Assembly: GCA_963733035.1 (NCBI GenBank)
Contig: CAVTBU010000005.1
Coordinates: forward strand, 608,001-672,000
Origin: Pirellulales bacterium
GTDB taxonomy: Bacteria > Planctomycetota > Planctomycetia > Pirellulales > PALSA-1355
Direction: 5' to 3'
DNA: 64,000 nt
Part shown: piece after piece, positions 1 through 64,000 of the stretch
Numbering within the stretch: position 1 is the first letter of the stretch
Layout of the letters: the number at the start of each line of letters is the position of its first letter
Translations under genes and position numbers: made by a program
The notes under the pieces: generated by a model
What the model saw: only the letters and a program-made list of their open reading frames with translations
What the model was told of the DNA's origin: nothing
Database searches by the model: none

Positions 1-107
1 AAGGGATTCGAGGGATCCTCGGCCTCCTCGAGCACGCGCGCGTTGAACTCCAGCCAGCTCAGTTCGCGATTAATAAAATGCTCGGCCTGGTAGGCATGTT
101 CGATCAC
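1..107 (-). CDS. ppk1: Polyphosphate kinase 1, 5' part only (runs off the window)
   Basis: Not in the ORF track. The reverse strand from GTG at 107 (GAGG just upstream) reads MIEHAYQAEHFINRELSWLEFNARVLEEAEDPSNP, the PPK1 N-terminal NRELSWL.FN.RVL motif. Confidence 0.9.
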   Translation of the reverse strand, partial: MIEHAYQAEHFINRELSWLEFNARVLEEAEDPSNP

Positions 108-383
108 GGCCACCTCGTCGCTGCCTGGGATTTAGCGCGCTTATGCTGTAATTGTACCCCAACGGAGTCGTGGCGGGGCGTTTCGCCTATCGTAGGCGTT
201 GGACGTCCTCTCGCCAACGGCCCGTGGGCCCCTAAAAATGCGTGTAGAAGTCACAACTGTTTCACCGCATGGCGGGAAGCCAGACAGTCTGCTTGCCTCA
301 CTGGATCGGCTGCCGCTAGCCGCCTTGCCCGGCGGGGCGGTATATTGCCGGCAAGTATTCACCCCAATCTCCACGACCCGCGC

Positions 384-1460
384 ATGTCCAACACCCTCGA
401 CTGGCAACCGCTTTACCCGTTTCTTCCGCGCGAGTTCCACGTCAACGGTCATCGCTATCACTACGTCGACGAAGGCCATGGCGAGCCGCTGCTCTTGGTG
501 CACGGCAATCCCACCTGGTCGTTTTATTGGCGCGATCTGATTCGCCCGCTTTCGCTACGGTATCGCGTCATCGCGGTCGATCACATCGGCTGCGGGCTGA
601 GCGATAAGCCGCGCGGGTATCCCTATCGGCTCGCCCAGCACGTTGATAATCTCACCCAGTTGATCGAGCATCTTGATCTGGAAAACGTGACGCTCATGGC
701 GCACGACTGGGGCGGCGCGATTGGGCTCGGCGCCGCACTGGCCGCGGTGCACCGCTACCGCCGGTTCGTATTGTTCAACACGGCGGCGTTTCGCTCGAGT
801 CGGATGCCCTGGCGGATTCGTCTCTGCCGCACTCCCTTGCTAGGACGCCTCGCCGTGCAAGGCCTGAACGCATTCGCCCTGGCCGCAACCTCGATGGCAA
901 TATCCCACCAGGAGCGGATGACGCCCCAGGTGCGAGCCGGACTGCTCGCACCCTACGATAGCTGGGCGCACCGGGAGGCGATCTATCGCTTCGTCCAGGA
1001 CATTCCCCTGTCTCCCCGCCACCCCAGCTACAAGAAGTTACTGGAAATCGAACAAGGATTGTCGCGGCTCGCCGATCACGCCTGGATGTTCATCTGGGGC
1101 ATGCGAGATTGGTGCTTTAGTCCGCACTTCCTCGAGCGATTTCTCGAGTTCTTTCCCCACGCCGAGGTCCATCGATTGGCCGACGCAGGACACTACGTCG
1201 TTGAAGACGCCCACGAACGGATTGTGCCGCTGGTGGAAAAGTTCCTGGCGGCGCATCCGGTGGAAGCATCCGCCGATAGCGCAGGCGGCGAAACCCATGA
1301 AAGAGCCGAACCTGCCGCTGGAGCCGCTCAAGGCCGGACAGTGCTTTGCGCTGGCCACGATCATGGAAGCCACGGTCCCCAAACCGGGCAACGTCCATCG
1401 CGGCGCCGACTTCGACGATGCCAGCTACCCCGACTTTGTCGTGGCGGCCACCGTGGTTAG
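384..1460 (+). CDS. Alpha/beta hydrolase, OleB (beta-lactone decarboxylase)/haloalkane dehalogenase-like; true stop probably TAG at 1277-1279
   Basis: HGNPTWSFYWR, DHIGCGLSDKP, nucleophile HDWGG, GMRDWCF and AGHYVVED. The tail after ~1260 is unrelated and overlaps the next gene by ~160 nt, suggesting a 1-nt loss. Confidence 0.8.
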   Translation: MSNTLDWQPLYPFLPREFHVNGHRYHYVDEGHGEPLLLVHGNPTWSFYWRDLIRPLSLRYRVIAVDHIGCGLSDKPRGYPYRLAQHVDNLTQLIEHLDLENVTLMAHDWGGAIGLGAALAAVHRYRRFVLFNTAAFRSSRMPWRIRLCRTPLLGRLAVQGLNAFALAATSMAISHQERMTPQVRAGLLAPYDSWAHREAIYRFVQDIPLSPRHPSYKKLLEIEQGLSRLADHAWMFIWGMRDWCFSPHFLERFLEFFPHAEVHRLADAGHYVVEDAHERIVPLVEKFLAAHPVEASADSAGGETHERAEPAAGAAQGRTVLCAGHDHGSHGPQTGQRPSRRRLRRCQLPRLCRGGHRG

Positions 1461-2178
1461 TCCAATCATCGATCGCGCGGTCGAGCGGACCCTCGGACGA
1501 ACGCTTTTGGATTCCGTAGCCGCCACGCGGGCCGCTGTTTCGACAAACACGAACCTGGGCACGCTCTTGCTGATCGTACCATTGGCAATGGTCCCCAGGG
1601 ACGCGCCGTTGACGTCCGGCATTGCGGTCGTCCTTAAATCGATCAACATCGAAGACACTCGCATGGCATACGAAGCGATCCGTATGGCACAACCCGGAGG
1701 TCTGGGCAAAGTGGAAGCGGCCGACGTAGCCGATGAGCCCCCAAGCGACTTGGTTGCAGCAATGCGCTTGGCCAGTGACCGCGACATGGTTGCCAGGCAA
1801 TACGCAAACGGTTTCCAGGACATCTTCGATACCGTGGTTCCATGGATTCGCGAGGCCGTCAGCGCGGGCCCCGATCTGCCGGCGGCCATCGTCCACGTCC
1901 ACGTGCGCCTAATGGCCGCATTACCCGATAGCCTGATTGCCCGGCGTTGCGGACACGACGTGGCCCTTGAATCCGCCGCCCGCGCTCAGCGCGTGCTCGA
2001 CGCGGGTGAACCTGGCGACGATGCGTACGACCGGGGACTTTCCGACCTGGACTTCTGGCTTCGCGCCGCGGATCACAAGCGAAATCCCGGCACGACCGCC
2101 GACCTGGTGGCAGCCGGTTTGTTCGTGGCTTTGCGCGATGGCATAATTAAACCACCGTTCCGTCTGGCCCGCCTCTAA
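1297..2178 (+). CDS. CitG-family (triphosphoribosyl-dephospho-CoA synthase-like) protein
   Basis: EATVPKPGNVH, NTNLG and NPGTTADLVAA motifs; ATG at 1297. Confidence 0.85.
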   Translation: MKEPNLPLEPLKAGQCFALATIMEATVPKPGNVHRGADFDDASYPDFVVAATVVSPIIDRAVERTLGRTLLDSVAATRAAVSTNTNLGTLLLIVPLAMVPRDAPLTSGIAVVLKSINIEDTRMAYEAIRMAQPGGLGKVEAADVADEPPSDLVAAMRLASDRDMVARQYANGFQDIFDTVVPWIREAVSAGPDLPAAIVHVHVRLMAALPDSLIARRCGHDVALESAARAQRVLDAGEPGDDAYDRGLSDLDFWLRAADHKRNPGTTADLVAAGLFVALRDGIIKPPFRLARL

Positions 2179-2218
2179 CGAACCTCGATCCGAACCCGAC
2201 AGCGCCGCGTTTCTCGAC

Positions 2219-2716
2219 ATGACCGACCACTATCACGTTCGGATCTCGAAAGACTATCTAGTCTTCAGCGCCGGGCACTTTATTACTTACGCTGGCGACG
2301 TCTGCGAGCGGTTGCACGGCCATAACTACCGCGTGACCGGAGAAGTCCATGGCCCACTCGACGGGAACCACTACGTCGTCGATTTTATTGCCCTTCGCGA
2401 CGCGCTCAAGACGATCGTCGACGAGTTGGACCATCACATGCTCCTGCCGACGCGGCACCCCTTGATCAAGGTGGTAGCCGACGACCGCGAAGTCGAAGCC
2501 ACGTTCGAAGATCGCCGCTGGGTCTTTCCCCGCTGCGATTGCATCCTGCTCGACGTTCCCAATACGACGTCGGAACTTCTGGCCCGCTACATCGCCAGTC
2601 GATTAGTGGATGATTTGCAAAGCCGCACCGGCAACCGCCCGGCTCGCGTCCGCATCGAAGTTGACGAGTGTTTCGGCAACGTCGCGGTATGCGAACTCGA
2701 TACGTCCAACCACTAG
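2219..2716 (+). CDS. 6-pyruvoyl-tetrahydropterin synthase/QueD family protein (CExLHGH hybrid motif)
   Basis: FSAGH, CERLHGHNY, VVDF, LDH and NTTSELLA motifs. Confidence 0.9.
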   Translation: MTDHYHVRISKDYLVFSAGHFITYAGDVCERLHGHNYRVTGEVHGPLDGNHYVVDFIALRDALKTIVDELDHHMLLPTRHPLIKVVADDREVEATFEDRRWVFPRCDCILLDVPNTTSELLARYIASRLVDDLQSRTGNRPARVRIEVDECFGNVAVCELDTSNH

Positions 2717-2751
2717 CACCCCAAGTACCTTCCCACCCGGAGTCGTCCACC

Positions 2752-3387
2752 ATGCGTTTGTCTGCCTGTTGTTTCGCGCTGTTCGCGGCCTTGGCCGCTG
2801 TTTCCACCGCTCAAGCCGAAGACTGGATTGCATTGTTCAATGGAAAGAATCTGGACGGTTGGCAAGCGGTCGACGGACCACTATCCAGTTGGCACGTCGA
2901 GGACGACATTCTGTACTGCAGCGGCGGCGGAGGCGGTTGGCTGTCAACCAACAAGGAGTACGGCGACTTTGAGATTGCACTCGAGTTTCGCGTCCCGCCC
3001 GGCGGCAACAGCGGCGTGTTCCTGCGGGCACCACACGAGAACAACCCGGCCTACGCTGGCATGGAGATTCAAATACTCGACGACCGTGCAGAGCAATATG
3101 CCAAGCTCCAGCCGTTTCAGTACTGCGGCAGTCTCTATGGCATTGCCGCGCCAAAGACGCGTGCCAGCAAACCGGCCGGCGAGTGGCAAAAGATGCACAT
3201 CCTGTGCAAGGGTCGGCAGGTGAAAGTGACGCTGAACGACACGGTGATTAGCGATACGAACCTTGATGACGAACAGGCCCATGCGGCGACGCATCCCGGC
3301 ATCAATCGGCGGACTGGGTACATCGGCCTGCAGAACCACGGCACGCGGCTGGATTTTCGAAACGTTCGCCTCCGCGAGCTCGACTAG
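2752..3387 (+). CDS. Secreted DUF1080 (3-keto-disaccharide hydrolase-like) protein
   Basis: Signal peptide ending AQA; LFNGKNLDGW, GNSGVF, EIQILD and GYIGLQNHG. Confidence 0.9.
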   Translation: MRLSACCFALFAALAAVSTAQAEDWIALFNGKNLDGWQAVDGPLSSWHVEDDILYCSGGGGGWLSTNKEYGDFEIALEFRVPPGGNSGVFLRAPHENNPAYAGMEIQILDDRAEQYAKLQPFQYCGSLYGIAAPKTRASKPAGEWQKMHILCKGRQVKVTLNDTVISDTNLDDEQAHAATHPGINRRTGYIGLQNHGTRLDFRNVRLRELD

Positions 3388-3469
3388 CCGTCGCCGGCTG
3401 CGGTAACGAATCGCGCGAGAGAAGTATGTTTGGGGCTTAAGCGACGGAGGCAGTCGTGGCCGACAGCAA

Positions 3470-4711
3470 CTACGGCTTGTCGTCGGCTTCGAGCGAGTCG
3501 CGTCCGTCGCTGAGCCATTCCAGGTTGAACCGCGCGAGCACCTGGCTTGGCCCCGGGTATTTGGTGCCTGGGTCGGCTCGCTCGAAGAGGCAATAGATGG
3601 TGCCGTCGGGCCCGACCGCCAAATCGCTGTAGGCACTTGGACCGGCCTCGATCGTCTTGGAGACCGGCCAGCTCTTGCATCCATCGTAACTCAGCTTGAC
3701 CGTCAGATTCTTGCGATCGCGACTTTTTCCCGGCTCGGCCTTGCCCTTTTTGCGCTCCAAATTGTCCGGGTTTGAAAACAGGATGCGATTTTTGCCGCCA
3801 TCCGATGCCGTGCTCAGCCGACACATGCTAGCCATGCAAATCGGCTCAGCGAGTCCATCGTCGAACACCGGGCGTGACCAGCCGGTCGCTCCGTCCGGAC
3901 TGGTGGCGATTGCTCGTCGGTTCCTGGTGGACTCGCTGCGCATGTTCAGCAGCACACGACCATCGGCCAACTCCACGGCCACCGATTCGCTGGGGTTCAC
4001 CAGCGGATCCGTCTCACCAGTCACGATGTCTCCGCACTGCCAAGTGGCACCGTGGTCGTCGCTGTAGATCGTCGCAATTACGCTCGGTCGATGGGCGTTT
4101 CCGCCGGTAGCCGTCGATAACCAAACGGGGACCACGAGACGGCCGCCACCGAGCTGCACGCCGTGGCCCGGACCGGTGGCCAGAACTTTCCAATCGTATT
4201 GATCCCGAAACGGCTCGAACGCCGAGGTAATTTCCACCGGCTCGCTGAACGTCTGGCCGTCGTCGTCGCTACGGCGATAGAAGCAGCGCATGTACTCCTG
4301 GCAAAACAAGAAGTGCACGGCGCCGGTCTGATGGTCCGCAATCAACAGCGGATTGTTGTTCGTGACCGCCGATGGGTCTGCCAGCTTTTGCTTTAGTGCC
4401 ACCGGGTTCTTTTGGTGCGGACCATCGACCTCGGACATCTCCCGCGCCTCCGACCAGGTTTCCCCGCCGTCGCCGCTACGTCGCAGCACGATGTCAATCG
4501 CCGCCCAGTCGCCGCGGGTTTTGCGGGCCTCGCAAACTGCGAGCAAAGAACCGCCCGGAGCCATCAATAGCGCCGGAATGCGATAGCTTGGATACCCCCC
4601 CTGGCCCGCCACAAAAACGTCCTGCTTGTCGAGACGCGGTTCGGCCGATAGCGCCTGGGTGTCAAATAAAGCCCAAGTTAAAAACAAAAGCAGTATTGTG
4701 CGACGCATCAT
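3470..4711 (-). CDS. Secreted sialidase-family (GH33/BNR) protein
   Basis: Signal peptide; YRIP motif; Asp boxes SGDGGETW, SDDDGQTF, SDDHGATW, SYDGCKSW; AYSDL. Confidence 0.9.
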   Translation of the reverse strand: MMRRTILLLFLTWALFDTQALSAEPRLDKQDVFVAGQGGYPSYRIPALLMAPGGSLLAVCEARKTRGDWAAIDIVLRRSGDGGETWSEAREMSEVDGPHQKNPVALKQKLADPSAVTNNNPLLIADHQTGAVHFLFCQEYMRCFYRRSDDDGQTFSEPVEITSAFEPFRDQYDWKVLATGPGHGVQLGGGRLVVPVWLSTATGGNAHRPSVIATIYSDDHGATWQCGDIVTGETDPLVNPSESVAVELADGRVLLNMRSESTRNRRAIATSPDGATGWSRPVFDDGLAEPICMASMCRLSTASDGGKNRILFSNPDNLERKKGKAEPGKSRDRKNLTVKLSYDGCKSWPVSKTIEAGPSAYSDLAVGPDGTIYCLFERADPGTKYPGPSQVLARFNLEWLSDGRDSLEADDKP

Positions 4712-4959
4712 TGTCGACCTCGCGAGCCCAGCGGAGAGAGCAACCGTCCCCAATCGTAACTCGCCAAACTGCCGAGTAAAACCAGCAAGTGGAATTAGGC
4801 CAGCGGCGATGGTACAACAGACCTTGCCGCGAGCGGCCCGTCGTCAGACTTTCCGCTGGGGCTTTCCGTTGCCAATCTTTGATCTGCTTTCTGCGCCTCA
4901 GCATCGCTGGGTGCAAATCCAACGAACGACTCGCCAGAAACCATTTCCAGGGAGTCCTG

Positions 4960-6534
4960 ATGACCATGCATCGCAACCGCGGACTTTTGCTACTCCCAAT
5001 GTTTCTGTTGGCTGGATGTGCAGCCATTGCGGAAGCCAAACAGCCCAACATCCTGTTCATCTTTTCCGACGATCACGCCTGGCAAGCCTTGAGTGCCTAC
5101 GGCGAATCGCGGCATTTGCTCAACACGCCGAACCTTGACCGCATTGCCAACGAAGGGATGCGATTCAACCGCTGCATCGTGCCCAACTCAATTTGCGGGC
5201 CGAGCCGAGCGACGATTCTCACTGGCAAGTACTCCCACATCAACGGCTTTTACAACAATTCCAACAGCCGCTTCGATGGTTCGCAAGTGACCTTTCCGAA
5301 ACTGCTGCAAGGTGCCGGCTATCAGACGGCGATCTTCGGCAAGTGGCACCTGATTAGCGATCCGACAGGCTTTGACTACTGGCACATCCTGCCAGGGCAA
5401 GGACTCTACTACAATCCGCCGATGATCAAGAACGGCGAGCAGGTCAAGCACGAAGGCTATACGACGGACATCATTACGGACCTGACGCTCGACTGGCTGA
5501 AGTCTCGCGATAAGTCGAAGCCGTTCATGCTGATGTGCCAACACAAGGCACCGCATCGCGAGTGGGAACCGGCATTGCGTCACCTCGGTCACGACGGCGA
5601 TCGGCAACACCTCGAGCCGGAAACCCTGTTCGACAACTACTCCGGGCGAGGCCTGGCTGAGCACGACCAGGACATGACGATCGAAAAGACCATGACACCG
5701 CGCGACGTCAAGCTCGTCGCCCCCGGCAACCTCACACCCGCACAACGCGCCGAGTGGGACGCCTACTACGAACCCCGCAATGAAAAATTCCGAAAAGCGA
5801 ATTTGTCAGGCAAGGACCTGGTGCGCTGGCGCTATCAGCGCTACATGCACGACTATCTAGGCTGTATCAAAGCCGTCGATGAAAACGTCGGCAGGCTGCT
5901 CAAGTATCTTGATGATGAAGGGTTGGGCGACGATACGATCGTCGTCTACACGGCCGATCAAGGCTTCTACCTGGGCGAGCACGGCTGGTTCGACAAGCGC
6001 TGGATCTTCGAGGAATCGCTACGTACACCGCTGCTGGTACGCTGGCCGGGCGTGACCAAACCCGGAAGCACCAGTGACGCACTCGTCTCAAATGTCGACT
6101 TCGCCGAAACGTTTCTCGACATTGCCGGCATCGAGATTCCAGCGGCAATGCAGGGGCGCAGCTTCATCAGTCTGCTCGAGGGAAAGCAGCCGGACGATTG
6201 GCGAACGTCATTCTACTACCACTATTACGAGTACCCCCGACCGCATCACGTGCGACCACATTACGGCGTCGTCACAGACCGCCATAAGCTCGTACACTTC
6301 TACGGACCGGATACCGACTATTGGGAACTATTCGATCTCAAGACTGATCCGCACGAACTGACAAGTGTCTACAACGAGGCATCGTATGCCGACGTGCAGA
6401 GCGCGCTGCACGCCGAGGTGGACCGACTGCGCAAGCAGCTCAAGGTGCCCGCAGAGGAAGACCCAGCTGCATCGGGCGCCCGCCCCGGACCGCGTCAGCG
6501 TGCTCGGCAACAACAACAGGGAAAGGCATCGTGA
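4960..6534 (+). CDS. Secreted formylglycine-dependent sulfatase
   Basis: [49 protein letters not shown] before ATG 4960. Confidence 0.93.
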
Positions 6535-9089
6535 GCCGACGCACGCGGAGGCAATTCGTTCGCGAGAGCGCCGCCCTGACGACCAGCTTGGCGGTTGCGG
6601 CACATGGAACTGCCCGCGGCGCGGCACCGTCGGCAGCGAGATTTGCCAGTCGCTGGAACCAGACGGCTGATCGCGTCTGGATCGGCCCCGAGTACTGGGC
6701 GAATCCGCTCCAGGACTGGCGCGTGGCCGGTGGACGGCTTGAGTGTACGAAGGCGGCACCTGACCGACACGTACATATGCTTACCTACGCGCTTGCGAAT
6801 GCGGCTGGATCGTTGACCACTTCCATTCGCATTGGACGTTTGTCTGGTGACTTGGGGGGTGGGCCAGGTTCGGCAGGTTTTCGCGTCGGCATCACGGGCG
6901 CACTGGATGACTACCGGCATGCTTTGCTCTTTGGCCGCGGAATCGATGCCGGCATCACCGGCTCGGGCAAGCTATTTGTTGGCGACCCTTTGGCGGACGA
7001 CGCCGTCGATGTGGCACTGGCAATTCCGGAAGTCGAGTTGCGACTGGCCGCCGAGCCCGACAGAGCAAGCTACATCCTATTGCTCGAAGCCGTTGATCCG
7101 CGCTCCGGCATGTCGCTTGGCATCGTGCGACGCAAGATGCCAGCAAATCGCCTGGTTGGTCACCTGGCGGTGGTGGCCAACTATGGCTCGCCGCAAAACG
7201 GTCGCCGTCGACACCCGAAGGCCTCGCCCGGACTCGGCAGCGGCCAGTTTTGGTTTGCTGACTGGAAAGCCGTTGGTTCCAAACTTGTGGCGCACCCTCG
7301 ACGCGCTTTTGGTCCGATCCTGTTCAGCCAATACACGGTCTCGCACGGCATTCTCAAACTATCGGCACAAATGCCGCCGATTGGGCCGCATGATTCGCAA
7401 ACCGTGCGTTTGGAAGCGATGCGCGACGGCAACTGGATGCTGCTTGGCGAAAGCACCATTCATCCCGAGGCCCGCACGGCGACGTTCCGTGTCGAAGGTT
7501 GGGACGCGAGCACTGAGGTCCCGTATCGACTGCTTTATGCGCTTGTGAGCAGCGACGGAACGAGTATCGATCACGAGTGGTCAGGGATCGTGCGCCGCGA
7601 TCCTGCCGATGAGGACGTGCTGACCGTGGCCGACGTCTCGTGCAATGGCCACATGGCGTTCCCAAACGCCGAGTACGTCCAGCACATGGCGCGGCTCAAT
7701 CCCGATCTGTTGGCGTTCACGGGCGATCAGTTTTACGAATCGAGCGGTGGGTATGGCGTGCAGCGGGGACCGGTCGAAATGGCGATTCTCGACCTGTTGC
7801 GCAAATGGTATTTGCACGGTTGGACGTGGCGTGAGCTGATGCGCGATCGGCCAAGTATTTCAATTCCCGATGACCACGACGTCTATCAGGGAAACATTTG
7901 GGGAGAAGGGGGCGCGCCGCGGCACGGCACGCAGGAGATGGGTGGCTACGACATGCCGCCCGAGTGGGTTAATGTCGTGCATCGCACGCAGACGTCGCAT
8001 CATCCCGATCCATTTGATCCGTCACCCGGCAAGCGGGGCATCAGCGTGTACTTCGGCCCGCTGGTCTATGGCGGCGTGAGCTTCGCCATCCTGGCCGACC
8101 GCCAGTTCAAGTCGGGACCCGAAGGCAAGGTGCCACCGACCGGCAATCGGGGCGATCACGTTGTCGACCCCGATTTTGATCCGAAATCGGCCGATCTGCC
8201 GGGTCTGGTATTGCTCGGCGAGCGGCAGATGCAATTCCTGCACGAGTGGGTGAAGGACTGGCGCAGCGCGCGGATGAAGGCCGTCATCTCCCAAACGATC
8301 TTCACTGCCATGGCCACCACCCACGGTGCCAACCGCGAGGTGTTGCGGGCAGACTACGATGCCAACGGCTGGCCGCAAACTCCTCGCAATGAGGCGCTCC
8401 GTGAAATTCGCAAGGCTCTGGCGTTTCACATCGCCGGAGATCAGCATCTGCCGGCCGTCATACGCTATGGCATCGATTCGCATGGCGATGCGGGCGCGGC
8501 GCTGGCTGGTCCCGCCGTGAACAGCATCTATCCGCGTTGGTACCAGCCGCGCGGCGAGGCCATCGTTCGAGCGAACGATCGCTTGACTAATACGGGCGAT
8601 TTCATCGACCATTTTGGGCACCCACTCACGGTGCTGGCCGTCGCCAATCCCGCGCTACGATTTGAAGGTTCGTTGCTCGAGGTCGAGCGAGATAAAGCCG
8701 CTGGCCTGGCCCTGGTGCGGTTCGACAAACCGTCTCGGCAAGTAACGGTTGAGTGCTGGCCGCTGCTAGTCGATCCCCAGCAGTCAGGCACTCAGTTTCC
8801 CGGTTGGCCGGTCACAATCGATCCCGTGACCGATTGCACAAAGCAGGCCCAGGCGTGGCTGCCAACTCTAAAGATCTCCGGATCTCGCGAGCCGGTAGTA
8901 CAGATTTACGATCGGGCGGGCGAACTTGTTTACAATCTGCGGATTCCAGCAGGAGAATATCAACCTCCAGTCTTCGCCGCTGGGCAGTACTCTGTCCGTT
9001 TGCTCGATCCGGACTCTGGCCGTGAAATAAGACTGGAGCAGCTTACTGCCCGACCGACAAACGACGAAATTATCGAGGTCGTGTTATGA
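6531..9089 (+). CDS. Tat-exported PhoD-like metallophosphoesterase with long N-terminal extension
   Basis: SRRTRRQFV twin-arginine leader; VSCN, GDQFYE, PDDHDV, DRQFK, D.NGW and GDQH motifs; GTGA overlap with the upstream gene. Confidence 0.85.
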
Positions 9090-10929
9090 AGCGATTGCTA
9101 CTGACGGTGCTTCTTCTGGCCGTGGCACGGCCCGCGCTGTCGGTCCATGCCGACGAGCCACGACCAAACATCGTTTGGATCACCAGCGAGGACCACGGCC
9201 CACATATGGGCTGCTATGGCGACCAATACGCCACGACACCACATGTCGATGGGTTGGCCGCCAGGGGTCTCCTCTACACCCGAGCCTGGTCGAATGCACC
9301 CGTCTGCGCACCGGCCCGCACCACGCTGATTTCTGGCTTATACGCAACGTCGACCGGTGGACAGCACATGCGCAGCATGGTTCCTTTTCCGGCCGGCAAA
9401 CAGATGTTTCCCCAAATACTGCGCGCGGCGGGCTACTATTGCACCAACAACTCGAAGGAAGATTACAACCTGACTCAGCCCGGCAAAGTATGGGATGAAT
9501 CATCTCGGAAAGCGCACTGGAAAAACCGCTCGGCTGGTCAGCCGTTCTTTGCCGTATTCAACTCCACCAAGAGCCACGAAAGTCAGATCCGCCGGCGACC
9601 GCATTCCCCCGTGCACGAACCGGCCAAGGTACGTGTGCCGCCCTATCACCCGGACACACCCGAAGTACGCCGCGACTGGGCCCAATACTACGACGTCGTG
9701 AGTCTGGCCGATGCCGATGCTGGTCAACACTTGGCCGAGCTCGAACAGGCAGGCCTTACCGACAACACCATCGTGTTCTACTTTGCCGACCACGGTTCGG
9801 GCATGCCTCGCAACAAACGATGGCCCTTCAATTTGGGCTTGCAGGTGCCGCTGGTGGTACACATTCCCGAGAAGTTCAAGGCTTTGCGCCCCGCGGACTA
9901 TGCCCCTGGCGGCAAGACGGATCGACTCGTTAGCTTTGTTGATTTTGCGCCACGGTGCTCAGTCTCGCTAGTATCAAACCACCGGATTGGATGCAAGGTT
10001 ACGCGTTTCTAGGCGAACATGCCGCGCCGCCGCGGCCGTACATTTACGGCTTTCGCGGACGGATGGACGAAAAGATCGACATGGTGCGCAGCGTCACCGA
10101 TGGCCGGTACGTGTACGTGCGAAACTACATGCCTCAGCGGATTTACGGTCAGTATCTGGCCTACATGTTTGAAACGCCTACGACGCAAGTCTGGCACCAG
10201 TTGCACGTCGAAGGGAAGCTGACCGCCGCGCAAGATGCCTTCTGGAAACCCAAGCCGCCCGAGGAACTCTACGATCTGACGCACGACCCCGACGAGGTGC
10301 ATAACATCGCCGATTCCACCGAGCACAGCGAAAAGCTGGCAGAACTTCGCGAAGCGCAACGCAACCTGGCACTCAGAATCCGCGACGTTGGCTTTCTGCC
10401 CGAGGGTGAGATTCACAGCCGCAGTCAGGGCACAACGCCGTACGACATGGCCCGCGAGCCGGAGAAATATCCACTCGAGCGGATTCTGCCCGTCGCCGAA
10501 GCGGCATCCGGATTGGATCCGAAAAACGCGCCCGAGTTGGTGAAGGCGTTTGAAGACCAAGACAGCGCGGTCCGGTATTGGGCAGCATTGGGATTGCTGA
10601 TGCGCGGCAGGGCCGGAGTGCAAACGGGGCATGGTACGCTGATTTCCGCCTTGGCGGATCCATCGCCCTACGTGCGTGTGACGGCCGCCGAAGCGCTAAC
10701 AAGGTTCGGGGAACCCGCCGATCGAAACTTGGCGGTGCGGGTTCTGGCAGACCATGCCGACTGGAGTCAGCATGAGGTATTCACCGCGATCATGGCGCTC
10801 AATGCTCTGGAGCAACTAGGCGATGAAGCGGAACCACTCAAGGCTGAGTTGCGGAACCAACCAGCTGGGGACGCTCCGCACCAGCGCTATCAAGGGTATG
10901 TGAGCAGATTGCTGAAACCCAACGACTGA
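9086..10929 (+). CDS. Sulfatase with C-terminal HEAT repeats (one frameshift at ~9950)
   Basis: [18 protein letters not shown] and ADHG in ORF 9086..10012; continues [14 protein letters not shown] into ORF 9955..10929 with DSAVRYWAA and [15 protein letters not shown] motifs. Confidence 0.88.
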
Positions 10930-10972
10930 GAAACCACCACTATCCTCGGATCTGACGCATACGAGGCCCAAC

Positions 10973-11404
10973 ATGGACGAACACCGCATTGCCACGGTTG
11001 AACCGATTTCCGAAGATCAGGCCACCGGTAAAGTGGCCGAGATCTATGCCGATATCAAACGAACGAAGAATATTGATTTTGTGCCCAATATGTGGCGCGT
11101 GCTGGCCACCAACCCGATCCAACTGGAATTGGTTTGGACAACACTCAAGTCACTTATGCATCCCGAGGCAGTCGGACGCCAGCCGGCGCTCGACGGGGCA
11201 ACTCGTGAGATGATCGCATTGGCTGTATCGGCAACGAACGGTTGCTCGTATTGTGTAAACTCCCACACGGCCGCGCTGCGCAAGCAAGGCCTGTCCACCG
11301 AAGCAATCGGCGAAGTGCTGGCCATCGCTAGCTTGTTTAACATGACCAACGCTCTGGCCGACGGCTACCAGATTGAGCCAGACGTACTACCGCCGCTCCA
11401 ATAA
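10973..11404 (+). CDS. AhpD/carboxymuconolactone decarboxylase family peroxidase-related protein
   Basis: REMIALAVSATNGCSYCVNSH (E...CxxCxxxH). Confidence 0.9.
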   Translation: MDEHRIATVEPISEDQATGKVAEIYADIKRTKNIDFVPNMWRVLATNPIQLELVWTTLKSLMHPEAVGRQPALDGATREMIALAVSATNGCSYCVNSHTAALRKQGLSTEAIGEVLAIASLFNMTNALADGYQIEPDVLPPLQ

Positions 11405-11441
11405 CGGACATCGAAGGTGGAAACCGGGTGCCGGTGAATTG

Positions 11442-12594
11442 CTAGGGAGACTGCGACGGTGATTTGTCCGCGGACGCTTGTTCCGGATCGTCGTGACGCA
11501 GCATCACGGTGCGATGCGGGAAGGGAATTTCGATTCCCAATTCGTCAAAGCGATGCTTGATGCGTCGCAGATACTCGCGCTTGACGGCCCATTGCTTGAG
11601 CGGCTCGGTCTTGATAATCATCTTGATGGACACGGCCGAATCACCCAATGCGTCGACGCCCAACAGTTCAGCATCTTCGAGAAGGAATTCTCGGAACTTC
11701 TCGTCCCGGCGCATTTCGCCAGCGACGGCAAGCATGACCTCCGCGACGCGATCGGTGTCTTCTTTATAGGCGACGCCGACCTCAATTAGCGCGCGACCAT
11801 GTGTGTGTCATGTTGCTGACGGTTGTTATCGTTCCGTGCGGGATGAAATGCGCGGTACCTTCCAGGTCGCGAAGCACGGTCATCCGCAAAGTAATCTGCT
11901 CGACAGCGCCGGATATGTCGCCGATCTTGACGACGTCATTAACTCCGTACTGGTCCTCGAGCAACACCATGAAACCGGAAAAGTAGTCCTTGATCAGATT
12001 CTGGGAGCCGAAAGCGACTGCCAAGCCGAGCACGGCGGCACCTCCCATCAGCGGTACGATGGAAATCCCCAACTGTTCCAAGACCATCAGCGCGCCTCCG
12101 CCCAGCACCACCAGCGACGCGATATTTTGAAACACGCCAACCAGAGTCACCGCGCGATTCTCGCGCTCGCGTACCGAGCCGCGTCGGCCGCCGCGGGCAA
12201 CCACTTTGACCAGGTGTTTGCCGCTACGCTGAATGACGACGTAGACCGCGAGCGTGGCTACCAGAATCCCCACGATCCGCAGGATGTCTTCGGTGGTCGG
12301 ACCATGATTCTTGGCCCACTCCCACATCTGGGCAAACGTAAGTCGATCGCCGGTCTGTTTTTGGTTCGCGCCGCCAAGCGCTGCTTCGTCGTTAGCCTGT
12401 TTCTGCTTCGTTGCGGCCGCGTCCGCATCGACCTGCGCGGCGTCGCGCTTCGCTTCCTGCTTGGCCAGCGTGGGCAACCCGATCTCGGGTCCAACTTGAC
12501 CGCTATATGCAGGGCTCGCGACTAGCGCAACAGCGAGTCCGCAACAAATAAGGCGTCTAGTGGTGAAAAGATAGCCATCCATAAGCTGACTCAT
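11442..12594 (-). CDS. MscS-family mechanosensitive channel, YbiO-like (frameshift at ~11790)
   Basis: GLAVAFGSQNLIKDYFSG, GDISGAVEQITLRMT..RD..G..HFIP, C-terminal GIEIPFPHR; the two ORFs join at WSRA/LIEVGV. Start is approximate. Confidence 0.88.
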
Positions 12595-13243
12595 AGCGTT
12601 CCAGATTGATCGCCCATGTACCAGTTGACCATGGCAGGCCAACAGCCCGGTGCGTGTGAACTGCCGCGTGTCGTTGCAACGATTGACCCGCAGCGCGGCC
12701 AGTATAAGAAGATCGGAGATAGGTGTCAGGGTGGATTTCGCACGACGGAAGGGGCTCCGTAAGCCTCTGCGGTAGAGTCACTTAAACCAACTTAGTGACG
12801 TGCGGCATGCTTCGTTTCCGTGCGGCACTCCGTGCCGTAGCAAACAACAGGGTAACCATGATGAACTTAGCGCCGAGGTCAGCATGCAACGCCAATGACA
12901 ACAGCACGTCACTGTGAGAACCTGGTTACGAGGCAACCTCCGCGCTGCTACGACTGCCAATGATGCGCGGCACAGTCGCCACCGCCTGGAAAAGGAGTGC
13001 TGGTTCAGATGAGGGGTATGCGGACGCAGCCAACCAAATTCCACTGGCAATCGAGCCAGCGAATCCGTTACATTCGAAGAATCAGATGAGGGGCGGCGGC
13101 ACGCCTGACCTAATCTCTCCAGGCCCGGGCGGCTAGAGCGGAACAGAGTATTGGTGTTCGCGGACACCAGCTTTCTTCGTGCCGTTCTCTTTGGGGGCAA
13201 AACTCTTTTCTCATCGCGCCATTGTTGCGCGACTAATACGACC

Positions 13244-15959
13244 ATGAACTCCGAGCCTAGCTTGTTTTGGCGGCGCAAGGGAGCACGTCCCACCGCGCGG
13301 CAGTGTCACTCCGAAGACCTCGAATCGCGTATTGCACTGACTGCGACGGCGGTTGCGCCATCGGCGACGGACGACCTCGCCCGACCGTTGGCCGCGGATA
13401 TGAGCCAGGACGGCGTAACGATCACGGCGACCGAGATCCGCACGGCCATGGACATCATTCCGCGTTTTGCGGCCAATCCCACGATCACCGCGATTCGCAG
13501 TGGCAATTGGAACGACCCGTCGATGTGGTCTGCGGGGCGACTACCTGGCGCCGGCGACCGCATTTCGATCGGCGCAGGTCGAACTGTTTTCTATGCTGCG
13601 CAGAGCAATACCAAGCTCGACAGTCTCGAGATTAGCGGATCGCTGATTTTCAGTACGACCACGAATACGCGCATGGTGATCGCCAATATTACCGTGATGC
13701 CGGGCGGTTTGCTGCAGATCGGCAGCACCATATCGCCCGTCAGCGCGGGCGTAACGGCCGAACTGGTCATCGCCGACAAACCAATTGATCTGGCCAACGA
13801 TCCGCGTCAATTTGGCACGGGGTTGATCGGCCTGGGCACCGTGCGCATTCAAGGGGCGGCGCTCAGTGAGACGTGGCAGCAACTCGCCGCCGAACCGCTG
13901 GCCGGCTCGAAACTCCTGCTGCTATCCGACGCTTCCTCCGACTGGAAACCCGGCGATACGCTCGTGCTTCCCGACTCGCGACAGGTACCTGCATCGCAGG
14001 CAGACAGTTTCGCGAACGGACCGCTGCCCGGGCAATGGGAGGAGGTCGTAATCGATCGGGTCGTCGGCAATGTCGTGCTGCTGAAGGATCCGCTCAAATA
14101 CGATCACCTTGGTGCCCGCGATATGACTGGGCAACTACAACTCATGCCACACGTGGCCTTGCTTAACCGCAACATCATTATCCGCTCTGAAAACCCCAAC
14201 GGAACGCGAGGGCACACTCTGTTTACCGCCCGGGCCGACGTGAACATTGAATATGCCCGCTTCCTCGATTTAGGACGAACCGACGCGTTTCAGCCTCTGG
14301 ACAATACCACGTTCGACGCCAACGGCAACGTCACGCACTACGGCACGAACCAGATTGCCCGCTATGCCGTGCATTTCCATCACTTGATGGGCCCTGTAAA
14401 TGCCACAAACACCGGCTATCAGTTCCAGCTCGTTGGCAATACGATCGAAAATTCGCGCAAATGGGCCGTCGACGTGCATGGAACCAGCTTCGGCCTGGTC
14501 GAGGGAAATGTCGTCTATGGCGCAAGGCGCCGGCTACGTCACGGAAGCAGGATCAGAAATCGGCAATATCTTTCGCGATAACATCGCGATACGCGTGCTC
14601 GGGACGCGCCAAGATGGAAAGTCTGGCACCGATGTGGGCGACTACGGCCGGGGAGGTTCAGGCTTCTGGTTTCGTCGTGGCGGCAATACGATCGTCGGAA
14701 ACGTAGCGGTCGACACATCGTATGCCGGTTTTGTATTTGACGGCTATAACCTGGACGCACCGAACCTGCCCCTGTTTCGCGGCGCAAACGTTCGCGATCC
14801 CGCGCAGAGGGTAGCCGGAGACCTGGTTCCCAGCACGCTGTTCCTCAACAATACAACCTACGGTTGGACGAACTTCGGACTTTGGGCCGCGTACACCTCG
14901 GGCGACGATTTGCTTGCGAACCAGCCCATCACGCTCGTTTACAACTTCCGGGCCTGGAATGTCATGACGGGCGTGTGGGCGTACCACACCAGCAAACTCA
15001 CGTTCGACCACGTGCTCATTCTGGGAGACTTGAAAGCGCGCGACCGCAACGACAGCGGCGCGGTGGGAATGGACTTCGAACCGTACGAAAACTACGACGT
15101 CGTTATCCGCAACTCGCGAATCGAGGGCATGTATCTTGGCATCATCGCCCCCACCGACGACGCCACGCAGGCCGGAGTTGAACGCCCAACGGAGATCTCA
15201 ACGTCGACATTGAAAAACTATATCAACATTGTTGTGCAACCCGGGCACGACACCATGCCGTCATACGGTAATGTGCTGGAGGTGCGCAACGTTAAGTTCC
15301 AGCTGGTCACTCAGCTTCCCGACGGCCCTTATCCGCTCAGTGCAATTCATCCACCCGCCAATATCTGGATGCGCGTTCACGGGGACAACTTGGACTACAC
15401 GCACACGAGCATCGTCCGCGTATACGACTACAACCAGGTGCCAGGAGATAATTTTCAGGTATTCTATCGAGAACAAAATGCGGGGTACGTGCTGCCGCAA
15501 ACCGATATGACGCTGTTGGGGAGCCGCAACTGGGGCGATGTGGGTTCTCCCGAGGCCGGGCTCACGAACGCTCAGAACTGGACCAAGTATGGAATCGCGC
15601 TGGCGGGGACAATTGCGCCGGCCGGCGCCAAAGCGTCCCGCCCTGAGATCAACGGGTTAGTGGCGCCAATTCAGCAGACTCCGGCCGTTCCACGGGTGGT
15701 GTTGGTCACGCCCTGGAACAACGCGGTGGTCACGACTTCCTATCTCCGTGTGAGGTACAACGTAATCGGCGCGCTGGCTGCGAACGAGCACGTCTACGTT
15801 CAACTCGATGAAGGAGCGCCGATCACGAACTATATCGACGGCGGCTTCTTCAACCTCTCGCCAGGCAACCACACTGTTCTGGCCTACATCGGCGACGCCG
15901 ACGGCACTCGCCTGCCGAACACCTCGGTAGCCGTCAGTGGCTTTCGCGTTTCTTACTAA
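13244..15959 (+). CDS. Extracellular G8-domain / parallel beta-helix protein with planctomycete LEPR-XLL-like leader (frameshift at ~14520)
   Basis: EDLESRIALT leader; SGNWNDPSMW..GRLPGAGD G8 start; VALLNRNIIIRS, GHTLF, RYAVHFH; PbH1-like repeats across ORFs 13151 and 14400; small Ig-like C-terminus. Confidence 0.8.
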
Positions 15960-16140
15960 CTTCCGCGCGGACCATGGCAAATATGTTTTGCGGTCCCGTA
16001 ATTACCATGCAGGCCGCCTATTCCGCGTGCGTGCCTGGCGGCGCCTGGTTATATTTGAGGTAACCGTTGGAGCGCATCGCTTGCCGACGCGCGTGCGATA
16101 GTGCCAGTGCGTGTTCGTTCTCGGTTCTGGAGATCCTCCG

Positions 16141-17043
16141 ATGTTCCGGCGTGGGCAAATCTTCTTCCAACTGTTGTCGGCCGCATGCTTTTTCGGAGGC
16201 AGTCATGCCCAGTCGAACGCCGTCGAACCCGCGCACTTTCATCATGTGCAGCTCAACGTCACAAACCCAAAGGAATCGATCGAGTTTTATAGCCGCGTGT
16301 TTGGTGCCACGCCCGTCAAGTTTCGCGGAGTCTCCGACGCGCTGTTTACCGAACGGTCATTCCTACTGCTCAACAAGGTGGAACAGCCGCCCGCGAGTAA
16401 ATTGAACACCGGCATCTGGCACATTGGCTGGGGTGGCGTGGACGTGAAACATGAATACGAGTGGTGGAAGCGCCACGACGTGACCATTCATACACCGCTC
16501 TCTCCGCTACCAGGCCGCGACAACTTCTATATGTATATTAGCGGTCCGGATCAGGAACTCATCGAAATCAATACCATGGGGCACCATCGTTTCGCCCATG
16601 TGCACTTCTTTTGCGACGATGTGAACGAGACCACCGACTGGTACGCCAAGCACTTGGGACTCAAGCCCCGACTGGCGCACCGTCCAAAACCGAAAGGGAA
16701 CATGGAAACGTTGGCCGACATCTGGATCAACGTTATCCAATGCGACAACGTCACGATGATCTTCTTCGGCAAACCCGACGTTTCACCTTCGCCACCGTGG
16801 TGGCCTGACGACCCGCTTCGAGAAATCCAGCCCACAAGGAATCGCCCCATCGACCGCGTCGGCTTTTCCTACCGAGACATTCAGCCGGTCTACAACCGCA
16901 TGCAGACGGCCGGCGCGAAGATCATCGAGCCCATTACCGAGAAGGAACAATATAAGCTCAAAAGCTTCCTGGTCGAGGGCCCCGACAAAGTGACGATTGA
17001 AATCGTCGAAGCCAAGCCGATTCCCGAAGGCATCTGGGAATAG
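16141..17043 (+). CDS. Exported two-domain VOC/glyoxalase-family protein
   Basis: Signal-peptide-like N-terminus; HFHHVQLNV, WHIGW, GPDQELIEI, FAHVHFF and GPDKVTIEIVE. Confidence 0.8.
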   Translation: MFRRGQIFFQLLSAACFFGGSHAQSNAVEPAHFHHVQLNVTNPKESIEFYSRVFGATPVKFRGVSDALFTERSFLLLNKVEQPPASKLNTGIWHIGWGGVDVKHEYEWWKRHDVTIHTPLSPLPGRDNFYMYISGPDQELIEINTMGHHRFAHVHFFCDDVNETTDWYAKHLGLKPRLAHRPKPKGNMETLADIWINVIQCDNVTMIFFGKPDVSPSPPWWPDDPLREIQPTRNRPIDRVGFSYRDIQPVYNRMQTAGAKIIEPITEKEQYKLKSFLVEGPDKVTIEIVEAKPIPEGIWE

Positions 17044-17063
17044 CTCGCAAAGAGGCATCTACC

Positions 17064-18288
17064 GTGTATGACGAGTTGGCCGGCAAACTCACCGCGCTCA
17101 ATCCCCGGGACGGACAATACGCCACCCGATTCGTTGAATTGATCCTGGCCGAGGGACGACGTCGGGCGGCAAGCGACATACACCTGCAACCGACGCCCGA
17201 CGGGCTGGCGGTGCGGTTCCGCGTCGACGGTGTCTTGTCGCCCGTCGGCACGTTTCCTCCTGGCGTTGCGGCCAACGTCATAGCGCGGCTCAAAGTCCTG
17301 GCCGAACTGCTCACGTATCGTAGTGACGTGCCGCAGGAAGGACGTATCCGCGGAGCTGGAATCGACGACGATTTCGAGGTTCGAGTCAGTACTTTTCCCA
17401 CGCTGCATGGTGAGCGGGCCGTGGTCCGATTGTTCAGCGGGACTTCGCGGTTCCGTCATTTAGACGACCTGCAACTGCCCAACGAGATCCTGGGCGCTGC
17501 GCCAATTGCTGGCCGAAACGTCCGGCGCCATTCTGATCACCGGTCCGGCCGGCAGCGGCAAGACCACGACACTTTATGCCTGCCTGAACGAATTGGTCGA
17601 TCACGCCCTCGTCCCACGCAGCATCGTAACGCTCGAAGATCCCATCGAGATGGCAATCCACGGGATCTCGCAGTCGCAGGTCAACGAGACGGCCGGTTTC
17701 GATTTGGCCACGGCCGTGCGGAGCGTGCTGCGACAGGATCCAGAGGTGATCATGGTGGGCGAAATTCGCGACCGTCCCACTGCCGAGGCAGCTTTGCAAG
17801 CATCGTTGACCGGACAGCTGGTGCTCAGCTCGTTTCACGCCGGCAGTGCGGCCGCGGCAGTCCGCCGCCTGCTTGACATGGGGTTGGAACCTTACGCACT
17901 GCGCAGCGGCATACTGGCGATCCTGTTTCAGAGGCTCGTGCGCCGCCTCTGCGACTGCTCGCAACCCGCCACGGACGAGGAGTCCACACTTGGACTTTCC
18001 GTTCGGCAAGCCCACGTGGCGGTGGGTTGCCGAAAATGCGGCGGCACCGGGTATCGGGGACGGATGGTCTTGGCCGAGATGCTGCCGTTGGATGACGACG
18101 GACTGGGGCAGGCCATCCTGGCGCGAGCCGAACTCGCCACGCTGGAAGCCCACGCGCTGGCAGCCGGCATGGTCGACCGCTGGAGTCGGGCCACCGCCGC
18201 GGTGGAAAGCGGTGAGACCAGCCCGGCGGAAATCCGTCGCGTATTGGGCTTTTCCAGTCCAAAATCGGGCAGGCCGAATCGGGATTGA
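17064..18288 (+). CDS. GspE/PilB-family secretion ATPase, short form (frameshift at ~17495)
   Basis: ASDIHL, RFRVDGVL, PQEGR, Walker A GPAGSGKTT, TLEDPIE, RQDPEVIMVGEIRD, Cys motifs CDC and CRKC. Confidence 0.92.
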
Positions 18289-18421
18289 GTCTGGTAATTG
18301 CGCTTGCGGGGGGACTATACTACGGGCATCCTATTCTAGCCTTGCGTGCCGCGCCGCCCCGGCGTCGAACAGAGGAGCGGCCGAACGCGTCCTGTTCGGG
18401 AGCGTTTCCGTGGCAACGAGC

Positions 18422-19510
18422 ATGTCGTTGGACGATCTGGTCGTATTGAACGACGAGATCGCAAGTTTGGTGAGAGCGGGCGTGCCTCTCGAACTGGGTC
18501 TCTCCAGTTGGAGTCGCGATCTATCTGGTCCGTTGCGTTCCACTGTAGCCAGGCTCGGCGAGTCCGTATCCCGTGGACGGAGCCTCGACGATGCGTTGGC
18601 CGACGACTCGCTGAAGATTCCGCCCGTCTATCGGGCAGTGGTCACCGCCGGACTTCGCTCCGGTCGCTTGCCGGCCGCGCTTGAATCGCTGGCCGAAAGC
18701 GCGCGTCGCATCCAGCAGCTGCAAAGCGCCGTCGTGTTGGCTATGATCTACCCGCTGCTGCTCGTGACGCTGGCGTATTCGTTGCTCTTGCTGTTGCTCG
18801 TCATCGTATTGCCGGCATTCGTGACCGTGTACGAGGCTCGGCCGCCGGAGTATCTGGTTGGACTCGCCGGCGCAGGCAAGCTGGCCACCGCCGGCATTCC
18901 CATTCCGGCGACCGACCGCGCTGTGCCTTTTGCCACCCTGCCTCCGCTTCTACTGTGGGTCGTGGTCGTCATCTGGTGGCTTCGGAGTCGACAATCGCTG
19001 GTCATTGCCTCGGACCGCATTTGGCGATTCATTCCGTTCGCAGGTCGTGCCATGCGACGGGCACGCGCGGCGTCTCTCGCCGAGATCTTCGGGCTGTTGC
19101 TGGAGCACCACGTACCGCTACCCGCAGCTGTCCGACTGGCGGCAAGCTGCACGCACGACCGCCGGATGACATGTGTGACGAGCGACGTTGCCGCTCGCTT
19201 GGAGGCCGGACAACCCCCGTTGCCCGAACAATTGAAAGCGCTGGAGTTGCCACCGGTATTGGGGCTGTTGATTGCCAGTGGCGCCCGCCAACAAACGCTG
19301 GTTTCGATGTCCCGCAGCGCCGCCGAAAACGATCGACGCCGCGTAGAGCGCGACGTCACCTGGCTCCGCGATTGGTTGCCCGTGTGGATGGTATTGACAC
19401 TTGGCGTGGCCATCGGCGTGATCTATTGCCTGACGTTCTTCGTTCCGTTCACGCAGTTGCTAGAGGCATTTGGCCAAACCACCGGTTCTTCGATGCGTAT
19501 CCACCCATGA
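18422..19510 (+). CDS. GspF/PilC-family platform protein
   Basis: LVRAGVPLELGL, G.SL..AL, GLRSGRL..AL, AMIYP followed by TM helices. Confidence 0.88.
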   Translation: MSLDDLVVLNDEIASLVRAGVPLELGLSSWSRDLSGPLRSTVARLGESVSRGRSLDDALADDSLKIPPVYRAVVTAGLRSGRLPAALESLAESARRIQQLQSAVVLAMIYPLLLVTLAYSLLLLLLVIVLPAFVTVYEARPPEYLVGLAGAGKLATAGIPIPATDRAVPFATLPPLLLWVVVVIWWLRSRQSLVIASDRIWRFIPFAGRAMRRARAASLAEIFGLLLEHHVPLPAAVRLAASCTHDRRMTCVTSDVAARLEAGQPPLPEQLKALELPPVLGLLIASGARQQTLVSMSRSAAENDRRRVERDVTWLRDWLPVWMVLTLGVAIGVIYCLTFFVPFTQLLEAFGQTTGSSMRIHP

Positions 19511-21946
19511 CGCAGTTCCAATACACCGCCGTAAACGAGCAAGGCCTGCCGGTCTCGGGTGTGGTCGAGGCGGCCGATTGGCAATCCGCGTTGGAACTGC
19601 TTACCGCGCGTCGGCTGACCGAGTGCCAACAAACCGGTATCGCGGACTTGCCCTCGCTTTCATCGGCCGACGCGGTGGAATTGGCTGGTTACCTTGCCGA
19701 ACTTTCGAAAACCGGGCTCCCTCTCGGCGGGACGCTTCAAGCGTTGGCCCAGGACGTTTCGTCCGCGAAGTTGCGCCGCGTGATCGATGACCTCGTGGCC
19801 CGGCTGGAATCAGGTCAATCACTCGAGCTGTCGCTGGAATCGCTTGGCAGCAGTTTACCCGAGCACATTCGACGCCTACTCGTGACCGCGGCCCGCTCCG
19901 GTCGACTGTCTGAACGCGCTGGAACGGCTACTGAAACATGAGCAGAAGATCGATGACATGAGTCGGCGACTGCGTCAGGCAGTGGCCTATCCTTTGCTGC
20001 TGCTAGCGATGTTGTTCGCGTGGTTGCTGTTTGTCACGATGAACGTTCTTCCACAAGTTATTGCAGTTCTCAACGAACCCTACGACGGCAGCTACGCCAC
20101 CGACTATCTCGGATTCTCGCTTCCAATATTTGCAGCGTGGGTGCCGTGGATCCTGGCCGGATTGTTAGCGGCCGGGATGATTGTTTTGGTCACTGTGTGG
20201 CTCTTTCGCGGAACGGCGGGGCTCAGTCGACTCTTGACGCTCATACCACTCATTGGCCCGTGCTGGCGCGATCGTGGTCTCGCCGATTTCACGGGATTGC
20301 TGGGCGAGTTCGTCGATGCGCGATTTACACTGCCGGAGGCCCTGCAGCTGACGGCGCGCGGCATCCGTGACCCCGCGCTTCGCCGAGCATCAACTCAGGC
20401 GGTCTCGCTGGTCGAACGAGGTTCGGCACTTGCTCCCGCACTTCACTTTCAGGGCAACTTTCCGGACACGCTCACCCAATGGTCAGCCTGGGGCCAAGAA
20501 CGCGGCCCACTTCCGGCGGCCATGCGGGCGGCGGCCGAAACGTTTTCCGATCGGTTCGACTTGCGATTGCAGTTTTTGCGAACGGTCTTTCCGGCCATCG
20601 TTTTCTCACTGATCGCGGCCAGCGCGGTGTTTGTGGCGGCCGGCGTGTTTCGCTTAATGTCCAGTTTCATTGTGAGTCTCAGCGGCGACTATCTGAACGC
20701 TCCCGAATCGTCTCAGCAGCCCATTTTGTTGGCAGGAATCGTGGTCGGCGTGCTGGTCGTGGGGCTGACCTTGCTGCTCTTGGGACGCGCGATTCGCACG
20801 CGTAGCGACGCGACGGAGATCGTGGCGCTTGTGGCCCGGTACATCGGGATCACCTTCATCGCTGGGGCACTCTTGGTAGGTAGCATCCTCGTTACCGTCG
20901 TCGGATGGCTAGGTTGGCTGTTGCTCATGTTCGCCTGGATTCGCGGCGCTTGGCGATATCGACAGATGCAACGACAGGAATTGTGGACCACCCTATCACT
21001 GGCCGCTGAACGACACGCGCCGCTCGCCCCCATGGCGCTAGCCTTTGCGGACGAGCAAAGGGGAAGCGTAGCACTTGCGGCCCGGCAACTTGCTCGCGAA
21101 CTGGCCGCCGGAGCCGACCTGGCCGAAGCCTTGGCCTGGACCAAGGGGGCGCTGCCCCCGGAAGCCCGGCTGGCGATTCGCGTCGGCACGGATACCGGCG
21201 ACTTGTTCGGTGCCTTGCGGGCTACGCGCGGGAACCGCGGGACGGGTCGGCCGCTAATGCCTGCCGCCGTCGTCTGGCTCTTGATTTTCCTGCCCGTGGC
21301 GTTGGGGCTCATCAGTTTTATGCAAATCAAGATTATGCCGTCGTTCGTGGCAATCTTTGACGACTTCTCGACGAGCCTGCCGCCATTGACCGTCATGATG
21401 ATCACTGTCGTGAACTGGACGTGGTTGCCTTTCGTCGCACTTGCGCTTGCGTTTCTGGCAATCTTGTTTTGGCTTCAGTGGCGGGGGACTTTGCAGCCAC
21501 GGCTACCGGGCTTGAAGCGAGTTGCACGCTGGGTGGAACTTGCGCCGCTGTTGCGAATTCTGTCGCTCGTTACGCAACGAGGCCAATCGTTGTCATCTAC
21601 ACTGGAGTCGATGGCGCGCTTGCATCCCCACGCCTGGATGCGTCGCCGCTTGCGAACCACGTTGCGCGATCTGGAGATGGGCTCGACCTGGCAGGCAAGT
21701 CTGCGGCAACGCCGCATGTTAAGCGACGGCGAGTTGGCCGTGCTCGCAGCCGCCGAGCGAAATGGCAACCTTCCCTGGGCATTGGCCGAACTGGGCGACA
21801 GCCTGCAGCGACGGGCCGAATTCCGACTCAAATTCTTCGGAGAGTTTGCATTTCCGCTGCTGGTGGCGCTTGTGGGATTGACGGTCGCCTTGATCGTCGT
21901 GGCTTATTTTCTGCCGCTCGTAAACCTCATCATCAGTCTTTCCTAG
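19507..21946 (+). CDS. Double-length GspF/PilC-family protein (frameshift at ~19915)
   Basis: FQYTAVNEQG..VSG.VEA start; four T2SSF-like repeats (TGLPL, FTLPEAL, APLAP, GQSLS..AERNGNL); ATGA overlap with the upstream gene. Confidence 0.85.
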
Positions 21947-21955
21947 GACCGATCC

Positions 21956-22447
21956 ATGGAACGCCGCGGAATCGTTCTCATCGAGGTGCTCACTGCCTGC
22001 GGACTGCTGGCAGTCCTACTTGCGCTTTGCATTCAGCTATTGTCGCTGACTGCGATCGAGAGGCGACACGTCGAACGACGGGCGATTGCCATGCAAGCAG
22101 CCGCGAACCTTGTCGAACAGGCCTCGGTAGTGCCCTTTGATCAGTTGACGGACGAGAAGCTTGCGGCGATCGAGGTTTCTCCGGGCATTGCAAGGCTACT
22201 GCCCGACGTGAAGACCATGTTCACTGTTGTCGAAGAACCCCACGAATTGACAGCCAAACGAGTCCGGGTCGAAATCCAATGGAAGGGTCGCGGCGGTCGC
22301 CGTGAGCCACCAGTTCGGCTGACGTATTTTGCCTACGATTCGGCGAAGCCGGCCCGGCAAGCGGAGGCCAAATCGCCGAAGAAAGGCTCGCTGGTGGAGG
22401 AGGAGAAAACCACCCCAGAAGATGCTTCAAAAGGAACCTCGCCATGA
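21956..22447 (+). CDS. Minor (pseudo)pilin
   Basis: Class III signal MERRG|IVLIEV with Glu5 and a hydrophobic helix. Confidence 0.85.
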   Translation: MERRGIVLIEVLTACGLLAVLLALCIQLLSLTAIERRHVERRAIAMQAAANLVEQASVVPFDQLTDEKLAAIEVSPGIARLLPDVKTMFTVVEEPHELTAKRVRVEIQWKGRGGRREPPVRLTYFAYDSAKPARQAEAKSPKKGSLVEEEKTTPEDASKGTSP

Positions 22448-22956
22448 AACACCCGCGAACCGGGATTGCGCTGGTTGAGGTAATGCTGGCAATCGTCATC
22501 GCCACGGCGCTGGTGAGTGCGCTCGGAATCTCGGTTGCCCGCATGCTGCAATCGAACCGTGCGGCCCAGGAACATCTGCAGACCGTCACAAATCTTGGTC
22601 GCTTCGGCGAGCAGTTCCGCCGCGACGCCCACACCGCATCCAACGTCTTGATCAATGAGCTCGAAACTGACGAACGCCAGCTTGTATTGAACCACGGCGA
22701 CAATCACACGATCATTTATCAAATCATTCCCGGGGGAATCGAACGCACTCAAGGTGAGGGGGACAAAGTTCGGCGGCGCGAACGCTTCCTGCTACCGGGC
22801 ATGCGGCCGCTCGCCTGGAATCTCGAAGCAGATCGTCAACAGGTTGCCTTGTCGATCGGAAAATTGGCGCACCCAAGTATTGAAGACAACGCACTAAGCG
22901 CCCAGTTTTCAATCCTGGCAGTACTGCGAAACGCGGCCACACCAACGACGCCGTAG
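22444..22956 (+). CDS. Minor (pseudo)pilin, GspJ/PilW-like
   Basis: RTG|IALVEV with Glu5; FRRDAH helix; ATGA overlap. Confidence 0.85.
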   Translation: MKHPRTGIALVEVMLAIVIATALVSALGISVARMLQSNRAAQEHLQTVTNLGRFGEQFRRDAHTASNVLINELETDERQLVLNHGDNHTIIYQIIPGGIERTQGEGDKVRRRERFLLPGMRPLAWNLEADRQQVALSIGKLAHPSIEDNALSAQFSILAVLRNAATPTTP

Positions 22957-22962
22957 TTAGCC

Positions 22963-23388
22963 ATGACCATACACTTGAAAAAGATTTGCGATCAAAGAGG
23001 CATCCTGATCTTTACGATCTTGGGTTGCTTGACGCTGGTGGCCATGTTGGCGGGTGTCTGGCTACGCTTGCTGGCACTGGAGCGACAACAAGTCCGAACG
23101 CAACAAAACGTATTGCAAATAGAGTATCTGGCCGAATCGGGCTTGAACCGGGCAACGACCCGCTTGACCACGAACGCCGAGTACGACGGCGAAACCTGGG
23201 AGCTGAGTCCTGAGAACATCGGCCTGGCAACTCCCGCCAAAGTAATGATCACGGTCCAACGAGACGATGGGAACCCGCAAGTTCGAGCGATCACCGTCAC
23301 GGCCGAGCTGGTCACCGCAGGTCCCAAGAAGGTCTCGCGCCGAAGACAACAAACGATTCTCCTTCCAACCAAGGAATCGACGCCATGA
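22963..23388 (+). CDS. Minor (pseudo)pilin, GspK/PilX-like
   Basis: QRG|ILIFTI lacks Glu5; YLAESGL..A motif typical of PilX/GspK N-termini. Confidence 0.8.
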   Translation: MTIHLKKICDQRGILIFTILGCLTLVAMLAGVWLRLLALERQQVRTQQNVLQIEYLAESGLNRATTRLTTNAEYDGETWELSPENIGLATPAKVMITVQRDDGNPQVRAITVTAELVTAGPKKVSRRRQQTILLPTKESTP

Positions 23389-24245
23389 AACGTAAAACAC
23401 TCCGCGGTTTCACGCTGGTGGAATTGCTGGTCGTGATTGCCATCATTGGCGTGATGATCGCCATGACCTTGCCGGCCCTGATGGCTAGTCGAGAGGCCGG
23501 CCGTCGCAACATGTGTGCCGCTAATCTGGCTCAAGTGCTGCTGGCGCTGCAAGGCTACGAGAACTCGTACGAATTGTATCCCGCGGGAGTGGTTAACCCC
23601 GATGGCCCGATTCGCAATGAAGCGAAGGGCCTGCATCAAGGTTGGATCATTCAGACGCTCCCATATCTCGATGAGCAAGTCGTCTACGATAAAATCAAAT
23701 TCGATGAAAGCGTCTACGCGAAAGCAAACGAAGACGTACGGGCCTATTGGCCGAAAGTGCTGATTTGTCCGTCGGAGCCGAACGACGTGCCGGGAGCGTC
23801 GAATTATGCCGGTTGTCACAACGACGTCGAAGCCCCCATCGACACCGACAATCACGGCGTGTTGTTCTTGAACAGCCAAATTCGCCGCGACGACGTCAGC
23901 GACGGCCTGTCGCACACCCTGTTTGTCAGTGAGAAGAGAGTTTTCGATGGCGATTTGGGGTGGATGTCGGGCACTCGTGCCACGCTTCGCAACACGGGCG
24001 AGCGACTGAATGACTCGCGCGACGAAGCGACTGGCAACAGCGCGCCGTCGGATATCGCGGGAGATGCCAACGCCGTGCTGCTCTACGTTGGTGGCTTCGC
24101 CAGCGCGCATCCCAGCGGGGCGAATGCCGGCTTCGGCGACGGTCGTGTGGAATTCGTCGCCGGCGATATCGACCCGAAGCTCTGGCAGCAACTGGGAAAT
24201 CGCTCCGACGGTGATTTGCCCGCGTTTCGAGCACCCACGCCCTGA
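23385..24245 (+). CDS. DUF1559 prepilin-like protein (planctomycete)
   Basis: RG|FTLVELLVVIAIIG, REAGRRNMC..NL, CPS, DGLSHT and SAHPSGAN..FGDG motifs. Confidence 0.93.
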   Translation: MKRKTLRGFTLVELLVVIAIIGVMIAMTLPALMASREAGRRNMCAANLAQVLLALQGYENSYELYPAGVVNPDGPIRNEAKGLHQGWIIQTLPYLDEQVVYDKIKFDESVYAKANEDVRAYWPKVLICPSEPNDVPGASNYAGCHNDVEAPIDTDNHGVLFLNSQIRRDDVSDGLSHTLFVSEKRVFDGDLGWMSGTRATLRNTGERLNDSRDEATGNSAPSDIAGDANAVLLYVGGFASAHPSGANAGFGDGRVEFVAGDIDPKLWQQLGNRSDGDLPAFRAPTP

Positions 24246-24362
24246 CGGCATAACAAGCTAAGTTTCCTTGACTTACAGAGCCGAGCTCATTAGCCTAAGA
24301 CTCGTCACCTTGCTCCTCCCCCATCACTACAAACAGGCACGCTGCACGGTGAGGAAGTCTCT

Positions 24363-25280
24363 GTGGAATTGGCTCTACTGGCGGTTGTCTTGGCCGGAGT
24401 CGTCCTGGTCGTCACCCGCGAATTCGTTCCCACGCTCGCCCGTTTTCGACTCGTCCTGGCATTCCTCTCGAGCGTCATTCTTGTCGGGCTCTTCCTGGCC
24501 GGGGGCCTGCTCTCGGCCGCCGAAGAAGATCGCCCGCGCAAAGCTGCCGCGGGCCGGGCTGAGGTCAAGCCGGCCGTCAAAAAGTTAGTGAAGCCCGAGA
24601 ACTGGCCGAAAGACCACCCCCTACCGCTGGTCGGCTCCAATTGCGCTGCATGTCATTTGACGGCGGGACGCGAGTTGACAGCCGCCGTCGTCAACTTTGT
24701 CCGCAGCGCGCACGACGTACAGGAGATGACCTGCTACGACTGCCATGGTGGAAATACGGTTGACGACGTAAAGGCTCACGAAGAGGCCTCGGACTTCATC
24801 GGCACCAAGAAGAGCGCCCACATCGCCACGTGCAGCGAGTGCCATAGCGATGCCGCGGAAGTGCTCGCTGGCGGTCCACATCATTGGGACTTTAGCACGC
24901 GGATTAACACCGAATATCCTCTCTGTTTCGACTGCCATGGGAACCACGACATCGGCAACGTGCCGGCCGACTTCAAATTGGAAGCCATGTGTGGCGATTG
25001 CCACGAGAACGCCGAACAGGACTTCCCCCATCTGCTTTCGGTCGTCAAACAGAATGACCGTTTATGGGAAGCCATGGGCAAGGTTCGCCGTCGTTGTATC
25101 CAAGCAGTGAACCCGCTCCCCGAGAAGTTTCAAGCAGACGTGGCCAAGTTGCGTAGCCAGACCATGACGCTGGTGCACACCTCGAATGAGATTTCCCCAA
25201 AAGAAGCCTCGGACTTGAATCAGCGGGTGGAAACGCTGCGTGGTCAAATGGAGAAATGGCTGCAAGCTCATCCCGACTAG
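24363..25280 (+). CDS. Pentaheme c-type cytochrome with N-terminal hydrophobic segments
   Basis: Five CxxCH (CAACH, CYDCH, CSECH, CFDCH, CGDCH); GAGG RBS before GTG; helical C-terminus. Confidence 0.88.
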   Translation: MELALLAVVLAGVVLVVTREFVPTLARFRLVLAFLSSVILVGLFLAGGLLSAAEEDRPRKAAAGRAEVKPAVKKLVKPENWPKDHPLPLVGSNCAACHLTAGRELTAAVVNFVRSAHDVQEMTCYDCHGGNTVDDVKAHEEASDFIGTKKSAHIATCSECHSDAAEVLAGGPHHWDFSTRINTEYPLCFDCHGNHDIGNVPADFKLEAMCGDCHENAEQDFPHLLSVVKQNDRLWEAMGKVRRRCIQAVNPLPEKFQADVAKLRSQTMTLVHTSNEISPKEASDLNQRVETLRGQMEKWLQAHPD

Positions 25281-25357
25281 TAGTGAAGGCGCGATGGGAA
25301 GCGGCCGAATCAGGAAGACCAATCAATCAACTTTTAAGAATCTGCGAGGGCTCGATC

Positions 25358-26539
25358 ATGTCGCATTCGCATCTTTGCCCGCACCGTCGCCGTTTTTTAC
25401 GTCAGGCCGGTAGCGCGTCGCTGGCCGCTGCAGGACTTTCCACCGGATTGCTGCTGCCGAAACTGGCCTTCGGTGAAGACCATCCAGCCGGTCCCGCGAG
25501 TGCCGAGGTAGGGATTGCTCGTGGTTCAAACATGGAAGAAGCTGTTCGCCGCGCCGTGGATCTGGCCGGTGGCATGGACTTCATCAAAGAGGGCCAAACG
25601 GTACTTATTAAGCCAAATGTGACGGGGGCGGTCCCCAACCCGACCACTACCAGCCCCGAGGTGCTCTATGCCACGATCAAACTCGCGGCCGAACGAGGCC
25701 CCAAGCGAATCATCGTCGCCGATCGCAGCTTCTCGCCGGTATTCGACACGAAGACCCCCAAGACGGTTGACGTCATGAAAAAGGTCGGGCAGATCGACGC
25801 AGTGGAACAGGCCAAGAGCGACATCAAGGCTCCGGTCGTGGCCGTCGGGCTGGAGGATTGCGAGGACGAACTTGAACGACTTGGGAGAAAAGGCACCGAG
25901 ATGTGGCGAAGGGTCAAGCCTGAGAAAGCGGAGAACTGGCCCAACGGATTCGAAATGGCCGAATTGTTGTTTGCCGTCGATCACGTAATCAACGTGCCAG
26001 TGATCAAGACCCACTTTCAGGCCTGGTTCACGATGTCGATGAAGGCCTTCGTCGGCATGAGCCATCATCGCACTCGCCGCGAGTTCCATACGGCGTTCAA
26101 GGGCGACAGCAATTTGTTCAACCAGAAGGCCTCAGGAAGTCGTCGGCGTCTGGGACCTGCGGGTCGCACGCAGGACATTGCCGAGGCCGAACCGCTGGTT
26201 AACCGCGTGGCAGAACTGAACCTGGGTATCACACCGGCTTTGAACATTCTTGACGGCACGAAGAGCTTTGTGTTCGGCGGCCCTTCGCACGGTGATACGG
26301 TCGACCCGAATCTGATTGTGGCCAGCCGCGATCGCGTGGCCGCAGATGCCACCGGCGTGGCCGTGCTGAAGCGCTATGGAACCGAGCGACGCCTACAGCG
26401 CTATTCCGTGTGGGAAAACCCGTTTATCAAACACGGTATCGCGATCGGCCTGGGCATTGAGGGTCGAGAAAAGCTGAACCTCAAGCACGCCGGTATTGAC
26501 AGCAAGGAAATGGAACTTATTAGTGAGATGCTGGCCTGA
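25358..26539 (+). CDS. Tat-exported DUF362 protein
   Basis: RRRFL leader; VLIKPN, TTSPEV, INVPVIKTH, TMSMK and SRDRVAADA. Confidence 0.88.
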   Translation: MSHSHLCPHRRRFLRQAGSASLAAAGLSTGLLLPKLAFGEDHPAGPASAEVGIARGSNMEEAVRRAVDLAGGMDFIKEGQTVLIKPNVTGAVPNPTTTSPEVLYATIKLAAERGPKRIIVADRSFSPVFDTKTPKTVDVMKKVGQIDAVEQAKSDIKAPVVAVGLEDCEDELERLGRKGTEMWRRVKPEKAENWPNGFEMAELLFAVDHVINVPVIKTHFQAWFTMSMKAFVGMSHHRTRREFHTAFKGDSNLFNQKASGSRRRLGPAGRTQDIAEAEPLVNRVAELNLGITPALNILDGTKSFVFGGPSHGDTVDPNLIVASRDRVAADATGVAVLKRYGTERRLQRYSVWENPFIKHGIAIGLGIEGREKLNLKHAGIDSKEMELISEMLA

Positions 26540-26587
26540 CATACAGTCGTTCTGCCGAACCACCACACCCTGCCTCAGGAGTTGGCG

Positions 26588-27936
26588 ATGACGTGGCACA
26601 CTTGGCGAGCAACCTTGAAGTTCATCGTTGTTTTGGTTGCCTCTTTTTGGGGCTCGGCCGTGTTGGCGGCCGCACGACCGAACCTTGTGTTAGTGATGAT
26701 TGACGACTTCGGTTATGAGTGCGTAGCCGCCGATGGCGGCACCTCATACCGCACGCCCATCCTGGACAAACTGGCCGCTGGTGGTGCACGGGGATTGCGT
26801 TGTCATGTTCAACCATTATGCACGCCCACACGCGCGAATTGATGACCGGACAGTACAACGTCAGGAACTACACGCACTTTGGGCACCTCGATCCCGGGCA
26901 AATCACCTTCGGGAATCTTTTTCGGAACGCTGGCTACACCACCTGTATTGCCGGCAAGTGGCAATTGGGACGCGACATGACGTTGCCTGAGCACTTTGGG
27001 TTCGACCGGTACTGCCTCTGGCAACTCGACCGCCGCCCACCACGTTACGCCAATGCCGGCTTGGAAATCGACGGTAAGCACGTCGATCTAAGTGGGGGGA
27101 AGTACGGTCCTGACATCGTAAACGAATACGCTCGCCAGTTCATTGCCAGCCACAAAGATCAGCCGTTCCTTCTCTACTACCCGATGATCCTTACTCACGC
27201 GCCATTCCAACCAACGCCCGACAGCCCGGATTGGGACCCGAAGACATCCAACGAACGCTCGCAGCAAAGTCCTGTGCATTTCGCCGATATGGTGACCTAC
27301 GCCGACAAGCTGATCGGCAAACTGGTGGCCGCGTTGGACGAAAACGGAGTGCGCGACAACACTTTATTGATCGTAATCGGCGACAACGGCACAACGCGAG
27401 GCGTCAAATCGAAACTGGGAGATCGGGTTGTCATCGGAGGCAAAGGATCGAGCAAGGATGCCGGCACGCACGTCCCCTTGATCGCCAATTGGCCCGGTGT
27501 GATACCCGATGGTCTGGTACTCGACGATTTGATCGACAGCACCGACTTTCTGCCAACAATCTGCGAGGCCGCCGACGTTGACGTCTCGAGCAACCAATCG
27601 CTTGACGGCCGTAGTTTTCTACCGCAATTGCGTGGAGAACAGGGCAACCCGCGGGAGTGGGTTTATTGCTGGTACGCCCGCGATGGCGGTGACCAGCCAA
27701 CGTTTGAATTTGCCATGAACAAGCGTTACAAACTCTATCGCGATGGTCAAATCTATGACCTTGCCGAGGACCTTGCCGAACGACAACCGCTTGAGCCCGC
27801 CCATCTGTCCCCGCAGGCCACCGAAGCGAAGGAAAAGCTCGCTCGCGTAATGCATCAATTCAAAGGTGCCCGGCCAGCAGCAATTGCGGCGCAACATGAA
27901 CTGGGAAGACGCAACAAACCCACTTCGACCGAGTGA
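26588..27936 (+). CDS. Secreted sulfatase (frameshift at ~26835)
   Basis: [21 protein letters not shown] across the junction, GKWQL, HAPF, GDNG and GGKG. Confidence 0.9.
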
Positions 27937-27958
27937 CGCCGCTGGAAACGACTGCCTG

Positions 27959-28670
27959 TTATTCCGCGATGCTGTACGTATCCGTGACGTGCGCGGAAAT
28001 CGACCGTTCACCTGGGGCAATTGGAACTTCGGCGGCAGCCGCGACTCCGCGCATCGGTTGGGCAAACATGGGTCGCGGCACCGATGCGGACTGCTCTTGA
28101 ATCAGTTGGGGCTTGCCGAGTTTCAGACCGGCGGCGTTGGCGTACAACTCCGCACGATGCTTGGCATCACCAATCGCCTCGCGGCGTGCCTGGTCCCAGT
28201 GCGGCTTCGGATTGGCGACCGAGAAGCTGACGCCTTGGATCTGGTTGCTACCGGCCTGAACGAGCGCGTCAAGAATTGCGCCGATGCGGGAAACCTCCAG
28301 CATCTTAACGCTAACTTGATTTGTCACTGTGTAACCAACGACTTTCAGCGGCTGCTTGCCGTCTCGATCGTAGACCTGCTGCGGGCTGACGTGGAAATGC
28401 GCCGTCTGCACGCGTTTGTCGGAGACGTCATGAGCACGAAGAGTTTTTATTAGCTCGGCCATTCGCTCGTAGTTCGCCGTGACTGCTTCGGCCGCAGTTT
28501 TCGCCTATGTGGTTACACCCACCGTCACGTTCACCTGATCGGGCGCCACCTGAACCTCCCCTTCGCCGACGACGCTTATCGAAGGTACCAGTGACACTCG
28601 CTCCTCCGCCCGCGCCGCGCCCGACAATGAAACCAAAGACCATCGTACAAAACAGCAGCGAACGACACAT
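27959..28670 (-). pseudogene. SIMPL/DUF541 periplasmic protein, interrupted by a frameshift (~28615) and an in-frame TAG (28505-28507)
   Basis: Signal peptide from ATG 28670; then ISVVGEGEVQVAPDQVNVTVGVTT*AKTA...GYTVTNQVSV...AR.EAI.DAK.RA..YA...PIAPGE. Confidence 0.75.
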
Positions 28671-28824
28671 GGTTGGTAACTCCGCGTCGGTCGCCGGCGG
28701 CTCGCTCGAGTCCGCTCAACCGACTGGCAAACAGCCAGGCAGCGTTGGCAGGCGTGCCCTCGCTAGATCTGTTACTTGCAACGCCGTACGACGCAACGGT
28801 ACGCGGACCACATCGCGTACCATC

Positions 28825-29943
28825 CTAAACCAGCCGGTGCCGAAACATCCAGGTGGCTCCCGAGAGCGTGATGGTCGCGATCACGGCTAGTGGCCAATAG
28901 TCACTCACCAGATCGTGAATACCGGCTCCTTCCAGGTACGTCCGATGTGTCAGATCGATGGCATATCGTAATGGATTGATAAGCGTGAACGTTTGCAAAA
29001 GTTTGGGCATCGAACTTATTGGCGTGGTAAAGCCCGAGAGCAGCGTGAACGGCAGCACCAACACGAACGTGAATAGCAGTGCCTGTTGCATCGTGGCCAC
29101 GACCGATGAAATCAGAAGGCCGATGCCGACCGCCGCCAATAGGAACAGAGTAAATCCGACATAGAGCGTCGCGAAGGATCCTGCAAACGGAATGTGAAAC
29201 CAAAGCTGAGCCACAAGCAGGATTGTAGTGGCTTGCACCATGCCAATTAGAATCGACGGCAATGCCTTGCCGGCCAGCAATTCAAAGGGTCGAATAGGTG
29301 TGACCAGTGTTTGGTCGAAAGTGCCATTCTCCCGTTCGCGGGCCACCGACAATGCCGTCAGCAAAAGAGTCTGCAGCATCGTCAGCGTGCCAATCATGGC
29401 GGGCACCATGTTCCAGCGAGTCTCCAGATTTGGATTGTACCAGGCTCGCATTTCCACTTGAACGGGCATAGCGGGCAAGCCATGTGTGCTTCTCCAGTCC
29501 GAGTTGAAACCCTGCACGATGGCGTCAACGTAGCTAAGGGCAGTGCCAGCGGTATTTGAGTTGCGACCATCGGCAATGACCTGCACGTCAGACATTTCAC
29601 CGAGCTGCAGTCGACGCTCGAAATCGGCGTCGATCTGAAAGACGAGGAGCGCTTTTCGCTGATCGATATAACGCTGGATGTCGGCCGCCTGCTCCAGATC
29701 GGCCACGCGGCGAAAGATCTGCGATCCGTCGAGCCGCGCCAGCAATTCCTGTGACGCTGGGCTGCGATCCCGGTCGAGCACGGCATAGGGAACATGGCTC
29801 AGGTTAAAGGTCGCGGCATAGCCGAACACCAGGCATTGCATCATCGGTGGCACAAATAGCGTAAAGCGTCCGCGGGGATCCTTGACATTGGTTAGTAATT
29901 CCTTGAGCGTAAGCGACAGCACCCGGGCGAGAGATTCGAACAT
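28825..29943 (-). CDS. ABC-2 type permease, YbhR-like
   Basis: FGYAATF, DGRNSNTA, WYNPNL, ARERENGT and LSGFTTPISSMP. Confidence 0.9.
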   Translation of the reverse strand: MFESLARVLSLTLKELLTNVKDPRGRFTLFVPPMMQCLVFGYAATFNLSHVPYAVLDRDRSPASQELLARLDGSQIFRRVADLEQAADIQRYIDQRKALLVFQIDADFERRLQLGEMSDVQVIADGRNSNTAGTALSYVDAIVQGFNSDWRSTHGLPAMPVQVEMRAWYNPNLETRWNMVPAMIGTLTMLQTLLLTALSVARERENGTFDQTLVTPIRPFELLAGKALPSILIGMVQATTILLVAQLWFHIPFAGSFATLYVGFTLFLLAAVGIGLLISSVVATMQQALLFTFVLVLPFTLLSGFTTPISSMPKLLQTFTLINPLRYAIDLTHRTYLEGAGIHDLVSDYWPLAVIATITLSGATWMFRHRLV

Positions 29944-29954
29944 GCAACGATCCT

Positions 29955-32906
29955 CTAGGTCAGTTTCTTTTGCGTCACCAACCGCACGACCGTAAGCAAT
30001 ACCACAGCTATCAGCGCCAGAACCAGGAGGCTGGGTAAGATAACCTGCCAAACGTTCCCGGCCAGAAAGACGGTTTGCAGCACCGCTACGAAATATCGAG
30101 CCGGCACGATGTACGTAATCGCTTGCACGAAGGCGGGCATGTTTCGCAAATCGAACAGAAATCCTGAGAGCATCAGCGCTGGGAGAAACGTGATCAAAAT
30201 CGTGATCTGACTAGCGACGAACTGGCTCTTGACCGCCGTTGAAATCAGTAGCCCCAGGGCTAAGGCCACGACGAGATACAACATTGAACTAGCCGTTAAC
30301 AGCCAAATCGACCCACGCAACGGTACATGAAACAAGAACTTGGCAGTTACGACGCACAAGACGAGGCCGATCATTCCCAAACCGAAGTTAGGAATCGTCT
30401 TGCCCAACAGGATCTCGCCTGCTCGCACGGGAGTCACGAACAAAGCCTCCAGCGTGCCGCGTTCCCACTCGCGGGCCATCACCAATGTGGTCAGGAAGGA
30501 GCCGATCAGCGTCATAATTAGCACGATGAGGCCGGGCACGAGGAAATAGCGACTCTCGTTGGCCGCGTTGAACCAGAGTCGGTCGGCAACGGCAACCGGT
30601 CCTGCGACCGTGACTTGGCCCTGGGCACCGCGACGGGCCGACCAGCGCCCCACCGCCCCCTGAGCGTAGGCCTGGATGATGCGCGCTCGATTGGCGTCGG
30701 TTCCCTGAACCAGAATCTGCACCTTGGCATCACCGAGGCTCAAATCGCGGCCGAAGTCCGACTGGATGCGCACGATCGCATCCACTTTCCGCGCCCGCAT
30801 CATTCGCCTTGCCTCGGGCATGGCCGTCGTGGTTACCGGCTCAAAATATGGCGATAACTCAAATCCAGCCGCTAAGTCGATGGCATCTGGCGAGGGCTCC
30901 TCCATCACCACTGCCAGCGGAATGTTCCTGACGTCGAGCGACAGTCCATAGCCGAAGAGTAAGATCAGGATTACTGGCAACACAATGCCGATCGCAATGC
31001 TACTGGCGTCGCGCACCATTTGTCGCGATTCCTTTTTAACCAGTGCCCAAACGCGGCGGCCCTTGGGACGCATCCAGTCGGGATGCGAACCGAAGTCAAC
31101 CGGTAGCGGTGTTTTGGCTTGCTTCAACTGTTCTTCATTACCGTTCGACGAACCGCGACGCGCTTTTTCGACAATCGCGATGAACGCGTCCTCCATCGTC
31201 GACTCGCTGTTGATCGACCTTTCAGCCTGCGATCTCAACTCTCCGGGCGTGCCCTGCGCTAGGATTCTACCGGCATCAAGAATTGCCACGCGATCGCAGT
31301 ACTCGGCCTCTTCCATAAAGTGTGTGGTGACGATGACCGTCACGCCCTGCGCAGCCAACGCCGTAATCCTCTGCCAGAATTCGCGCCGCGCTAGCGGGTC
31401 TACGCCGCTTGTAGGTTCATCGAGAAATAAAATCGCTGGTTCATGTACCAATGCCACGGCCATCGCCAGGCGCTGTTTGTAACCGCCCGGAAGTTGACCG
31501 CTCGGAAGATTTGCAAACGGCTGAAGCTCAAATTGTTCCAACGCCCAGTGAACTCGCTGACGACGCTGTTGTCCGCGGAGACCATAGGCCCCACAGAAGA
31601 ACTCCAGATTCTCGACAACGGTCAACTGCGCATAGAGCGAGAACTTTTGGGCAACGTAACCGATTCGTTGGCGCGCCGAAGCCCGCGCCAATCTCAAGTC
31701 GACGCCAGCGACTCGCAACGTTCCGCTCGTTGCCGGCAACAGACCACAGAGCATTCGAAAGGTAGTCGTCTTGCCCGCACCGTTTGGTCCCAACAACCCA
31801 TACACTTCGCCCTGCCGCACTTCGAAGCTGAGATGATCGACGGCCGTAAAATTACCAAACTGCCGAACCAGATCATGCACCTCGACAACGGCGCCGTTCT
31901 CCAAGTTCTGGGGTGGCCGGGCAAGTTGCAATTCGTGCCCCGCTGTCGCGGCTGCGGTAGACGTGTGCAGCAATATCATGAAACCGTCTTCAAACTTCGG
32001 TGTGGCCGGGATCGGCCAATTCTCGCCGGCAAGTTGTTGCACGGTTGTCTCGACATCCACGTCGCGTCGCAATACGAGCCGAACTTTCCCCCCCTCGGGT
32101 ACCGCATCGATGACCTGCGGTTCATCGAGCAACTGCGCCTGCAATCCGCGCGCGGACTGTTTGGCCTGGGGCTGCAAGAGAAAGGTCCGGTCCGCCGCCA
32201 AGCGGCTTATCTCCTCCGGCGGGCTCTCGGCGAGCACGTGGCCCTCGTGCAAGACGATCGCCTCGTCACACCGCTGGGCTTCGTCGAGATAGGCCGTACT
32301 CAACAGCACGGTTAAGTTTTGTTCACCCGTCAATTGTTGAATAATGGCCCACAGATCCCGGCGCGAAAGTGGATCAACTCCTACCGTCGGCTCGTCCAGT
32401 AACAGCAATTCGGGAGACCGTACGAGCGTGCAAGCCAGTCCCAGCTTCTGCTTCATTCCGCCCGATAGCTGTCCGGCCAGCCGACCGACGAACGGCCCCA
32501 GGGCAGTCATCTCCAGCAATTGTGGGTAACGCTCGCGGCGCTCGGCAATGCTGACGTTGTTGAGGTCCGCATACAGATTCAAGTTCTCTTGCACGCTCAA
32601 ATCTTCATATAGACCGAACCGCTGCGGCATGTAGCCGATACGATCCTGGACTTGCTGTGGATCCGCTGCGACGTTGATCCCCAACACTTCCAATTCGCCG
32701 GAGTCAGCAGACATCAGTCCCGCGGCTAGTCGCAAGAGCGTTGTCTTGCCGGCGCCATCCGGACCGACCAATGCAGTTACTTTTCCCCGCTGCACTTGTA
32801 CCGAAATGTTGTCGAGTGCGCGTACTACTTCACCCGTATTGCGGCGAAACACTTTGAGCAAGTCGCGGGCGACGAGCACCAACGAGTCCGAATGAGGTCC
32901 GTTCAT
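29955..32906 (-). CDS. Fused dual ABC ATPase plus ABC-2 permease (YbhF-YbhS fusion; RbbA-like architecture)
   Basis: Walker A GPDGAGKTT and GPNGAGKTT, LSGGM, DEPT twice; then LFGYGLSLD, AREWERGT and LSGFLFD in one frame. Confidence 0.9.
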   Translation of the reverse strand: MNGPHSDSLVLVARDLLKVFRRNTGEVVRALDNISVQVQRGKVTALVGPDGAGKTTLLRLAAGLMSADSGELEVLGINVAADPQQVQDRIGYMPQRFGLYEDLSVQENLNLYADLNNVSIAERRERYPQLLEMTALGPFVGRLAGQLSGGMKQKLGLACTLVRSPELLLLDEPTVGVDPLSRRDLWAIIQQLTGEQNLTVLLSTAYLDEAQRCDEAIVLHEGHVLAESPPEEISRLAADRTFLLQPQAKQSARGLQAQLLDEPQVIDAVPEGGKVRLVLRRDVDVETTVQQLAGENWPIPATPKFEDGFMILLHTSTAAATAGHELQLARPPQNLENGAVVEVHDLVRQFGNFTAVDHLSFEVRQGEVYGLLGPNGAGKTTTFRMLCGLLPATSGTLRVAGVDLRLARASARQRIGYVAQKFSLYAQLTVVENLEFFCGAYGLRGQQRRQRVHWALEQFELQPFANLPSGQLPGGYKQRLAMAVALVHEPAILFLDEPTSGVDPLARREFWQRITALAAQGVTVIVTTHFMEEAEYCDRVAILDAGRILAQGTPGELRSQAERSINSESTMEDAFIAIVEKARRGSSNGNEEQLKQAKTPLPVDFGSHPDWMRPKGRRVWALVKKESRQMVRDASSIAIGIVLPVILILLFGYGLSLDVRNIPLAVVMEEPSPDAIDLAAGFELSPYFEPVTTTAMPEARRMMRARKVDAIVRIQSDFGRDLSLGDAKVQILVQGTDANRARIIQAYAQGAVGRWSARRGAQGQVTVAGPVAVADRLWFNAANESRYFLVPGLIVLIMTLIGSFLTTLVMAREWERGTLEALFVTPVRAGEILLGKTIPNFGLGMIGLVLCVVTAKFLFHVPLRGSIWLLTASSMLYLVVALALGLLISTAVKSQFVASQITILITFLPALMLSGFLFDLRNMPAFVQAITYIVPARYFVAVLQTVFLAGNVWQVILPSLLVLALIAVVLLTVVRLVTQKKLT

Positions 32907-32916
32907 GGCCGCTTCC

Positions 32917-33984
32917 TCACTCGCCCGCCACTGCGGATGTTTTAGAAGCAGACTCCTTGCTGTCAGCCGACAAACGCTGGTCGGCATTCTCGGCCGAGTG
33001 CAGATAGACGGTGGCTGGCATTCCCAATCGCAACTCATCGTGTGGGTCTTTTACGAAGACCCGCACTTCATACACCAGGCTCGTCCGTAGCTCCTGAGTT
33101 TGCACCGGCTTGGGCGTAAACTCTGCGACCGGCGAGATGAAGCCCACCCAACCGTCGAAGCGGCGTTCTGGGAAGCTGTCGACGCCAATTGTCGCGGACA
33201 TTCCCGGCTTCAACTTTCCCAGATCAGGCTCCGAGACGTACGCCCGAATCCACTTCGGATCGGTAATCGCCAGCTGCAAAACAGGACGTTGCGGTGAGGC
33301 CATCTCGCCAGGTTCCATGATCCGCGTACGGACGACGGCGCCGACGGGCGCTACCAATTGCGCATCCGACAGCTCCTGACGGAGGAACTTCAAATTCGCT
33401 TCGTTAGCGCGAAGTCTCGCTTCGGCTTCGGCAACTTCCTCCTTGCGAGGTCCGGCGACCGCCAATTCAAGAGCCTTTTGATTGACCTCAACGCGGGCCT
33501 CGGCCACTTCCAACGCCGCTTGGACGTTGTCGACTTCCTGGCGACTGACGGCTCCGCCGGAAGATTGCTCGGAAAGCAGCTTCAGACGTTCATACTGTCG
33601 CGCTGCGTTTGCCGCGTCCGCCTGAGCCGATCGTACGTTGGCCTTGGCCTGGGCAATCTCCTCAGGCCGGCTGCCGTTATGCAAACGTTCGACAACCTCA
33701 CGCTGCGCGGCAAGTTCGGCCTCGGCCTGAGCCACCATGGGCTCCAGGCGATTGGTATCGAGCCGCGCCACAACCTGGCCCTTCTCGACGTGGTCGCCTT
33801 CCTGCACGGCAACTTCGAGAATGCGTTGGCTGTTGTTGAATGCCAGGTCGACCTGGCGCAAATCGACATTGCCGTAGAGCTCAAGCACGGCTCCATTGGA
33901 TTGGCGATGCCACCACAACCAACCGGCGACAGCCGCGCCAGCGACCAGCAGGACCAGCACAACTAGAACGACACCCCGCTTCAT
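32917..33984 (-). CDS. HlyD-family membrane fusion protein, YbhG-like
   Basis: N-terminal TM, LYGNVDLRQV, G.RPEEI.QA, ISPVAEFTPK and LRLGMP. Confidence 0.92.
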   Translation of the reverse strand: MKRGVVLVVLVLLVAGAAVAGWLWWHRQSNGAVLELYGNVDLRQVDLAFNNSQRILEVAVQEGDHVEKGQVVARLDTNRLEPMVAQAEAELAAQREVVERLHNGSRPEEIAQAKANVRSAQADAANAARQYERLKLLSEQSSGGAVSRQEVDNVQAALEVAEARVEVNQKALELAVAGPRKEEVAEAEARLRANEANLKFLRQELSDAQLVAPVGAVVRTRIMEPGEMASPQRPVLQLAITDPKWIRAYVSEPDLGKLKPGMSATIGVDSFPERRFDGWVGFISPVAEFTPKPVQTQELRTSLVYEVRVFVKDPHDELRLGMPATVYLHSAENADQRLSADSKESASKTSAVAGE

Positions 33985-34390
33985 GCGTATCCTTTCGCAC
34001 ACCAGTACGGCCCCGCCAGGCGCCTTATCGGCCCAGTTTGGCGACGGCCATTGGCCTGTCCGGATAGTCCCTATGCGCCGCACATCCGGCACAGATTAAC
34101 AGCGTCTGGGAAAGAAATGGCCCCTGCTCGCTCGATGATCAAGGTCGCTTAATGCCGGCTTTGCCGAATTGCCGAAAGGTAGCAATGCGGACGAAAACAC
34201 CGCATGTAACCTTTCCTCCGGCCGCATCGGCCTCATCAGCAACCGATTCTCCGCACGATCCAACGCAAACTCACCGGCAACCCCCTCGCCGGGCATCCAC
34301 TCCCAGCGTCGTAAGCACGGCGAGCTTTTTGTCGCATTTCATTTTACCGCACTCGTCACTCGACGCCTATCGGCCTAACGCGAAACATTC

Positions 34391-36054
34391 ATGGACGAAC
34401 ATTCCACACAGACTAGTGCGTTCGCAAGCGCGCGTTGTTGGCCGTCGCCGCTAAACACCGCCGCGGCGCTGATGTTTGTGTTGCTTGCCGTGGGTTGCAC
34501 GACCAGCCTGCGCGAGTGGGCGCATAACAAGTTCAAAGTAGGCCCGAACTACACTCGCCCACCGGCGCCGGTGGCGCCAGCCTACATCGATTCTGGCAGC
34601 GACAAGCTGCTATTGGAGCCTGCCCAAGACTGCGGTTGGTGGACATCATTCAACGACCCTACCTTGAATGGCCTCATCGAGACCGCCTACCGACAGAACC
34701 TGGACCTGCGCGTCGCAGGCACGCGCATTCTCGAGGCCCGAGCCCAACGCAATATCGCAATCGGCAATTTGTTCCCACAATCGCAATCCGCATTGGGCGC
34801 ATACGCACACGGCCAGATTACTCAGAACCTCGCCCTGCCCATTCCTAGCACGTTTGACTTTTGGGCTACCGGCTTCAACGCCACCTGGGAACTCGACTTT
34901 TGGGGGCGCTATCGTCGTAGTCTGGAAGGCGCCAACGCTCAATGGGCTTCCACCGTCGAGCAGTATGGCGAAACGCTAGTGATGCTGATTTCGGAAGTCG
35001 CCACGGCGTATGTGCAACTTCGCACGTATGAAGAACGACTCGCTTTTGCTAAACACAATGTCGAGATTCAAAAAGGATCGCTCGGCCTGGCCGAGAGCCG
35101 ATTTAGCGAGGGAGTGGCCACCGAGCTCGACGTGCGGCAGGCCCGCACCAGCCTGGCCCAAACCGAGGCCGCCATTCCACCGCTCGAGGCCGGCTATCGA
35201 CAGGCCAGCAACCGGCTGTGCGTTTTGCTTGGCATGCCCGTCAACGACCTGGCGTCGCAGTTTGTGCCGGCGCCGATTCCAACGGCCCCGCCGCAGCTGG
35301 CGGTCGGCATTCCAGCCGAGTTGCTGCGGCGTCGACCGGACGTCCGACGCGCGGAACGAGAGGTCGCTTACCAGAGGCGCAGATTGGCGTGGCCGAGGCC
35401 GACCTCTATCCTCGTTTCGCTCTCAACGGTTTCTTGGGCTACGCGGCCGACGATCTCGATCGGCTGTTCCAGTCGAAAAGCTTCACGGCGTTCATTATCC
35501 CCACCGTGCAGTGGAACGTGCTCAACTACGGCCGGATTGCCAACAACATCGCCACTCAGGACGTTCGCCTGCAAGGCGCCGCGCTCCAGTACCAGCAAGT
35601 CGTGCTGCAAGCGGGCGGCGAAGTCGAGGATGCCCTGATCGGTTTCATCAAGTCCCAGCAGCAGGCCGCGAAATTGGAACAAAGCGTGAACGACGCCGAA
35701 CGATCGGTCGAACTCGTGCTGATTCAGTTCAAGGGGGGCGTGGTTGACTTCAACCGCGTGTACAACACGCAATCGACGCTGGTCAGCCAACAGGACCAGC
35801 TCGCCGTGGCTCGCGGCGAAATCGCCCTGAATCTGATTCGCGCGTACAAGGCTTTGGGGGGCGGTTGGCAGCACTTCTTCGCCGGCTGCGGCCTGCCGCC
35901 GGTCGATGCCATTCCAATCATCGGCCCCGGCCACATCGAACAGCTCCCGCCCACCGAGTCGATTCCCACGCCACTCCCCTCGCCCGAACCGCCCGCTCCG
36001 CCAGCCATCTCCGCGGAGCAAGAACCCGCGGAAGACGACAGCGACGGGAACTGA
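34391..36054 (+). CDS. NodT/TolC-family outer-membrane efflux lipoprotein (frameshift at ~35375)
   Basis: Lipobox AVGC, VGPNY, WW..FNDP.L, WELDFWGR, LLRRRPDVR, ADLYP and YKALGGGW; Pro-rich tail. Confidence 0.9.
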
Positions 36055-36414
36055 TCCCAGATTCCCACGGGGTTTCGCCGGCCGGGCATCCGGCGGACAA
36101 CGCTCCGCCCCGCGACGACACGTCTTTCTCGTTCGCGGGCACACGCAAGCATTGTGCGACAGGTGGTGGCCCGATTTCCAGCCCGTTGTAAACGCTTTGT
36201 GGCAAGCTCGCAGGGCGCGTATTTTTCAGCGTGCCTGATGCTCGACCGCCATCGACGACCGCGCTGGCGAAGCACCCGAAATGGCCCGGTTCGGAATTCG
36301 CAAAGTTTTCGAGTGGCCTTTTTTCGGGATGAAAGTTGCGCACTTTTCTTTTCGCCTTTTGTAACCTGAAAAATGACACATGTCGTAGCCCGCAGCTTTC
36401 GCATTTTGCCCGAT

Positions 36415-36591
36415 ATGAAACATGACGGTCCTCCGCGCGTCCCCGGTGCAGAATTGGCCGACCGTAGGCTAGCCCAACGGCTGGCCCGATTGATAGAGGC
36501 AAAGTTTTGGAGGGGCTTACAACGCGCGGCACGGCAAGAAGAATACGAGCAAGACGCCGCAATGCAGAGCCGCTACCAGTTGCAGCCGTGA
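36415..36591 (+). CDS. Candidate small protein (58 aa), unknown function
   Basis: ATG-initiated ORF with helical charged sequence (LAQRLARLIEAKFWRGLQRAARQEEYE) in a long intergenic gap, after an AT-rich promoter-like stretch; no clear RBS. Confidence 0.3.
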   Translation: MKHDGPPRVPGAELADRRLAQRLARLIEAKFWRGLQRAARQEEYEQDAAMQSRYQLQP

Positions 36592-36943
36592 AGATCCACT
36601 GCCGCCATGGACGTTGCGGCCGAACTGCGCCGCGCGGGCTCGTCGCCACGCAAGCCCGTAGCGCGCGATGCGCAACGATCGCCGCTTCCCGCTGCTCGAA
36701 CTTCGGCCGACCACTTTTTACACCAATTTCTCTGGACAACACTGCTAGGGGGATTTACTCTGACGGGTGGCGTGTAGTCCGCCACTCTCTTGGATCGTCT
36801 ATCTTTCGGGTGGTGCGCGCGGACGAAAATCGGGGCGACATTATGCGAGACGAAGACGCTCTCGTGACGTCGACGCGAGAATCCGGCCCAGCGGTTGCGT
36901 CTTATTCTCGTTATCGCGGTCTTAATCGGACAGAGGAAGAGCG

Positions 36944-39900
36944 ATGTCGACCCATCGAATGGTCCTGGGCGGAACCAGCGCCAGTGCGAACGCCCAGCGT
37001 TTTGCACGTTCCCGCAATTTCGCTTCCAGCCTGTGGCTCGAAGCCCTCGAACAGCGTCACCTGCTGACGGCCACCGTGGTCGAAGTTACCACCACCCAGG
37101 ACGTCATCGATCCGAACGACGGCCTCGTCTCCTTGCGCGAAGCCGTGCTCGAAGCGAACGCCTCGCCGAATGATTACCAGATCGTATTGCCGGCCGGCAC
37201 GTATACCTTGACCATCCAGGGCGCCGGCGAAGATGCCGCGCTCACTGGCGACCTCGACATACTCAATAACGGCAGCATGCAGATCGTCGGTGCCGGCGCA
37301 GGCAGTACGACAATCGATGGCTCGGGATTGTTCGACCCTACGCTGGGCCATGGTGACCATATCGTCGATGTGCGCGCTGGGGCATCGCTCGATCTGATTG
37401 GCGTGATGCTTACCGGCGCGCAAACGACGCCATCGGACGCAGGAGCCATCTGTAGCTTCGCGGGTAGCCAAGTGAATCTAATTGCCAGTTCCGTCTCAGG
37501 CAACTCTGGCGTCGGAATTCTCAACTACGGCCAGTTGACCATCACTGCCAGCACAATCGCAAACAACACCGGTTGCGGGATTATCAATAGCGGTACGTAC
37601 AACCAGCCAAACGGGCGCTTGAATGTGATCGCCAGCACGATCTCGGGAGACAGCGGTAACGACGGTGGAGGTATCTACAATTCTGGTGGAGATTTGACAG
37701 TCACCTCCAGTTCAATCACAGGCAACTCCGCAACGCGCTATGGCGGCGGCATCTATAGCACCGGCCATACGTCGATCGTCAACAGCACGTTGGCACACAA
37801 CACGGCAGACCGCGGCGGAGGAATGTACTGCTTTAACGCAAGCTTCGACGTCGACACGATCGCTGACAACTCGGCAACTTTGGGAGGCGGCATCTACGAC
37901 ATCGAGGATTTGAATATCAACAACTGCACAATTCTCGATAACTCAGCTGAAAACGGCGGCGGCATTTACGGGTCCACCGATCTAAAGATCAGCGAATCTA
38001 CAATCTCCAATAACTCGGCGGGAAACGGCGGCGGCATCTACGGCTCGTCGAATCTGAACGCTACCGGCACGTTGTTTTCCGGCAATACGGCAACAGCCTC
38101 TGGCGGTGCAATGAACCTCACCGGCGTGCAGGCGACACTGACCGACTGCACGCTTTCCCACAACTCCGCTCAGGACGGCGGCGCGATATATAGTCAGTCC
38201 TTCTGGTTGACGCTCAGCAATGATCGACTACTGGAAAACACGGCGTCGGTTCGCGGTGGTGGAATTGCTGCGAAAAGCAGCATGACGATCAATGACACAG
38301 AATTGAGGGACAATTCCGCGGGCGCCGAGGGCGGCGGAATTTACGACAGCGGCAGTCTACACTGTACCGGCAGTGCATTCTCAGGTAATTCCGCCTCCGA
38401 CGGCGGGGCGGTCTACTCCCTTATTGATCTCCAGGCAACGGTCGCAAACAGCACCTTGTCGGACAACAGGGCAACCCATGATGGCGGGGGAATCTATAGT
38501 GCCGGTGGCCTTGTGGTAACCTCCAGTACACTGACGGCGAATCATGCCGACAATTCGGGTGGCGGCGTGGCCTTTGCTGGCACCCAGCAGATGTGGTTTA
38601 TCAATAGCACGGTCTCGGGAAATTCGGCGGGCGCATATGGTGGCGGAGTCTACGTCGCGCACGTCGACGGGATCAGTTACACCCACGTGGACATCTCTTT
38701 CAGCACAATCACGTTGAATCGTGCGGGTACGGGGGGTACCGATGGACGCGGCGGCGGACTCTATCTATCCGATCGTTCGTCAACTTTGTTGCAAGATTCG
38801 ATCGTGGCCGGAAATCTGCGTGAGCAATCGCAGATTGAAGTCGCCAGCGACATCGAGCTGGGGCAAAACCCGCGTCCGATCGATGCGTCGTTCAACCTCA
38901 TCGGCGATCCCAATACGGCCGGCGGCCTGGTGAACGGCGCCAGTGGCAACATCGTCGGCGATGGGAACGGACATGCTCTGAACATCAACGCCATTCTGGA
39001 TACGACGCTGGCCGACAACGGCGGTCCAACTTTCACGCACAAGCTTCTTGATTGCAGCCCGGCCATCGACGCTGGGGATCCGTCGTTTGATCCTCACCGC
39101 TTCTATCCAGCAACGAATGTGCAAACCGACCAACGACAGGATGGCTTCCCGCGGGTCAAGAACGGACGCTTGGACATCGGCGCTTACGAGGCCGACGCCA
39201 ACCCGATTGGGCCGGGCAATGTGATCACGGTGGGCACGTTCGATGACTCGTTGGCCGTCGACGGAGTGTGGTCGCTGCGGGAGGCGGTGATGTACGCCAA
39301 CAGCCATCCCGGCGACTTTACCATCCAGCTGCCGGCCGGCACCTACACGCTCACGCGCAAGGGGGCCGGTGAAGATGCCGCAGTCACCGGCGATTTGGAT
39401 ATTCTCAACAACGGCAACATCCAGATCGTCGGCGCGGCGCTGGTCAGACCACGATCGATGCCACGGGACTCGGTGACCGGATCTTTGACGTGTTGCCCGG
39501 CGCGGCGCTCGATTTGCAGGGCGTGACATTGATGGGGGGCAACGTTTCGTCGGGAAGTCATGCCGACGAAAGTGGCGGAGCGGTCCGCAACACCAGTGGC
39601 CAGGTGAGCATCACCGCTAGCACGCTATTGGGCAACCATGCCCAAGGCGATGGCGGCGGCATTTACAACACGGCCGGAACCATCACGATCAATAACAGTA
39701 CGCTTTCCGATAATTCGGCGGGTACCTTTGGAGGCGGGCTTTCCAGTGAAGCCGGCCAGGTGACGATCAGCGCCGGCACCTCGATCTCGAACAACACAGC
39801 ATACCAAGGCGGCGGCATCTCCAGTGCGAATGGAGATACCGAGGCGATCACCGATTGCTCCATCTTGAACAATAGCGCGAGTGCTTCCCCTGGAATAAAT

Positions 39901-42393
39901 ATCACCGAAAGTACGATACAAATCGACCGCGGCACGATCTCGGGAAACTCAGGCAATGCAACCGGTGCAATCTTTAATGGTTCGGGAAGCATAACGGTCG
40001 TCGATAGCTCAATCTCGCAGAACATTGGCCCCGGTTTGCAGAATTACAACGGCGAGGCAACGGTCACCGGCAGCACTATCTCTGGGAACATCGGCGAAAA
40101 CAGCGATGGCATTCTCAGTTACGGCAGCGGCTATCTCGTCGCCAGCGGCTGCACGATCTCCGATAACGGTGCCTCGGGAATTGATGGCCGAAATGTGTTG
40201 ACGCCCTCCGCTGTCGAAACAACGATCAACGGTTGCCTGTTTTCGGGTAACAAGCGCGATGGGGTCGACGTTTTTTCGGGTACGGCAGTCATCGGCGATA
40301 GCACATTTTCGGACAACGGCCGCGATGGCATTTACAATAGCGGTGACTTGACTGCGCAAGATCTGACCGTTTCCGGCAGCGGTGAACAGGGAATCTATAC
40401 GGACGGTCAGGCCACTATTTCGGACAGCATTGTCACCGGCAGCCAGAGGGGCATCGACAATCGCGATGAAATGACGCTTACCCGAGTCACGATTTCAGGA
40501 AATGTTGACGCACATTCGGCAGGTGGCATTTACACCGATGGTCTGGCAAACCTCATCGGTTGTACGATTTCGAACAACAGCGCGCCGTACGCCGGCGGGA
40601 TTCGCAATTTCGGTGACTTGATCGTTACCGACAGCACGATCTCGGGCAATCATGCCGACACCGCCTCCGGCGGATTCGAGAACTCAGGAACGGCCGTCTT
40701 TGCGGGGGTTGTCATCTCCGGAAATAGTGCGATGTACGGCGGCGGCATGCGCAATCTTGGCCAATTAACTCTCACAAATTGCACCATCTCAAACAACGCG
40801 GCGACCGAGTACGGTGCTGGCATCTACGGTCAAGACGGTAACCTGACAATCATTGGCAGTACTGTGTCGGCCAATACAGGCGATGGATTGTTTGCCTACA
40901 GCAAATGTGTTATTCAGGACAGCACCGTTGGAGGAAACTCCGGCAACGGAATTTTCCTTGTCGGTCCCGGGGCCTACCGAATCAGCAACAGCACGATTTC
41001 TGGGAACGCCGGGGGGCTTACCTACTATGCCCATTCGGATGTCGTCCTCGACAACACGATCATCGCCGGCAATAGATCATCCGACGTTGCTGGTTACTCA
41101 GGTGCGCATCTCAATCCGGTGAGTGCGTACAATCTCATTGGTGACCCCAACACGGCCGGCGGCTTGGCCGATGGTACGAACGGCAACCTTGTGGGCGACG
41201 GAAATGGGCATGTGCTCGACATTCACACGGTTCTCGACACCACGTTGGCCGACAATGGCGGCCCGACCTTGACCTACGCCCTGGTGCCGGGAAGCCCGGC
41301 GGTCAATGCGGGCGATCCAGCGTTCGATTCCAACGCAACCGATCCGCCGACGCTCTTCGATCAACGCGGCGCGGGTTACAGTCGCGTTGTTGGACGGCAT
41401 GTGGACATCGGAGCGTATGAATCTGGTGCTACGTTCCAGACGGTCGTGGCCGGCCGGCAAATCTTTTACGACAACTCGACCTTCAATGGTAACGTTTCCG
41501 GCGTTGGTCCCTTCGATGCGTTCGCCATTGCCACCGACAAACAGGCCCTGCTCCCCAATGGCAGCCTGGCCGGGCCGCAAAACGTCACCAGTTACTCGCG
41601 TGGCATTAACGGCATCATGGTCGACATCGCCGGTTCGCATCCGGATATTACGGCCGCCGACTTCATCTTCCGCGTGGGGAGCAACAACGCGCCCGATACC
41701 TGGGCGGCGGCGCCCGCGCCATCGGCCGTGGTGGTGCTGCCGGGCCAGGGAGACGGCGGATCCGACCGGGTCGAAATCGTCTGGCCCGACGGCGCGATCA
41801 AGAATACGTATCTCGAAGTGATCGTCGCGGCCGACGCCCACACCGGCCTTTCGTCGCCCGATGAATTCTTCTTCGGCAACCGCGTTGGCGACACGCTGGC
41901 AGGCACGCCGGCGAGCTATTTTGTCACCAACGCGGCCGACGAGATCGCAGCCCGCCAGTCGACGGGCGTTGCTTATCAGATAAGCAACGCTTTGGATTTC
42001 GATCGCAACGGCGTGGTCAATGCCGCCGATCAGATCATCGCCCGCACCAATGGCGGCGTCCTGCCGCGCATTCAGATTTCGCCCCCACCCGCCCCGCTCG
42101 CGCAGCCGTCAGGCACAAGCGACGCGCTGGCCAGTAAACCAAGCGCAGACCTGCAAAACGCCGTGACCGCGTCGCTGACAGTGCCGACCGAAAGTGTCAC
42201 CGCCCACGCGGAGTCACCTGCTGGGCCTGTTGTCCTGGCAAAAGCCGCTCCACTGAGCGCCGCCCAGGTCGACCGGGCCCTGGCCGCCGATTGGTCGTAC
42301 GCCGCCGACAGTCTCGACGAGCTGTTTTCAACTGGCGATGCGAACGAAGTTGACGAAACGGCGCTCGAACTTCTCGGCGATGCTCTGACGTAG
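36944..42393 (+). CDS. Very large surface protein: LEPR-XLL leader, two CSLREA-like + beta-helix + choice-of-anchor-Q-like modules, dockerin-like C-terminal domain (frameshift at ~39435)
   Basis: EALEQRHLLT; SLREAV twice; many N.A..GGGIY repeats; LADNGGPT.T..L...SPA..AG...DQR...DIGAYE twice; DFDRNGVVNAADQ; GAGG RBS. Confidence 0.88.
37130..41420 (+). repeat. Intragenic tandem module duplication (37130-37320 vs 39270-39460; 38893-39190 vs 41131-41420)
   Basis: LPAGTYTLT..GAGEDAA.TGDLDILNNG..QIVGAG and NLIGDPNTAGGL..G..GN.VGDGNGH.L.I...LDTTLADNGGPT each occur twice, differing mostly at synonymous sites. Confidence 0.9.
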
Positions 42394-42490
42394 TCGTCCC
42401 GGTGCCCAGCCCAGTTGGACGAGGAAAGCCCGATTCGGGGGTAGCGACCGGTCTCGGCCAACCATGCAGCAACAAGGCATCCGCAGAAGG

Positions 42491-42519
42491 TTGACGGCCA
42501 ACTGGCGGTGGATTAAGAT
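42491..42519 (+). promoter_or_regulatory. Sigma70-type promoter of the DUF1553-DUF1501-ROK operon
   Basis: TTGACG-N17-TAAGAT, ending 85 nt before ATG 42604. Confidence 0.7.
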
Positions 42520-42526
42520 TCGCAAT

Positions 42527-42549
42527 TACTTAATAAACACAACTAAGTA
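42527..42549. promoter_or_regulatory. Palindromic operator, likely ROK/XylR-type repressor site
   Basis: TACTTA-N11-TAAGTA, extremely AT-rich, at the predicted transcription start; a ROK regulator is gene 3 of the operon. Confidence 0.65.
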
Positions 42550-42603
42550 TCGTCGGTCGCCTCGCGACCCGTCTTTGCCGGCCGTTCCAAGGGGGGAACT
42601 CCC

Positions 42604-44862
42604 ATGAAGCGAGCATCGAACACCGCGGCGGTCAAAACTCTCGGCTTCAGCCTGCTGATGGTTGCGGTTGGGTGCTTGCCGCTGGCGGTCGCCGGTGAAA
42701 CCGAGTGGCGGGAGGACGACTTTGAGCGGCTCGTCGCGCCGATCTTGGTGACCCGCTGCCTGGAATGTCACAACGAGTCGACGGCCTCTGGAAACCTGCT
42801 GCTTACTCACGCCGAGTCTGCCCTGCGCGGCGGCGACAGCGGTGCCGCGATCGAACCGGGGAATGCGGAGGCCAGCTTGTTGATCGAGCGCGTCGCCGCG
42901 GGCGAGATGCCTCCGGAGAGCAAAGGGCGCTCGCAGCGCTTGCCCGACGAGGAGATCCTCGCCATACGACGTTGGATCTCGGCCGGCGCCAAGTGGCCAG
43001 CCGATCGGTCGCTCGACCTGTATGAACGCACGACAGCTTCTCGAGCCGGGCGCGACTGGTGGTCGCTGCAGCCGGTGCGCCGGCCGGACGTGCCGGCGGT
43101 CGAATCGAGCGCCTGGAGCGAAAATCCGATCGACACGTTTATCTTTGCGCGTTTGACCGCCGAAGGGATGACGCCGGCGCCCGAGGCCGATCGCCGCACG
43201 CTGGTGCGCCGCGTCTATTTCGATCTCCTGGGGCTTCCGCCCACGGCCGAAGAGGTCGATGCCTTCGTGACGGACGAATCTCCCTCGGCTTACGTGCAGC
43301 TGGTCACGCGTCTGCTCGACTCGCCGCACTATGGCGAGCGGTGGGCCCGCTTCTGGCTCGACCTGGTGCGGTTTGCCGAGACCAGCGGCTACGAGCGAGA
43401 CCAGGAAAAGCCCGGCGCGTGGAAGTATCGCGATTGGGTCATTCGCGCGATCAACGACGATAAGCCGTTCGATCGCTTCGTGGTTGAGCAACTGGCCGGC
43501 GACGAGCTTCCGGGCCGTAGCGAGGAAACGGTCACGGCGACCGGATTCTTGCGGCTGGGAACCTGGAACGACGAACCGAACGATCCGCAGGACTACAAAT
43601 ACGAGCGGCTGGAAGATCTGGTGCATGTGACCAGCGCGGCATTCCTGGGAACGACCGTCAAGTGCGCCCGCTGCCACGATCACAAGTTTGACCCCATTCT
43701 GCAGGCCGACTATTACCGCATCGGAGCGGCTTTCTGGCCCGGGCCGATCGAGCCGCGCGGCCGCGAGCTGCTGGGCGGACCCACGCCTGAAGAGCTGGGC
43801 TACGACGTCTTAGGTTGGACCGACGTGTCGTGCAATCCAGCGGAGTTGCACCTGCTGAAGAAAGGGGAGCCGGCGCACCCGGGCCCGGTGGTGGAGCCGG
43901 GCGTGCTGTCGATGATCCCGAGCCTGAATTACACGCAACCAGTCCCCTCGGAAGATTCGCGCACCACGTTACGGAGGTTGCGACTGGCCCAGTGGATCGT
44001 TGATCCACGTAATCCGCTCACGGCGCGCGTGTTCGTGAATCGCCTGTGGCAACACCATTTTGGACAAGGCCTGGTGCGCACGCCGGATAACTTTGGATTC
44101 ACCGGCGATCGTCCTTCGCATCCGGAACTGCTCGATTGGTTGGCCGCCGAATTCGTCGACGAGGGCTGGACGGCCAAGCGAATGCACTTGCTGATCATGA
44201 CTTCGCGCGCCTATCGGCAAGCTTCGGTTCACCCGGCACAAGAGGCGTATGAAAAACGGGACCCGGAGGTTCGCCTGTTGTGGCGGTCGGCGCGGCGGCG
44301 GTTGGATGCCGAGGCGCTTCGCGACGCAATGTTGGCCGTCGCCGGGCAGCTCGATCCGCGCGTCGGCGGTCCTAGCTTCAAGCCCGTAATCAGCCCGGAC
44401 GCGTTGCAGGGGTTGTCGAAAAAAGGTGCCGACTACCAACCCTCGCCCGCGAGCGAGCAAGGCCGACGAAGCCTCTACATGTATTCGCAGCGGAGCCTGT
44501 TGCCGCCGTTGATGACCACGTTTGATTTTTGCGACACAACGCAGCCCTGCGGACGTCGCGACGTGAGTGTCGTGGCGCCGCAGGCATTGGCCTTGCTCAA
44601 CGGCACGTTCGCCCACGAGCAGAGCACGGCGGTCGCGTCGCGCGTCATGGAATCCGCGGGACAAGAGGCTGCGGCCCAAGTGCGCGCCGCCTTTCGCCTG
44701 GTGCTGGGGCGCGTCCCGACGGAGAGCGAATCGGCCGCGGCCCTTGCGCATCTCGAGCGGCAACAGAAGCATTTTGAGTCTTTGCCCGCTGCCGAGGCTC
44801 TGGCGCTGAGGTCGCTGTGCCACATGTTGCTCAACAGCAATGAATTCATGTTTGTCGACTAG
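42604..44862 (+). CDS. Planctomycete cytochrome c (PSCyt1)-DUF1549-DUF1553 protein
   Basis: Signal peptide, CLECH...MPP, NPIDTFI, YGERWARFWLD, CARCHDHKFDP, NPLTARVFVNRLWQHHFG and HPELLDWLA. Confidence 0.95.
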   Translation: MKRASNTAAVKTLGFSLLMVAVGCLPLAVAGETEWREDDFERLVAPILVTRCLECHNESTASGNLLLTHAESALRGGDSGAAIEPGNAEASLLIERVAAGEMPPESKGRSQRLPDEEILAIRRWISAGAKWPADRSLDLYERTTASRAGRDWWSLQPVRRPDVPAVESSAWSENPIDTFIFARLTAEGMTPAPEADRRTLVRRVYFDLLGLPPTAEEVDAFVTDESPSAYVQLVTRLLDSPHYGERWARFWLDLVRFAETSGYERDQEKPGAWKYRDWVIRAINDDKPFDRFVVEQLAGDELPGRSEETVTATGFLRLGTWNDEPNDPQDYKYERLEDLVHVTSAAFLGTTVKCARCHDHKFDPILQADYYRIGAAFWPGPIEPRGRELLGGPTPEELGYDVLGWTDVSCNPAELHLLKKGEPAHPGPVVEPGVLSMIPSLNYTQPVPSEDSRTTLRRLRLAQWIVDPRNPLTARVFVNRLWQHHFGQGLVRTPDNFGFTGDRPSHPELLDWLAAEFVDEGWTAKRMHLLIMTSRAYRQASVHPAQEAYEKRDPEVRLLWRSARRRLDAEALRDAMLAVAGQLDPRVGGPSFKPVISPDALQGLSKKGADYQPSPASEQGRRSLYMYSQRSLLPPLMTTFDFCDTTQPCGRRDVSVVAPQALALLNGTFAHEQSTAVASRVMESAGQEAAAQVRAAFRLVLGRVPTESESAAALAHLERQQKHFESLPAAEALALRSLCHMLLNSNEFMFVD

Positions 44863-44906
44863 CGTGGCTACGGACGCGCGCGGGCGTAAACCTAGGGAGC
44901 AAACCG

Positions 44907-46361
44907 ATGAACTATCGACGCCTTTATCCTTGCGGACAGACGCGCCGTGAGTTTCTGTGGCAGATGGGGGGCGGGTTTGCCGGCACGGCACTGGTCAGTC
45001 TGTTGGCCGCTGACGGTTTTTTCTCCCGCGCCGCGGCAGCCGTTCCCACGGAAAGTGCATTGGCGCCTCGCACGGGACATTTTCCCGGCACGGCGCAGCA
45101 GGTGATCTTTCTGATGATGAACGGCGGCCCGAGCCAGGTCGACACGTTCGACTTTAAGCCGGCGCTAGAAAAGTACGCCGGCCAGCCCCTGCCGCCGGAC
45201 AAGAAGTTCATCAACTCGGGCGGGCGTAAGGTCGGATTCCTGATGCCCGCGTATCGAAAGTTCCGACCGGGCGGAGAGAGCGGACTATTGATTTCCGATT
45301 ATTTCCCCGCGGTTCGCGAGCATGCCGACAAGCTGGCGGTGATTCGCTCCTGTCATACCGACAGTCATGCGCACGGCTCGGCGCTGGTGGCGATGAACAC
45401 GGGCAAGACATTCATCGGCAGGCCGTCGCTCGGTAGCTGGGCCGTCTACGGTCTAGGGACCGAGAATCAGAGCCTGCCGGGTTACGTGGTGATGCTCGAC
45501 AAACGCGGCGGACCGATCGGCGGGCAACCGAACTGGTCGAGCGGTTTCATGCCGGCCGGATACCAAGGGACGCTATTCCGTCCGGCGGGCAATCCGATTT
45601 TGGATTTGCGCGGTCCAGACTACCTGGCTGGCAATCCGCAGCGAGAACAGCTCGACTTGCTGGCGCAATTGAACGATGAACATCTCAAGATGCGACCCGG
45701 CGGACAGGAGTTGGCCGCGCGTGCGGCCTCGTACGAACTGGCCTTTCGGATGCAGGCCGAGGCGCCCGAGGCCGTCGACCTTTCGCAAGAAACCGCCGGG
45801 ACTTTGAAGAGCTACGGCGTGGGCAGCAAGCCAACCGACGAATTCGGACGCAATTGCCTGGTGGCGCGGCGACTCGTCGAGCGCGGCGTTCGATTCGTGC
45901 AGCTCTATTCCGGCGGTGGTCACCTGGAAGACACCTGGGACGCGCATACGAGCATTGAAGCAAATCACTCGCAGCACGCGGCCGAGGTAGATCAACCGAT
46001 CGCGGCACTGTTGACTGATCTTGAGCAGCGCGGCTTGCTCGATACAACGCTGGTCGTGTGGGGTGGCGAGTTTGGCCGGATGCCGTTCAGCGAAGGGCAA
46101 GGCGAAAAGGGACGCAACCACAACCCCTACGGTTTCTCGATGTGGATGGCCGGCGGTGGAGTCAAAGGCGGCATTGCGTACGGCGAGACCGACGAGTTTG
46201 GGTTCGAGGCCGTGACAAACAAGGCTCACCTGCACGACATCCACGCCACGATCTTGCATTTGCTGGGCCTGAACCACGAGTTGCTAACCTACTTCCACGA
46301 AGGACGCGATCAGCGATTGACGGACGTGGCCGGCAATGTTCTGCGGGAGATCATCGCGTGA
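44907..46361 (+). CDS. Tat-exported DUF1501 protein
   Basis: TRREFL leader, GGPSQVDTFD.KP, ARRLVERGVRFV, WDAH, GEFGRMP and RNHNP. Confidence 0.95.
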   Translation: MNYRRLYPCGQTRREFLWQMGGGFAGTALVSLLAADGFFSRAAAAVPTESALAPRTGHFPGTAQQVIFLMMNGGPSQVDTFDFKPALEKYAGQPLPPDKKFINSGGRKVGFLMPAYRKFRPGGESGLLISDYFPAVREHADKLAVIRSCHTDSHAHGSALVAMNTGKTFIGRPSLGSWAVYGLGTENQSLPGYVVMLDKRGGPIGGQPNWSSGFMPAGYQGTLFRPAGNPILDLRGPDYLAGNPQREQLDLLAQLNDEHLKMRPGGQELAARAASYELAFRMQAEAPEAVDLSQETAGTLKSYGVGSKPTDEFGRNCLVARRLVERGVRFVQLYSGGGHLEDTWDAHTSIEANHSQHAAEVDQPIAALLTDLEQRGLLDTTLVVWGGEFGRMPFSEGQGEKGRNHNPYGFSMWMAGGGVKGGIAYGETDEFGFEAVTNKAHLHDIHATILHLLGLNHELLTYFHEGRDQRLTDVAGNVLREIIA

Positions 46362-47560
46362 AGCCTCCCGAACGGTCTCAATTGTTGGACCATGCCACGA
46401 CGTCCGCGATTCGACCGCGGTTGCTACGCCGGATGACGGTCCGCCGCATCTTGAGCATTCTTGTGCAGCGCGCCCCTTGCACACGAGCCGAGCTGACGCG
46501 ACTGACGGGCATCAGTGCCCCGACGGTTTCGAAAGCCGTGGCATCGCTGCTCGAGGCGGGAATCGTCGAGGAAGGCGAGGCACCGCAGGGAGCCTTGGGG
46601 CGACCGGGCAACGTGTTGCGCTTGGCACGCGCCGGAGCTCAAGTGATCGGCGTGGTTCTCGACATCAAATGCTGCGTGGTCGTTCCCGCGGCACTCGACG
46701 GCACGCTTTTTGAAGACCGCAAGATCACGTTTGCAACGCCTGGCACCTACAAACTGCTCGTCGACGAGATCGCCGAGGCTGCCAGCCAATTGATCGACGC
46801 CGATGGAGTGCGAACGCTGAGTCTGGGCCTCAGCGTTCCCGGCCTGGTCAACCGCCGCGAGGGAAGGGCCGTGTTCTCGCCCAACCTACATTTGACCGAC
46901 GGGCACTCACCGGACGACGACCTGCGTCGACGGCTGGCAATCGAGTGCGTGATGTTTCAGGAAACGCACGCCCTGTGCCTGGGCGAGAAGATGCACCGTG
47001 CTCCGGCGCTACTCGACGATTTTGCCATGCTCGAAATCAGCGCGGGCCTGGGCCTGGGAGCAATCGCCGGCGGCCGCTTGATCGAGGGACATAGCGGTTT
47101 GGCCGGCGAACTGGGCCACGTCACGGTCAGCCCCCAGGGCCGATTGTGCGGCTGCGGCAACCACGGTTGCTTGGAGACCGTGGCGACCGACTCAGCCCTG
47201 GCCCATTTGCTGTCAGAGCGGCTCGGCTGGGCGGTGGACGTGGACGAGGCGATTCGGTTGATCCGTCAGGGCGAAATCGAGGCCGAGCAGGAATTGCGCA
47301 CCGTCTGCGAGTACCTGGCGATCGCGATGGCGGCGGCCATCAACCTCTTGAACCCGGCCACGCTCTATGTACATGGCCGATTGTTCGACGCGCGCGACGG
47401 GCTGTTCGAGATGGTGTGCGAGCTGACGCGCCGCCGAGCCCTGGCACCATCGCTGGCCGACTGCCGCATTCTGCGTGCCCGCTCGACGAAAGAGCACGGC
47501 GCCGTCGCGGCCGCGATCGACCAGCTGATGAATCGGTACGGTCCGGTGATGGAGGAGTGA
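46358..47560 (+). CDS. ROK-family transcriptional repressor
   Basis: wHTH TRAELTRLTGISAPTVSK..GRP; SVPG, GLAGELGH, CGCGNHGCLET; GTGA overlap with DUF1501. Confidence 0.92.
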   Translation: MKPPERSQLLDHATTSAIRPRLLRRMTVRRILSILVQRAPCTRAELTRLTGISAPTVSKAVASLLEAGIVEEGEAPQGALGRPGNVLRLARAGAQVIGVVLDIKCCVVVPAALDGTLFEDRKITFATPGTYKLLVDEIAEAASQLIDADGVRTLSLGLSVPGLVNRREGRAVFSPNLHLTDGHSPDDDLRRRLAIECVMFQETHALCLGEKMHRAPALLDDFAMLEISAGLGLGAIAGGRLIEGHSGLAGELGHVTVSPQGRLCGCGNHGCLETVATDSALAHLLSERLGWAVDVDEAIRLIRQGEIEAEQELRTVCEYLAIAMAAAINLLNPATLYVHGRLFDARDGLFEMVCELTRRRALAPSLADCRILRARSTKEHGAVAAAIDQLMNRYGPVMEE

Positions 47561-47592
47561 CCGGTCCGCCGGAGCCAGTCGCGCGGCACAAT

Positions 47593-48417
47593 CTATCGAT
47601 TCAACTCTTCAAAATCCCACAACACGTCGGCGGGCGGCGCGAAGCGTATGCCGGGAAAGTCAAATTCGAACGGATGCCGTGCCATGTCGAGCGCGCGCAG
47701 CAAGTGGTTGCGCTCGCTGGCCGGCAAATGCTTCTCCGACTCGATGTCCTTGCGGAGTTCCGCACGCGTCCCCTGAAACGTGTGGGTTTCGAGCTGGCCC
47801 TCGTCGTCGCGAAATCGGATTTCGGCTTTGAAGTGATCGTCGTCGATGCGCGACAACGTCATGGCATCGAACGTTCCCCAACGAGCGTCTCGTTCCTCCG
47901 GGGTCGGCGGGCGCAGGCCTCGTCCTGAAAATGATCGTCGCCGGGCGCTTGGTGACGTTTCCTCGGCAGCGACACTAAATGGCCGCTCACCCAAGGTGAC
48001 GGTCATTTTTTCGGACTTGCCGGCATGAATCACCTCGAGCGTGACTTCGCGACCCGGTTTGTCATTTTGCACCAACTTCACAAGCTGTTCCGGGGAATAC
48101 AATTTTTGATCGTCGTAGCTGACCAGAATGTCGTCTTGCTTCACGCCGGCCTGCTCCGCCGGCGAGTCGGCGGCCACTTCGGACACTAGCACGCCGCGGC
48201 CGTCGCCAAGGAGATCCAACAAGTGACTAATGAGCGAGCGATGCAAGGGCTCAATTGCCAGCCCGAGGTACGCCTGGGTTTTTTGAGGCGACGCTTCCGT
48301 TATTGGGGCGCCCGTTTTGTTTTCGCTAATGTTTTTGTCCGCCGCCCTGATCGCGGAAGTCGATGCGGCCACGAAAAGAGCAACGAGCGTCAGTATCATC
48401 AAAGCGCGGCGTCTCAT
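47593..48417 (-). CDS. Exported single-PDZ-domain protein without a protease domain
   Basis: Signal peptide; AYLGL...GVLVSEVAADSPAEQAGVKQDDIL; CAGGAG RBS. Confidence 0.85.
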   Translation of the reverse strand: MRRRALMILTLVALFVAASTSAIRAADKNISENKTGAPITEASPQKTQAYLGLAIEPLHRSLISHLLDLLGDGRGVLVSEVAADSPAEQAGVKQDDILVSYDDQKLYSPEQLVKLVQNDKPGREVTLEVIHAGKSEKMTVTLGERPFSVAAEETSPSARRRSFSGRGLRPPTPEERDARWGTFDAMTLSRIDDDHFKAEIRFRDDEGQLETHTFQGTRAELRKDIESEKHLPASERNHLLRALDMARHPFEFDFPGIRFAPPADVLWDFEELNR

Positions 48418-48579
48418 GATCTTCTCCTGATGAAACAAACGAATGTTTGCGCGCTAGCCCGGCTCGCCACGCGTCCAAGCACGATGGTCGGGATTTCGCA
48501 ATTCTATTTCGCGTCACCGGGATCAGTTCTTGACCTGGCAAAGGCAGCATGGCGCCTGCCGTGAAACATTCCAGGTCGA

Positions 48580-48595
48580 AGCAAAGTTGATGCCA
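48580..48595 (-). promoter_or_regulatory. Sigma54 -24/-12 promoter for the PDZ gene
   Basis: Reverse strand TGGCATCAACTTTGCT (GG-N10-GC), ~165 nt upstream of ATG 48417. Confidence 0.65.
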
Positions 48596-48883
48596 CAACG
48601 AATGCAAATCGCCGTCTCTTGCATGCACGTCTAAGCATGCCAAGATTCACCGCACAGATTGCGCACGGGTTCCTTAATCTTCGGCGCGCCTGACTTGCTG
48701 ACTGGCGGCGACTGTGCCTGGCCGCACGTCTTCCTGGGCGAACCGCTGCGCAATTGCCGACCAGGTTGCTATGAAATCGACCGGCGTTGCCGCGGAAGTA
48801 GAAGACGGAACGGCTGTCGGAAATCCGCCGCCATTCCAGCCGTATGGCAAAGCGCGAAACGTAGCGGAGCGCGCTCGCCGGTT

Positions 48884-49471
48884 TCACCGCACGAAGCCGA
48901 AGCGCTCCCACGGCGAGACGATCAGCCACACGCGCCCAATTAGCCGACTCGGCTTCACCGGTCCGTTGAACCGGCTATCATCCGAATCTTTTAAATCATC
49001 GCCCAGCACGTAGTAGCCTTCGCCGCAGGCGACCGGTTTGCCTTCGAAAAGGTTGCCGAATTTCAAGTATTTCTGATTCAGGCCGGCGGGCATTTCTACC
49101 AGCTTGCCGTCAATCAGGAGTCGACGATCCTCGGACAATTGCACGGTCTCGCCCGGCAACCCGGCCACGCGCTTCATCAATTGCATGCCGTCGTCGCGCG
49201 TGAAGGCGATGACTTCCCAGCGTCGCGGCCGACGAAACCAGCGAGTCACTTTCTCGGTCACCACCCGATCGCCATCATCGACATTCTTGCCCTGCAAGGT
49301 TGGCGACATCGAGGGCGAAGTGATGATCGATATATCGATCGTCAACACGTAGAGCAGACACAGTGCACCAAACACGGCGAACCCGCGCTCGACCCAGCGG
49401 AGCGCTCGGCGAGCACGGGTTTGGCGTCGGATTGCCGGCTGTTCAACGATTGTCCGCGAGTCTGTCTTCAT
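48884..49471 (-). CDS. lepB: Signal peptidase I (short, single TM)
   Basis: SPSMSPTL (Ser), MKRVAGLPGE (Lys), YYVLGDD..DSDDSRFNGP. Confidence 0.88.
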   Translation of the reverse strand: MKTDSRTIVEQPAIRRQTRARRALRWVERGFAVFGALCLLYVLTIDISIITSPSMSPTLQGKNVDDGDRVVTEKVTRWFRRPRRWEVIAFTRDDGMQLMKRVAGLPGETVQLSEDRRLLIDGKLVEMPAGLNQKYLKFGNLFEGKPVACGEGYYVLGDDLKDSDDSRFNGPVKPSRLIGRVWLIVSPWERFGFVR

Positions 49472-49724
49472 CGCGGGCCTCGCGCGCGGCCTGTTCGATT
49501 GCCTGCTGGCGCTGCTCCAACTCGGTATGCGTCGATCGCCGGGCGGGCCCGCGCCGATGCTGAAACATCGGCAGCAAAAAGATCGCGAAGAGCACAACGA
49601 CCGCCAACAACCCGAGCATTGAGCCCAGACCAATTCCAGGCGCCGTCTGAGCAGGCACCTCCTGCCGGGCTTGATCCTCCCGTTCTTCACGACGCTCATC
49701 ATCCGGAGACAGAGACGCGTTCAT
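49443..49724 (-). CDS. Small single-TM membrane protein (93 aa)
   Basis: Acidic N-terminus, TM GSMLGLLAVVVLFAIFLLPMF, charged helix; AGGTG before ATG; overlaps the lepB start. Confidence 0.6.
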   Translation of the reverse strand: MNASLSPDDERREEREDQARQEVPAQTAPGIGLGSMLGLLAVVVLFAIFLLPMFQHRRGPARRSTHTELEQRQQAIEQAAREARDEDRLADNR

Positions 49725-49988
49725 GGTTCACCTGTGAATGGATCAGAACGACCGCAGAAGTGAAACGCTATCCGTAATTGTCCACAGGTCCGAAATTCGT
49801 GCAACTCAATCGCGGTTTCGCGCAAGACCGGGGGAAGCAGGCGGGATGTTCCCGCGCGCGTCGCCAACTTCGACGCCACGCAGAACAGGTGCTTTTCGCC
49901 GCCAGGGAACAATCGCCCGCAGGCGCCGCCAACCTGAAGGCTCGACCGCGCGGTGGGCGCAGAAGCGCGCCTCTAGAACGAAACGAAG

Positions 49989-50061
<73 letters not shown>

Positions 50062-50290
50062 GCAAAGGGATTCACTGTAACAGTTTGCGATTGCCTGTGA
50101 AAGGGGCCGACGGGGGCGTCGCGGCCGCGTGGCGGAGGTTGCTGGCGCGGCTGGCAAACTACCCGAATCAAGTACGGCAATGCATGCTCAAGTGGGGTCT
50201 GCTATACGGGCCAACCTCCCATCTTTTGCGACGGCCCCTGGGCCCGCGGCACGATCCTTTCGAAGTCTTCCTGGACAACAGGTAGTGGAC

Positions 50291-51241
50291 ATGTCAACGT
50301 TCGCCCTGCGCTATGGCGGTGCTGCGCTTGCGATCTGCCTGATCGCGGTGGGATGTGTCGCGCCCAAGGATACGCTGGCCGAGAAGAAGCGGCTTCCGCA
50401 CATCGAGCGGCCCGTCGCCGTGGAGTACGGCAAACCCAACAAGTTTGCCGACGGGCTGGCGGCCGTGGTCCAGTTCCCGCGGCCATGGCAACGGCGACGA
50501 CCGAGAGCGAAAAAATACTACGATCGTGACGTCGCGGTCGATCGGGCCGCCGACTATCTCGAAGATCACGGCCTGGACGACGTTCTCATCGAGGTGCGGC
50601 GCCACGACCCAATCGGACAGTGGAGGAGGCTGCGCGAGAACACAGCCATTTCTCCCTGGAGCCGCTACCCGATGGGCACGCTCTCGTTAGTCGCCTACAA
50701 CTTGCTTCCGCCGCGCGTTTGGGGTTTCGACGAGTACAACCCCTTCACGAACACGCTTTACCTGAACACGCATCAAATCGCGCTGTCGACATATCGAGCG
50801 GCAGGCGCCACACAACTCCATGGAGCAAGCTTTCCCGGGTTAAAGAAGTTTGCCGCCGAAGTGCCGCCGTTCAGCATGTTCCACGATCATCGCTGCACGA
50901 CAGATCTGATTGCCTATGCACGCCAGCGCAACGACTGGGAAATGGAAAAGTCGGTGTACCAGCAGATCTACCCGGCCGTTGGCGCCAATGTGGCAACGCT
51001 TGCGTACCTGTACCCTGCGCTTTGGGTGATTCCCATTGCCAGACCGGCGGGTGCTATTGTCGGGGGCGTCGCCGGCGCGGCCGCACTCAAACGCAGAAAG
51101 GCCGAGCTGGCCGCGGCCGGCCATCCGGTGCCAGACGACCATAAAGTGGAGCTGGCAACCTATCACGAGCCGGCCGAAGTCGGCGCGACGGCCGATCAGC
51201 GAGCACTGCCAGCCGCCAGCCAAGCGACCGTGACTCGGTAG
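50291..51241 (+). CDS. Hypothetical lipoprotein
   Basis: Lipobox IAVGC; YNPFTNT motif; C-terminal glycine-rich hydrophobic helix. Confidence 0.7.
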   Translation: MSTFALRYGGAALAICLIAVGCVAPKDTLAEKKRLPHIERPVAVEYGKPNKFADGLAAVVQFPRPWQRRRPRAKKYYDRDVAVDRAADYLEDHGLDDVLIEVRRHDPIGQWRRLRENTAISPWSRYPMGTLSLVAYNLLPPRVWGFDEYNPFTNTLYLNTHQIALSTYRAAGATQLHGASFPGLKKFAAEVPPFSMFHDHRCTTDLIAYARQRNDWEMEKSVYQQIYPAVGANVATLAYLYPALWVIPIARPAGAIVGGVAGAAALKRRKAELAAAGHPVPDDHKVELATYHEPAEVGATADQRALPAASQATVTR

Positions 51242-51314
51242 GGCGGCAACAGAAGGCGGATTACGAATGAGCGAAACGCCAGCCAGGATGAAAGTAGCCC
51301 CGTGCGGCCCGCGT

Positions 51315-51788
51315 TCACATCCACTGGGGCGGCGGGAGCGGAATGACTTTGGGCTCTGGCAATGCTGCTTCGCCGGAGGGAACGTCGCGAATGACGACGA
51401 CGGGCGTATGCGCGTGCCGGAGAACGTGTTCGGCCACGCTGCCTAGCAGCAGATGCGCGATCCCCTTGCGACCGTGCGTCCCCATCACGATCAGATCGCA
51501 CTGTTCATTTTCGGCCATCCAGCAGATCACTTCGCCCGGGTCGCCGGCGTGGAGGGCGCGTCGCACGTTGAGTTCCGGGTAGAGCGGAGTGATGTCTTGC
51601 AACTGCTGCTTGATCCGCGGGCTGGCTGGTTCGCGCTGCCCCGCGTCGTCGTAGGCCTCGGGAACACTGAAGGCGTGCACGAGGATTAATTCAGCGTTGT
51701 TATCTCGACAGAGCTTTTGAGCAAAGAGCATCGCCTTGGTGGAACTCTCCGAGAAATCCACCGGACATAGAATGCGCTGGAATGCCAT
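51315..51788 (-). CDS. Universal stress protein
   Basis: RILCPVDFS...GDP...DLIVMGTHGR.G...LLGSVAEHV; GGAG RBS. Confidence 0.93.
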   Translation of the reverse strand: MAFQRILCPVDFSESSTKAMLFAQKLCRDNNAELILVHAFSVPEAYDDAGQREPASPRIKQQLQDITPLYPELNVRRALHAGDPGEVICWMAENEQCDLIVMGTHGRKGIAHLLLGSVAEHVLRHAHTPVVVIRDVPSGEAALPEPKVIPLPPPQWM

Positions 51789-51887
51789 TGTCAAGAATTC
51801 TCCGCTGCGTCCTGCTTGTATGACAACCATTGACGAACACGTGAACTTGCCGACGCAGACAGAATTCGACCATCACGTGTCGCCAAT

Positions 51888-52358
51888 CTACGTTTTCACT
51901 GGCCGGGCGAAGCTTGCCACGAGCGGATGCTCGACCTCATAAAAGTCGGCGTACTTCATCCGAATCGCCGTTGTGTGGGAACTGCACTCAAAGTAAATGC
52001 ATTCATCTTCGGTGAGCGATTTGTCCACGATCGTTTGCGCGCCGTAATGCGTGCCGAACGGGGGCAACACGCCAAACTCGCAATCGGGGCAACGCTCGGC
52101 GATTTCCACTTCGGTGGCCAGTTCCAGCTGGGCTCCACCCAGGAACGTGCTCAGCTGGTCGAAATCCACCATGTGCGTCGCGGGCAGCACGGCCACAATG
52201 TAGCTATAGTTGTGGTCCGCCCGCAACAGCACAGACTTGGCCACCAGGTGGCCCGGTGCGCAAATTGCTTCGGCAACGTGTTGCGCGCCATAGACCTCCT
52301 GATGTTTGACGACTTCAAACGGCACGTGCCGTTTTTCCAAGAGTTCGGTGACATTCAT
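51888..52358 (-). CDS. YbaK/aminoacyl-tRNA deacylase-family protein
   Basis: VAKSVLL, AVLPA, LATE.E, CEFGVLPPFG; GGAGG RBS. Confidence 0.9.
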   Translation of the reverse strand: MNVTELLEKRHVPFEVVKHQEVYGAQHVAEAICAPGHLVAKSVLLRADHNYSYIVAVLPATHMVDFDQLSTFLGGAQLELATEVEIAERCPDCEFGVLPPFGTHYGAQTIVDKSLTEDECIYFECSSHTTAIRMKYADFYEVEHPLVASFARPVKT

Positions 52359-52442
52359 GACAAGGCCCTCCGTAATTAGGCCCCGCGCGCCCTCCCGCCT
52401 CGCGTGCGGGGGTAAATGCTCCCTGACACAATTATACCAGTT

Positions 52443-52458
52443 TGCATATTTCGTACCG
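52443..52458 (-). promoter_or_regulatory. Probable sigma54 promoter for ybaK-like (and usp) genes
   Basis: Reverse strand CGGTACGAAATATGCA (GG-N10-GC, three deviations from TGGCACG-N4-TTGCA), ~85 nt upstream of ATG 52358. Confidence 0.45.
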
Positions 52459-52667
52459 TCGAAACGAGAACCAGTTGCCGGACGTGTTTGGCCGAATTGC
52501 ATCTAGCGAGGGCATCCATTGCGAACAAGCAAATGTGCGTTTCGGCACGGGAAACGCTGAAACGTGGGTCGGAACGCACATGTCGGGCGTACCAGACCCG
52601 CACCGGTTGGGACGCAATCGTTGTCGCAACACTGCCAGGGGAAGTTTCCATCGAACATCGTGCGAAT

Positions 52668-52683
52668 CGGCACCGCGATTGCT
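52668..52683 (+). promoter_or_regulatory. Sigma54 promoter for the DUF4405 gene
   Basis: CGGCACCGCGATTGCT (GG-N10-GC), ~75 nt upstream of ATG 52756. Confidence 0.6.
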
Positions 52684-52755
52684 TTAGGGGATGCGGCAAA
52701 GTCGCCAAAATCCTTTCGTTCGCGTCGCCCCTGTGAAAAACGGATGATCAGCCCC

Positions 52756-53259
52756 ATGAGCTTGAAGATGCAAGATTTCGAGACGGAAGAAACGGAAAAA
52801 GTCGAACACGCCGCAGCGGCCACCCTTCAGGCCCGCCAGAATGACCGACGACCGACAGCTGGCCGCATTTCGAAAACGGTCGTCAATTTCGTGCTCGACG
52901 CAACTTTGCTGGTTCTGGTTGCGGCCCTGCTGTTCATCGCCGCGGTGTTGCGACTGGTCTTTCCGGCTCCGACCATCGCTGACGGGTGGACACTTTGGGG
53001 ATCTGGCTACGACGGCTGGGCGAATCTGCAATTCGTGCTGGTGACCCTGCTGGGACTTGCCATTCTATTGCACGTGATGCTGCACTGGTCGTGGGTCTGC
53101 GGCGTGGCGATGACGAAGCTGCTCAAGCGGCCGCCGCGCAAGGCCAAGCTGGACGAAGGCCAACAGACGCTGTGGGGCGTCGGGCTATTGATCGTCATCG
53201 TTAACGTCATTGGGCTGCTGGTTGGCGTGGCATATCTGACGATACAGGGGCCGCAGTAG
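52756..53259 (+). CDS. DUF4405-like membrane protein
   Basis: NFVLD, three TM helices, LLHVMLHWSWV motif; start could be 52768. Confidence 0.75.
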   Translation: MSLKMQDFETEETEKVEHAAAATLQARQNDRRPTAGRISKTVVNFVLDATLLVLVAALLFIAAVLRLVFPAPTIADGWTLWGSGYDGWANLQFVLVTLLGLAILLHVMLHWSWVCGVAMTKLLKRPPRKAKLDEGQQTLWGVGLLIVIVNVIGLLVGVAYLTIQGPQ

Positions 53260-54049
53260 AATGCCCGGAAGCGTCGTCTGATCGCACGGCGGCCGAGCTT
53301 TCGCAAAAGGGGCAGGCGGCGGCTGAGTGCGTCTCGCTGTGAGATGGATCCCAGAAACCGGCCCCGCGGACAATGGAAAGACCGCCAGTCAGCACGACGC
53401 ACCAAGCGGCCATCCGAAGCAGCCGTTGGCGGCCAGCCAGCGACAGCAGGCTCGAACCGCTGCCGGCAAGCACCATCAGAGGAACGGTTCCGATTCCGAA
53501 GGCGGCCATCGTGGCCATTCCGCCAAACAGGTTGCTGGTCGCCGCCGCCAGCGCCACGTAGGCATATACCAACCCGCAGGGCAGGAAGCCGGTGAAGACG
53601 CCGGCCAGAAAGACGTTTCGCAAGCGTCGATCGCGCAAGAAACTGCCGAGCATGCCGCCCATCAAACATCCCACACCGGCTCCAGGCACCGCCAGGGGAT
53701 TGCGAACGCTGCCGCGCCACACGTGCCACCGTCGGGACAACCACCGAAAAACCCCCGCCGCGATCAGCCCTTGCACGACCAACAAAACTCCAGCAAGTAT
53801 TGCGACGACCGCCTGCACATTCATCACGCCACCCAGATTCTCGGCCAACCGCAGGCCGCCATAGCCAACTGCCGCGCCGAACACGCTGTAGGTAAAGATC
53901 CGCCCGCAGCTATAGACCACCTGGCGTGCGAGGTTTGACGGGAGGCGTGCGGCCGGCGTGCCGACCAGCACGGCGAATCCGCCGCACATGCCGACGCAGT
54001 GCGCCGATCCGAGCAGGCCTCCGATAAACACCAACGGAAGTTCGATCAT
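53207..54049 (-). CDS. TauE/SafE (DsbD_2)-family protein, cbb3 assembly-associated
   Basis: GSAHCVGMCGG, GRIFTY, GFLPCGLVY, FGIGTVP; C-terminal CPFC. Confidence 0.9.
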   Translation of the reverse strand: MIELPLVFIGGLLGSAHCVGMCGGFAVLVGTPAARLPSNLARQVVYSCGRIFTYSVFGAAVGYGGLRLAENLGGVMNVQAVVAILAGVLLVVQGLIAAGVFRWLSRRWHVWRGSVRNPLAVPGAGVGCLMGGMLGSFLRDRRLRNVFLAGVFTGFLPCGLVYAYVALAAATSNLFGGMATMAAFGIGTVPLMVLAGSGSSLLSLAGRQRLLRMAAWCVVLTGGLSIVRGAGFWDPSHSETHSAAACPFCESSAAVRSDDASGHSTAAPVSSDMPRQPAAQ

Positions 54050-56274
54050 GCGACCTCCTGCGGTGTCGGATACGCCAGCGGAGCGTCGGCCGACGTGCGG
54101 TGTTTCGCCGTGCCCGACACGTTCCGGAGGGACGGATCGTCGGCCGATGCGGCATTGGGCAGGCGCGCCGTCTCACCCGTCAACCGGAGCGAATTGCTCA
54201 CGACCAACAGGCTGCTGACGACCATGGCCGCGGCAGCCCAGGCGGGATTCAGCCAGCCTGCGGCGGCGAGTCCAATGCCCACGGTGTTGTAGGAGAAAGC
54301 CCAGAACAGATTTTGCCGGATCACGCGAACGCTACGACGGGCGAGCGCAATCGACCACGGCACGCGGGAAATCTCGTCGGTGATCAGACATACCAGGGCC
54401 GACTGTCTTGAAAGATCGGCCCCGCAGCCGAGTGCGATACCCAGATCGCTGGCGGCGAGCGCGGGCGCATCGTTGACGCCATCGCCAACCATCGCCACGG
54501 GACCAAATTGCTGGCGCGCTTTGCCAAGCGCCGCGACTTTCTGCTCCGGCAATAGCCCTGACTGTACCGGCACGTTCAATTCTTGCCCTAGTCGACGAGT
54601 TCGCGAGGGTTCGTCGCCCGTGAGCACGGCGACATCGCACCCCAACGCAGTGCATTCGGCCAATGCCTGGCGGGCCTCGGAACGAAGGGTCTCGGCAAAC
54701 ACAAACACACCGCGAATCGAGTCGTTCCAACCGATTGCCGAAATCGAAAGCCCTTTAATTCGCGCCGCGGTAATGGACTGTCGCAGTGCGGGGGGCGTTC
54801 GCCAACCCAGCGATTCCAACCAGCGTACACTTCCCAATCGCGTGGGGGCGTGCTCATCGGCGAAGGCCGCCTTCATGCCTTGGCCCGACACGAAGGTCAC
54901 CTCGCCGGCATTCGCGGATTCGGCAATTGCATCGGCCTCGGTCAGATGGCGCACGATTGCTCGCGAAAACACGTGCATCGAAGCTCCAGCCAACCGCAGG
55001 GAGCGACGCACGACTTCCTGGCGGTCGAAGTCCGTATCGACGTCGAAACATTCGACGCGCGGGTTGCCCGTGGTGAGGGTACCGGTTTTATCGAATCGAA
55101 CCGCGCGGATTCCGGCCAGGCGCTCGAGCGCTTCGCCGTGTCGAAACAGAACCCCACGGCGCGACGCGTTTCCGAGCGCGGCCCAAACCGCCATCGGCGT
55201 GGCGAGCCCAAGAGCACAGGGACAGGCGATCAAAAGCACCGCCAGCGACGCCATCACGGCCGTCTCGAAGTGTCCCCGCCAGGCGTGGAACACCAGCGTG
55301 CCGACGGCCACAACGATTACCGCGGGCAAGAACCACGCGGCCACCCGATCGGCCAACCGCTGATATTGCCCCTTGGTGGAACGGGCCGTGCGCACCAACT
55401 CAATTAGCCGAGCGAGCGATCCTTCGTCCGCCGGTGCCATAACGTCGACCACGAGCTCACCGTCGAGATTCAGACTGCCACCCAACACCCGATCGCCAGC
55501 GCGCCTGGTGGCCGGGCGGCTTTCGCCGGTGAGCAGTTGCTCATCGACGCTCGCGCAACCCGAGAGGATGCAGCCGTCCGTTGCGATTCGCTCGCCGGCA
55601 AGCACGCGCAGCCGATCGCCTCGGGCAAGTTCAACGACCGGGAGCTCTTGCTCGTTGCCTTGTTCATTGAGCACGCGAACCCTTTCGGGAAGCAGCTTTT
55701 CCAGGGCGTCGAGCGCTTTGGTCGTCCGCAGTTTCCCGTTCGCCTCGAGCCAGCGACCGATGGTGACCATGACCAGAACGGCGCAGGCGACTTCGAAATA
55801 GACGTGCCCGGCTCCGCGTAGAACCGAGATCACCGAATACACGTATGCGGCGACAATTCCGACGACGATCAGCACATCGGCGGCGGCCAAATCGCGGCGG
55901 CGCGTCGCGAGAGCGTTTTCCAGCAGCGGCGCCCCCAACAGCCACAACACCGGCAGACTAAGCAGCAGGCACAAGTACCGGAACAAGTCCGCCAGCGATG
56001 CCGCCAGTGGCCCGGAGCCAGCCGCTCGGGCATCGTACAGATCCTGGGTCCAGAGCGCCATCGTGAACATCATCACGTTGAGCGACAGGAAAATCGCCAG
56101 CCCCAGCCGGGCCAGTGTCCAGGTCGCGGCGCCTTCAGCGCCGCTTTGCCCGGTGATCTCGGACGCCAGTCGACAGCCGAAGCAACAGAACTGCGGCCCT
56201 TCGGCCGGTTCGGCCGCGGCGGGAACCGGCAAGTGGCAATAGGCGCAGGAGGCATCCGCTTGCTTGTCGCTCAT
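54046..56274 (-). CDS. ccoI: CcoI/FixI-type Cu P1B-ATPase
   Basis: N-terminal CAYC...FCCFGC, TGE, IACPCALGLA, DKTGT, GDGVND, YN, MVVSS. Confidence 0.88.
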   Translation of the reverse strand: MSDKQADASCAYCHLPVPAAAEPAEGPQFCCFGCRLASEITGQSGAEGAATWTLARLGLAIFLSLNVMMFTMALWTQDLYDARAAGSGPLAASLADLFRYLCLLLSLPVLWLLGAPLLENALATRRRDLAAADVLIVVGIVAAYVYSVISVLRGAGHVYFEVACAVLVMVTIGRWLEANGKLRTTKALDALEKLLPERVRVLNEQGNEQELPVVELARGDRLRVLAGERIATDGCILSGCASVDEQLLTGESRPATRRAGDRVLGGSLNLDGELVVDVMAPADEGSLARLIELVRTARSTKGQYQRLADRVAAWFLPAVIVVAVGTLVFHAWRGHFETAVMASLAVLLIACPCALGLATPMAVWAALGNASRRGVLFRHGEALERLAGIRAVRFDKTGTLTTGNPRVECFDVDTDFDRQEVVRRSLRLAGASMHVFSRAIVRHLTEADAIAESANAGEVTFVSGQGMKAAFADEHAPTRLGSVRWLESLGWRTPPALRQSITAARIKGLSISAIGWNDSIRGVFVFAETLRSEARQALAECTALGCDVAVLTGDEPSRTRRLGQELNVPVQSGLLPEQKVAALGKARQQFGPVAMVGDGVNDAPALAASDLGIALGCGADLSRQSALVCLITDEISRVPWSIALARRSVRVIRQNLFWAFSYNTVGIGLAAAGWLNPAWAAAAMVVSSLLVVSNSLRLTGETARLPNAASADDPSLRNVSGTAKHRTSADAPLAYPTPQEVA

Positions 56275-56474
56275 GGAGGAGAAGTCATTTCGACCCGCAG
56301 CGCCGGAAACAGGTAGGTCAGCGTGTAGTAAATCGCGAACACCCAAAACAACACCCACAGCAGTCGCACATACCAAGGGATGCGGTTGCCTGTGTAGTGA
56401 TGGTAGCGATGCTCGACCTCGGCGGCCCCTTCGGCTGCCTGGGGCACGTCGGCCGACGGTTCAGTCGTGGTCAT
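56271..56474 (-). CDS. Small single-TM protein resembling the CcoP/FixP N-terminal segment
   Basis: HHYTGNRIPWYVRLLWVLFWVFAIYY resembles EYDNPLPxWW....TM of CcoP; translationally coupled to ccoI. Confidence 0.7.
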   Translation of the reverse strand: MTTTEPSADVPQAAEGAAEVEHRYHHYTGNRIPWYVRLLWVLFWVFAIYYTLTYLFPALRVEMTSPP

Positions 56475-56859
56475 AGTGTTCTTTCACTCGATTGGAACTG
56501 GTCGATGTCGGAAAAGTGTTCTCGCGGTTCACACGCACGCCACGGTTGTCCGTCCGCGCTCGCGCGGGTGGGTGGTCCAACAGGGCTTCGTTTTCGAGCA
56601 GCTTGTACTTGGGTGCCTCGATGTCGCGGAACATGCCTCCCAGCGCGGCCCAGGCGAACAGGCATAAAAACCCCAAGCTGGCCAGCAGGTAGTTCAAAAT
56701 CGGACTGATCGCGAAGGCTCCGTCGGCGTCTCCTCGATAGAGCGCCACGAATTCAAGAAACTTCGTACCGAAACCGTAAAGGCTGGGCACCAAGACGGCC
56801 AGGGCCATAAACAACATGAACCACCGATGGCGGCGACTCGTTGCGTGTGGCGTTTTCAT
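56461..56859 (-). CDS. Two-TM protein with CcoS/FixS-like C-terminal motif
   Basis: FAWAALGGMFRDIEAPKY resembles CcoS F.WA..SGQFDD.E; ATGA overlap with ccoO. Confidence 0.7.
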   Translation of the reverse strand: MKTPHATSRRHRWFMLFMALAVLVPSLYGFGTKFLEFVALYRGDADGAFAISPILNYLLASLGFLCLFAWAALGGMFRDIEAPKYKLLENEALLDHPPARARTDNRGVRVNRENTFPTSTSSNRVKEHYDHD

Positions 56860-57557
56860 GGATTGCTCTCCTCGGATTCCGAGTCCTCGGCCGCGGCCTC
56901 TTCGTCCGGCTGTTTTGGCAATTGGATCGGTTCGTAGGTTTCGTAATAGGGATAGCTTTCGAGCCAAGAGCCAAGCCATTGGACGTAGGTGATCAGCGCC
57001 AGACCACGTTTGTTCGGCTTGTCGGGGCTGCCGTCAAATAACCAAGGGTACTCTGGCATTGGCGAGTTGTGCGAAACCATCGTGGGCTGGAAGAAATGCA
57101 CCGCGTGCCAGTCGTTGGCACGCCGACCACCCTCGCGGCACAAGTCCGGCCCGACCCGCCGCGTGCCGAACATGACCGGACGCTGCAATTCATTTTGATA
57201 CTCGTAAGTACGCGATACCGGTCCCCAGCGATCTTCCTCGCGCGAAACGGGCCGGACGAATTGGCTGTGGCAGTGCCAGCACGCCTCGTTGACATAGGTT
57301 CGCCGGCCGAGTTCGAGCGCTTCGGCACAGTTCTCCTGCGTGGGCTTGCCGAAAGCGGCCGCGAACTGTTCGGGATAGCGCAAGCTCAGATTCTCAAACT
57401 GATACATCAGGTTGCTGTTCTTTTCGACGAGCTGGGCCGCGGTCAGCTCGGGCAAGTCGCGATACATGAGCGCCGGCACCAACGCATTGGAAAGCAGCGC
57501 GAAGATGAAAAAGCCGAGTCCGGCGACTAACAGCACGCCAGATTTACTTTCGAACAT
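56856..57557 (-). CDS. ccoO: cbb3-type oxidase subunit II (monoheme c)
   Basis: GRRTYVNEACWHCHSQFVRP, GTRRVGPDL, SPMPEYPWLF. Confidence 0.93.
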   Translation of the reverse strand: MFESKSGVLLVAGLGFFIFALLSNALVPALMYRDLPELTAAQLVEKNSNLMYQFENLSLRYPEQFAAAFGKPTQENCAEALELGRRTYVNEACWHCHSQFVRPVSREEDRWGPVSRTYEYQNELQRPVMFGTRRVGPDLCREGGRRANDWHAVHFFQPTMVSHNSPMPEYPWLFDGSPDKPNKRGLALITYVQWLGSWLESYPYYETYEPIQLPKQPDEEAAAEDSESEESNP

Positions 57558-57573
57558 TGCTCAAAATCCTCTC

Positions 57574-59073
57574 TTAATTCGTGGCCTGCGGCTGCGGTGC
57601 AGCGGTGACCGGCGGTTGCACCCGTTGCCGATCGGCGGCAGGCACGCCTTCGGCCCGCGACTTGCGCCAAGTCATGTACAAGTTGTAGAAAAAGCAGCCT
57701 TGGCCGGCGATCATCCCCAGACCGGCAAAGACTCGCAGGATCCAAAAGGGCTGTGAGCCGTCGACCGAAACTTCCCACGGCTGCAGCGAGGCCCAATAGA
57801 ATCCCTGGAACGGCCCCAACAAGATCAGGTCGGCCGCCATCACGAACAGGCTGACGGCCGATAGCCAATAGTGCCATTCGCACAAATCACGGCTGTACCA
57901 CTCGGTGCGCCAAATCCGGGGAAACAGATAGGTCATGATGCCTAGCAGCCACAAGCTAAACACGCCGAACATCACCATGTGGGCGTGTCCCACGACCCAG
58001 TCGGTGAAGTGGATCAGAGCCTGAAAAGTCAGTGTCGTTTGCATGGCGCATTGCAGGCACGTTAGCCCATAAAACACCATGCCCGTGTAGAACCAGCGGA
58101 TCGGCAGGTTGGTGACCAGCGCCCGGCCGGAACCCCAAATCGTGGCAAAGAAGTTGACAATGACCGTCGTGACCACCATCTCCACAGCGATCGTCGACAC
58201 GATGGCCCCATATTGCAGAAACATCGGAATTGGCGTGTAGAGGAAGTGGTGGATGCCGTTGAGCGGATAAAAGAATGCCAGTCCCCAGAAGCCCACCAGC
58301 GACAGACCGTGGCTCCACATTGGTTTCTGCAACATCACGGGCACAAAGTAATACATCAGTCCCCAGCCCAGGGGCGTCACAAAAAGTCCGACCAGATCGT
58401 GGATGAACAGGCCACCGACGGCGCCCGCGCTCGTGCCGGCTAGCCAGTATTGGGGCAGAAAGTTGCCCATGGCGTAGGTCAGGAACGTCCACACGAAAGC
58501 GGCCATGAAATACCAGGCCGTGACGTACATGGGTCCGCGCGTGCGAACAATCGGGGCCATGAAATTGATGGCCACCAGCAGCAGTCCGGCCAGCGCCAAA
58601 GGATCAATCCAGGTCGGTGTTTCTCCCCATTCGAGTCCCTGGGCCCCCAGCGAAAACGGCAGGCTTTCGAGCGAAGCGACGTTCGCCTGAAGCGTCGGAC
58701 CAAGCACGATACCAATCCCGGTGCCAAGCACGACGACCTGCCAGGCGATCAGTATGAACCACGACAAGCGGCGGTCGAGCACCGGCTTGAGCACCAACCG
58801 GGGCACGCACCAGTGCAAGGCGCCAAGAAACGCGTTGGCCAAAAAGCCGTAGGCCACGACATTCGTGTGCACCATCCGCCAGCGGCCCGGAGACAGAAGC
58901 TCGATGCCGTTCAGCGGGTTCCAATGCACCAGTTGCAGCGCCATCAACAATCCGGCCACCATCGCCAGCGCCAAATAACCCAGTGCGAACAGGAAGTAAG
59001 CCACGACGATCGGCTCATCGACCAACTGGTCGTGTCGGGGAATATTTTCGCGGGCGACGTGCGTGTCGATCAT
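57574..59073 (-). CDS. ccoN: cbb3-type (C-family) heme-copper oxidase subunit I, divergent
   Basis: GRWRMVHTN, EWGE, IHDLVG, MYYFVP, FYPLNGIHH and HFTDWVVGHAH: all six His ligands plus the helix-VII Tyr; GGAG RBS before ATG 59073. Confidence 0.93.
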   Translation of the reverse strand: MIDTHVARENIPRHDQLVDEPIVVAYFLFALGYLALAMVAGLLMALQLVHWNPLNGIELLSPGRWRMVHTNVVAYGFLANAFLGALHWCVPRLVLKPVLDRRLSWFILIAWQVVVLGTGIGIVLGPTLQANVASLESLPFSLGAQGLEWGETPTWIDPLALAGLLLVAINFMAPIVRTRGPMYVTAWYFMAAFVWTFLTYAMGNFLPQYWLAGTSAGAVGGLFIHDLVGLFVTPLGWGLMYYFVPVMLQKPMWSHGLSLVGFWGLAFFYPLNGIHHFLYTPIPMFLQYGAIVSTIAVEMVVTTVIVNFFATIWGSGRALVTNLPIRWFYTGMVFYGLTCLQCAMQTTLTFQALIHFTDWVVGHAHMVMFGVFSLWLLGIMTYLFPRIWRTEWYSRDLCEWHYWLSAVSLFVMAADLILLGPFQGFYWASLQPWEVSVDGSQPFWILRVFAGLGMIAGQGCFFYNLYMTWRKSRAEGVPAADRQRVQPPVTAAPQPQATN

Positions 59074-59702
59074 GGTTTCTCCGATTGCAAACGATAGGGC
59101 GTGTATCGCCCGAGCGGATAGATGATGAGCATGGTCCAACCGAAGACCAGGTGCGTGATGGCCGCCACCCACCACGGGATTTGATCGACGATCCAGCTGC
59201 CGCCAAACAACAACGGCTGCAGCCAGGACAACACGGCGTAGAAATTCACGAGCCACAATGCGATCGCCAGCGCGCTAACCACGACGAAGCGAGTGGCCCA
59301 GGATGCGCCCGCGGTAAACCGCGTGAGCACGAGCTCAAACAGGATGCCATAGAGCATGCCGGTACCGACGTAAAGGCAGCAGCCGATAGCCAGGATCAAG
59401 CCGTTGTCGACCGCGTCGAAGTCGAGCGCCTGCGCGCCCATTGGAAAAGTGAGATAGACGCGGATCAACTCCAGCGGATCTTTGCCGAACATCAGTGCGC
59501 CCACCACGTTCAGGAGCAAACTGGCCATGGCGGCGATGCCGCCCAGCATGAATCCGGTCGTGGCATAGTAGGCCGTGTAGTAGCCGGTGGCCTGCCACTC
59601 GGCCGGCGGCGGCTGGCCGGCGGCGAGCTCGCGTTCGAGCTGCTGAACTTCCGTCCGCAGTTGCTCCAAGCGCCGTTGCTTGTCCGTCGTCGCCTCACTC
59701 AT
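59070..59702 (-). CDS. Uncharacterised multi-TM protein within the oxidase operon
   Basis: Coiled-coil N-terminus, four or more hydrophobic segments, HLVFG motif; ATGA overlaps on both sides. Confidence 0.8.
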   Translation of the reverse strand: MSEATTDKQRRLEQLRTEVQQLERELAAGQPPPAEWQATGYYTAYYATTGFMLGGIAAMASLLLNVVGALMFGKDPLELIRVYLTFPMGAQALDFDAVDNGLILAIGCCLYVGTGMLYGILFELVLTRFTAGASWATRFVVVSALAIALWLVNFYAVLSWLQPLLFGGSWIVDQIPWWVAAITHLVFGWTMLIIYPLGRYTPYRLQSEKP

Positions 59703-60796
59703 GGTGCGGTCTCCGCCTGCTCTGGCTCTGACTGGTGGTTTGTGGTTTCCGCCGCAGCCTTGGCCGCCCCGATGGGAAACTGCACGCCCCGACGCCGTTG
59801 ATCAGCGAGCGATAGCACATAGTGCGTCAGGTCCCAGATCGATTCGGGTTTGTCGGCGAACGACTCGCGGAACGCGGGCATCGGCGTGCCGTTGATTCCG
59901 GATGAGATCCGCCGATAGATGTCGGTTGGCGATTGCCCGCCGTGCAACATGCCGGAAGTCAGGTCGGCGGCTGGATCCTTGCGGCCCCAAGCGTCGTTGC
60001 CGACTTCAATACCACCGGCCAGACCGCCGCGTCCATCGTGACCGTGACACTTGAAACACTCGCGCTTTTGAAAGATCGCCGCGCCGGCCGCGATCGAGTC
60101 GGCCGTGATCGGCGGCATCTTGACGTCGGGTTCCACGACGTTCTCGCGGGCGTCGGCCCATTGGTTTTCGATGCTTTCGACCAGCGCCTGTGTTGTTTCG
60201 TCGTCCAGTTCGCCTTCCGATTCGGCATGCGCGGCTAGCAGGCGCTCAAGCTCTCCTCGATGTGTCAGGGCCAACACGTACTGCACAACGGCGTCCAGAT
60301 CCTTCTTTGGCATGCGGCGGAACGAAGGCATGGACGTTCCCACGATGCCCCGCTCGATCGTCCGCCGCAGATCCTCCGGGCGGGGCTTGTAGCCGTAGGG
60401 AGTCGACGTGAATTTGAATATTCCACGGCGATAATCGCGCGGCCGTGGAGTCAAATATTCGGCGGCAGGGCCCGCACCGTCGCCGGTCACACCGTGACAC
60501 TGCTCGCAATTGCGTCGGTAGACGTCGGCTCCCAGTTCCAGCGTTTGGGTATCCTTGGGGTCGCCGCCGAGCAGCTTGGGATCGGTGGCCGTGCCGCACC
60601 ACTTGCGGAGCTCCTGTTGCACTTCCGCGCGCAGTTCGGGTTCGAGCTGAGCGACTTCCGGCGAAGAAACGAACTTTGGCTCGGCCGCACGCTCGCAGCC
60701 GGCCGAACTCACGACCGACAGAATTCCCGCCACGATTGCCAGCGCGCCGGTTGGCTTTTTCAGTAGCCGTTTCACGATCAATTGCACCTTCCGCAT
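59699..60796 (-). CDS. Diheme cytochrome c lipoprotein
   Basis: Lipobox SSAGC; CEQCH...PRPRDY..G.FK...GTSMP and CFKCH...GTPMP (His/Met hemes). Confidence 0.9.
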   Translation of the reverse strand: MRKVQLIVKRLLKKPTGALAIVAGILSVVSSAGCERAAEPKFVSSPEVAQLEPELRAEVQQELRKWCGTATDPKLLGGDPKDTQTLELGADVYRRNCEQCHGVTGDGAGPAAEYLTPRPRDYRRGIFKFTSTPYGYKPRPEDLRRTIERGIVGTSMPSFRRMPKKDLDAVVQYVLALTHRGELERLLAAHAESEGELDDETTQALVESIENQWADARENVVEPDVKMPPITADSIAAGAAIFQKRECFKCHGHDGRGGLAGGIEVGNDAWGRKDPAADLTSGMLHGGQSPTDIYRRISSGINGTPMPAFRESFADKPESIWDLTHYVLSLADQRRRGVQFPIGAAKAAAETTNHQSEPEQAETAP

Positions 60797-61017
60797 ATAC
60801 AGGCTCTCCGCAACGGCTTGTTGTCTTCACATGATCCGGCCATCTCGACTTTTTTCCGTCCAACTATCGGGCGCACTCAACGACCGACCTCCACACGCGA
60901 CCAACCGATGGCGTCATTCGTCGCTGATCGAATCATTACGGACCGCAGACAGCGGGGAACAATGACCAACTAATTTGCAACCTTGCCAAAAAGTCGCTTC
61001 GGCGGCGCGAGCCCTTT

Positions 61018-61033
61018 TGCAATTGGCGTGCCT
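61018..61033 (-). promoter_or_regulatory. Sigma54 promoter for the oxidase operon
   Basis: Reverse strand AGGCACGCCAATTGCA (GGCACG-N4-TTGCA), ~220 nt upstream of ATG 60796. Confidence 0.65.
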
Positions 61034-61069
61034 GAAGTGTGCTGACGCGAACGTGTCTAGAAGCACAGA

Positions 61070-61087
61070 TTGTGAAAAGAGCCACGA
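61070..61087. promoter_or_regulatory. Imperfect palindrome, Rex- or CRP/FNR-like site
   Basis: TTGTGAA-aaga-GCCACGA matches 11 of 14 positions of TTGTGAA-N4-TTCACAA; lies just upstream of the sigma54 element. Confidence 0.4.
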
Positions 61088-61262
61088 ACCGTGCGAAATT
61101 TAGCCGAGTGCAAGGTTCGCGCCCAGCCCCTGGTAGATTGGGATGACCGGAGCGCGGAAAAAGTGGCCGCGCCAATTCGCACACTTCATGCCGATTCGCA
61201 CAGCAGAAGCGGCCCGTTGGCGCAACAAAGCGTTGGCCGATCGCCCGGCAACGACAATGGAA

Positions 61263-63025
61263 TTATCGCGCATTGACCGTTTGAATATAGGCCTCGACGT
61301 TCTCTTCCAATACGTCCAGCGGAACGGCGCCGCCGGCTAGTACGGCGTCGTGAAACTCGCGAACGTCGAATCGTTCGCCGAGTTGTCGCTCGGCCTCGTT
61401 TCGGAGGGCCCGAATTTTCAGCTCACCCATCTTGTAGGCGGTCGCCTGCCCCGGCCAGGAGATGTAGCGATCGACTTCGGCCGTAATGTTGTGCATCGTC
61501 AGGGCCGTGTTGTCGGCCATGAACTGAATCGCCTGTTGACGGGTCCAGCCCAGGTAGTGGATGCCCGTGTCAACGACTAACCGGCACGCCCTCCACATCT
61601 CATAGCTCAGGCGGCCAAAGTCGCGGTACGGATCCTGATAAAAGCCAACTTCCAGCCCCAAACGTTCGGCGTACAACCCCCAGCCCTCGACGAACGCGGT
61701 GGCGTGGGCAAAGCGGCGAAACGGCGGCTGATCCTCGAGTTCCTGTTGGAGGGCAATTTGCACGTGATGCCCCGGGACGGCTTCGTGCAGCGAGAGCGCC
61801 TCGATCTCGAAGAGCGGCCGACTCTTGAGATTATAGGTATTCACATAGTAGAAACCCGCCCGGCTGCCGTCTCCGGCAGGTGGCTGGTAGTAGGCGGTCG
61901 TGGTGCGGGGGGCGATGAAGTCGGGGATTTCGCGAATGCCGTAAGGCGTGCGCGGAAGTTTCCCAAATAGCTTCGGCAGCTCCCCATCCATCCGCTTGAG
62001 CACCAGGCTCGTTTCTTTGAGCAGTTGCTCTGGAGTGTCGGTGTAAAACCGTGGGTCGGTACGTAGAAATTCGACAAAGGCGGGCAGGTCGCCGTCGAAT
62101 TTGACTCGCTCGAGCACGCCCTGCATTTCAGCTTTGATTCGTTTTACTTCGGCCAGCCCGGTGTCATGAACCGTTTGCGGATCGATGTCGAGCGTGGTGA
62201 AGTGCCGAACGCGGAAGCGATAGAACTCCCTCCCATTGGGAAGCGCGGAAGCTCCCACCTGTTCGCGACACGCCGGCAGGTACTTTTCGGTCATGAACCG
62301 GAGTAGCTGGCGGTAGCCGGGCACGACGTGATCGGCAATTGCAGCCCGAGCCGCTGACTGCAATCGCGCTTTGTCCGCATCATTAAAATGCTCCGGCATT
62401 TCGACAAACGGCTTGTACAGCAGACTTCGCGTGGGGTCGTCGACGAAATGCGGTTCAAGCACGGAGTCGATATCGTCCAGCACGACGCTCGGCAATGTGT
62501 AACCTTGCCGGATGCCCTCATTCATCAATTCCAAATGGTCAAGGGTGTAGCGGTCGAAGGCTGCGAGTCGGGCAACGTAATTCTCGTAGTCTTGCACCGT
62601 GTCGAGTGGCACTTGGAGCGGCAATTCCGGGAAGGAGACATGAAAGCCGGACCGATTGGTGATCGGCATTAGATAACTTTTGAACTCGGCTTCGGCAATC
62701 GCATCGCGCTTCTGGCGGGCGAAGATGTCGTGGTGAATCTGGTCGTGCGCTCAAGCTGGTCGCGGGGAATCGCTTCCAGGCGCGCAAGGAACCGCCGGTG
62801 TGCCGCCAAGCGGCGTTGTTGGTCAGCCAGTGTTTCCCGCGGCAGCCGGTCGTTATAGCGATTGTCGCCGGCGTGGGTGGCAAACAGCGGATCCTCGGCC
62901 AGGCCGAACTCCCAGCTGTCGGCAAAGAGCGCGTGAAGCTGCTGCCGCGGCGAAGACTCATCGGCCCGGACTGCGATGGAAACCAATGCCACGAAAACCG
63001 TCGCCCAAACCCGCAGGCCGTACAT
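61263..63025 (-). CDS. DUF885 family secreted metallopeptidase-like protein (frameshift at ~62745)
   Basis: Signal peptide; HEAVPGHH.Q, EGWGLYAE, RACRLVVDTGIH, EVDRY, PGQATAYKMG. Confidence 0.92.
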
Positions 63026-63264
63026 TATTGAGCCTCGTCGAAGTGGAACCGTAAAGTCGTGACCGATGCGGCCCTTAATCTATAAGACGCACGGGGCTCG
63101 TTCGAGGCAAATCTGATACATCCGGTGTGTTAATTGTAGCGGTTGTGCCAGCGGGACAGCGCCACCCACCACGACGGGTCCGTCCGCGGCTGGCTCGGTC
63201 GACCTAGGTTTGCCTCGGAGAGCGCCGCCTGGCGCGTCACGATGCATTTTTCAGGAGCAGTTCC

Positions 63265-64000
63265 ATGCCTCGTTTGATCGGATACTTTTCGGCCTTCGTG
63301 GCCCTGATTGTTCTCGCGCTGGCGGCCAGCTATGCCAGCGCTTGCACCGGCATCCGCATTTCGGCACATGATGGGTCGGTAATTTACGCACGCACGCTCG
63401 AATTCGCGGAACCTTTGGAATCGCAAATTCTGTTCTTGCCTCGCAACTACGAGTTTGTCGGCACGACGGCAAGCGGCCGGCCGGGCCTGACCTGGCACTC
63501 GAAGTGTGCCGCCGTGGGAATGAACGGCGAATCGTTCAATTTGCTGGTCGACGGCGTGAACGAACACGGTCTGGCGGCGGGTGGGTTTTATTTCCCCGAC
63601 TTTGCAGGCTACCAGTCCGCCACGGCCCCCGAAGTAGCCAAGACGATCGCACCTTGGGAGGTCCCAACCTGGATCCTCACCAACTTCAAGACCGTGGACG
63701 AGGTGCGCGAGGCCCTGCCTACGATTCGTGTGGCAGCCGCCCCGATTAATCATCAAGGCGACGTTCCGCCGTTGCACTATGTGACGCACGACGCCTCGGG
63801 GAATTCGCTGGTCATCGAGTATGTCGACGGCAAGCTGACGACTTTCGAAAATCCAATCGGCGTCATCACCAATTCGCCGACGTTTGATTGGCACATCATC
63901 AACCTGCGGAACTACATCAATCTGACGGCAACGAATACTCCGCCGCGCGATTTGCACGGCGTGCTGCTCGACCAGCTGGGTCAAGGCAGTGGCATGCGGG
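63265..64000 (+). CDS. Exported Ntn hydrolase (choloylglycine hydrolase/penicillin V acylase family), runs off the window
   Basis: Not in the ORF track. CAGGAG RBS; MPRLIGYFSAFVALIVLALAASYASA|CTGIRI...YARTLEF...DGVNEHGL...GVITNSP.FDWH..NLRNY. Confidence 0.92.
   Translation, partial: MPRLIGYFSAFVALIVLALAASYASACTGIRISAHDGSVIYARTLEFAEPLESQILFLPRNYEFVGTTASGRPGLTWHSKCAAVGMNGESFNLLVDGVNEHGLAAGGFYFPDFAGYQSATAPEVAKTIAPWEVPTWILTNFKTVDEVREALPTIRVAAAPINHQGDVPPLHYVTHDASGNSLVIEYVDGKLTTFENPIGVITNSPTFDWHIINLRNYINLTATNTPPRDLHGVLLDQLGQGSGMR

Follow-up and report, generated by a model that had tools for sequence, protein, structure and literature searches.

The DUF1501 proteins, with their PSCyt/PSD1 partners, are among the largest unexplained gene families of the Planctomycetes and Verrucomicrobia. 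Modules that combine DUF1501 with PSCyt1/PSCyt2/PSD1 have been described from the Planctomycetes, Verrucomicrobia and Lentisphaerae (PMC3542564, PMC5615132); their function has stood open since 2004–2012, and the available text of Kamneva et al. 2012 (PMC3542564) and He et al. 2017 (PMC5615132) leaves both function and regulation open. The locus studied here lies in a 64-kb stretch of DNA (the window) from a Pirellulales bacterium whose 6.65-Mb genome holds approximately 60 DUF1501 loci and 48 PSCyt loci, and it carries a gene for a ROK-family regulator directly behind such a pair. It raises the question of whether the regulator controls the pair, at which site and in response to what. No published link between ROK regulators and PSCyt/DUF1501 modules was found in a literature search in which DUF1501 papers were mostly judged by title, and the word ROK has no occurrence in the available text of Kamneva et al. 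2012 (PMC3542564). The original prediction was that the ROK protein directly represses its own operon at the palindrome TACTTA-N11-TAAGTA beside the promoter and is released by a sugar. The elements on which it drew, namely the promoter-like hexamers, the palindrome, the PSCyt gene, the Tat DUF1501 gene and the ROK gene, could all be read from the sequence, and the features of the locus are as follows.

42491..42496, plus strand: -35-like hexamer TTGACG (together with TAAGAT, a 9/12 match with a 17-nt spacer)
42514..42519, plus strand: -10-like hexamer TAAGAT, read from the sequence, with a 7-nt gap to the palindrome
42512..42534, no strand: second AT-rich perfect inverted repeat, ATTAAG-N11-CTTAAT, overlapping the -10 hexamer
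42527..42549, no strand: the palindrome of the original prediction, TACTTA-N11-TAAGTA (arms 42527-42532 and 42544-42549, 11 nt between)
42529..42551, no strand: best window match to the family ROK operator, CTTAATAAACACAACTAAGTATC (left arm good, right arm weak)
42555..42569, plus strand: G+C-rich hairpin GGTCGC-CTC-GCGACC within the presumed 5' leader
42604..44862, plus strand: exported PSCyt1 / PSCyt2 (DUF1549) / PSD1 (DUF1553) haem protein, 752 aa, with a signal peptide and two CxxCH motifs
44907..46361, plus strand: DUF1501 protein, 484 aa, with a Tat signal and a predicted alkaline-phosphatase-superfamily fold
46358..47560, plus strand: ROK-family regulator with wHTH and ROK domain, 400 aa if the start is GTG

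The first gene opens with an ATG at 42604. The DUF1501 stop codon (TGA, 46359-46361) is overlapped by an in-frame GTG at 46358, which is taken to be the ROK start; alternative in-frame starts are the TTG codons at 46382 and 46385, and in the closest related locus (L095) the ROK start is an ATG 38 nt past the stop, at which codon the window has ACG. DUF1501 and ROK may be translationally coupled through the GTGA overlap. Pfam searches with the product of 42604-44862 identified PSCyt1 (53 bits), PSCyt2/DUF1549 (290 bits) and PSD1/DUF1553 (313 bits), and its CxxCH motifs occupy residues 52-56 and 354-358. The DUF1501 protein scores 520 bits in Pfam and carries the twin-arginine motif TRREFLW, in which R13, R14 and F16 are invariant in 15/15 sequences. 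A twin-arginine DUF1501 protein beside a PSCyt1/PSCyt2/PSD1 protein with CxxCH motifs is the arrangement by which Kamneva et al. 2012 recognise these modules, and the likeness to the modules of that study and of He et al. 2017, as far as the available text of both describes them, extends to the two-gene layout, the Tat signal, the CxxCH motifs, the occasional CBM-type domains and the many paralogues. Searching the PDB by sequence with PSCyt and with DUF1501 returned nothing at E<=0.01. A DUF1501 model built from a 15-sequence alignment reached a mean pLDDT of 58.7 and a pTM of 0.66, a low confidence that limits its reading to the fold level; it aligned with ENPP6 (5ege_A; VIA-align, Z 15.4, rmsd 3.8 A, 238 residues) and with sulfatases (Foldseek, E 2.9e-5, TM 0.30-0.34). 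At that level DUF1501 is predicted to share the alkaline-phosphatase-superfamily core fold with NPP or sulfatase enzymes. An assignment as a formylglycine (type I) sulfatase was rejected, the C/S-x-P-x-R signature being absent after the first strand, where the invariant residues are G73, P75, S76, D79 and T80. The earlier description of the pair as a haem plus hydrolase-fold module agrees both with the CxxCH motifs and with the fold of this low-confidence model.

The third protein has the architecture of a DNA-binding ROK regulator. In Pfam its ROK domain (PF00480) reaches 150.7 bits, where 22.9 is the cut-off, and an N-terminal wHTH (HTH_24, 33 bits; MarR_2, 33 bits) spans residues 27-76 if numbering begins at the GTG. 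This wHTH can be aligned with the DNA-binding domains of both 1z05 and Mlc. The wing motif GRP is unchanged across 14/14 family members, as are the Cys and His residues of the zinc motif GHx9CGCGNHGCLE (GHVTVSPQGRLCGCGNHGCLE), which fits GHx(9-11)CxCGxxGCxE. In the pocket, the sugar ligands ExGH and the zinc-motif Glu are kept, and Gln201-Glu202, invariant in 14/14 sequences, stands where glucokinase and 1z05 have Asn-Asp. At the place of the kinase ATP loop the protein has LDIKCC, where kinases carry DxGGT. With the catalytic Asp and the DxGxT ATP loop lost, the protein is predicted to be a regulator and not a kinase. It was rejected both as NagC proper (NCBIfam NF047937; 128 bits against an equivalog cut-off of 650) and as Mlc proper (NF049930; 105.6 bits against 530).

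The promoter-like elements and the palindrome are real, and taken alone they are not statistically compelling. A 9/12 promoter-like match was found twice in 7.1 kb, where 1.1 are expected; TTGACA or TTTACA occurs in orthologous operons at places comparable to that of TTGACG in the window. The window contains the exact palindrome once only (a single match at up to two mismatches; at least one in 8/100 shuffles), and the genome scan proposed with the original prediction found TACTTA-N11-TAAGTA only once in the 6.65 Mb at up to one mismatch with spacers of 9-13. Dinucleotide shuffling of the 210-nt intergenic spacer, however, yields at least one perfect 6+6 inverted repeat (spacer 0-20) in 62% of 1000 trials; the real sequence has four such repeats (P=0.075), and the presence of two AT-rich ones is rarer (P=0.023 in shuffles). 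The second of these, ATTAAG-N11-CTTAAT, is centred 15 bp upstream of the centre of TACTTA-N11-TAAGTA and scores -5.5 bits with the family matrix described below. No window-like palindrome was found upstream of the four nearest ROK genes that stand without the pair (L015, L016, L017, L023). Comparison of orthologous promoters divided the prediction in two: a conserved palindromic element does stand there, and the exact TACTTA-N11-TAAGTA is absent from every one of them. The exact palindrome was accordingly dropped as the operator in favour of the 7-N5-7 motif TTnTAAA-N5-TTTAnAA.

This motif emerged from a palindrome-constrained EM search of 48 upstream regions from 35 loci, which converged on TTcTAAAggnccTTTAgAA (23-bp form, tTTTgTAAAggnccTTTAcAAAa). 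The consensus operator, TTnTAAA-N5-TTTAnAA, spans 23 bp and is conserved at positions +/-4, +/-6 and +/-9 (T-AAA / TTT-A). When related loci were held out, 20 loci scored at least 14.9 bits (each matched by 0-2 of 200 shuffles) and the next best reached 9.3. Of the linked loci, 19/20 have the site in front of the operon or divergon, as against 1/15 of the unlinked ones (Fisher P = 9e-8 by locus and 1e-4 by lineage group, the loci being kin, so that the counts overstate independence). The linked locus L021 has no operator site; L118 is borderline, with 14.9 bits held-out and less than 14 in a scan of 667 kb of locus DNA. In that scan the matches of at least 14 bits lie at operon heads or directly 5' of ROK, with one exception at 14.3 bits. 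The site covers the -35 hexamer in six loci, the -10 hexamer in five and the start region in the window; in many loci the right arm of the motif resembles a -35 or -10 hexamer, and its conservation may therefore partly reflect the promoter itself. A simple degenerate pattern, searched for in five genomes, has a single match in the genome G038, located in the ROK/PSCyt spacer (none in the control); in the two AT-richer genomes it does not discriminate, with 18 matches against 29 in the control and 54 against 79.

In the window, the family motif points to 42529-42551. This site overlaps the palindrome of the original prediction in a different register (7-N5-7 instead of 6-N11-6), its centre shifted by 2 bp, and it starts 9 nt past the -10 hexamer, which should place it over the transcription start. 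Under a matrix from which the window was left out, the site scores 17.1 bits, rank 4 of 6,645,265 genome positions; its held-out score of 15.6 bits was matched by 1/200 shuffles, and it is the sole match of at least 14 bits in the 64 kb. Genome ranks 2 and 3 fall inside coding sequence, and the top match belongs to the promoter of a BlaI/BlaR1 pair; besides that one and 42529-42551, the genome scan with the family matrix gave no promoter-located candidate. The window site is the second weakest of the 20 (15.6-17.1 bits), and the matrix is AT-rich, so that the best match in a G+C-rich spacer would land in an AT-rich patch anyway. An alternative register 4 bp away (42525-42547) scores 11.4 bits, and a second family-type site 14 bp upstream, as in loci with tandem sites, scores only -6.2 bits. 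Elsewhere in the same genome no operator was found at the clade-B DUF1501 pair (contig C9; best 3.5 bits) or at the homologue of the ThuA giant (contig C6; best -4.8 bits). A metagenome scan for close relatives yielded one locus only, L095, on a contig that breaks off within PSCyt; a soil-metagenome contig that spans 42432-42624 is approximately 90% identical.

The linkage of regulator and pair recurs well beyond this genome. Across 44 ROK-orthologue loci, window included, the PSCyt-DUF1501 pair is present in the fetched DNA of 19, in three gene orders (ROK behind the pair, ahead of it, or divergent from it), and four more have a ThuA-DUF7133-cytochrome c giant beside ROK; other neighbours show no conservation. 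The triad is also present in the complete genomes to which L108, L113 and L114 belong, and ROK proteins 98%, 81%, 79% and 78% identical to that of the window are on record. In L028 and L030 a mutarotase (aldose 1-epimerase) gene shares its transcription unit with ROK, and ROK-linked PSCyt proteins carry PA14 or Laminin_G_3 domains in L028, L042 and L114. Three same-genus genomes provide a natural control: they keep the orthologous pair (DUF1501 76-77% identical), none of the three has the ROK gene (E<=1e-20; none within 10 kb), and no operator was found at their pair promoters (best 3.8-5.8 bits). In a quick ROK tree the window and L095 fall outside the two main operator clades and join, with weak support (84-89% SH-aLRT), four unlinked ROK genes that lack an operator. 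The window protein has its recognition helix and wing in common with operator-bearing relatives. A quick DUF1501 tree ties two clades to the dedicated regulator and operator.

This comparative operator and linkage evidence gives good support to direct, autoregulated repression by ROK. We infer that ROK is the protein bound at the candidate operator, and the local control and autoregulation foreseen in the original prediction are supported by the recurrent triad, the operator at 19/20 linked loci, its overlap with the promoter and the genome rank of 4. The three genes would form one autoregulated operon transcribed from TTGACG-N17-TAAGAT. ROK, as a dimer or a dimer of dimers after the fashion of NagC, Mlc and XylR, would bind the 23-bp AT-rich pseudo-palindrome at 42529-42551, just downstream of the -10 hexamer, and stop transcription at initiation or early in elongation. 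Its release would come from a small, carbohydrate-like effector in the ROK domain, and the freed operon would supply a Sec-exported haem c PSCyt protein and a Tat-exported DUF1501 metalloenzyme to the periplasm, plus more repressor. That ROK directly controls this operon is highly probable from the sequence comparisons, and that it does so by repression is likely. A carbohydrate effector, suggested by the pocket residues and the mutarotase, PA14 and Laminin_G neighbours, has about an even chance; this step holds down the statement as a whole (autoregulation, repression at the pseudo-palindrome and carbohydrate release), which we consider reasonably likely.

NagC, Mlc and the Thermotoga ROK regulators are described as repressors on 23-bp quasi-palindromes with AT-rich arms (PMC4288165, PMC13482132, PMC3553997), and those of Thermotoga as released by mono- or disaccharides (PMC3553997). 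Like E. coli NagC and Mlc, as the available text of PMC4288165 and PMC13482132 presents them, the window protein combines wHTH, ROK domain and zinc motif with a G-R-P wing, and its candidate site is likewise a 23-bp quasi-palindrome with AT-rich arms and a non-conserved centre over promoter or start. Repression by NagC and Mlc is steric, and the same is proposed here by analogy. The window protein is, however, only about 25-30% identical to them; their operators have TT/AA at +/-5 and +/-6, whereas conservation here lies at +/-4, +/-6 and +/-9. Its pocket holds Gln-Glu where the NagC type has Asn-Asp and Mlc His-Asp, and its targets are exported redox and hydrolase-fold proteins instead of PTS or amino-sugar genes. 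In acting beside its target operon it resembles XylR, BglR, ChiR, TreR, ManR, GluR and IolR of the Thermotogae, whose 23-bp palindromic sites likewise came from comparative genomics (Kazanov et al. 2013, PMC3553997); in the available text of that study the genes controlled are those for cytoplasmic sugar catabolism and for ABC transporters, and the operator sequence differs. The type of regulator is thus a known one, and the regulon described here is new.

The alternative that survives best concerns the signal: ROK would control the operon through this site and respond, instead of to a free sugar, to a modified or oxidised sugar, a non-carbohydrate metabolite or a protein partner. The Asn beside the pocket Asp is absolutely conserved in the Thermotogae ROK regulators of Kazanov et al. 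(PMC3553997, as far as its available text covers them) and is an invariant Gln here, and the effector may therefore not be an ordinary sugar. Mlc is described, in the text available, as acting under protein partners with no small ligand, and the co-regulation of haem c and ThuA-DUF7133-cytochrome c proteins suggests redox chemistry, which makes an oxidation product a plausible inducer. Against this, both ExGH and the Glu that follows the zinc motif are retained, the xylose-responsive XylR of the Thermotogae is reported to have the same Asp-to-Glu change (PMC3553997), and the mutarotase, PA14 and Laminin_G neighbours point to carbohydrates. The alternative is accordingly possible, at well under even chances.

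Much of what was said above of the spacer would also suit AT-rich palindromes that are promoter-associated or due to chance, with ROK merely co-transcribed or regulating elsewhere: a perfect 6+6 repeat is expected there, the score of the window site is modest, the exact palindrome lacks conservation, and the window protein groups with operator-less relatives. We hold this to be unlikely, given a site that ranks fourth genome-wide under a matrix that never saw the window, a genome with no other promoter-located candidate besides the BlaI one, a recognition helix and wing kept as in operator-bearing relatives, and triad and operator found together at 19/20 linked loci. Binding as an activator or dual regulator would suit the six loci in which the site lies over the -35 region only, a place that some activators take; sites on the -10 hexamer in five loci and on the start region in the window are typical of repressors, and the characterised ROK regulators in the available text of the cited studies are repressors, which makes this quite unlikely. 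That another repressor, for instance of BlaI/MecI type, binds here is very improbable: the top genome match in the BlaI/BlaR1 promoter suggests that similar palindromes serve other repressors in this genome, but the motif tracks the ROK gene across taxa and is absent at the ROK-less orthologous pairs of all three same-genus genomes.

Given a repressor of its own that senses a ligand, and a defined operator, the substrate question of the DUF1501/PSCyt families would become a bench screen for the compound that releases ROK, and a reporter promoter comes with it. Through the same regulator the pair is joined to the ThuA-DUF7133-cytochrome c proteins, which make up a further large orphan family in these bacteria. 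Tentatively, and less likely than not, the ROK regulon could mark a conserved pathway in the periplasm that handles a small carbohydrate and in which a dehydrogenase-like ThuA-DUF7133-cytochrome c giant, PSCyt and DUF1501 act on one substrate and the mutarotase and lectin-type domains are optional extras. If so, each of the approximately 60 PSCyt/DUF1501 pairs would be a substrate-specific oxidative carbohydrate-processing module, and the ROK ligand, perhaps a pentose-sized sugar in view of the two lengthened side chains of the pocket (Asn to Gln, Asp to Glu), would reveal a first substrate of the superfamily as a whole. In the Gemmataceae, the ThuA-DUF7133-cytochrome c giant, PSCyt and DUF1501 are encoded in one operon behind one operator.

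Downstream, the operon is bordered by a convergent PDZ gene; on its upstream side lie two beta-helix protein genes and then a 210-nt spacer. The promoter hexamers and palindrome, read from the sequence, and the PSCyt, DUF1501 and ROK gene order, assigned with Pfam, are present as originally described; the promoter match scores 9/12.

Features of the operon and its promoter region in the window
42491-42496, + strand: TTGACG hexamer, 17-nt spacer to TAAGAT (read from sequence)
42514-42519, + strand: TAAGAT hexamer (read from sequence)
42527-42532 and 42544-42549: palindrome TACTTA-N11-TAAGTA, starting 7 bases past TAAGAT
42604-44862, + strand: PSCyt gene, PSCyt1, PSCyt2 (DUF1549) and PSD1 (DUF1553), ATG at 42604 (Pfam)
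44907-46361, + strand: DUF1501 gene (Pfam)
frame ending at 47560, + strand: ROK regulator gene, winged-helix and ROK domains (Pfam)

In translation, the first protein carries a signal peptide and two CxxCH motifs, the DUF1501 protein a twin-arginine motif that is invariant in an alignment of relatives (15/15), and the third protein the ROK zinc motif. The likeliest start of the ROK gene is an in-frame GTG at 46358 that overlaps the DUF1501 stop codon; alternative in-frame starts are TTG codons at 46382 and 46385, and at L095, the nearest relative among the ROK-orthologue loci compared here (L numbers), the start is an ATG 38 nt past the DUF1501 stop, a codon whose counterpart in the window is ACG. 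At 45000-45018, in the first part of the DUF1501 gene (Tat signal region), a hairpin precedes a T-run; it is probably due to chance, since the terminator scan yielded 8 sites where 7.2 were expected. The two large right-handed beta-helix proteins encoded directly 5' of the operon (36944-42393, same strand, mutual overlap 37 nt) contain Chlam_PMP repeats, NosD-like and choice-of-anchor Q domains, and no such genes adjoin the triad of ROK, PSCyt and DUF1501 genes at the other loci.

The exact palindrome TACTTA-N11-TAAGTA occurs once in the window and once in the 6.65-Mb genome. Of 1000 shuffles of the 210-nt spacer, 62% contain at least one perfect 6+6 inverted repeat whose arms are 0-20 nt apart, and the spacer itself holds four such repeats (P=0.075); the two AT-rich ones share an 11-nt spacing, at a distance of 15 bp from each other (P=0.023). 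The second of these, ATTAAG-N11-CTTAAT at 42512-42534, lies upstream of the palindrome and over the -10 hexamer, and scores poorly with the family matrix described below. Considered alone, the promoter and palindrome elements are hardly above chance, and the question was therefore taken to a comparison with relatives.

Planctomycetota and the phyla next to them have many ROK regulators of this type (E<=1e-30 for 1120 of the 8000 candidate proteins scored), but their distribution over genomes is patchy, the type being found in 5/41 relatives, with the window's own genome counted, and in 10/401 genomes sampled from the phylum. The window's genome has seven ROK-domain genes, only one of them of this type, alongside about 60 DUF1501 and 48 PSCyt loci (tblastn HSPs of at least 200 aa). 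Forty-four loci were collected, the window counted, and the PSCyt-DUF1501 pair is present in the fetched DNA of 19 of them, in three gene orders.

Gene orders at loci with the pair
Pair then ROK: L095, L113, L114, L116 and the window
ROK then pair: L019, L020, L021, L025, L108; with an intervening gene in L022, L024, L035
Divergent: L013, L014, L028, L030, L036, L042

The intervening gene encodes a 1455-1502-aa ThuA-DUF7133-cytochrome c protein (the giant), and a giant is also found downstream of or facing ROK at L026, L029, L117 and L118, with no pair in their fetched DNA. Neighbours beyond ROK, pair and giant are not conserved; the same promoter region serves an aldose 1-epimerase gene at L028 and L030 and a short-chain dehydrogenase gene at L013 and L042. 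L014 (G012:C1:27500-39500, from another genome) is a decaying triad copy with an internal TGA in the ROK frame, a PSCyt match that starts only at query residue 210 and a DUF1501 match split in two. In the 375-nt ROK-PSCyt spacer of L020 (L020:9152-9528) there is a long inverted repeat (GGTTTTCAACCC...GCGCTAACTTACG / CGTAAGTTAGCGC...GGGTTTTCAACCCC) that looks like an inserted repeat element.

The motif search covered 48 upstream regions at 35 loci, with nine loci left out beforehand: L014 (decayed), L018, L033, L115 and L116 (near-duplicates), L039, L040 and L119 (partial or <35% identity) and L095 (promoter missing). Palindrome-constrained EM converged on the operator consensus TTcTAAAggnccTTTAgAA, in its 23-bp form tTTTgTAAAggnccTTTAcAAAa. 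When each locus was scored with a matrix rebuilt after its own removal and that of its close kin, 20 loci reached 14.9-27.2 bits, each matched by 0-2 of 200 shuffles, and the next locus 9.3 bits. In this held-out test the site was found in 19/20 loci linked to the pair or giant vs 1/15 unlinked loci (Fisher P = 9e-8 by locus, 1e-4 with kin collapsed into 23 lineage groups; both values are rough, kin being non-independent). The linked locus without a site is L021, L118 is borderline, and the contig of the sole unlinked locus with a site, L032, stops 655 nt past its ROK gene. The operator invariably stands at the head of the triad-containing transcription unit: 5' of ROK if ROK is first, 5' of PSCyt if PSCyt is first, and in the common spacer if the genes diverge. 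Across 667 kb of locus DNA, matches of at least 14 bits fall at operon heads, immediately 5' of ROK at L040 (excluded from the held-out test) and at one stray position (14.3 bits, L117). Five loci carry tandem operators offset by exactly 14 bp, with a middle half-site TTTAsTAAA, itself a small palindrome, common to both.

Tandem operators
L020:7929-7965
L022:1339-1375
L024:3500-3536
L025:7827-7863
L035:6828-6864

The offset and the common half-site suggest that two ROK dimers may bind one face of the DNA, as a dimer of dimers like that of Mlc.

In the window, the operator originally proposed, TACTTA-N11-TAAGTA, is redefined as the 23-bp family site at 42529-42551, which overlaps that palindrome (42527-42549) with its centre at 42540 rather than 42538. 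A matrix built from 19 sites of loci other than the window gives it 17.1 bits, rank 4 of 6,645,265 genome positions, only five of which score 17 bits or more; the matches ranked 2 and 3 are within genes, for a kinase and a TPR protein, and that ranked 1 is in the promoter of a BlaI/BlaR1 pair. The window site has all six best-conserved positions (+/-4, +/-6, +/-9); its left arm resembles the left arms at L113 and L108, and its right arm is weak. Among registers the one centred at 42540 scores best (11.4 bits for that centred at 42536), the choice being left to closer relatives or a footprint. A quick ROK tree groups the window and L095 weakly with four operator-less genes, which fits the somewhat divergent window site and, more than any other result, calls for caution. 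The rank 1 match (contig C7:276785-276807 of the window's genome G000; L120:4286-4308) is a strong AT-rich palindrome, CTTAGTAGATTTAGTTTACTAAA, that overlaps the -10 of a TTGACA-N17-TAGATT promoter before genes for a BlaI-type repressor and a BlaR1 (M56) sensor-protease, and is probably BlaI's own box.

The operator's right arm is the -35 hexamer in six loci; in five others TTGACA lies just upstream and the -10 hexamer inside the right arm, and in the window the operator starts 9 nt past the -10 hexamer. Protein bound at any of these placements would be expected to block RNA polymerase, and a comparable placement has been described for Mlc on ptsG (PMC13482132). Conservation of the right arm may in part be promoter conservation; the left arm holds a fixed 5-nt distance in every placement class and the motif is nearly absent from other promoters, which counts against promoter conservation as the whole explanation. 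Loci that lack the regulator provide a natural control. This ROK type is found in none of three same-genus genomes (0/3), which keep the orthologous pair (DUF1501 76-77%, PSCyt 50-54% identical); the 10 kb surrounding each pair contain no ROK gene, and operator scores there peak at 3.8-5.8 bits. Operator and regulator are therefore present or absent together. Direct, autoregulated ROK control of the operon, as originally predicted, is thus well supported by comparison, through the site at 19/20 linked loci and its absence from ROK-less pairs. The matrix scan found no operator at the paralogous pair on contig C9 or at the giant homologue, both in the window's genome, where the regulator therefore seems to serve its own operon alone. 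Among 48 DUF1501 proteins placed in a quick tree, those linked to ROK fall into two fully supported clades, one of the window, L095, L108, L113 and L114, the other of seven loci from several phyla and the C9 paralogue.

The regulator has every ROK-repressor hallmark tested (wHTH, ROK domain, zinc motif, invariant G-R-P wing, catalytic Asp lost); in Mlc, the equivalent Arg residues are described as entering the AT-rich minor groove (PMC13482132). NCBIfam scores rule out identity with NagC or Mlc. Glu and His of the pocket's ExGH motif are retained, as is the Glu that follows the zinc motif, but the Asn-Asp of kinases and NagC-type proteins is replaced by Gln-Glu. The account of Thermotoga ROK regulators reports Asn conserved in all, with Asp to Glu marking the xylose sensor XylR (Kazanov et al. 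2013, PMC3553997). Two pocket side chains, each one carbon longer, would hint at a smaller or altered ligand. The sugar inducibility originally proposed is a plausible hypothesis, and a carbohydrate context for the regulon is supported by the mutarotase genes, the PA14 and Laminin_G_3 domains of ROK-linked PSCyt proteins and the ThuA-type giant. A low-confidence model predicts an alkaline-phosphatase-superfamily fold for DUF1501 (Z 15.4 to NPP enzymes, Foldseek E ~3e-5 to sulfatases); its sequence has no formylglycine motif, and a metal site would fit its invariant Asp, Thr, Ser and His residues.

Earlier papers describe the DUF1501/PSCyt module and, in the relevant passages, leave its function and regulation open (Kamneva et al. 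2012, PMC3542564; He et al. 2017, PMC5615132). ROK repressors that have 23-bp palindromes and stand next to the sugar operons they control are textbook knowledge, as the pertinent sections of PMC4288165, PMC13482132 and PMC3553997 illustrate. Full-text literature searches found no paper combining ROK with these modules, although supplements of the two module papers might show ROK neighbours. The regulator type itself is known; the ROK-module link, the operator and the tie to the giants appear new, and the regulon is a useful starting point for experiments on a large orphan family. At L029, from a Verrucomicrobiaceae MAG, ROK is divergent from DUF1552 and PSCyt1/PSCyt3/PSD2-5 genes (L029:3642-7475), the other planctomycete pair, under the same promoter region, with the operator between them (7543-7565) and the ThuA giant downstream; because of this arrangement, the same regulator type seems also to serve this second orphan module.
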